Notes under the pieces: model-generated | Database searches by the model: none | Told to the model about the DNA's origin: nothing | What the model saw: the letters and a program-made list of their open reading frames with translations, nothing else | Shown: one piece after another, positions 1-47,935 of the stretch | Numbering within the stretch: position 1 is the stretch's first letter | Layout of the letters: each line of letters starts with the position of its first letter | Source: Eremomyces bilateralis CBS 781.70 | Lineage: Eukaryota | Length of the DNA stretch: 47,935 nucleotides | Assembly (NCBI GenBank): GCA_010015585.1 | Contig: ML975164.1 | Reading direction: 5' to 3' (one strand) | Translations under genes and position numbers: made by a program

Positions 1-2231
1 AACCCCTCCGCTTGCAGCTCTTCGGCCTCCTTCCATCGGCCTTGATTCCTGTACGTCGACGCCAGGTTGGCCATGATGGTCAGCGTGGAAGGATGATCTG
101 CGCCCAGCTCCTTCTCTTCTATCTTGAGGACCTGGGAATAAGCGACCTCTGCCTCACTCCATCGTCCGTCGGCGTCGAGGCAGGTTCCATATCTCCATTG
201 GAGATCTGTCCTCTTCTCCGAATTCTTCTGAAGGAGGTCAGACTGTAGTACAGCGCGCACGTGCGGCAGGTATGCCCTCCATTTGCTCCTGTTGGTGTGG
301 GTATTGTCGGGAAAAACTTCCTCTAGTCGTACGACTGCTTTGTCTGTCCACCGTACCAGTTGATCGTTCTCTTGAAGCCAGTTCCGAGTAGCTATATGTA
401 CTAACCGATGAAGATCGACCGTAAGACCTGTTGGACGTTTAGTAATAAATGAATAGGCGTGAAGCGTCCCGATAGCGTCTATCTCCTTCTTGCGAGATGG
501 GCCAGGGGAAAAATAACTCTGCGGGATTTCTTTTGGCTCAATGCATGCCATTAAAGATAAGTAGTCTGCTGCCAAAGAATCGTGCTGTTGAATTCGCTCG
601 AACGATATCAGCCATGTTGTGGCCACTGGGTTCTTAATATTGCGGTATCTGCCGTCATCTTCAAAGTCTTCGCTCAGAAGTTCAATTATAGACTCATCCT
701 GCTCATTAAGTAAGGAAAGATAGTCCGCGATCGAGGTGCCGTTCGCATTAATATACGCTGCCGCCTGAACAATGGCGAGCGGAAGGTAAGTCAGCTGTAT
801 AAGCAAGGTTTCGGTATCTGTTTGGCAGGCCGCTATATCGTGTCCGATCAAGCATTTCTGTAATAGCTCCGAAGCCACCTCTGAGTTCATTTCTTGGACT
901 TCTACCAAATTCTGAGACGCCAGCTTAGTAGCAACCTTCCTATCTCGCGTAGTAAAGAGGATGCTTCCTTGCCTGCTCTTTGGAAGGTAGTCGAGGAGAC
1001 GGATAGATTGTTTCTCAGCTGGTTTTCCTATCCACATATCCATGTCGTCGGCGTTGTCAAACACCATGAGCCACTGGCCCGCGCCCTCGTTACTGAGGTA
1101 ATTCTGAACTAGACGCTTCACGTCTGCTCCTTGCTCATCTCTTCCAGGTATATCCAACTCTTCGGCGACTGCCGAGAATGCCTGAAGAAGGGTTTCAGGA
1201 TCGGTCGCGGGAATCCAAAATACTGAGCAGTCCCTCTGTTTCTCCATGGTCCGATAGACCGTCTCGATCGCCAATTGTGTCTTCCCTACGCCTCCAAGTC
1301 CTGTAATGGCGATCTTTACGGTTTGGTCATGTCGGAAAAGTAGTTTTTCAATTCTAGAAAGCTCGGATTCGCGACCGGTGAAGCGAAGATTGCGCTCGAA
1401 GGGCATAGTACGTGCTAGCTTTTCGTCTAAACAATGGAGTACATTAGCAAATGGAGATGCAAAATTGATAACAAAGACCTCACATGACCGCGATTTATGC
1501 TCTGAGTCCTTGATCTCTCGTCGCAGCCTTCTCATTGCATTCTCTTTCCCTTCACCATATATCAGTGGCAAGAAAACGCCGAAAATTCCAAGGAGACAGT
1601 ATGTCATGTCCTCCTCCTCGGTCGTTTGTCGCTTCTCTACCCATCGAAACTTCTCCTTGACGCTGAAGTCATGGAGAGGACGGCCTTGTAGTGCCTCTAT
1701 GGCGATTCCTGTTTTCTCGCAGACAGGCCGTTCGAGTGACTTTTTATCACCTAATCGGACGTGATCTCGGGAGTAAAATTCGACTATTCTCGGCGCGAGA
1801 AGCTCTTGGAGTGTCCATCCTCGTGTGAACCATCGGCTATTGCGCAAAGAAGACTCCCACTCGATATTAGTAGCCTGGCCACCTTGCGTGCTTACAGAAA
1901 CGTCTGAAAGATAGACGTAGCATCGCGCCGCATTCTGGTACCAGCGAAACATGGAGTTGATCGCCTTCGTAAGTTCGTTGGTATCTGACTTATCGATGCA
2001 GCATGTGTCCACCCAGAAATAGGATAGACTGTCGGATTTGGCTTGATCTCCGCAGAATATCAGCTTCTGGTATCCAGCCTTATTATTTCCAGTACCGTCC
2101 ACGACGTCCTTGAATGTGACTTCATCGCTGTTGCTTCCCCATGTATGAGAAAGTATGGCATAAGGAGGGATCGTGGTTCCAAAGGTCTCTAGAATGAACC
2201 CCCCGTTGCCGTTGAGCTTTAAGAGGCGCAT
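1..2231 (-). CDS. Fungal NLR-like protein, HET + NB-ARC + TPR; C-terminal part continues beyond the window edge
   Basis: Manual translation from ATG 2231: MRLL...YAILSHTWG...YFWVDTCCIDKS...AINSMFRWYQNA..CYVYLSDV...SRWFTRGWTLQELLAP (HET domain); PFERNLRFTGRESEL, Walker A GLGGVGKT (~1280-1303) and WLMVFDNADD (NB-ARC); LGADHPSTLTIMANLASTYRNQGRWKEAEELQ (TPR). Probable intron 1427-1483. The frame is consistent from 2231 to base 1, so the ORF track probably omits it for lack of a stop. Confidence 0.92.
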   Translation of the reverse strand, partial: MRLLKLNGNGGFILETFGTTIPPYAILSHTWGSNSDEVTFKDVVDGTGNNKAGYQKLIFCGDQAKSDSLSYFWVDTCCIDKSDTNELTKAINSMFRWYQNAARCYVYLSDVSVSTQGGQATNIEWESSLRNSRWFTRGWTLQELLAPRIVEFYSRDHVRLGDKKSLERPVCEKTGIAIEALQGRPLHDFSVKEKFRWVEKRQTTEEEDMTYCLLGIFGVFLPLIYGEGKENAMRRLRREIKDSEHKSRSCEVFVINFASPFANVLHCLDEKLARTMPFERNLRFTGRESELSRIEKLLFRHDQTVKIAITGLGGVGKTQLAIETVYRTMEKQRDCSVFWIPATDPETLLQAFSAVAEELDIPGRDEQGADVKRLVQNYLSNEGAGQWLMVFDNADDMDMWIGKPAEKQSIRLLDYLPKSRQGSILFTTRDRKVATKLASQNLVEVQEMNSEVASELLQKCLIGHDIAACQTDTETLLIQLTYLPLAIVQAAAYINANGTSIADYLSLLNEQDESIIELLSEDFEDDGRYRNIKNPVATTWLISFERIQQHDSLAADYLSLMACIEPKEIPQSYFSPGPSRKKEIDAIGTLHAYSFITKRPTGLTVDLHRLVHIATRNWLQENDQLVRWTDKAVVRLEEVFPDNTHTNRSKWRAYLPHVRAVLQSDLLQKNSEKRTDLQWRYGTCLDADGRWSEAEVAYSQVLKIEEKELGADHPSTLTIMANLASTYRNQGRWKEAEELQAEG

Positions 2232-2960
2232 CGTGGGCCACAGTACTCCGAATCGACAGAGATTGTCGTTATCGAGGAATTGTGACGGCTATTCTGGAAC
2301 ATTCGAACGACATATTAACTGAATCATAGACGCACCAAGACGGACTGCGATGAACATTGTGACCAGGCACAAGGCTGCGCAGGAGCTTTCGGAAGCGCGA
2401 GGCCGAGCTGCACCAAGACCAGCTGATGTCGATCGAATTGTGGTTTAGCGACGCAGATAATTTGCGACCCCTCTCCATCTCTTACATGTTTAATATCATT
2501 GTAGTTAGCATATAATGTCGATAAGTCGATGATCCATACGGCTGACTTCCGTTCAAGATCGTCTCAGATGGAGGTCATAAAAAAACATGAATGCGCGGCT
2601 GGTCGTTCAAATTCATATATCTATTAACTTACCTTCCCAGTTCCCATTCTAGTCCCATCTAATTACTGTAGTTACTCCGCCGTAACGCTCGTTCCTTTAC
2701 ACAGGGACACTCCACATCACCCAAGAGGGTTAGTCTGCCAAGGCCATATAGAGGATTAGAGAGTCTGCTTGATTTTATAGTGTAATTTATGTTTTATACC
2801 ATACTTTCATGTTTCCATCCCTTCCATCTTTTCATCTGGCGCCATTCAACAGGACATCAACAGGACATGTCCTAACCCTCATAACCAATAACGAAGCTCG
2901 TCTTGTCCTCCTTTATCTCCTCTATTTAATCCACCCTCCCCTCCTTTCCCATCTACCACC

Positions 2961-3848
2961 ATGTCCATCCCAACCACCACCCTCACCCGCTCCCTCCGTC
3001 GCCTCCCTCGCTCCCTCCCCCCCCCGGCCCGCTCTCTAACCCCCCTCCTCCACCCTCGCCACTACCACGACCCCACAGCCCCCTCCCCCGCCCCCTACCC
3101 CCCCACCGAAACCGCCATCCTCACCGCTTCCCTCCTCCGCGTCCCCACCTCCGGCTTCACCCCGACCACCCTCACCCTCGGCGCGCGCGACGCGGGCTTC
3201 CTCGACGTGTCGACGAACTTGCTGCCGAACGGCGTTTTTGACTTGGTGTTGTTTCATCTGGCGACGAGGCGGTTGGCGTTGCGGAGTGAGGTGCAGTTTG
3301 TGGAGGGGGAGGGGGAGTTGGGGGTTGGGGAGCGGGTGAGGGGCTTGTTGTGGGCAAGGTTGAGGGGGAATGAGGCGGTGGTGGGGAGACTGCATGAGGT
3401 AAGTTCGATTCGGTGTTTTTCCGCACTGTGGTTGTTCCCCGACCGCCTCTCATGCCTCGGTGGAGGCGGTTGGTAGTAAATGACGGACCGGAGCGTGTGC
3501 TAACAACGACAATAGGCCCTCGCAATAATGGCCCAACCCACCCACATCCCCGCCTCCCTCACCGCCCTCTTCACCCTCTCCTCCGACATCCTCCACCTCG
3601 CCGGCGACACCTCCCTCGATACCGCCTGGTACACGAAGCGCGCGTCCACCGGCGCGCTGTACGCCGCCGCGGAGCTCTACCAGACGCAGGACCAGAGTAC
3701 GGACTTCCGCGACACGGCACGGTTTCTGGACGATCGGTTGGAGGAGCTGCGAGTGGGTGGGGAGGCGCTGGGGGATGTGGGGGAGTGGGTGGGGTATGCG
3801 GGGAGGAATTTGGTGAATGTAATGAGGAGTCGGGGGGTGAGGGTTTGA
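2961..3848 (+). CDS. COQ9: Ubiquinone biosynthesis protein COQ9 (mitochondrial)
   Basis: Two exons joined by GTAAGT...GCTAAC...TAG intron 3399-3515. Arg/Ser-rich presequence; motifs GARDAG, ALAIMAQP and LSSDILHLAGDTSLDTAWYTKRA...YAAAELYQTQDQS.DF.DT..FL..RL. Confidence 0.9.
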
Positions 3849-4530
3849 GAGGAGGATGGGGAAAGAGGGGGGTTAGAAGGAGTATACGGGGGGTTCGGAG
3901 ATCAAGAGAGGACGGTAGAGAGATAGAGGCGAAGTCAGGAATGGTTGGCATCGCTTTCATTACAATGGGTACATATCTGCCAAGACGAACAGACCGAGCC
4001 AAACCCCGTCGAATGATCTATCCCCCTATGCCACCGACCCACCCGCCAACGAAGAAAGTCGAGAGAGATCGTTGAATTGCACCCGGATACAGCGTCCCAT
4101 GACAAGGAGAAAAAGGCACGGAGTGAAGTGTTCAACGTTCTAAGATTCTGAATCGCGTCGTTGCGTGGGCCGAAAATCCATCGGTGCATCTATCCATCCA
4201 CCCATCCCGTTTGACCTGGCCCCTGAACCATCCCCTTACCCCGACGACGACGGCGCGCATCCCACCGCATTCTCCACCGAACCGAAAACCAAAACAACAA
4301 CGTCAAGCGCCAAAGATGGAGTGCGGAACAGGTAGGCCGGTGACTTGCAGCCCGGCCGTCATGGATTCTAGGGCAGCTTGCTCGGCGCGCTCACGCTCGC
4401 AACGCTTGTCTTCCTCTTGATTGAAGCTAGATAGAAAAGAAAGGAAACCATTATGTCAACAAATCTGCTCAGATGATAAAGATAAAAATATTCGTGGGAA
4501 GATGGGGGGATCGTTTTTCTCGTAGCCGGC

Positions 4531-5943
<1,413 letters not shown>

Positions 5944-8147
5944 TCAAAGCCAATGATTTTCGTGCGGTGAATTGGTTGAATTCCAATCCTATTGACAATC
6001 AAGTCAACAAAGAGTCTATTGTGTTCACTATCAGCGCCGCCATTGAGGAAATTGTGTCCCACCACAAGAGACGACCATTAATAGACGGAGCCAGGCAAAA
6101 CAGCGCAGACAGCTTATGCTTTGAGCTTGTTCCCAGAACCATCAATATACATGCATTCGAGTGATCTCGAGTCGCAAATTGAACGAAGATATGGAGGTTT
6201 GTGAGGCTGAGTCAATAGGACTTACAATAACTCCTCCGCGCCCCTCGGGTTTCCAGCTCAAGATCGGGGTATCAAACAGTGAACAGCCTGCTCCGTCTCT
6301 CCAAGTCTTTTAAGTCTGTAAACTTTCCCACAAGTTTGCTCGGAGCAGCGGTTCGCAAACAGCAACAGGATCGGAGGATGATCAATGAGGGGTCCGAATG
6401 CTACAAGCGCCGTGATCGGAAGTCGAAGCGATCCTCGAGGAAAGCGATCCTGTTCAGGAAAACAACGTGAAGAGAGTCTGCAGCGACTTGATCCTATCTT
6501 GCAATATGGAATCCAAGGCAAAGAGACAACGACTTTGTCGAGAGAGAGTCGTCGGATTAATGTATGGAATGGAGGGATGTTCAGATGGGGATATGTGGAT
6601 GCATCTGATGTGCGGGGCCGTTCAGTTGGCTCATTAGAAGGCTGGCCTAAAATGCGGCCACAGGATGTCCGCCTCACACTGTCACACACTAATACTGGTT
6701 ACAGGTTACCAGCCACGCAACTTCGGGGGTCGATGGATAATGGATTGCAAGGTCGGCGAATAAATGATGATAGTCTATCGAATAGCATAGTTATGAGATC
6801 AAGGGCAGCTTCCTGGGGCCGCCTCTCTGTTAAGAACTCCATTCAGATACTACACAATCTCAATCCCCGAACCAGCATGTCCTCTCAACGTTGAGAGTTG
6901 AGACACTGATGAGAGACAGCAGAGAAACGGGCTATCTCTTGTCTCTATGGAGTGACGAGCTTGTCTGGACCTTACTCAAAGTCTCAAACCCACTAACCTC
7001 AACCATCACCCATGATTTGAGTAACAGTTCCAAACTCCCAACTCCAACCTACCGTCACGCCATAGGAGGACGTCCATGAATAGCAGCAGTCCTTCGACTC
7101 GCCGAACCTTCCCCGTTTCAAACACGGGTACCGACTAATATCGAGAATAGTTGGTTGGCGGCTACCCAGCCACTCAGCATACGAGAAACCGTGTCACTGG
7201 TCACAAGTATCCAGATCATGTTGGATCCCGTGTGCATCACATTTGCGACAGCCGCCCTGAATGGATCCTTATCCTTTGCATATTTGATGCCCCATATCGA
7301 GTCCTCCCCAATCCCATAGTTATTCCTCAACCGTGCTAGTTTTTTAATATTTTCCGAGAATACCAAGGTACCCGTCCCAGTCATCACATGCTGCTGCTGG
7401 ATCCCGTTCCAATCTAGGGTTCATAAGGACCAAGCCACCAACGTTGGCGGGCCCACCAGCGGACCAGCCCGCTCAGGCTGTCCGAAACCATTCGTAGAGG
7501 TTTTTGAAACCATGGTTCCAGAATCTTGCCCGGTCTCCTTTAGTGACCTTTGCGGGCTTTACCGTACTGTACACTGTATATCTGAGTCTTTCGTTTGGTG
7601 TCAGGATGATTGGGTCGAGTTTTAGCCCGTTCCATGTCATGCCCTTGGTCTACAGTGTTGCAATCCGCGGCCGGATGAGTCGCTGCCGTCATTAAGATGC
7701 CCGTTCACAGTTCACAAACGAAACGCTCTCACGTCGTCGTCGTTTAGCGACATCGTCGGGGTCTCAGTCATGGTCTCAGTCACGTTCTTCTAGTGTCAAG
7801 ATGGTTAAGAAAATCGGATTTCATTGTGTCATTCACGCGGAAGGGAAGCACTTCGTATCCATGTATCTGGATCATCATGTCTACCAACTCCACGGCCGTG
7901 AAACCCAGCCAGATTGCTGTATGTTCGTATGCAGGGTATATCCATCAGGAGTAAAGCTACCGCCCATTATTCCTCCGATAGTCTAGTTTGCGTGGTGGTC
8001 TTCCAAGAAAAAGTACCGCTCGAGCATCGTATCGCGCCCACCTGTAGCCCCTCCAGGCCTCCCTCTACAAGAGCACCCGGACCTCATCACCCTCCCTGAA
8101 CGACAAGTCCCATCTATCGGACCTCACCACTCCCAAAGTCTTCGTCG

Positions 8148-8440
8148 TCAATTCGGACTCGAAGCCATCGGCTAAGCGAACACATAACAAGTCAGCCATA
8201 CCGCCCATCACCGGTCATGGAGGGGGGGAACCTACCGGATATTCATTCCCGTCTTTGACGACCTTCGGCTCGCAGCTGCAGCGGTCGGATTTTGGGATCG
8301 AGCTGAAGACGGTGGAGACATGCGAGCCGCATCCGTACCACGTCGCCTTGTCTGGGTTGGAGGTCAGTATCGGGGTGCTGCAGCGGTAAGAGGGAGGGCG
8401 GAGACGTACTGCATTTGTCACAGGTGGCTTGACGGCACAT
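8148..8440 (-). CDS. Small (56 aa) Cys/His-rich hypothetical protein, putative metal-binding
   Basis: Two GT-AG introns (~8353-8409; 8172-8235) give MCRQATCDKCNKATWYGCGSHVSTVFSSIPKSDRCSCEPKVVKDGNEYPPMASSPN*. The pattern C-x4-CxxC-xKxTWxGCGxH...RCxC resembles a small conserved fungal protein as I recall it. Confidence 0.75.
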
Positions 8441-9522
8441 GGTGAATCAGGTTTTCGAGGAACGCTGCTAATGATCTGTCTCTGTAGGATTGTGTGGTGT
8501 AGTTGAAGAGAAAGATCAACTCGACCGCACCATCTGGTGCGGCGGTTGACGTCGTCTTTATCTAATTTCTAACCACCGCACTCCACTGATTTACTAGTTC
8601 CCTATCTGGTAGAGAGCCACAACCCTTCCCAAATCAGTGAAATCCCACACCAACCTTTTACTTTCCCCGTCCCAACTCCCAACTCCACCGTCCCCACTAC
8701 CGGCGATTCGGCATGGGTAAGGCCATCCATCGCTCCCCATTTCACCCCCTAACTAAGTCTCCGATCCTTCACGAAGCCTCCGAAAACTATCCGCCATGCT
8801 TTGTCGTCGTCGATTGGCGTTCCCTCGCGCGGTGGATCGTCCGGTTGCAGGGGCGCTAGTTCGCGGTCGTTTCGCTTAGCATATCCTCCTTTCGTACGGC
8901 TTGCATAATAGCAATTAGCTATTAGTCAGTATAGGTGCTGGATGGTGGATGGAGGATGGAGGAGGGTTCGGGTCGTGTAGAATCGAGGGATCGGCGTGTG
9001 TGGCGTTTGGATGGGGATCGACGCTAGGATGGGGCTTGGGGGAAATGGGTTTGATTGGTGCGGCGGATGGAGGCGAGGGTTACAATACCGCTACATTGTT
9101 CGAGATTCGGAGATATAGTGGTGTGGCGTGGAAGAACTATCCGATATCCCGATGATCAGGGTACCGATCAGGATCGACGGGATGTAAGGGACAATCCAGC
9201 ATATCGGCGTATTTCAGGAGAGCTAGATTTGTTGCGAAAAGGCCTAGGAAGCATCCCTTCCATGAGTTCTGTATTCGTACACGCCGCCAAAAAACTAATG
9301 CATATAGGAAATCCATCGCGCATTGCAGCCATGAACTCATGATCCAGAGATGCATGCATCCGGCGCAAGTCATAGACATCGTCATCGAGCATCGACTCGA
9401 GGAGGGAGAGATCCCAAGCCATGCCAACCGGGTCGCCGGAACCATCCGATCCACGAAGTGAGAATCCAGGAAAGTATACACTCCACAGAGGCCGGTATGT
9501 ATCCAAAAAAAGGGAAACCAAA

Positions 9523-11697
9523 TCATACAAACGCTCCAGGTGCCGCGCCCGGCCCTCCGCTACTCGCACCTCCCTGTCCTTCTCCACCACCACCATCCCC
9601 TCCTTCGGGTCTACTATGCCTCCGATACGCCTCCCACTCCTCCACCTTCTCATCCACCTCACTAAACTCACTCTCATCCTCACTATTCTTCCTCTCCTCC
9701 CTCCCTGGCACCTCCCACGCCTCATCATCGCTATACCCCAAATTCTCACTCTCCCCCTCCTCCCTCCGCCCCCCGACCCCTTCCTCCTCCAACGTCCGTG
9801 AATCCCCACTCACCAAACCCAACCGCTCCTCCTCCGTCGTCCCCGGCCCCGAGCTGTCCTTCCGATTAAACGACAGCGCGCCCCGCAACCCCGGACGCCG
9901 CTCGCCATGGAGCAACGACTTCCCGAGCACCGGCGACGACGCCGCGGCGGGGTGGCCTGCGGCCGCGTCGTGCGGGTAGGTGGGGCCATCGTCGCTGCGG
10001 TGGCGGTGGAAGACGTTTTGGAAGGAGAATTGGCGGCGACCGGAATCGGTGCCGTGTGGTGGCGGGGTGGGTGGGGATGATGGGGGCGCGTCGACGGAAG
10101 GGGCCCATTGGATGGAGACGGCGGGCGGTTTGGAGGAGTCGGGGTCGGAGACTTTGCGGAGGCCGGAGGGGAGGCCGTAGACGTGGGTGGAGGTGGTGCG
10201 GTCGGTGCTGGTGGTGGGTGAGTGGTCGGGGGGGAGGGAGGAGAGGGGGAGGGAGCGGTTGGGTGCGGTGCTGGTGGAGTCACCGCGGCGGCGGAGGGAG
10301 AATTTGCTGAAGAAGCCGGGGTGGTAGTCGGAGTCGGTGTCGGAGGCATCGCTGGGGAAGTGCGACATGCCGAGGGGGGGGTGGACGGTTTTGCTGCGTT
10401 GGAGGGTAGTGGGGTGGCCGGGGTCGTGGACGGTTTTTCGGCGTCGGAGGCCGTCCCATTCGACTTGCTCGCCTTCGCGGATCGGCTCCATGCGCTCGTC
10501 ATGCAGGCGCTTCGCTTCTTCGATCTGGCGATGCTGCCGGGCGGAGGAAAGGGAGCGGAGGATGGCGGCGCCACCGCGGATGGAGTCGGCGCGGGGCTCG
10601 GATTCGGGCTCTTCTTGCTCGGCGACGGTGCGCACTTGGTCGAGATCGCCTTTGAAGACGGCGGCGTCGGGGACGTCTTTGGCGGATTTGGAGAGCTGGA
10701 GGAGGACGACGCCGGCGCAGATTTGGAGGAAGCCCAAGACGCAGGTGGCGATCTGGGCGGGAGTGCCTTTGAAGCCGCGGAAGAGGATGGCAGAGGTGAT
10801 GATGGTGCAGCTGGTGAAGAAGACGTAGTAGGTGGGCGTGACGAGTGCGGCGTTGAAGAGGTTCAAGGCTTTCTGGGGACGGTTAGAGTGAATAGGGGAC
10901 CGGGGAGAGGAACGTACGTTGAGAAAGATGATCTCGGTGACCAGTGTCGCGATGACGAATACCAACAGGACATAGAGGAACCACTGGTTGAACTGTGGCG
11001 TACCACCGGCCTGTGCGACAATCGCCGCACCGAGACCTTGCGTTGCGACAACACTAAGTCCGCCAATGGTACTGCAGATGGTCAAGTACACCATCATGCT
11101 CTTCTTCCCCCATCGTGGACCGGCCCAGAACGCGGTGAAGATGCACCCCACGATTATGACGCCCGTATAGGTAAGAAACCCGGGCGATATCACCAACGGC
11201 TGCATCTGCTGGATGGTTGCCACGGCCGACTGGGACGGCGCATTAACAACAATCACCACTGAACCGAGAATGCAATTGAGGCACCCGACCTTCCCCACGA
11301 AACTCAGCCGTTCCTTCAGGAAGATCGCTGACAGGATCGTGGTCACCACGACAGACAGCGCCCCCAGCGGCGTCACCAAGATGGCATCGACGAACGCATA
11401 CGCAACGAAATTGCAGATCTCCCCGACGATCATCAGGGTCATGCCGGTCCACCACCACGCGTTCTTGAGATATCCATACCCCTCGCCCGCCTCTTCATTG
11501 TATTTCTCGTTCGCCTTCAGCAAGCCCACTTTCTTCACCACGAACGACACGCCGATGAACAGCCCCGAGGCGATTGCGAGGACGATCCCGACGACTTTGT
11601 AGACCGGGGGTCGGTTGGCCGGGTCCCCCCCGATCCCGCCGCTGCGTATATATAGATGTGCGCCCTCGACGGCAGCATTCGCGGGGTTGAGAATCAT
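9523..11697 (-). CDS. NIPA/DUF803 family magnesium transporter
   Basis: YKVVGIVLAIASGLFIGVSFVVKKVGL...GYLKNAWWWTGMTLMIVGEICNFVAYAF..AILVTPLGALSV...KALNLFNAALVTPTYYVFFT. First in-frame ATG at 11697; 45-nt intron 10873-10917; long low-complexity C-terminal tail. Confidence 0.93.
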   Translation of the reverse strand: MILNPANAAVEGAHLYIRSGGIGGDPANRPPVYKVVGIVLAIASGLFIGVSFVVKKVGLLKANEKYNEEAGEGYGYLKNAWWWTGMTLMIVGEICNFVAYAFVDAILVTPLGALSVVVTTILSAIFLKERLSFVGKVGCLNCILGSVVIVVNAPSQSAVATIQQMQPLVISPGFLTYTGVIIVGCIFTAFWAGPRWGKKSMMVYLTICSTIGGLSVVATQGLGAAIVAQAGGTPQFNQWFLYVLLVFVIATLVTEIIFLNVRSSPRSPIHSNRPQKALNLFNAALVTPTYYVFFTSCTIITSAILFRGFKGTPAQIATCVLGFLQICAGVVLLQLSKSAKDVPDAAVFKGDLDQVRTVAEQEEPESEPRADSIRGGAAILRSLSSARQHRQIEEAKRLHDERMEPIREGEQVEWDGLRRRKTVHDPGHPTTLQRSKTVHPPLGMSHFPSDASDTDSDYHPGFFSKFSLRRRGDSTSTAPNRSLPLSSLPPDHSPTTSTDRTTSTHVYGLPSGLRKVSDPDSSKPPAVSIQWAPSVDAPPSSPPTPPPHGTDSGRRQFSFQNVFHRHRSDDGPTYPHDAAAGHPAAASSPVLGKSLLHGERRPGLRGALSFNRKDSSGPGTTEEERLGLVSGDSRTLEEEGVGGRREEGESENLGYSDDEAWEVPGREERKNSEDESEFSEVDEKVEEWEAYRRHSRPEGGDGGGGEGQGGASSGGPGAAPGAFV

Positions 11698-12772
11698 GTC
11701 GAGTATGTATAGGGGGTGAATGAAGGGTCGGTGAGGTGGAGAGTTGGAAAGTCGGGGATATGTCGTTGCTTTCGGTGCGCATATGGACAGGAGGGGTATT
11801 AGGTGTAGGTTCAGATCGTATTGGCGTCTTATCGTGGCGGCGGCATTCTGTTGTGATGTTGCGATGGGATGAAGAGTTCTCGGTCGGGTGGTACGTTGTC
11901 GTTGCGGTGATATGTGGTCACCTTCCAGTTCAGGTTTCAAGTTTCAACCCGTTCCTGTCCCGCAATACGGAGTAGAATTCGATGTATTCCAAGTTCCAGG
12001 GTTGCCCGCCGATCGTCGCCTTCGAGATTCAAGATTGACGCCGGTGGCTGAGCAGGTCGAGTCGAGTGGCAACTCCGCAGTTGGTCCAATGGCGGTCTAG
12101 AACTCTTGGAGCAAAGACTGGAGATGAAATGGGATTCACTTTCAAAGATATACGCAAAAACACCGAATCCGAAGGAGGATATTAATTGCCGACAAGAGTT
12201 TTGCAAAGAGCGAGGTTTCAGCTTAGGAGGAGGAGGCGCAGTAAGAGGTAAGTATGGAATTGTGGAGGACGGGATGACGGGATTCGGGGTCAACAAGGCT
12301 CGTGGGAACAAGGTATTATGTTGCCAATGAACAGGTGGAAGACTGCATTCATAGAAACGTTGCACAAAGACGGACTGGAAAGAATGCGAATTGAATGAAC
12401 AGTAAATAGTAAGCATTAATCATACGTACGGAGGTATTGCCTGATACTACCTCGCCTCACCTCCGAGTGCCAGTGAGAACTCATGTGCAGTCCAACAACC
12501 CGATGGGGCAAATGGGAGGTTCGCGTCTGTTGCTGGGGCATCGACGAGACACAGCATGACTGAAGATGTGAGAGACGGTGGATCTCCCTTGTTTCATCTT
12601 TCAGGGTTCCACCTGCGTCGGGATTCTGGCCAAAGAATTATCTCCCGGTCCAGGTTCTAGTCTCCAAATATCCAGTATTAATGCCACGCGTCAGCTAGAT
12701 TTCTATCTTGGTGCTGTTCGAATTTGGAACAGCTCGAAAGTCGAAGCGACTCGTGAAACAGCTCACCTCATA

Positions 12773-15181
12773 ATGGCCCGCTCTACGCATGTCCAAATGG
12801 ACGATGAAGCGAATGGCCAACAAATGGATATTCACCAAGCCAAATCCGTGGCCGAAATCCAAGCCATCCTCTCCTCCCTCCAGCGGCGCGAGGCATCCGT
12901 CACGAGTCGCCTCAACGCCCTCGTCGCTTCGCAAAAAGACCTCTCCCGCGAACTCGGCCGCCTCGACCTCTCCCGTGCCCAGCTCGGCGCTCAGGTCGTC
13001 AACACCCGGTCCATCAGCAATGGCATGCTCGCCGCCGCTGCCTCCACTGCCAGCCGCATCTCCAGCGCCGTCACCCGCCTCGACCAGGAGCAGGCCAACG
13101 TCAAAGCCACGCTCGCCGTCGTCGACCAGGTCGCCGAGCTGAAAGCCTGCGTGCTGGGCGTCAACGGCTCGATGGGCGCCCCCCAGGACTGGGAGATGGC
13201 CGCGACGTATCTGCACCGCGCGGCGAAAATCCCGGCCGACGTCGTCGATGGCGCGTTTGCCGAGGAGATCGTGCCGACCGCGGAGGTGCCCGATGCGCCG
13301 CGGGTGACGCTGGATGCGGCGGCGGCGTCGCTGTGCGCGCTGTTCTTGCGGGAGTTCGAGAAGGCGGCGGCGGAAGGCGACGGGGCACGGATCACGCGGT
13401 TTTTCAAGCTGTTTCCGTTGATTGGGAGGACGGAGGTGGGGCTGAATGCGTATGGTCGCTACGTGTGTCAAGGGGTGGCAGCAAGAGCGCGGCAGAATAT
13501 GGGTGCGGGCGTGCAGAAGAAAGATGGGTTCTTCTATGCCAGCACGTTGACGAAGTTGTTTGAGCACATTGCGCAGATTGTGGATGGGCATGAACCGCTG
13601 GTGGAACGACATTATGGAGTGGGAATGATGGTCACCGTCATTGAGCGACTTCAGGTCGAGGCGGATGTTCAAGGCGGCATTATCCTCGATACCTGGAGTG
13701 AAGAACGCGTTATCGACCGAAAGTTGACCGACATCAAGTCATACGCGTACTCGTTCCTTGTTCAAAGCTTCTTGCCTACCCAGCGACCATCGATGGGACC
13801 TCCACGGTCCGGCTCTCCGGCGATCAAGGACGGGGCAGTTGCAGGACGGTCAAGTGAAGATGAAGGGGTCGATATGAAAGAGGTTGACCAGCTCCTCAGC
13901 GAATCGGCTGTGATGATGGGAAGATGGGCGTTGTACGCAAGGTTCTTAGCCTCCAAGAGTCCCGAGCAGGGTGAGTCGGAAGAAGAGACTGTGCTGAAGA
14001 TGCCGGATTTCCTAATCACGAGCCATCTACACAAAAAGGTGATCAATATCCTGATCGATCCCTTCAATGCCATGACGACCTTCTTCTTCCGGCGATCTGT
14101 CGAGAAGGCTTTCCAATTGGACGAACCTCCACAGGATTTATCGTTGTCCCTGCAGAGGCCTTTGCCAGGAAACGCACCGTTCATCACGTCCGCGGTCGAC
14201 GATGTCATGTACATTGTCAACCAGGTCATTCAGCGCTCGTTATCTACCTCACAACGCAGCGTCATAGCCAACGTAATCCCTACGCTCGCTCGCGTCCTCG
14301 GCTCCGATTTCGTCGGCGTGACCACGCGCAAAATGCGTGACGAATGCTACCCGAAAGCCGCCATTGCCGGCGCGTTACCCCCCGAAGACAAGATCATCGC
14401 CTTCATCCTTCAAATCAACAACCTCGAAGTCTCTATCGACTACATAAAACGAATCATCAGCTCCCACCTTGCCTCCCACCCCTCCAACGCCGACTCCCCC
14501 CCCCAAGAAGGCGCCCAAATCCACACCCAATTCCCCTTCGGCAACGACGCCACCTTCGTCATCCAGCAGCTCAAATCCCTTGAATCCAGCTTCACCACCA
14601 AATGCCACGACCTCCTCACCGACGGCCTCAACGTACTCTTCCACCAAGTCATCAAACCCCGCATCCGCCCCATCCTCCTCGAAACCTTTCGCGACGTCGC
14701 CTACGACCCCCCCTCCGCCCCTCACCCCACCTCTCCCCCGGCTGCCTCATCCTCTCCCACTGAAGATGACCCCGCCCACCAGGTCCGCGAACGCTTCACC
14801 CGCGCCTACACCGCGCTCCTCCGCCCGCTCCTCCGCCTCCTCCCCTCCACCGCCACCACCCCCGGCAGCCCCACCGACCGCCTCCTCTCGCTGACCACCG
14901 AGTACCTCGCGACCGCGCTGGAGAAGCGCGTGTGGGGGCTGCACGGGCGGGTGACGCCGCTCGGGGCGGTGGGGCTGGAGCGGGACGTAGGGGCGATCGT
15001 GGCGGAGGCGACGAGGGGGGGGAGGTATGGCTTGCGGGACGGGTTTGCGCGGTTGGGGCAGTTGGTGATGGTGGTGGGGATGGATGAGGAGGAGTGGGGG
15101 GAGGTGGGGGAGGAAGGAGGGGTGGAGTGGGTGTTGGATGGGGAGGAAAGGAGGAGGGCGAGGGGGATAGTAAGGAGGTGA
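12773..15181 (+). CDS. COG4: Conserved oligomeric Golgi complex subunit 4
   Basis: LKACVLGV.GSMGAPQDWE.AA.YL.RA, ITRFFKLFPLIGR...GL..YGRYVCQG, FFFRRSVEKAFQLDE and APFITSAVDDVMYIV are typical of Pezizomycotina COG4. First in-frame ATG at 12773. Confidence 0.9.
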   Translation: MARSTHVQMDDEANGQQMDIHQAKSVAEIQAILSSLQRREASVTSRLNALVASQKDLSRELGRLDLSRAQLGAQVVNTRSISNGMLAAAASTASRISSAVTRLDQEQANVKATLAVVDQVAELKACVLGVNGSMGAPQDWEMAATYLHRAAKIPADVVDGAFAEEIVPTAEVPDAPRVTLDAAAASLCALFLREFEKAAAEGDGARITRFFKLFPLIGRTEVGLNAYGRYVCQGVAARARQNMGAGVQKKDGFFYASTLTKLFEHIAQIVDGHEPLVERHYGVGMMVTVIERLQVEADVQGGIILDTWSEERVIDRKLTDIKSYAYSFLVQSFLPTQRPSMGPPRSGSPAIKDGAVAGRSSEDEGVDMKEVDQLLSESAVMMGRWALYARFLASKSPEQGESEEETVLKMPDFLITSHLHKKVINILIDPFNAMTTFFFRRSVEKAFQLDEPPQDLSLSLQRPLPGNAPFITSAVDDVMYIVNQVIQRSLSTSQRSVIANVIPTLARVLGSDFVGVTTRKMRDECYPKAAIAGALPPEDKIIAFILQINNLEVSIDYIKRIISSHLASHPSNADSPPQEGAQIHTQFPFGNDATFVIQQLKSLESSFTTKCHDLLTDGLNVLFHQVIKPRIRPILLETFRDVAYDPPSAPHPTSPPAASSSPTEDDPAHQVRERFTRAYTALLRPLLRLLPSTATTPGSPTDRLLSLTTEYLATALEKRVWGLHGRVTPLGAVGLERDVGAIVAEATRGGRYGLRDGFARLGQLVMVVGMDEEEWGEVGEEGGVEWVLDGEERRRARGIVRR

Positions 15182-15759
15182 GGGGGTCGGATGGTAAGGT
15201 TGCGATGTGGATTGGATTTGTGAAGGTGATGGGGTGGTGAGCATATGTAGAGTTCCTTGCCATAGTAACTTCCAATATATGGCAGTCAATTTCCGTCAGC
15301 ACCTCAAGTGAATATGAGTTGGAATAATAAGGTATTTAATGACCACTTCAACGTGTAGGCCCGGTAGGGGTCGGACCGATTGACGTCGCATAGATAAGTA
15401 ATACAAACGTGGGAAGACTTTACCCTGAACAGACATAAACATAGGCATTAACAGCATGATGGAAAATGGTTCCATTATCCTACTCCAAATTTCCCTAACT
15501 ATTCATACCTTATTGTTTAGCGCATAAGCTGTTTACAATGGAGTACGTCGGCTGGGTATGCTAATCGGGACATGATGTATGAACTGGTTGGATTGGTTCT
15601 GATATGATTAGTGACTAGGTACAGTTGGTATCGATCAATAGAACAACAACAAAGGAAATTCATGCGTTCGACTCGTTGCCTGAACCACCGTCCTGGATAT
15701 AATCAATGTCCGAAACCGCATCCCAATGAACGCCATGTGCGCAACTAGACAACCCTCAA

Positions 15760-17948
15760 TCAGTAAATCGGCCGTCCCTCATCCCAACGCCTCGCCTCAG
15801 CCGGCGCGCCATTCGTCTGATCCTCCCAATGTACACTCGGGCTCTCATTCCTGCTCGACCGCCCCTCCAACGGCCCCAGACTAAACCTTCCACTCGCCCT
15901 CTTCTCCGTGTTCCTCGCATCTTCAATCGCGCCCGTCCACTCCCACACCTTGCTAATATCGCCGTGCCGCGTCTCCTTGGTCGTCGGCCGCACGTTCGAG
16001 TTGTTCTCCACCTTCTTCTGCACCTTCTCCCACAGCTTGCCGCGCCGCGTCGCCGAGAACTCGTCGCGAAGGAGGTCGTCGCGGAGCTGCACCATGCTGA
16101 GATACGCGTCGGGGTGCGCGCGCTCATCGTACGCGTTGAGCGAGGCTTGGTTCGCGAGGCGGTCCATCGCCACGCGCGCGAGCTGCTTGGCTTTCGCTTC
16201 CACGTTCTTCTGGTACTGCACGCGGTGCCGGGCGTAGAAGCCAGAGGAGACCGTGAGGAGGAAAATCACAACTTTGAGAAGATGTCGCGCCACTTGCTGT
16301 CGAAACCATCGTCGGGCAGCGCAGCTGACAGGGAGTCGGGCGAGGGAGTTGCTGGAGAGGGTGCGTCCTTTGGTTCTGTAGGAGAAGCAACGAGTCTGGT
16401 CAGTGTCAGATTTACAACAAGGTTTTGTACCACAGGGCACGGGGATTTATGAGAGGAGACTTACCCATCAGTTCCGACCGCAATTTCATCGCGACTGAGG
16501 ATCTCAGGGATCGCACCGGAAAATAGATCGTCGAACTCGGCATCGCTCATACCACCTCGCTTCTTGCGCATGCGGCTAACCTCTTTCTTCAGCTCCTCCT
16601 CAGATATCTCCGGTGACTTTTGATGTTTGCCCTGCTCATCGACAAGCTCGCCACACTCGAAGGCGGCGTTACGCTCTCGCATTACCTCCACGGCTCGATC
16701 CGCAACCGCCTTGACCTTCCGTGCTTGCAGGCCATCTGGCTCACAGCTGGGAGGAATCGGCACCAAGCCGCCTAGCGACAGCGGATGTGGCTTCAGAACG
16801 AACCCTTTCTCGCAAGTCGTCTCCAGATTCTCGTAGCACAATGCGTGGTGCGGACATGGTTCGCAATGGAGGAGGTTCTCCCGAACCGCCTCGGGAACGT
16901 GAACACCCGCCAGTTCGGTGGCAGGCTCTTTACCAATCCCGCAGTAACCAACCTGCATTTTCTCTTCACGCCATAAGTGGAAAAGCCCCGCAAACAGGGC
17001 GAGGAATATGGTCAAAATGGAAAGGCCGCCCGCTGTGCTCGACGTACTGCGCTCCCGCGGTCGTCTCGCGACGCGCAGTTGGGGGCTTTCCGATTCGGCT
17101 TTGACAAGATCCAGTGTCTCTTCCGGTGTGAACTCTTCGCCTGCCTCAACCACTGGCTCCGACTTGCGATTCTTCACTCGGGGAACAGGCATCTCGAATG
17201 TAGTCCTGGTGGGAACGGAATATCCATCTTCATGAAATGGCAAAGCAGGCGTGGTTACGCGTCTCTTGTCGCCACTGCTCTTCCTTTTCGCTCTCTGCTC
17301 GCCATCCAGTGTCTTCCTCGTTCGACTCCTGGACGCCGTTCGTGGCGCCGAGGGCGGAGAGCTGCCACCACTTTGAAATGGATTTTCAGCGGAAAACGGG
17401 CTATCGTCCCCAAGCTTGCTCCACATGTCTGGCTCAGGATCTTCGGTTTTCACATTCGGGACCTCGCTCTTGCGTGTTCGTCTTTGCTTCGGTTTCTCGA
17501 CTTCCGACTCTGTTTCCGACCGCGCATGTTTGCTCGATGGCCGTTTGCCCGGTGTTTTCCCCGGCGTTTTCCTCGGAGTCTTTCCTGGAGTTTTTCCCGC
17601 TGGTTCCAACGTATCGGGTTCAGCGCTGCTCCTAGTGGTGCGTCGGCTGGTGCGCGTCGCCGGAGACGGCTTCGGGGGAGGAAGCATTTCCCCAAGCTCA
17701 TCGTCGTCGGCCGTACTCGCTTGACTGGATGGGACATCGATGATCCCTTTCGATGATCGTTTCGCGGTTTGTCGTGACTTTAGAATCTTGCCTGCTTGTG
17801 GCGTAACATTGCTTTTGAAGAGCTCTACTAGCTGTGGCTTCAGCGCTCCAGATGGATATTGCACATTGTGTTCCACCAGAATCCCGCGGATCTGAGGGAC
17901 AGTGAGTTTCGATGGGTCGAAGGACGGTGAGAGGTATTCGTCCGCCAT
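15760..17948 (-). CDS. SRC1: Inner nuclear membrane protein Src1/Heh1 (HeH/LEM + Man1-Src1p C-terminal domain)
   Basis: N-terminal EYLSPSFDPSKLTVPQIRGILVEHNVQYPS (HeH domain); TM segment followed by WREEK..VGYCG, CEPCP.HA.C and KPHPLSLGGLVPIPPSCEPD; C-terminal QLRDDLLRDEFS...LWEKVQKKVENNSNVR...VWEW.G. Intron 16376-16464. Confidence 0.93.
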
Positions 17949-18303
17949 GGTGAAGTGAGTGAGAGGTAGATGTGGCGGGAGGGGTGATTGTTTTGATGAT
18001 GACGTCGCGGATTGCTCTCACGCTGTGGTGAAGAGACTACCAGATGCAGGACTAATCAAACCGCAAAGGGCAAAAAGGATCCAATGAAATATGCACGTCC
18101 ATAGAACTGGAGCAGTCAGATTGGAGGATGAAAGATTGATTTCCTCTGTGGACAAGAATATTCATAAACAAAGAACGATAATACCGGTAGCGTTGGAGGA
18201 AGAAGCTTGGACGCGATGTTCTGCCGCTAACTGAACACCGAACAGTCGCTTGGACCAATCAATCGTCAGTTCTGCCTGGACCCCGTGACCATGACCCTCA
18301 GAT

Positions 18304-18324
18304 CACGTGTTTTAATATCACGTG
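18304..18324. promoter_or_regulatory. Two tandem CACGTG E-boxes (both in ATCACGTG context) upstream of SRC1
   Basis: CACGTG at 18304-18309 and 18319-18324, about 360 bp upstream of the SRC1 ATG. bHLH (Cbf1/SREBP-type) binding is an inference. Confidence 0.4.
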
Positions 18325-19139
18325 GGAGCTTTCTGATCAAAATCTCGTCGATTGACATTATGATTCTCTCTTCCACTTCCAACTATGACGGAAATCATTC
18401 AAGTTTGCAATTGCATATAATCGACTTATGGAGAGCATCCGAACCTACTATCAAAGGATCGTTATGTCCACATATCAACCGAGTGGATCATCCTAGAAGT
18501 GTGAATTTGCACCTCTCCTGGGTACAGGTATGTTCTGGCAGTGCCTTCACATGGGGTTTCAGTCCTCTCCGAGTCCAATTATTTCCTAAGCCATTTCTTC
18601 CTTCTTTTCCAGAGTCATTTCCTTCATTTCCTGGTCTTCATATGGCGGGTCAAGTTCGGTACAGCATGGCCCCCCTCCGCGTCCAATCCTTGTTCAGCGT
18701 AATCTATCTGGGATCAAGCAGCAATTGAGACGTCCTTGTATTATGGCCAAATCCCCATGATCTGTAGCTCCCATTGGCCATCTAGCGAACAATCGAGGTT
18801 CATGGAAGATCAGAAACAGGACTAACCCGGATCGGCTTATATCCAACCTGTCTTGCGATAACAATCGTGACTTCCTGACCAGATGGCATCCTTCTATACT
18901 TTTTCGAACCTGGTTGATCTCGTTTCTAGCTCCTAGGGCCGTCGCAATGGGTATTTCCCAATTCTGGCTTGGTGAATGGTTTTCTACACATCACGCCCCC
19001 CAATTTCGGGGGAGCCAGGATCAAACTCCACAGTTGTATCCCCGGCAGCTCGGCCTCCGCTACAAATGGAGCGAAATGTCCTCTGCACGATGGTAATTCA
19101 ATTACAATGCGCAGGACTTAGGTACGATGAACTTCTCCA

Positions 19140-19183
19140 CCAATAAGCACCAATGGGTCTGAACCTTCCCGGCTTCGTTCCCG
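19140..19183 (+). promoter_or_regulatory. CGG-N8-CCG (ClrB/CLR-2-type cellulase activator site) plus two CCAAT boxes in the GH6 promoter
   Basis: CGGcttcgttcCCG at 19170-19183; CCAAT at 19140 and 19150; about 200 bp upstream of the GH6 ATG, with a TATA-like ATATATAT near 19299. Confidence 0.5.
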
Positions 19184-19385
19184 TTATGGTACGATGAGTA
19201 AATTGTTGCTCGATAGAGCGAACAGTATGTCCTGGGCCTTGGTTTGCAGAACCGATCCGTATGCCCTAGGCTTTGGTCTGCAGAGCCGAACCGACAAATA
19301 TATATCATCTCAAGCCTTCAGTTTGGTTCCTGCTGCGCGTAAACATTTAGTTATTCCTTCAAATTCCTTCTAGGCAGATCTCATC

Positions 19386-20762
19386 ATGAAGACTTCACTC
19401 TTTTCAGTGGCGACCGTCTTTGCCTCTGGTGCAGTTGCTGTGGCCCTTCCAGAACCTAGGCCTGAGCCTACGGCGGCTCCATCTCCAGTTGCAGTTGAAG
19501 CTTCCACTACGACGGCTGCAGTTGAAGGCAACCCTTTCGCTGGCTACGAGCTCTACGTCAACCCATACTACTCATCGGAAGTGCATTCTATCGCTATTCC
19601 TTCCCTGCAAACCGGCGGAAAGACAGCACTGATCCCGAAGGCATCTGCGGCGGCGAAAGTACCGTCTTTCGTTTGGCTGTATGTCTTCATCACAAGGAAT
19701 AGTTAAAAAGCAGCGCTAACTCGGAGCTGCAGTGACACACAGGAGAAGGTATCTTCGGTCAAAGGATATGCCGAAGAAATACAAAAACAGAACGCTGCTG
19801 GCCAAAAGGTGGCCTTTCCATTGGTGGTCTACAATCTTCCAGATCGTGATTGTGCGGCCCTCGCTTCCAACGGAGAGCTGGCTATCGCGGATGACGGAGT
19901 GGAGAAGTACAAGGCTTACATTGACTCTATCGTCACCGAAGTCAAGGCATTCTCTGATTTGAGGTTCATCCTGATCATCGGTATGTACATATGCTCTGGG
20001 CCTTTTGCTCCGGCTAACGCCTCGAAGAACCGGATAGCTTGGCCAACTTAATTACAAACCTGGGAACCTCCAAATGCGCCGGCGCGGCCGACGCCTACAA
20101 GGAGGGTATCAACTACGCGATCAAGAACCTCGCACTCCCAAACGTCTCCATGTACCTTGACGCTGCACATGGCGGATGGCTTGGATGGCCAGCGAATCTC
20201 TCTCCGGCCGCGCAGCTATTCGCCCAGGTATACAAAGACGCGGGAAGCCCACCACAGCTCCGTGGGTTGGTTACAAATGTTGCGAATTATAACGCGTTCT
20301 CCATTGCCCAATGTCCTTCATACACTCAAGGTAACGAGAACTGCGATGAGAAGAAGTACATCAACAGCTTCGCTCCAGTACTTAAGGAGAATGGCTTCCC
20401 CGCGCAATTCATCGTCGATACTGGTATGTGACCCCTTCTTGATTGATATATTCCTTTCACTAACCATACACCTAGGCCGCAACGGAAAACAACCGACCGG
20501 ACAACAGATTTGGGGCGATTGGTGCAACATTAAAGATACCGGCTTCGGCGCCCGCCCTACTGCTGAGACCGGCGATCCACTTGTCGATGCCTTCGTCTGG
20601 GTCAAACCCGGCGGGGAGAGCGATGGCACATCGGATAGCTCTGCTACCCGCTTCGATGGAAAATGTGCATCCGGGTCGTCGCTGACGCCGGCACCAGAGG
20701 CAGGGAATTGGTTCCAAGCCTATTTTGAACAGCTGTTGACGAACGCTAACCCTCCCTTGTAA
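19386..20762 (+). CDS. Glycoside hydrolase family 6 cellobiohydrolase II (secreted, no CBM1)
   Basis: Signal peptide; GNPFAGYELYVNPYYSSEV, KVPSFVWLD, VVYNLPDRDCAALASNGE, IIEPDSLANLITN, YLDAAHGGWLGWPAN, VTNVANYN, WGDWCN, DAFVWVKPGGESDGTS, APEAG.WFQAYF. Introns 19679-19732, 19981-20027, 20424-20475. Confidence 0.97.
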
Positions 20763-21233
20763 CTGTACATTCTTACAACTACTCAGTATTACCAGTCGAA
20801 TAGTGGCGGTCTATCACTGCTTACTCGAGACATGAATAAAAGCCTTTTCTTGCTGTGGTCAGTGGTGCAATTGCTGTGGTGAAAATTTTTACTATCGTGG
20901 AAATTGGTTAGAAATCCTCGGAAATCAGTGATTTACAATACACTGAGAACATCCTACAATGAGGTGATATCTATCGTGGTTGCAGGATTTCCTATTTCGT
21001 CATCTCCGGGCTCCGTAGGTAGTTGCATGTAATCTACATGAAAGCACGAAATTAAGCCTTCTGTCTCAACCAGGTACGGAAGTTCCATTCAGGATTGCCC
21101 CTGTCAATATGACTTGCTAAAAGTCGATATCTGAATATGGCAACCGGAAATATAGAGAAAGTCACTATGTATTCGAGCCATGTGTTCCCAGCTGCATGCG
21201 TACTGAAAAGAACTGGTCGTTCGAAACCTCAAA

Positions 21234-22291
21234 ATGCTCACCAAACACCTCCTATCCCAGGCGATTTTCGGCGCCGTTGCCTCCGCAGGTAACTTACTTT
21301 CTAGAAGTTCTCCTTTTAAGTAATTGACTAAACGTACCGCAGGCACCCTCCTCTAGGACGGCCGCTTCAACGACCTCACCAGCTCCGCTAACCTCTCCAA
21401 ATGGTCCTAGTCCAACCAAGTCGGGCCCTTCCAATATTACATCCACGGCACCGGCGACTTGACGAACTACGTCAACCTATCTCCGGACTTCAAGAACCCC
21501 GCAGATACGGCGTCGACGCAGGGCGTCAAGATCACGCTGGACGCGACGGCGAAATGGAACAGTGATATGTGGCAGACGGGGCTGATTCCGCAGACGAAGG
21601 CGGCGATTAATTCCGGGAGGGTGGGGTATCATTTTAGTATGAAGCGGACGGAGTTGAATCCTCCGAATGCTGAGTATGAGCATCAGGTGAACTTTTTGTA
21701 GGTGTTGGGTTGTGAGCATGGATGAGAGAAGCAGGCTAATGGAAACACAGTGAAAGCCACTTCACGAAGATGAAGTATGGTTGGGTAGTACGTATTTGAG
21801 CACGGCGAGATGGGAAACACGGAGATGGCTAATGACTTGATAGATGGGGAACAAGGGACGTCGAATCCCAACTTGCAGTGGATGATCGGTGGCCAGGGCA
21901 AGTGGAAGACGGAGTTCACACCCGATGCGTGGTATAACTTTGCTTATGACATTGTACGGTCTGCCCTTCTTAACGTTCCCGAATTGCTATCCTGACCACA
22001 TGAGCAGGACTTCGGGACCCAGACAGTTGATTTGTACGCATCCACCGGCGCCGACCCACTAAAGGTCGTAGTTCCACCGCAGTCTGCTTCCACATCTTTA
22101 GTACGTATGATCCCGACGAATATCGCCAGACCGTCCCTGAAAGATCTTAGAATGGTGCGGATTGGCATCTGGGTGTCCTGCGGCTTCCACGTGGAGGATC
22201 CTCGGACACCGCTCCAGAGGACTGGTATTTCAGTGGCGTGTACGTCGAGAGTGGCGAGATCACGACGTCCATCAGCGGCCCTTCAGCGTAG
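21234..22291 (+). pseudogene. Glycoside hydrolase family 131 beta-glucanase pseudogene
   Basis: Spliced translation: GTLL*DGRFNDL...KWS*SNQVGPFQYYIHG...YVNLSPDFKNPAD...GVKITLD..AKWN...LIPQT...EHQV.FFESHFT...NGADWHLGVLRLP...EDWYFSGVYVESG.ITTS. In-frame TAG at 21354 and 21408 fall at Trp positions, and the conserved RTE motif reads QTG. Confidence 0.88.
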
Positions 22292-22375
22292 GATATTAGA
22301 CGTCCGCGTAGGACGACCAAAAATCAGCGTAGCATATCGCGCTTTGATGCCACTGTCATGCTCGTTCCTAGAATT

Positions 22376-23230
22376 TCAAGGAGTAGGCCCATGACCTTGT
22401 AGCCACCGTATCCAAGTGCCGTCCGCCCACGTATCGCCCATTTCCTGCGCCAACATCGCCGCTGTTCGTCCTTCTGTGTCTTTTAGGGACCGAATATCCA
22501 CCTTGCCATCCTGCCTCGGTCTCGTAATGTCATACTGCACCGCCAATGCATGCACCTCGTCCGGAAACTCTTGAAGGTCCAGCGTGGATGCCAAGTAGAG
22601 CAGTAGACACACGATCCGTCTGCTTCCACTGGCCACAGCGGCATGGAGCGCCGTCTGGAGATCGCCAAGGGTGTCCTGGTAGCGGAGTATGTCGATTGGC
22701 TGTCCTGATTCCGCGCCGGCAGTTGCGCTGCCGTCCTCTTCATCCACGCCTTCGTCATCGTCCTGGAGCATTTCGATTAGGTCGTCAAGGTTCTCGTCAC
22801 CACCGCGGCAGAGTTCAAGAAATGCATGTGGTTTCCGCTCCTCCGGGTAGGTCCGCAAATAGGCTTCTTCAGCAAGTAGAGGGAGGATATCGAGGTTTGC
22901 TTGTAGTCCGCCTTCATTGTCGAGGTTGACCAGGAGTTGTTCGCCGCCCTGACCGTTCGTGGAGGTAATCGGAGCGGAGCATTTTGGGCAGGTGTTGTAC
23001 GTATAGGAATCGAGGAGGCATTGCCTGTAGATAGACGTTGGTAATTGCTCGGTCAAACAGATTGAGGGGGATTACCAATGGAACTTGTCTCCGCATGCGA
23101 GTAACTCTACGGAGTCCGGCACTGTTGTGGTGGCTCCTCCGGTACTGGGTCCAGCTTCTTGCATTTCTTCATCCGAGTCCGGCTCGATCTCGAGGATTAG
23201 AGGATTCTGGCAGGCAGAACAGACATCCAT
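22376..23230 (-). CDS. Conserved hypothetical protein with an N-terminal RING-like zinc finger and a C-terminal ankyrin-like repeat
   Basis: MDVCSACQNPL...LLACGDKFHW|QCLLDSYTYNTCPKC (intron 23025-23075), NEGGLQANLDILPLLAEEAYL..YPEERK..AFLELCR.GD, QTALHAAVASG, D.EGRTA. Confidence 0.8.
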
Positions 23231-23709
23231 CTTAGGAACTGACTCGAAGATTTGTATAATCTGGAATAGTTCAATGATCTAAACGAAATATATTCAATTC
23301 TGAATACTATTGGGCGGAGTTGCTACAGTATGGAGGGGTGTTGATATGCCAAAAATTTAAATTGTCAAAAATCATCTCATCCCCTGGTGACATCAGCTCC
23401 ACCATGAACTGAAATAAGAATACGTTACCCTATTCATCTGCAAAACAATGGCAGAATTATTCAACAGGCACATATTAATAAAATCGTCAAAAAATGGGAG
23501 GCTGTATGTTCAAGTCTGTAAATTTGAGACCATGATAGCCTTACTATCTAACGTCTCATATGATCATGGTTGAAGCAAAATCGAATTTCTGTGAATCCCG
23601 TCTCGTCCTTACTACAATCGCTAGTTCCAACCCAAGTGTCGCCAAATACCAAAATGCTAAGGAATGGCTCTAGCGTGCATACGCCGTCGATCGTTCAAAC
23701 AAATTCTGT

Positions 23710-25869
23710 CTAGCGCAATGACCTCCCTCCGTATCCTCCCATCTCGATATCTGGAAGTCGTGGCTCCCGGTCCCGGGGTGGGCTGACTGCTCGGCCTGTC
23801 CCAACGCTTGCAGCGTCCTGGAGAAGCACTTCCCGGCTGGCATCCCGACTGTGGCCAAATGCAGGGCCGAAGTTGAACGTGTCGCTAGCAGGGAGCGGCT
23901 CATAGGAGGTTTTTCCGTTGAACTTCTTGGCTTCGTTGGGGTCCATGAGAAGAGAGTTGCGGGGGTCGAGAGGGGTCAGGTTATCGAAGTCGCGGTTGAT
24001 TTTTTCTGTAAGGAGTTCGGTTAGCGGGATCTAGGGGGAGAATTGCAGTTTGGGCTTACCTTGTTCTTTGCGCTGCTTTCGGTGCGGGTTCGCTTTGCAC
24101 ATAAGCACAATGGCGTTGATAGCGATCAGGATGGCCAAAGCACCAGTCAGAACACCTTGCACCACGACAAGGACGACGCCGGTGACTGTCTGGGTAGTCT
24201 GAGTGACGCCAAGCTCCTCCACGAAGATCAGAATGCAAACAACTGAAGCCACCCTCACAACCTGGATGATGATGTTGATCCAATTGCTTGACTTCAAGGT
24301 AAACGGTCTCGACCAGAGCAAGAGGATAAGCAGCAGGGCTTCGACGATGAGCTGACCACTCGCCTGGACCAATCCATTTCCCGACGCTCCGGCAATAATG
24401 CAGCCTTTCACGAACATGTAGATGATCAAAGGAATGAACATCCACCACCAACCCTTCTTGTAGTTCTCGTAGAAGATGTTGTACTTCACCCAGGTGTTTT
24501 TGTCTTCATAAAGGCCGGACACGTTGCCCTCGGCCTTCTTGTACTTGCGTGCAACTTGCCAGATTCGGAATGTGAAGAATGCCAAAATGAGTGTAAAGAT
24601 TCCAAGTGTCACACCTGCGAGAACCTTTGCGGCCCAGGAATCGCCGCTGGTAAACTGATACACGCAGTACATCGTCCAGATACCGTAGAGCAACAGAATG
24701 AGTGAAGTAATCGCCTTGCTAAGAGTGATCCAGTATCGCTTCCGGAATCCTTCAAGCTTTTTTGGAAAGGTTCCGAAAAGGGCCCAAATCTCCAGGATGA
24801 CCTTGAAGAGCAGGATGGCAACGGTAATGGCACCGATGACGCAGGCAAAGATCAGGAGGACGGTCATGAACGTATTGGTTTTCGGAATGGCGAGCGACTC
24901 GGCGAATGCCTGGATACCCTCGACCGAATGGATAGGCTTGTCTTCGGCTTCCGTCCCGTTGCTGGTGGTGTTCGCGGCCGAGATCTCAGTATTAACCTCA
25001 CGTGCGTAGAGAAAGACATTCTCAATAGCACGTTTGGTCATATTGCCGCTTGGATAAACCAACGTGACATTCCTCAGAAACGCGATCGAGTTCTCGGTCA
25101 AGTTTCCGCCCGTCCTCCCGCGGAAGTTGTCGATCGTGCTTTGGAGCCCGTCCCAGGTCACCAGACCGGTGCTGAACCCGAAATTCTTCGAGAAGCTTCG
25201 GTAGACGCCTGGATATTGGACCGAGAGCATGCCGTTCATGGCCATCGACTGGAACCAACCGACAGTTTCAAAGAAAGTTGGGCTGGGTGCTCCACTACCA
25301 GCACCTGAGCCACCTGCAAGGGCGCTGGCACCCGAGAGAAGGAGTGCAGCTCCAGCGATGCCGGCAGCAACGTATGGGACCGCTGGTACGTCCAACGATT
25401 TGCCATTGCCAACCGTTGACTGGATGCATGCCAGATCCTGTCCGCCTTCCATTGTCTTCAGCTCCAGCTTCGCCTTGCCATCCAGGTTTGGTATGGAGAA
25501 TGCTATTGATGGAATCTGATCGGCATATTCAGAAGGAATATTCTGGGTGCCAGATGCTGTGAATGTGCCGGATGGAATTGGGCATAGTTGCTTGACATAG
25601 TTCTCTTTCTCGCACGGGTTGAAGTCTTTCTTGTATACTTCTACTCCGTATGCCGTGACGGTCAAGGCGGCCGTCACGTTCTGCTCTTTAGCACTTGTTC
25701 CAGCAACATCGAAGTCCACAGTTCCGGTGACTCGGTTATACTCGATGTTTAACTTCTCGACCTTGATATCGGAGCTGTCAAAACATGTGCTATAACCATT
25801 CGTGCGCAGTATATCGTCAGCTCGAGCAACTAGCGGCAAGGCCGCTAGAGCCCATAACGATCGTCGCAT
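23710..25869 (-). CDS. FLC/TRP-like membrane protein (ML-like luminal domain + TRP domain; flavin carrier/Pkd2-like family)
   Basis: Signal peptide; DILRTNGYSTC, VDFDVAGTS, FNPC...LCP, LACIQSTVGNGKS, WFQSMAMNGMLSVQYP.VYRSFSKNFGFSTG; multiple TM helices; NPHRK.RKE. Intron 24006-24059, last exon DNLTPLDPRNSLL. Confidence 0.9.
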
Positions 25870-27659
25870 TTTGAACCCTCGGGGTTCGGATGTGAAGCAA
25901 GGACTCAGGGACGATCCTCAGATGGAAGATCCAATTTTATACACGATTGTCGAAGATTTGCGCTGGAATGGACGACCAGACGCGGTTTCGATCGAAATGT
26001 GTTTTTGCAAATAGTTCGATGAAATTGTGATTAAAAAGGGCAGTACCGCAAAGGATCAACCTTGGCTGCGCGTCCGGGAGAAGTCGTGGTAGGATAGAAA
26101 CGAAGGATATATAATAAAGGCCTAAAGAAACGATGGGTTAGATGAAATGGCCGAACGAGTGACCAGATGGAGAGTGGACAATGAAACGCAACGCAACGAG
26201 AGTATTTAGTGAGTGCTGGGTGTGAAGTGAGAAGGAAAAGATGCAGGATGGAGTGTCTCAAGTCCGAAGACAGAACAGGCTCGGAAGGAGATGAAGCCAG
26301 GAGACTGGATGGCGCCCCTAGGCAGGGCCGGGTGCCAGCAAACTGATCCAAGCGGGTTTCCGTGGCCTGGACCGGATTGGCCATCGCCGCCAAATGTTGC
26401 ATTTGTGGGGAGGGTGACTTGGTTGAGCTCCAGGAGTATGGGTCACTTACTTACTCAGGGTTAAGGTTTCAACTTTGACTCGTCGGACGTAGCGAACGAT
26501 GTGAGGGGTCGAGGTAAAGCGATCGTAAATTCGTGAGACGGAACAGGAAAACAGACAGGATGGAAGAAGACCAGAACTGTCGCAGGACTATCGTCCTTTT
26601 GAGCTTATGGTTACACCAATGTTGCTTCCAGCTTCTGATTCAGGTGGTGTGCTGGCTGGACGGAGGAAGAAAACAAGGCACACGACTAAAAGCCCTGAAC
26701 AGCCGCCACGCACGCCACGGGCGCAGCCTGTAACGGACTACCCGTAGGCTGGAGCGCAACTAAATCTTAGTGAGACCCCGGTGCGGTCCCTTTTCCGTGC
26801 TTGATACCCACTCATGGATGCTCTCCAGTAGTATTGACGCTCCATTCCGACAACAATGATATGCGCGCCCAAAATCTCATGTTTCCGAAATATTGCACCC
26901 AAAATCTCTATCCGACTCTTCATGAGGGACATCGAGCGGAAAGAAAAGAGCCTCAAAGAACAGCGAGCGTTCTATTTTTGTTGTGATCAGTTGGGCAGGT
27001 CACCAGCCGTTTGGACGGACACGAGGTGCAGCCAGCTGGTTCGAGTCCAGGATGGGCTCTATTCGTCAATTCTCCGAACGTGATGCCTGATTGCCTCCTG
27101 TTGAGCGATTCAGCTGAGCAAGGAAAACCACATTCTGCAAGTCAACTCGAAAACTTGGTGTTGAGTGTGGCAGTGCATCCTGAATTTTCAACGGCGCCAT
27201 GTTAGGGAGCTTCGATAGTTTGATCGAGCCCCAGTTCTAAGAATAGTCCACTACCCAAGACTAATAAGGCTCTCTTATTTGCCAACAAGACTCGACTTTA
27301 AAACGCTGACGGTGGACACTTGGGTGCGCGGCCTTAGGGCAGGCCGTGCTATCCAATAGTTTTGCCCCACTGTCCCCATCGGAACTCGATAATTAGTCTC
27401 GATACGGCGGTGATCGCGAAGCGGCGAAGGTGGATGCATTGATGATTGATGATTGATCAGCCAGTTCAGACTTCTGAGCGATCCAACTTGAACGTTGGAA
27501 TCTCCATTGTTCTATGACGATTTGACGATGATATGCTTGTAAAGATACAAAATCGGTAATGATTTCGTCGATTGACGTTCGCTCATTGTTCTAGAATCTG
27601 GATGTCATTCGCGATCTCCTGGAAGGCCGGCACAGCGCGATCGTCGGAAGGTCTTCATC

Positions 27660-28560
27660 CAGTGTTATAAACGGTATAATATTAGTTAAGTTAGTTAGAC
27701 GAAAATTTGTTAGAAGTAATGATATCATTGTTTGAAGGATGTATCGGTGGGACGGAGTGTAAGCAAAACATGCCCTATGTGCGAATGATGTTGCCGACAG
27801 TTACCCATCCCTCCCATCCTGTTTGTTTATCTATTCGGACTTCAGAGTCACACAACGGAGCCTGCTTTGTTTGCTTATGGAAGTCCGTTGAACGGTAACT
27901 CGTGGTCGGGAGAATTGGTGCTACCGCCATGGATGATAGGGAGAAACTGAGTATAAAGAGTGTCTATACAAAAGAACCATTGTCTCGTTTCTCGCATCTG
28001 GTTCTGTTCCAAGTAGGGTGGTTGAATTTCAGTAATTTATATAATAATAAGAATCAATTTAACGTACTATCTGGATCCCTTTCGGGTCTATGAGCACGGC
28101 ATTCTATCTGGTCTGCCGCGGGCAAAAGTTTCCCCGTAGCCCTGAGGCTGCGGGTACATAAAATCCCGCCTCCTCCCTTTAGTAGACTATCTCAAACGTT
28201 TCAGTAATTTATATATATTTCTTCGGATGACTGATAGAATTTAAATTATGCATATAAATTGCTTCTTTCCGAAATTTACGCTAGTCCTATTTTGGCTTGG
28301 TTAGATTAGATATTGGTGCCTTGCAGCCTTAGGCACCAAAACCGAACTCCGTGAAACTCCTCAAAATCTCACCATCTTAACTCTATCTCCGCCATCCAAA
28401 TTAGTAAACGAAAGCTTGGCATGAAATATTTCCAGACCTCCGGAAATCTTTCATGAAAATTACAAGAGCAATAGATTTCATTGAAATCTTTCACCCACCC
28501 TAGTTCCAAGAGTTAAATAGCATACTCCGTACTGGAAATCCGATTGAAGTTCATGAAGCA
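27660..28560. repeat. AT/TpA-rich degenerate region with short inverted repeats, probable RIP-mutated repeat relic
   Basis: TpA-dense tracts (27665-27725, 28030-28060, 28200-28310); inverted repeat TTGGTGCCT-N9-AGGCACCAA (28313-28339); AGATTTCA-T-TGAAATCT palindrome and duplicated GAAATCTTTCA near 28440-28495. No recognisable transposase. Confidence 0.35.
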
Positions 28561-29646
28561 TCAATCATCATCTCAACAGTCGCTTTGAATAGCATATAGC
28601 GCTATGCTCCAACGAAGCTCGCATTGGTAAGCACCTAGTCATCGACGTTTGCTTGCAACGATACTGTTGCTTTCTATCCTGGCTAATTGATGTACATAGT
28701 AGTACAAGATAAGCGACATGGAGATTGACGTAGGTGGTACTAGGATAGTGATGTTGATCGATGATCAATCATCAATCTGAACAGTAAATGGCGTTTCATG
28801 TTTGGTTGTGCAGACCAGAGATACGTACCTGACTCCATTTTCCGCTGATTTTCACATCGTGCACTGAGGCTTCTGATTTCTGGAAAACCGACTTCTAGCA
28901 ATATCTTCTTGCTTTGAATGATAAACAATGCTCCGTTCGAAGAGAGCCGGGTAATGGTGATTCATGAGTAATGTTTGAACTCGCCTTAATAACCATCATC
29001 TAATCCTAATGACAAACCGACCCCCAGTCTCGTGTGTCGAAAATGGTTTCTTTATATCCTTCATGGCACTATTTCAATATTCAAAGTCTTTGCTAAAGCT
29101 CTAGTCGATGTTCTTCGCGTTGTCTCTTCACAAATCCTTTTCACTTGATCGTACCTTGATGGCCTCGAAGGGACCCTCCAGACTCCAACACAAGCCATGC
29201 ATTTTCAAGCAGTCATGAACAATGTTGCGTTCAACCTCAAAAGGTCGCAATGACCATACCATAGAACAGGGAGGGCATCGATGCCCGGACCTCCCTAATT
29301 CAAGCCATGGGAGCAAGCCATAAAAGATTTCCTGGACTCTATCACGGCGCCAGAAGAGCCATGTCGTACTTCAGAATCTAGGGTATCTGGTATTCCATCC
29401 TTGTATGGGAATCATCCAAAAGCCGGTCTGAATCCGTCTGAACGGTGCTCGCGAATTCATGGAATTAGCGGAGGCGCAGTGAGTACAGGTAACTCAACTT
29501 TAATAGACTCCTCTGTGTCGGGGATATTGTGGTACATGAAACTGTAATGCAGCTATGCCGTGAAATAGCTACTGGATGGTTGACGATACGCCTATTGCGA
29601 CCGCTTAAGATTTTAGATTTGGTGCTTGGTAGTGGTTCTAGGCCGC

Positions 29647-30188
29647 ATGATCATGGCGTGCTGGCGATATTTTTGCTTAGGAGGCGCCGAATCCGACCGT
29701 CTAAAGGAAACCTAGGCATATACAGACTGTACGTTTCGGCGCCACTCAATTCAGCCAACATGACTACAAGTCACACAGATTTATTCGCCGAATTCACCTA
29801 CAGTGAGCGCGACCGTCTCCTCGGTGAGATAGCACAGATTTGCGAGGGTTGGTGCTCGACACGCGTACCTGGTTCGACCCCGACGATTACTCCCACGATG
29901 ATATCACCATCAGCTTTAGGAACCGGAGCAAGTGGAGCGACGGCAATTGTCACTCAAGGTTCCGGGGAATCGTCCCAAACGAATGCGGTGACAGTGACGG
30001 TTACTCAGACCGCCGGCGCAAGTGGAACTTCGGCTGCGAATGCATTCAGTGCGGATGTATATGGTGGAGGCTATTTGATGCTTCTCGTGTCGTGGACTTC
30101 AGCCACTTTCTTGGTCCGTACTCTGATTCCATCCTCTAAATGGAGAGAAATTCAGGCTCAAATGCTGGATTATGATAATGGAAAGTGA
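29647..30188 (+). pseudogene. Possible remnant of a Cys-containing, Ser/Thr-rich GPI-anchored surface protein
   Basis: MIMACWRYFCLGG...KET*AYTD|YLFAEF...ICEGWC across a putative intron 29729-29778, then a Ser/Thr-rich stalk (VTVTVTQT), SAANA and a hydrophobic tail. In-frame TAG at 29713; no signal peptide found. Confidence 0.4.
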
Positions 30189-31001
30189 GGCTAAGAGATT
30201 GAGATTTTGGCTCCAATCAAATAGAGCAATGCAGATTTCGATTCCGGCCAAGATTGTGGTAAGGTCGAACAGATTCGCATCGTGACTTTTGATGTCCATG
30301 GAACACTTTTTGTGGCGTGATGTGGGAAATTCGCAGGGTCTGGAAGGGACTCTACATCTGTACCAGACCCTTAATGATAAGCCAGTGCCGCAAAATTGAG
30401 TGGACCATGTATGAAGTCTCCAATTAGTTCAATAAATCTAGAGATGGTTGACGATGCAATTGTTGCTGATCATTCCGGATGTTTTGAGCCGCCCATAAGC
30501 GAAATTGGTAGTAACTAGGTAGCATCATCGTGATGACGAAACTTGGATGCCGACGCAACACGACAAATCGCAACGCCGATATGATTCTATCTTCATCTGA
30601 TCCCTTCTTTATTCGGAGAGTGAGCATTCCTTTCGGTACTCTAACCCCGGAGCTAGCTATGCCCTGTACCAAAAGATCTACGCGTCTACGGACGCGCCTC
30701 CATTTGTGATGTCACTCGTATCATCTGACAATCCAACTTCCAATGACTCTGAGGCGGCTACAGAGGCGGCTCGGAGATCTACATTTTGTAAGATTTATAA
30801 GGCACTCTGCGCAATGGTATTCACAGGGAGGTACAATGACTAGATATAATATTCTAAATCACTACTACTTATCAGAATTTACCACAGATCAATATTTACC
30901 ACCCTAAGTCATCCAGTCAAACCCCGAATATCACCTACAAATCGGAATAGTTGCAATACTTGTTCGCATTTACTCGAAGAGCTTGGATTGAATCTCAAAG
31001 T

Positions 31002-31829
31002 ATGCATGAGGGAACCGGTAGCAAACGGTTCCGCGATTTCAACCTCGAAGGGGGCGTCTTCATCGTCACTGGCGGCGCCCAAGGCCTCGGTCTGGTGATG
31101 GCCGAGGCGCTTGTGGAGGCCGGCGCAGAAGTCCATTGCCTGGATCGGCAACCCGAGCCCGATGATGAGTTCACCGTCGCGCACGAGCGCATCGAGAAAG
31201 AATACGGTGGAAGTCTGCACTACAGCCAAGTGGACGTGCGAGACGTCAAAAACCTCGACGAGACCATCGGCAGGATTGCCGCGCGGAAAGAACGCCTGGA
31301 TGGGCTGATTGCCGCCGCTGGGGTACAGCAGATCACGAAGGCAGTGGACTATACCTTTGAAGATGCGCAGAAGATGTTGGCGATCAATTACACGGGCCTA
31401 TTCATGACGGCGACGTCGGTGGCCCGAGCGATGATGAAGTACAAGTGCCGCGGGCGCATCTGTCTCATCGCCAGCATGTCTGGTCTGATCGCAAACAAAG
31501 GGCTGATAACGCCTGTCTACAACAGTTCAAAAGCAGCGGTCATCCAGCTTTCGCGCTGCCTAGCGATGGAGTGGGGGAAGATCAAGGAAGATGGGACTGG
31601 TGGAATCCGAGTGAATTGTCTGAGCCCGGGACATATCATCACACCGATGGTGGAGAAGAACTTCGAGGAGGTGCCGGGTCTGAAAGAAAAGTGGGAGTCG
31701 GAGAATATGATGGGACGTCTGAGTCAACCAGAGGAGTTCAAGAGCGCCGGACTGTTTCTCTTGAGCAATGCAAGTAGTTTTATGACTGGGCAGAACTTGG
31801 TTATTGATGGAGGCCATACGGCTTGGTAG
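31002..31829 (+). CDS. Short-chain dehydrogenase/reductase (D-arabinitol dehydrogenase/sorbose reductase-like)
   Basis: VTGGAQGLG cofactor motif, LIASMSG, catalytic YNSSK, IRVNCLSPGHI.TPM, SSFMTGQNLVIDGGHTAW. First ATG at 31002; the true start is uncertain. Confidence 0.92.
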   Translation: MHEGTGSKRFRDFNLEGGVFIVTGGAQGLGLVMAEALVEAGAEVHCLDRQPEPDDEFTVAHERIEKEYGGSLHYSQVDVRDVKNLDETIGRIAARKERLDGLIAAAGVQQITKAVDYTFEDAQKMLAINYTGLFMTATSVARAMMKYKCRGRICLIASMSGLIANKGLITPVYNSSKAAVIQLSRCLAMEWGKIKEDGTGGIRVNCLSPGHIITPMVEKNFEEVPGLKEKWESENMMGRLSQPEEFKSAGLFLLSNASSFMTGQNLVIDGGHTAW

Positions 31830-31899
31830 ATTGAGTCAGAAACGATTTGATCGTTTCTGTGTGTACAGGCACTAGTGAAATTGGCTTCCACCCTAGCGC

Positions 31900-32221
31900 C
31901 AAATAATTTCTTTACAATGGTTTAACAAGGCTCTTATTATGGTACCAAGACTAGTAGTTATACATGCGGTTAGACCAGTCAACTCTCCCTTAACGCACCC
32001 GTCCTGAACGCACATACACCCTTCTAATAATACTGCATGTTTTCCTAAAGCGCAATATTATATTCGCCACTAGAGGAAGATACTATAGGTAGTTACCTAG
32101 AATGATAGCTAACTAAGGAATCATGAATTTCAAAGCAGTGCTAGTACTCAATCATTAATTACACCATTTAAAGAAAGTATAAGAGTATGTCTTATCACAA
32201 AGGAGATAGGTCGGGAGGAGG
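31900..32221. repeat. TpA-rich RIP-like degenerate sequence abutting the WD40 array
   Basis: AT-rich with dense TA/TAG/TAA (ctagtagttatac, tactataggtagttacctag), ending abruptly at the GC-rich WD40 repeats. Confidence 0.45.
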
Positions 32222-33159
32222 TTAAGAAAGATTATAACCGGCGTCCCATAGCCTGACCGTCCCGTCCTCAGATGCCGACGCCAGCGTCTTGCCGTCCGGC
32301 GAGAAGGCCACGGTCCTGACCCAGCTCGAATGGCCCTCGAGCGTCTGCAGTAGCGAGCCCGACCCGGCGTCCCATAGCTTGCCAGTCCTGTCGTCAGATG
32401 CCGATGCCAGTGTCCTGCCGTCCGGCGAGAAGGCTACAGACACGACGCAGACGAATGGCCCTTGAGTGTCTGCAGCGCCGCGCCCGACCGGGCGTCCCAT
32501 AGCCTGATCGTCACGTCGTTAGATGCCGACGCCAGCGCCTTGCCGTCCGGCGCGAAGGCCACAGCCCTGACCCAGGTCGAATGCCCCTCGAGCGTCTGTA
32601 GCAGCGCGCCCGACCTGGCGTCCCATAGCTTGATCGTCCTATCGTGAGATGCCGACGCTAGTGTCCTGCCGTCCGGCGAGGAGGACACGGCCGCGACATC
32701 ACCCGAATGGTCCGTAAGCGTCTGGAGCTCCGCGCCCGAACCGGCGTCCCAAAGCTTAACGGTCCCGTCGTCAGATGCCGATGCCAGCGTCCAACCGTCC
32801 GGCGCGAAGGCCACAGCCCGAACATTGTCCGAATGGCCCTTAAGCGTCTGCAGCAGCGAGCCCGACCCTCCGTCCCATAGCCTGACCATCCTGTCGCGCG
32901 ATGCCGACGCCAGCGTCCTGTCACCCGGCGAGAAGGCCACGGCCCTGACCCAATTAGAATGGCCCTTGAGCTTCCGCAGCAGCACGCCCGACCCGCCGTC
33001 CCATAGCCTGACCGTCCTGTCGTCAGATGCCGACGCTAGAGTCCTGCTGTCTAGCGAGAAGGCCACGGCATTAACCGAGCCCCATTGGCCCTTGAGAGTC
33101 TGCTTACTATGGTCTCTGCCTTGCTTCAAGTCCAGTAAGAGGTCATGTATCGAGGGCAT
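32222..33159 (-). pseudogene. Orphan HET-E/HNWD-type WD40 repeat array (7 x 126 bp) with one frameshift
   Basis: Units [31 protein letters not shown] of 42 aa start at 33090, 32964 ... 32460 (126-bp spacing) and 32335 (125 bp, so a 1-bp deletion in unit 6). No NACHT or HET domain upstream. Confidence 0.88.
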
Positions 33160-34735
33160 TGTGACTATAACCCTTTCTAGTGTCCTGAGACGTGATCAAC
33201 TCAACCACTAGTGTTACCGAGAGGGTTGGACGGCTACAGCGGCCTTAGCGATGTATATTTTAAAGATCGTGTTGTTGGTGGAACTTAGAAGATAGGGTCG
33301 ACCCGACATTGATACGTTGACTGACAAACCGCCTTGCTCTGAGCCTCTGACTCATTTTCTTCTTATTGGCGTCACGTGGCTGACGAGTCTCTCAGTCGAA
33401 TTTGTGTTCGTACAGTCCTGTTACAGCTCAGCAAGATTTCGGTCTGACCAAAGCAGAATATAGGACTGTCGAGTTCTATAGAGAATCAGAAGCATTCGAA
33501 GAAAGCGGTATCATTTTATCCCATTTGTTAGAGATTGTTGTTTTACCTACATATAATGGTGAATCTCAAAATTTGGCAAATCTACAGACAGCCAGACTGA
33601 TTTTGGACGCATGTAGTAATTCCTCCGAGAACCTTGGAATGGTTAATTGACCAATACTGAACTTTCATACAATAGATAGCTTAGGCGAGTTCAAATACAT
33701 ACATAGTTCGATTGGTCTAACTTCGTAGGTACTAGCTTCGGCAAAAAAATTCCTTGGCAAACTATTGAAAAGAAGTTTTGCGGTGCTAGGCGGAAGCCGA
33801 TTTTGCTAATGACTGTATCATCGTTCTTGAAGGTTGCAAATTGCAAATCGCAAATCCAATTTTGATGTCTATGAAGTTGTTGTCACGTGGAGTGACAAAC
33901 AGTTGTGGAGACGATTGAGAACTTTTGGCGAATCTTTCGTTGACATACCACTAACCACACAGCATTACAGTAGTTATGGCATCGGAATGATTTAAGGGCG
34001 AACCATCAAAATGCCATTCCATACTGCAGATCGGGAACCCATATCCTGATTCGGCTTCCTTAGACGCTGGAAGGAGATCTGTTGTGGATGATACGTGCCG
34101 AGAGACCAACTTGAAATTCTCCACTCCTCCACGTTTTCCCCAGAAACCGGTGGCTATCCATATCCGGGGACCGAATCGCATTGTCTCGAAGGTGGATCCA
34201 TAGGATATTGTAAGCCCTCGGCGGCTCGGCCCCTCCATATGACCATCTGATATCGCGGGGTGCGGCTTACCTGATGGCTACTTTGCATGAATGTCTCTTT
34301 ATACGAAGAGATGGCGAGGTTCAGGACCCAAATTCTTGTGGTGCCACGATCCTATCTCGCTTTCCGAACTCGCCTACAAATCTTTGAGTTGTATCATTCT
34401 TATTTACAAGCCCTTCGGTGCATTTGAACCGAAAACAACCGGGTGAAAGAGTAAATTCTTCTCTAGCGTGCTACATGGACAGAGTTCCGTCTTTCCCGTC
34501 TTACCGAGTTAAGGTATTGTGCGTCTTCGGCCTCCAATCAGAATGGTCTCCCCTCAGTCTGACTGGAAACCTTTAGATATATTTCTGCCATGAGACTTTT
34601 CCTTCTTCAATTGGGTTTGCAAGAGTTATTTCCAAGTCAATAGGATTGTATTCTGCATTTCCGCGCTAGAAGTCCGTTGTTTGCAATGTCATATCAGTCC
34701 CGTCGGTACCATACCCAATAACTCGCAGGTAAACC

Positions 34736-36542
34736 ATGGATACAACCATTACAAGTTTACCGAAGTCTGTAGAGGACCAAGGAGCGATCCTTACCAAGCT
34801 CCGCAGTCGAGATTCTACCGCACCTCCTATCGATCCCGAGAAACCGTCCACCCAAGAGAGCAACACAAGTACCCTTGACAAGTTCGACGGCATCCAAGGC
34901 AAAGACCTCGAAGCAGGATACGGGGAATTCTGTCCACAGAAAGAAGCCAAACCCACCGAAACACGCATTGAACGCTTGTCAATATCCCCTTCAGACGATG
35001 ATACCCCCGACAACCCGAACCTGGTGGCATGGGACGGGGTAGACGATCCGCAAAACCCAATGAACTGGCCTAACTCTCGGCGTTGGAGCCACATCGGCAT
35101 CGTCAGCGCTCTCACGTTCTTTGTTGGGCTCTGTTCGTCAATGTTCGCCCCCGGCGTCCCGCAACTGATGCGGCAATTCGACTCCACCAACGAAGCGCTC
35201 GGATCATTCGTGGTGACCGTGTTCGTCCTTGGCCTCGCTGCAGGGCCCGTTGTCTTTGCCCCTCTGTCGGAGTTGAAAGGACGGTATATTGTGCAGCATA
35301 TTGGGACAGTGGGGTTCACCGCATTCACGATTGCGTGTGCATTGGCACCCAATATGGAGGGCCTGATTGTTATAAGGTTATTTCAAGGGATCTTCGGGTC
35401 GGTGGGGATCACCAATGGAGGAGCAATCATCTCCGACATTGTCAAACAGGAGGAAAGAGGCGTGGCGCTCAGCATGTATTCGTATGGCGTGCTCTTCGGA
35501 CCTATTATTGGCCCCATCGCTGGAGGTTTCCTGAACACCGCCAAGGGATGGCGCTGGGTGTTCTGGGTTCTCAGTATATGCGTAAGCTCACCATACCTCT
35601 CAAACAACGAATCCTCGAATCTGATTTACCGTAGCTGGGCGTCATCACCTGTCTCTCCTTCCTGATTTGGAGAGAATCCTACGAACCATTTCTCCTCCGC
35701 AAAAAAGCCGCCAGGTTACGGCAAGAGACAGGCAACCTAGCCCTCCGCTCGGAGTACGACTCCGATCTCCCTCCCCGCGTCCACTTCGCAAGGGGGATCG
35801 CCCGAGCGATATGCATGCTCATTTTCTCACCCGTCGTCCTCTCTCTCTCCATCTACACCGGCCTCGTATACGCGTACTTCTACCTCCTATTCACCACGTT
35901 CACGTCCATCTTCTCCGGCATCTACAACTTCAGTACTGACATCGTCGGCCTTTCGTTCGTCGGCGTCGGTGTCGGTTTCCTCATTGGCCAGATCGCCTTC
36001 TCGAACATCAGCGACCGATTGTTGAAAAGTCTCGCGGCGAAGCGCGGGGGCGGATTCAAGCCGGAATATCGCATGCCGCCGTGCCTGATTGGCGCTGTAT
36101 GTATTCCCATCGGTCTCTTCTGGTACGGGTGGGCAGCCCAAGCACGTGCACATTGGATCGTGCCGCTCATTGGAACTTCATTTGTAGGACTGGGAAATTC
36201 GATCATCTTCGTAAGTGGAACCCCAGCTCACGAATCCCCTACCCACGGTAGACGCTTCGTTCTCAACTCTTCTAACCCTTGCAGATGAGCATCACCACTT
36301 ATACCATTGACGCATATGGCATGTATTCCGCCTCTGCACTCGCAGCAAACACGGTAACCCGATCCATCATGGCTGCCGTTCTCCCGCTCGCCGCACCCCC
36401 CATGTACGCGGCGCTTGGTATCGGGTGGGGCAATTCCCTGCTCGCATTTTTGGCGATAGCCATGATGCCAGTACCGTGGCTGCTGTTCAAATATGGCGAG
36501 CGGTTACGGAGGGTGAATGTCGAGAAGTTCACGTACATTTGA
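34736..36542 (+). CDS. MFS transporter, DHA1 (drug:H+ antiporter 1) family
   Basis: VAWDGVDDPQNPMNWP, SSMFAPGVPQLM..F, APLSELKGR, GPIIGPIAGGFL...GWRWVFW, KPEYRMP, YSASALAANT..RS. Introns 35582-35634 and 36211-36284. Confidence 0.93.
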
Positions 36543-38065
36543 TGTGGCATCGGGGGGTAGATTTTGTGAGAGACGACGGGCAGATTCCGTGTCGTTAGAT
36601 CACGTATCATGATGGATGATGGGTTATGATATAGGAATATAGAAAGGTACACGCAAAATGCAATGGCGTCGAGGGGGGGAATGTCTTTTTACTAGGTATA
36701 ATGTGTCTCCCGGCGGTATTGAACTTTCAACGGTACATACCCTCGAGAAGGACTAGCAGCTGGGAAACGAGGATGGAGGGAGGTATCGTATTTCAAGAAC
36801 AAAATACATGAGAAGACCTATTCAAGAAGCGTGCCCGTTCCTCGTTTCTAATTATGTTTCCCCTGGGTCTATCGCAGGCCTCCCTCCACGATGGGGCTCT
36901 GACGGTTGATGACGCCACCTTGACTACCTATTGACCTACCTCTCTACTCAATAATCCTTACAGTACGATTCGGGCAGGATGGATGGTATGCTAGCTCCTA
37001 ACCACCGCAGTCTGCGTTCGGTCTCATCCTGCTATACTCAGAGCTATCAGTCCCACAGGACCATCTTCTTCAGTTCGACGAACGTATGTTGAGCCGTGCG
37101 AAGACCACCAGCCCTACGAATTCGTCGTTGAGAGACCAACTCCTCTCTCATAAGCATTTCCAGCTGAAGAGACCATCCGAGGACCTTGAATTGCATTTGA
37201 TTTTGCAGACTCTTGGGCGTCCAAACCTAAGAGACCTTTATAGAAGATGTTAAAGCCGGGAGGATCGAGCATCCAGTGTGGAGGTAGATGGTTAAAACCG
37301 GGGGGATTATGGCAGTCAAGCGTAGACAGCCCACCTAGTACACACGTATTGCATGTAGATACCGAGTATTGATAGAAACTGTAAACAATGAAATGTGATA
37401 TTTTGGAAATGGGTTGAATATAAAATATATTGGCAGCGTTGGCTCTTTGAATCGTTTGTGTTATGACTGAAACTTCCGGGAGCAGACCATGTAGTAAATT
37501 AGGACCTTATATAACTTCATCATGAAGATAACGGGGCTAATATGGGGCAAGCGTACACATTACCAGTAAGTATTCAATAAGCCGAGACGAAACTACGGCA
37601 AAGTGCACTCTTACTGTCGGCCATGATCGAATTGCCGTTGCCTTCGCAGAGAGTTCACGATCGAACGATGATGGCGTGACCCAAGTAAGTTCCATCGCCC
37701 GCCTCCGGCCCCGTTACCAATCACCAGTCACATCCCGTCGCATCAGATCCGTCTTCAAATAGCATCATTCCGTGCATTGAAATATCGTATTTGATTTCAT
37801 TGTTCTTGATGGAAGATGATGTACCGAAGCCACCCATATCTTTTCCAAGAAAAAAGTATGTACACAAATTTCGAAACCGCGCCCCGACTCCGCCAAAGAT
37901 TGAGCGAAGTGTTACGAAAACGGGAGAAAATAATTAGCGCGTCTCGCAACGAGCATTACGGAAGGTGTTCGTCATTTTTCTTTCCCTGGACGAGCATTCT
38001 GAATGATCAGCTGCTAACGTCGCCCACTACACCCGTGCGCAGGCGGGAATCTGACCATTTCCATT

Positions 38066-38891
38066 TCAAGCCGCCGCAGCGGACGCACCCTCCGTTACCC
38101 TCTCGACCTCGATCTTTGGCATCGCTGCTCCCGTGCCACCTAGATCCGACACCTTGGCGTTGGGGTTCTTGGAGTAATAATTCGAGATGGCAGACTTGAT
38201 GGCGTCTTCGGCGAGCATGGAGCAATGAACTGCATGCAAATCAGCCTTCATCCAGACAAAAGAACTTCCTCATTCCTCGAGGCCCATAAAAACCCCGTCC
38301 TCGAGGTTCCGAATGGAAAATTAGTTACTTACGCTTCACAGGCGGCAAACACAACTCCTTCGCAATCTCCGTATTCTGGATCTTTGCCGCGTCCTCTAGC
38401 GTCATGCCACGCACCAGCTCCGTCAGATAGCTGCTCGACGCGATGGCCGAACCGCAGCCGAACGTCTTGAATTTCACCTCCGAGATGGTGTTGTCCGCGG
38501 GGTCGACGCGGATCTGCAGCTTCATCACGTCGCCGCACGCCGGGGCGCCGACCAGGCCGGTGCCGACATCGGCGTCGTTCTTCGGCATCGATCCGACGTT
38601 GCGGGGGCGGCTGTAGTGGTCGAGGAGTGATGGGGGGGTTAGCGGAGCGTTCGTGATAGAGAATATAAAAAAAGATGGGAACCATTCAAAGTTGATCTCC
38701 AGGGGGTTTTGATGGATGCTTGATGGTGTCGAGGGTCAAAGGGTACACTTATCTTTCTCATGATATGACCGCCGTGACTCGATCATCGGCGCCGCAGCAG
38801 CGACGCGATGTGTCGAGGAGATGGATGGACGAGCGGTGGAGAGAAGGGCGCCGGCCCGCTTCGGGGCGACGGCGAGGGCTCTGCGCATCAT
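38066..38891 (-). CDS. ISU1: Mitochondrial iron-sulfur cluster scaffold protein Isu1/IscU
   Basis: Presequence MMRRALAVAPKR..., YHEK|VLDHYSRPRNVGS, VGTGLVGAPACGDVMKLQI, KFKTFGCGSAIASSS, IAKELCLPPVK|LHCSMLAEDAIK. Intron 2 is GT-AG (38230-38332); intron 1 is best read as AT-AC (38627-38752). Confidence 0.96.
38627..38752 (-). other. Non-canonical AT-AC intron in ISU1 (U2-like signals)
   Basis: Minus strand: GAG AAA G|ATAAGTGTACC...CGCTAACCCCCCCATCAC|TC CTC GAC CAC TAC. Joining gives GTC and restores K-V-L-D-H-Y. Confidence 0.8.
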
Positions 38892-39486
38892 GGCGCCGTG
38901 TAGGTATGCGTGGACCGGGTTCGATGAGCGATGGGATCGGTAACTATTCGTGGGGTGAATTGAATTTCGTCGTGGTCGGGAGGTGTAGGTGGTGATGGAG
39001 GTGGTGATGTAGGATATCAAAGTGATGTTTGAGGTTGGGTGGTGGAAAAAGGTGAATGGGCGGATTACCTCATGAGCCTTGGCTGGAGTGACTGGACGCA
39101 GTTTCTGTGGCGAATCACCCCGCCGAATTACGTTTTAGTGGGGACATTCGCGTCACGTGGATACTGGATTGGTGTTTATCGCCGACTCGGCAGATCCTAT
39201 CACCGAGGTTTAGCGGAGTGTCCGCGGAGGTGGTATTCCTTTGTATACAGATATCACTGCGTGCCTGGTGTCCATGTCCTTTGTACTCGAGGCATCCACC
39301 CATGTTTTCAATGGCCCTGGTGGATATACATGTACGACAATCCGAAAGGAGGTTGGCCCTCATCGGCTCCTCATGATGCATGTCTATCGGAAGACAACCC
39401 CGAGCGAACGGTCTGTCCCGTGCTCTAAGCCTAAACTCCATGAATGCGCTATTGATGTCATGCTATGCAATCGAAGCGTCCCGTGC

Positions 39487-41891
39487 TTAAACCCTCCGTA
39501 AGAAATAGACGTATGCAAACTTCTTCATCTCATCCGCGTCGACCGCCTGCGCGACCTTCTCATCATTGAAAAGCACCCAAGCGGACTGCGACCCTTCCGG
39601 AAGCGCTTTCTTCACGAAAGCTACGTAATGTCTGATATACTCCGTTAGCGAAATTTCATCGATGGAAATTTGTATGGCGACATCACGTACCCAGCGTGGA
39701 TCGAAGACCCCTTGTGGCAGACAATCGACTCCAGCTTAAAGTTCGCGGGCGTCTCTGCACTGCCAGCGAGTGGCTTGTCACCCGTCGGTGCATTCTCCTC
39801 TGCAACCTCGTCCAATACACCGGGGTCATCGAGGTGGGAAAATGCCCATTCGGCGGCGAGATTCACATCGCCGTTGGTCTCCTTCAACGCCTTCTTAGCA
39901 AGCGGCCCTTCAACACCGAGTGCCGCCAACATCTCCACCGAGGCGGGATCGGCGGCGGGGCTGGATGAATTGCCGCCGACGTTCAACGGCTGGTTGATCG
40001 CGTCGTCTTCCATGTGTTCCATCAGCCAATTCAGCGCGGCTTCGGCGTTCGTGTTCCCGGTGGCGTGCAGCGCGTGTTCGCATTGAACACGCGGGAAGCC
40101 CATCGTTTCGAGCACGGTTAATGCTTCTTCGTTAGGGACGAATTTCGGGGTCCTGTCGGCATCTTCGGGTAGGAGCTCTTCGCCGGGCTGGAGTCCTGGG
40201 GATAGGTATTGGTCGAGCGTGATGGCCTCGTCCTCGACGATAACGGGGACGTCGTGCTTCGTGGGAACCCAGTTGACGAGACCGAACCGCCGAGCGTTGA
40301 TCGCCAGCGTGGTTGGGAGGGTTTTGAAGAGGGATTGTTTGGTGAAGCCGTCCTTGCTCTGGCAGGCAGGGCAGGTTAATTCGACGGTTTCAGGGGCGGT
40401 GAACAGATCGAGGCACTCTTTCAGAGTAACCGGCTCATAGGTCTCCTTATCTTCGGATGAGGCGTTCGCTTCTCGGGGGACTTTTCGTATCGGTACCGGA
40501 ATCGAAATGTTCTCTTGCTCGTCGACCTTATATCGCACCTTCTTGCATGCATTGCATTGAAGCTTCTGCTCCATCGCGAATCGGAAAATATCCACGGGAT
40601 TCCGAAGCGGAGCATCGTGTTTCGATTTGCCGATCATCTCAAACAGGTGGAGAAGGTATTCGAACGAATCTTGCTGCCTCATCGTGGAGAACTCTTCGTG
40701 TCCTTTCCCAACCAGGGATTTGAACATGGCTGGGGCGAGCCCTTTCTGCCAGGTCACTTCCTCGGACCCCTCCGGTACTTTGACATCCTTGTCTGGGTTC
40801 GAGTATCGGCCGGAAAGCAAGCCGTCTGCGACCTTTCTCATTTGAGTCTCGAAGTCTTCGGCGGGTTTCGAGGTCGATGTCGGTCCCGATACCTGATTGA
40901 AGTACCGCTCCTGAAACTCCGGCATGGCGAACAACGCCTGCAACGAGCTGTTCATATAACAGCTGTTTCCCAGGTTCTTCAGCCCCGTGAACCCCTTCCC
41001 AAACACCGGCTTGATCTCCTTCCCATCCTCGGTTGTCATCGAGAACTCCCACCGCAAATTCTGCTCAATCTGCATCTCCGTCAGGCTCTTCTCCGTCTTC
41101 TGTCGATCCGCAATGTTGATCCCCCAGTGCGCCAGATGCTCCGTGAGCTTCGGGTCTTTCCGCTCGTCGTCACACGCATAGCAGTAGATGTCTGCCGTCC
41201 CGTCCGCCGTCAGCGACCCCAGCTTGACCGCCACTGCATGCTTCGTCGCATCCGTGTGCGCGAGCCCGTGCGAGTTCCCACCCCCGCCTCCAAACTGCGC
41301 GCGTCCGCACCCCAGATTGCCGCACGTTAAGCACAGCCAGAGGTTCTCGTTCAGTTCGCACATCGAGCAGTGCCCCAGATCCTGCGAATCGATCGCCCGC
41401 GGCGGTTCCTGCTCTAGGAATGCCGTATGGTCACAGATCGTCAGCTCCTGCTCCCACGCCTTCACTTCCTCCTGCTTCGCGAACGTATTGGCCCTCAACA
41501 CCGCGTTCACCACCTCCACCAGCGCCCCCTGCGAGCCATCCACATTCTCCACCCTGCACTCCAGGCACCTCACCTGCGTTGCCGTGTCATACCGATCCGC
41601 CTCCGTCTCCGCCGAGATGGCAAGCTTGGTGAGCTTCTGCGGCGGCTCGTCGCGGTCGACGACTTTCCTCGTCCGTTTGATATTGAGGACTAGGGGGTGC
41701 TTGGACGTCTCATAGTGGAGTTTGTTGTGTTGCCGGTCGCCTGCACAGCCGCCGTTGTAGCAGGATAGGCAGACGTCGAGCCCGGCGGGGTCGTCGATAC
41801 TGTCGAAGCAGATGGTGCAATCTTCGCGATAGACGGATTCGCTGGGGCGAGGAGGACGGAGGGAGGAGGAGGAGGCATGAGGGCATGCCAT
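39487..41891 (-). CDS. UBP14: Ubiquitin carboxyl-terminal hydrolase 14 (USP5/USP13 orthologue; zf-UBP + UCH + UBA)
   Basis: VYREDCTICFD, NLWLCLTCGNLGCGRAQFGG.GGNSH, TGLKNLGNSCYMNS (Cys box), MRQQDSFEYL, UBA MGFPR...ALHATGN, HKGSSIHAG|HYVAF (His box; intron 39632-39690), WVLFNDEKV...AYVYFLRRV*. Confidence 0.96.
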
Positions 41892-42384
41892 TTTGGGTTG
41901 ACTGGAATTGGAAAGGAAATGGGTGTCTGGTAGGTTGTTTGACGGATTTTCTAGAATGTATTGTTTCCGGAAGCTTCAGTTTGTTTTGAGTGATCTCATA
42001 AGTTACATGTATGGGTTGGGTGGGGTAGCGGGGTGAGGCGCCGAGGCTACAAGGCAACGTCACATTCTGATAGATTCAAATCTGCTTGTTTTTCTTGTCC
42101 AGTCCCGCAATGTGAACTCAATGCGAACTCAATGCAAACGGTTCTTTCAAATATCAAACTTTTTATTATTAAGTATCCAATATTTTCATGGTATCTAACG
42201 GATGAAATCTAAGATGTATCTAAGACTCGTATCTAAGGAGTCTTCTATCGCTCCCAGATCGACCAAAACCGCTGAAAGGGATAAGAGTGCTTCATCAAGC
42301 AAATTATTATAAGATGCCCTCCAAAAGTTGCGTGGAAAGGTATCTTCTTCAAGTCGCCACTATACTCCAGAATATGCATTTCCT

Positions 42385-44151
42385 TTATTTCTTGACCTCC
42401 TCCTCTGCAGGCTCGCCGGCATAGGCAAACCTGGACTTCGTCCTGACCTTCGCTCCTCTGTAGTAGAAGAAGAAGGGGATGATACAACATGCACAGCCCA
42501 GGAATGCCAGGAGGGTGGTCGCCCACTGGTATCCCATACCAGCGTACATTTGATTGGTGAAGAGCACTACAGCAGCACCGCAGAATGATCGGATCAACGT
42601 CTTTGCGGCCATGGCGCTGGCAGCCTGGTGGGTATACGAATCAACTGGAGCATTGTTAGCATCGTTCAACACGATCATCGTTTCAGTACACTTACCAAGA
42701 TAATTGTTCGCAGAGTTGTACAGGAAGATGAAGCCGAATCCGACAGGGAGCCCAGCTAGACATGGTCCCACCCAGGTCAATCGCGGATATGAAGTCCAGG
42801 CGAAGATGAAGAGGCCGATTGGAATGAACCAGCAAGACAACATCATGGGAATCAACCGGACCTCCGGGGGAGGCCTGTTGTTGTGCTTCCGGCACAACTT
42901 GATGTAGTGCTTGTTGACGAGGGGGCTCATCGCCGCGCTGAACATGACACCCGCTGCCAGTGGAATGAACATCAGACCTGTCTGCCATGGTTCCCAACCC
43001 TTACCCTCTTCGAAGACAATGGGGTATGCCACGAAGAAGACGTAGAGGAGCGAGTACAAGAGGGACATGTATAACGAGATGAACAGGACGATCGGTTCGA
43101 GGAAGAGCAGTTGCAGAGGCCGGATGAGGAAGATCCGCATCTGCTGGGAGAATGGTCGCGTGTCCAAATCCTGCTCGGTGACATATTTGTTGTCCCCCGT
43201 TTCCTTCCGCAGCTTCTTCGCTCTCTTTTTGAGCAACGCCGGGGTATATGTTTCGGGGACGAAGAAGGCCATGACGATCCAAATCGCGCCGGTAATGATC
43301 AGCTGGATGTAGTACAACCATCTCCATCCGAGCGGGACGAGGAATCCACCGATCAGCGGACCGATCGCAGGGCCAATGAACGGAGCAGCAGAGAAGAAAG
43401 CCATCGGGACGCCCCGTTCCTCCGCCTTCCAGATGTCGGCAAGCGTCCCGGCGACCAGTGTCATGGGAGCCGAGATCGCAATACCGCCGAGCGCACGTCC
43501 AACCAGCAGGGTTTCGATGTTCTTCGCCACTGCGCAGGGGATGATGAATATGACAGACAAGCCGAGCGTCACCGTGTATACAGGCCACCGTCCCAGCTGC
43601 TCGCTCAGCGGCGCGAAAGCCAGCGGCCCCACACCGAACCCAACGACGAACAACGAGATGGCGAGCAGCGACACGGTGGAACTGACGCCGAACTCCTTTT
43701 GGGGGCCCTTGACGTCCGCTGTGATGACGGAGCTGTCCAACGCGACCACGAACGCCGAGAGCGCCACCGCCATCGTCACCCACCACTTCTTCCATTTCGG
43801 CCAGTTCTTCGGGTTCTCGGGGTCGCCGACCTTCCAGGTGACGAGCTCGTATCGTTCGATCTGCCCTGTTGCTTGGGATCGCACTTCTTTCAGCATGTGG
43901 CCCGCAGCCGTTTCTTCGGTGTACTCAGTGATGTTGGCAGTGTCGTTGAGGACTCGTGATGGGAGGTTGAGGAGGTCGCCGCCGTCGGGGTCATCCATTG
44001 GACGGTGGACGACATTGGTGGCTACCGAGCGGATTGGTTCGAGGTGAGGGTCGTGATGTGTGGTGGTGGTGGGGGACACGGGGCGTGAGGCCTTCTCAAG
44101 GTCTGTGGTAGTCCAAGACTCCGTATCAGATGAATGATTCTTGGAATCCAT
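42385..44151 (-). CDS. MFS transporter, DHA1 family (Tpo-like polyamine/drug transporter)
   Basis: VTWKVGDPENPKNW, LFVVGFGVGPLAFAPLSEQLGR, FSAAPFIGPAIGPLIGGFL, PETYTPALL, PPEVRLIPMM, LYNSANNYL|VDSY.HQAASAMAAKT. 51-nt intron 42645-42695. Confidence 0.94.
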   Translation of the reverse strand: MDSKNHSSDTESWTTTDLEKASRPVSPTTTTHHDPHLEPIRSVATNVVHRPMDDPDGGDLLNLPSRVLNDTANITEYTEETAAGHMLKEVRSQATGQIERYELVTWKVGDPENPKNWPKWKKWWVTMAVALSAFVVALDSSVITADVKGPQKEFGVSSTVSLLAISLFVVGFGVGPLAFAPLSEQLGRWPVYTVTLGLSVIFIIPCAVAKNIETLLVGRALGGIAISAPMTLVAGTLADIWKAEERGVPMAFFSAAPFIGPAIGPLIGGFLVPLGWRWLYYIQLIITGAIWIVMAFFVPETYTPALLKKRAKKLRKETGDNKYVTEQDLDTRPFSQQMRIFLIRPLQLLFLEPIVLFISLYMSLLYSLLYVFFVAYPIVFEEGKGWEPWQTGLMFIPLAAGVMFSAAMSPLVNKHYIKLCRKHNNRPPPEVRLIPMMLSCWFIPIGLFIFAWTSYPRLTWVGPCLAGLPVGFGFIFLYNSANNYLGKCTETMIVLNDANNAPVDSYTHQAASAMAAKTLIRSFCGAAVVLFTNQMYAGMGYQWATTLLAFLGCACCIIPFFFYYRGAKVRTKSRFAYAGEPAEEEVKK

Positions 44152-45108
44152 GGTGAGGAAACCCAAAGCTGCTAGTGTGTGACGATCCTCTAGAATAATT
44201 GAATGGAACTAGATGTAGCTGGAGGACATATCGGTACCCACGAAGGGACGCCACATAATATATATACTCCATGCTGCAGTTCTTTCGGAGAGAGTCGTAG
44301 ATTGTTCGGAAGGGAATTTGCCGACTGTAACCTTATATTGAATGGAGAAGTGGAGGCTATTTGGAAACCCTTTGCCACCTTCTCATGCTACAATCGTAAA
44401 AGGGATCTCCCGACTTTCGGTCCCAACCAGCGCCAGCCTTACAAGATACATGAACACCGCGACCGAGACCTTCGTCTTCTAGCATTTCCCTCCGAGATTC
44501 CCAATCGGTTAATAGACCTCGATACATTCAAACAATTGCAATTGATTAGTGTTGACCATGATAAATTCCCAATTCCTTACCTACCTGTTGGGCCAAACTA
44601 TGACACCAACAAATGAAGTCATGGAGTCCGGTGCGTATCCCCGAACCTGCCCCGAAAATCCGAGCTATACCCATCCCAATCCCGAGCCTAGAAATTTCCA
44701 CGCGACGCTGCCGTCGTTCCGATTTTCAATGGAACATCTTAAGTCAAAATATCTGTCAAATACATAACCGCGACCCCGTGCGTGATGATTCTGGTGAACA
44801 GGTTTTATCGATGCGGTCGAGATCCGACCCGGGGCTGGAAATGCGGAAGCAGTCCGCGACTACGCGAGCATCCCTACCGTGGAATCCGACGTCAACAGAT
44901 CAAAGATTCGTTCATCATGGGAAGCTTTCATTAACACGGTCCATTTTGGGTGGCTTTGGGATGATATGGAAGCTTCGATGTTGAGAATAGTGTCCTCTCT
45001 TCTGGCCTTAGATGCACTTATGGTACCGGGAGAGGGGTCTCAGGACTCAGGAGTAATCCTATTATTGTCTCTGTAAATCACGGCGAGTGCTGCTTTAATC
45101 ATCGGGCA

Positions 45109-47460
45109 TCACAACCCAAGGACCAGGGCGAAATCCTGCTTCTCTCTGTACCTTTTCCTAGACTGGTCCACCATGATATCAACCTGATGCCTAGCTGCTT
45201 CAGCCTCTCGGTTCTGGCGCTCTTGATCTTCTTTAGCTCGCCTTAGGTCGGCAGCCGCCGCGTCCATAAACTGCTGCAGCTCATACGCCGCGTGACAGCC
45301 GCGCTCTCGGGCTTTGCGGTTATGCATCCTCGCCTTGACATGTTGGATTTGAGCGCTCAACTTGTGCACCAGCGATTCCAGTTCGCCGGTTGGGAATAGC
45401 TTGGTAAGGTTTGGCCGAGACCGCTCGTCTATATCCTCCGAGATGTGCCGAACATTCAGAGCCTCCTCGAAATGTCCGCGGGCTTCAGTGAGCTTTGAAA
45501 GCACGATACCGAGACGTTCTTCGGTCTCCTTGGGTGCCATTCGATCGAAGCTGCAAATTCCATTGAACACTTTTTGCATCTCAACAAGGTAGGAACTTGG
45601 GCTTTGTCCTAGCTGATTGCCCGGAGCGGCTCGCTGCTCCTTAGCCACTGAAGATCGGCAGAAATCCTTCACATATGCCAATGTAAGTTTGGAGTCTGAC
45701 AGCGCTAGGTGCAGCAAAATGCGCCAATGGCTCACGTGAAACGTCGTGGGCATAGGCAGTGAGCACGCCTGGTGGAGTGCAGCAGCAACAACGTACACGC
45801 CGCAATCAGTATGGCTATTCTGCCGTGGACCCTACCGTTGGTGAGCTCGGTCGAGTCAAGTGCAGGTTACGCAAGACTAACCTTGAGTTCTTCCACCGTC
45901 CAACCTTGACTCGTCCAATCGTGACCGATTGCAACGACCAGCTTGACGGCTAGTCGCTTCATCCCCTCTACCATGTTACGATCATGTAACGGATCGTAAA
46001 CGGTTGCCTCGCATTTTTCGACGTTAAAAAAGATGAGAATCCAATGCCCTGGCACATAGAGAGGGAAGCATGCTTTACGCTGCTGGGGCTTCCAGGTATA
46101 GCTGACATTTAGGCGCCAAAGTTCGGGATCCATGGGTAGTGACGGCATCGTTATTAGGCGGACTTCTTCGGGCAGGAACGTCCGTAGCACGACATTCATG
46201 ATATCGTCGTTTAAGAGGCAACCCGGCCTTAGTAGGTCGAAGACGCTAGGAGACATCTGAGCTTCTCCTGCATTAGTGACCTGCCAGTTGCCCGCCATTG
46301 ATCCGTTCGGAGCTCCCAACCCCTCCGCGGAGCCGATAGAAGGACCTCGTCGGGATGTATCTGAAGCGGAGGGCGGACGTGTTGGCGGTATAATCTTCGA
46401 GGCTATCTGTTGGTCCGGCTCACTGTCGCTTAGGTTGAATGGAACCTCGCTGTAACTTTCGTCATTGGGATGAAGTCCAACGAGAGCGTCACGTCCTGGT
46501 ACATTCCGCAGCTGGTTGCGAGGACGCTCCACGACAGTATTTGTGCTCTCCACATCGTTATAACCAATCCTCTGCCTCTTATGCGGACGATGTAAGTCGA
46601 CCCTACGCGGGTCGAGCGGAAAAGTGTTGGAACCGCCTGCCCGAGTGTTGGTCATGCGAGGGCTAAGTGGGAACGTGTAACTATGACTTACCTGCATCCG
46701 TAGCGAAGTAATCTCCCGATACCTTTGTGCTGTCTCCGTCACTCCACGATTCAGGTTCTTCAACTCCCGGCGTCTCCTCGATGCTGTAATACCCTGCCTC
46801 AGAATTCTTTTTGGGATCCGCATCACGCCGGATCGCTCTTCCTCCGTGGCCCGTGGCCTCGTCTTGAGTCTTTCCATTCCTCTCGTCGACCATCGGGGTA
46901 TCTTTCGCTGAACGTGCACGGCGTCTGCTAGGACTGCGTCCGATGATCTCTTGGAAAGCTTTCTCAAACTCCCATGGCTGCCAATTTTTGTGGATGCTCA
47001 CACCCCTCCCACCCTTTCCCGCTTTCCGTTGCGTTCGGAAAGACTGGATGGTCTCATAGATCGTTCCCCACTCCTTATTCGTCGTTGTTATCAGTTCACA
47101 GAGGCATGTCATGATGTTCTGAGAAAATGCTATCTGCGGTTCGAAGTGGTCGAAGAGCTGATCCGAATCCAGTCCATAGGAGCTGTTCTTGATTTCTCTG
47201 AAATAAGGGCCGACCACTCCCAGTGTCGCCTCAACCATGCAGATATGGCGCCTGACACGGTCATCTTTGAGGCATCGTAGTAGGTCCACATGCTCGATCT
47301 TGGCTTTCTGTTTGGCTTCGGAAATCAGTGCAAAGACTCTTTCGAAGTGACCTTGGGCGTCGCCGCGGGCAGCCTCTTCTTCGAGACTCTTAATTAACTG
47401 CCTGAGACCTAAGGTCATCTGATTGTTCAGGAGATCTTCTACCTCCTGCAATAGTGTCAT
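45109..47460 (-). CDS. Divergent Ulp1-like (peptidase C48) cysteine protease domain protein, about 750 aa
   Basis: Three ORF-track fragments join via GT-AG introns 46637-46691 and 45832-45881. Motifs LRPGCLLNDDIMN, PLYVPGHWILIFFN....TVYDPL and PRQNSHTDCGVYV supply the His-Asp-(Gln)-Cys catalytic set; coiled-coil-like C-terminus. Confidence 0.78.
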
Positions 47461-47818
47461 TGTGTCGGTGGCTGGCTCAGGTTCGGCACATATCCAGCAA
47501 CGGGGACCATTACAGCGTGCACCAACTTAGTCCTCGGAAGTAGTGTATATTGACCCCGTAAGGTTTAGGTAGAAAGATTACTCCAGTTCATTAAGGGAAC
47601 AGTATGAGGAAGGTCAGCAAACTAGGGATTGTAGAAGTGTAAACAAACTTAAGGTATGTATGAACTGCGGTTGAGGGTCTGACTTGGATACAAGGATAAG
47701 GTGGATCGTGAGATTACAACCAATGGGCACTTCTTCAGTATTTCCTCTACATTTCTCCAGTACTCCAAGCAAAGAAATGTGCACGTGACCTCACACGTAC
47801 TTCATGAACACGGGTGAA

Positions 47819-47876
47819 GCTCCTTTCACACCCTGCTGTGCTCCATTCACACCCGTACCCCGCTCCATTTACACCC
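47819..47876. repeat. Three copies of GCTCCWTTYACACCC at 21-22 bp spacing
   Basis: gctcctttcacaccc (47819), gctccattcacaccc (47840) and gctccatttacaccc (47862), separated by unrelated 6-7 nt spacers. Confidence 0.7.
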
Positions 47877-47935
47877 TACCTGGTCACATGACATACCAAT
47901 CCCTTAGAATATCTGATGCAGATGGGCAAATATAA

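Follow-up and report, generated by a model that had tools for sequence, protein, structure and literature searches.

A U2-type AT-AC intron in the ISU1 gene of Eremomyces bilateralis and its relatives among the Pezizomycotina

Does the gene for the Fe-S cluster scaffold ISU1 (IscU), whose counterpart in yeast has an essential function, contain an intron that begins with AT and ends with AC, and, if so, which spliceosome takes it out? The question is raised by a window of 47,935 nt, the whole stretch of DNA analysed here, from contig ML975164.1 of the dothideomycete Eremomyces bilateralis CBS 781.70. An earlier, sequence-only reading of this window had placed such an intron near the start of ISU1. 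We followed it up through the gene model, sequencing runs, related genomic loci and public protein models.

The ISU1 gene and its first junction

On the minus strand of the window, exon 1 closes with the codons TAT CAT GAG AAA and a single G at 38753 (Table 1). Intron 1 begins with ATAAGT and ends with CATCAC (38752-38627); once it is removed, the G of exon 1 and the TC of exon 2 make up GTC, and the protein reads YHEK-VLDHYSRPRNVGS. Joining 38891-38753, 38626-38333 and 38229-38066 gives a coding sequence of 597 nt that translates exactly into P0003, the public E. bilateralis CBS 781.70 protein named FeS cluster assembly scaffold IscU (198 aa, with Pfam PF01592 precomputed). The same protein was 100% identical to our query in a protein search with the exon 2 region, and over exon 2 the identity to named fungal ISU1/IscU proteins is 89-96%. 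The AT-AC junction is already in the public annotation: the deposited IscU model uses it, and the gene model is not new.

The sequence-only reading had named the gene as ISU1, taken G/ATAAGT for a GTAAGT donor with its first G changed to A, put a branch site GCTAAC about 11 nt before CATCAC/TC CTC GAC CAC TAC, and predicted both that excision of 126 nt would rebuild GTC and YHEKVLDHY and that retention would run into a TGA at 38736. All of this holds. The spliced model is that of the public protein with its PF01592 domain, the donor is correct to the base, and 11 nt lie between GCTAAC and the 3' end of the intron. The joined translation restores the motif, and, the intron length being a multiple of three, retention leaves the frame unchanged and reaches the stop at 38736-38738.

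Table 1. Features of the ISU1 locus, with positions in the window
Feature	Positions	Strand	Remarks
ISU1 exon 1	38753..38891	-	ATG 38891-38889; mitochondrial presequence ...SRRSYHEK; last base G 38753, phase 1
ISU1 intron 1, AT-AC, 126 nt	38627..38752	-	sequence and X3 contig joint
Intron 1 5' splice site ATAAGT, after exonic G	38747..38752	-	U2-type GTAAGT with G1>A
In-frame TGA reached upon retention of intron 1	38736..38738	-	sequence
Branch-site-like GCTAAC	38638..38643	-	predicted branch A 38639, 12 nt from 3' splice site
Intron 1 3' end CAC (terminal AC)	38627..38629	-	sequence and X3 joint
ISU1 exon 2	38333..38626	-	opens TC CTC GAC CAC TAC = (V)LDHY; IscU domain core
ISU1 intron 2, 103 nt, ordinary GTAAGT..CAG	38230..38332	-	X3 joint 38229 to 38333
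ISU1 exon 3 with stop codon 38066-38068	38066..38229	-	joined CDS

Sequencing runs were aligned to positions 37900-39100, namely X1 (DNA), X3 (RNA-like), and X4 and X9 from relatives. X3 bears the label of the same organism and comes from another sample and study; its RNA nature was guessed by the tool. The RNA check called for by the sequence-only reading comes out in its favour: one X3 contig joins 38626 to 38753 exactly, skipping 126 nt with an ambiguity of 0, at a depth of 5421 and with 29 letters on its shorter side. The ends of this joint read GT..AT on the plus strand, that is AT..AC on the strand of the gene, and the joined form is that of P0003. A second contig joins 38229 to 38333 across intron 2 (depth 6857), with CT..AC on the plus strand and hence GT..AG on the minus strand. 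The X3 contigs hold no other joint around intron 1, and so no GT-AG alternative there. X3 may be the data behind the public annotation, in which case the RNA joint and the match to P0003 are perhaps not independent. Among the relatives, X4 and X9 cover the exons in part and contain no junction of intron 1; a single X4 contig (depth 2.9), identical to the window, extends 12 nt into the intron unspliced.

Some features of the surroundings may be recorded here. Directly upstream of ISU1, a long open reading frame (39645-41975, minus strand) resembles, by eye, a ubiquitin-specific protease that carries a zinc-finger UBP domain and a UBA-like tail, and the flanking frames at 34733-36288 (plus) and 42385-44208 (minus) look, again by eye, like major-facilitator transporters. 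X3 also holds two GT..AG joints on the plus strand, from 37962 to 38041 (skipping 78) and from 37966 to 38043 (skipping 76). They fall just past the ISU1 stop codon and indicate a spliced transcript of the opposite strand, which has no convincing open reading frame.

Counterparts of the intron in other fungi

A metagenome scan left 80 loci, of which L001-L008 were examined (Table 2); L009-L080, at 64-72% identity, were set aside as presumably bacterial like L008, the one locus read in that range. The sequence-only reading had proposed conservation at this phase-1 position as a check, and the loci examined bear it out: all three related genomic loci that have an intron between YHEK and VLDHY (L001, L005 and L007) show AT..AC ends there, in phase 1. 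Their introns share the plan AAAG/ATAAGT or ATACGT, then CTAAC, then AC/T. The terminal dinucleotides are directly visible in four loci only, these three and the window, and in all four CTAAC lies 11-21 nt from the 3' end of intron 1 and intron 2 is GT..AG. Because an RNA contig junction, an exact public protein and the same termini in three of three related loci agree, the match to an AT-AC intron is not one of chance.

Table 2. Related loci at the YHEK/VLDHY site (a slash marks an exon-intron border)
Locus	Description	Site	Intron 1
L001	genomic, 22.7-kb contig, 91% identity	AAAG/ATAAGT...GCTAACATTCCCCTCAC/TGCTCGAC	105 nt
L005	genomic, 86% identity	AAAG/ATAAGT...CAACTAACTCCCACAAAC/TCCTAGAC	128 nt
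L007	genomic, 14.8-kb contig	AAAG/ATACGT...AGCTAACATGTTTCCCTCCAGCTGCAC/TTCTCGAT	90 nt
L002-L004	about 1 kb, cDNA-like	YHEKVLDHY already joined	
L006	genomic, 76% identity	intron-less	
L008	2.6-kb contig, 71% identity; read as bacterial-type gene	upstream frame stops, then new ATG (MAYSNK VIDHY)	

One exon of L007 shares 99% identity with IscU from Terfezia boudieri, a member of the Pezizomycetes and thus outside the leotiomyceta clade that contains the Dothideomycetes. Comparison of these loci shows AT..AC ends to be kept between the Dothideomycetes and a Terfezia-like member of the Pezizomycetes, from which we infer that intron 1 dates back to the early Pezizomycotina. L007 also has, at about 1594-1665, an extra GT..AG intron within the equivalent of exon 2 of the window, after ...GAPAC. 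In L008, the 600 bp upstream contain no YHEK-type motif.

Public protein models extend the comparison to many more assemblies. Set 1 comprised the 120 hits of the exon 2 region search and set 2 a further 80 new proteins from a later search. In set 1, 82 of the 120 are canonical (YHxK, then V) and 34 run in from the intron. All 34 begin L-LDHY, and the preceding residue is A (11), L (9), S (7), V (5) or P (2), for each of which a codon ending in A is possible. The remainder are two bacterial-like doubled forms, one model that starts MLDHY and one (P0119) that is otherwise mis-spliced. Nine models of this set contain YHEKD, as expected of GAT (G/AT), and wherever YHEK occurs in the set, the next residue is V or D. 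Set 2 holds 33 canonical models in 80, 16 read-ins of the L-LDHY kind, two uninformative fragments that start directly at VLDHY, and 29 models that do not have the motif, most of which start at an internal Met just downstream and three of which are mis-spliced (P0278, P0288, P0289); four further models contain YHEKD (P0243, P0278, P0289, P0290). The read-ins thus come to 50 (34 and 16), every one of them L-LDHY, which implies a CTN codon and therefore a C as the last base of the intron.

Named species whose models show these signatures, L-LDHY or YHEKD, are Glonium stellatum, Coniosporium apollinis, Lophiostoma macrostomum, Dothidotthia symphoricarpi, Westerdykella ornata, Paraphaeosphaeria minitans, P. 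sporulosa, Periconia macrospinosa, Aaosphaeria arxii and Byssothecium circinans, together with Geoglossum umbratile, Trichoglossum hirsutum, Pycnora praestabilis, Candelina mexicana, Cirrosporium novae-zelandiae (Xylobotryomycetes), Terfezia boudieri and T. claveryi. With a query from the Xylariaceae, 114 of 114 proteins, mostly from Sordariomycetes, were canonical at the protein level, as were three models from Eurotiomycetes (Rasamsonia, Exophiala and Neophaeococcomyces). In these two classes the AT-AC intron may be absent or converted; the site there may have no intron, a GT-AG one, or a correct annotation. The AT-AC state is accordingly not shown to be universal by such protein-level comparisons.

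The prediction that Isu1 N-termini would be mis-annotated as 'YHEKD...' is borne out by 13 public models, and many more are truncated. A bogus 'YHEKD...LLDHY' insertion is thus found in at least 13 public ISU1 models, and dozens more are cut short, either at the intron or by starting from an internal Met. The errors affect both the mitochondrial presequence and the conserved motif at the N-terminus, in a protein of wide use to Fe-S research and phylogenomics; that gene finders restricted to GT-AG mis-predict the N-terminus of ISU1 is the practical effect of intron 1. Starts at an internal Met (...GSM(P/S)K.D.DVGTG) are seen in many public fungal models, among them those from Geoglossum simile, Candelaria pacifica, Lambiella, Loxospora and Lignoscripta, and ISU1 models of this kind have neither the presequence nor the YHEKVLDHY motif. 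Two bacterial-type IscU proteins, P0002 and P0004, from contigs of about 0.75-1 kb, carry the N-terminal half-domain twice in tandem, perhaps through duplication or as an assembly chimera.

Splice signals and the spliceosome

It is very likely that 38627-38752 is a genuine spliceosomal AT-AC intron of ISU1/IscU, taken out by the ordinary major spliceosome, which depends on U2. By definition, the 5' site of a U2-type AT-AC intron departs from the U2 consensus in nothing but the terminal dinucleotides (PMC1557818). Intron 1 starts with AT and ends with AC, both in the sequence and in the joint ends of X3, and +1 is the one position at which its 5' site, G/ATAAGT, differs from the GTAAGT donor of intron 2. 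Dependence on the major spliceosome is what we infer from these signals. The donor would keep every position of the fungal GTAAGT consensus that pairs with U1 and U6, save the first, and CTAAC, 12 nt before the 3' end, would act as the branch site. An A as first base would be tolerated because the last base is C and not G, the A-first/C-last pair standing in for the usual G-G contact of the second catalytic step. The compensation is taken from the genetics of the yeast actin intron, in which double mutants (G1>A with the last G>C) reportedly show that the second-step defect of an A in first position is suppressed by a C in the last. Those mutant introns are laboratory products, reportedly spliced with reduced efficiency, as against the natural and long-maintained intron of ISU1.

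One might speculate that such termini were kept as a regulated, slow-splicing checkpoint, for example through iron-responsive retention that leads to NMD by way of the in-frame TGA. That rare termini have been conserved for so long would fit this, and so would the premature stop that retention produces in four of four loci and the abundance of unspliced contigs in X3. We nevertheless regard a checkpoint as improbable. Across the four loci, nothing in the interior of intron 1 aligns beyond the 5' site, CTAAC and the terminal AC, so that no conserved element other than the splice signals is apparent. The unspliced contigs of X3 are deeper than the joined ones in a similar proportion at both introns, 10697 (38598-38746) to 5421 at intron 1 and 12057 (38201-38361) to 6857 at the GT-AG intron 2, which is a weak measure. 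The unspliced contigs could be DNA, pre-mRNA or a transcript of the antisense strand, and the opposite-strand transcript noted above may supply such cover over the ISU1 introns. Moreover, either single reversion of the A-first/C-last pair would be expected to break splicing; the pair would be mutationally trapped, and its long conservation would be explicable without any function. A role of intron 1 in iron-responsive retention and NMD thus finds no support in our data.

Depth in X3 was tried as a measure of retention and rejected, as contig depths cannot rank the parts of a gene and the contigs are strandless. An X3 contig upstream of the gene (39006-39100) has a depth of 10059, and the intron-covering and upstream contigs all lie at about 10,000-12,000; those of exon 1 total more than 100,000, in depths that are not comparable between contigs.

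Removal of intron 1 by the major spliceosome has also to be weighed against the minor one. U12-type introns have a 5' box ATATCC and a branch consensus of the TCCTTAAC type, about 10-15 nt from the 3' end, whereas CTAAC is the branch consensus of ordinary fungal introns. A U12-type identity of intron 1 would account for its AT-AC termini, its phase of 1 and a branch-like motif just 12 nt from the 3' end, a spacing like that of U12-type introns. It is, however, very unlikely. As the sequence-only reading had pointed out, the signals are U2-type and the U12 donor ATATCC is absent: the 5' site is ATAAGT in the window, L001 and L005 and ATACGT in L007. The distance between the branch A of CTAAC and the 3' end is 21 nt in L007 and 11-12 nt in the other three loci, and both motif and spacing fit ordinary fungal U2 introns too. 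In ordinary introns of the filamentous ascomycete Trichoderma longibrachiatum the branch offset has a median of 15 bp and a peak at 11-14 bp (PMC4324775). The reading had further assumed that most ascomycetes lack the minor spliceosome, and this agrees with the literature: convincing minor introns or snRNAs are described as absent from Ascomycota, and minor introns from Basidiomycota as well, amounting to complete absence from Dikarya (PMC10639083), and Ascomycota and Pezizomycotina are listed among groups without U12 splicing (PMC2846911). An Rfam scan of the 48-kb window found no family at threshold and hence no minor snRNA, in a piece too small for this to be informative. In Arabidopsis, AT-AC introns are reported to require the U5 protein DROL1/Dim2, which is missing from the two yeasts looked at in that work.

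Two readings would do away with the AT-AC intron altogether. AG occurs between the donor and exon 2 only at 38720 and 38698, and the next is the TACAG at 38612. Enumeration gave two in-frame GT-AG options, GTGTAC (38748) to CAG (38611), of 138 nt, and another of 30 nt, judged too short to be an intron. The longer one, which the sequence-only reading had described as in frame and as deleting VLDHY, indeed yields YHEKDNRPRNVGS and drops VLDHYS. As the sole in-frame GT-AG choice of plausible length it might be the true, canonical intron, with a protein that goes without VLDHYS; we hold this to be extremely unlikely, given that X3 has no such joint, that the donor is weak, that the motif deleted is found in all 82 canonical models of the 120-hit set, and that the public protein and the transcripts of relatives carry YHEKVLDHY. 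That AT and AC are assembly or sequencing errors in a normal GT-AG intron can practically be dismissed: X1 and X2 are DNA runs that are possibly the source of the window, so that the single 15,309-letter X1 contig, identical to it across 37900-39100 and free of any joined form (the joined sequence is thus absent as DNA in X1), is no independent check of the termini, but two independent errors would be needed, the same AT..AC stands in three related genomic contigs from separate metagenome records, and among models from many assemblies 50 of 50 read-ins imply a terminal C and 13 of 13 read-outs imply G/AT.

Known AT-AC introns and a possible origin

Intron 1 of ISU1 is a real and deeply conserved member of a known rare class, the U2-type AT-AC introns. 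According to PMC1557818, these number 24 of 608,562 U2-type introns in five species and make up 0.003% of all introns, and experimental proof was at that time limited to the human SCN4A and SCN5A introns. The latter ('type II') resemble that of ISU1 in their AT-AC ends with an otherwise U2-consensus 5' site, and in borders conserved across distant species within an extremely rare class (PMC1557818). ISU1 differs from them in its host, a filamentous ascomycete from a group reported to have no minor spliceosome, where splicing would depend on U1, U2, U4 and U6. The same paper mentions that some xylanase genes of filamentous fungi have been hypothesised to contain AT-AC II introns. These share with ISU1 the kind of host and a presumed use of the major spliceosome (PMC1557818); they lie in a different gene, and ISU1 adds an RNA junction and conservation across classes. 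With U12-type AT-AC introns, that of ISU1 has in common the termini, a non-zero phase and a short distance from branch to 3' end; it differs in having no U12-type 5' box and in belonging to a lineage reported without minor snRNAs.

AT-AC introns are rare in fungal annotations, according to PMC7072748. In the open-access literature, taken without its supplements, we found no account linking AT-AC to ISU1/IscU and no description of a conserved AT-AC intron in Pezizomycotina; a search of the open-access literature likewise found, among the matches listed, nothing that names ISCU as a minor-intron gene.

It is conceivable, if doubtful, that intron 1 is a molecular fossil. When Dikarya lost the minor spliceosome, an ancestral U12-type AT-AC intron at an ancient position would have lived on, with a 5' site and a branch site that turned U2-type and termini that became locked as A-first and C-last. 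In most classes of Pezizomycotina it would then have stayed frozen through hundreds of millions of years, whereas some, for example the Sordariomycetes, would have lost or converted it. If this were true, a true U12-type intron would be expected at the same phase-1 site of ISU1 in Glomeromycotina, Zoopagomycota and Mucoromycota, groups that have retained minor splicing. ISU1 intron 1 offers a clean test case for the conversion of U12-type into U2-type introns.

U2-type AT-AC introns are among the rarest of intron classes, and few of those outside vertebrates are known to be supported by RNA. Intron 1 of ISU1, which lies in a core mitochondrial gene and is kept from relatives of truffles to the Dothideomycetes, would provide the genetics of filamentous fungi with a natural case of the major spliceosome handling an A-first/C-last intron.
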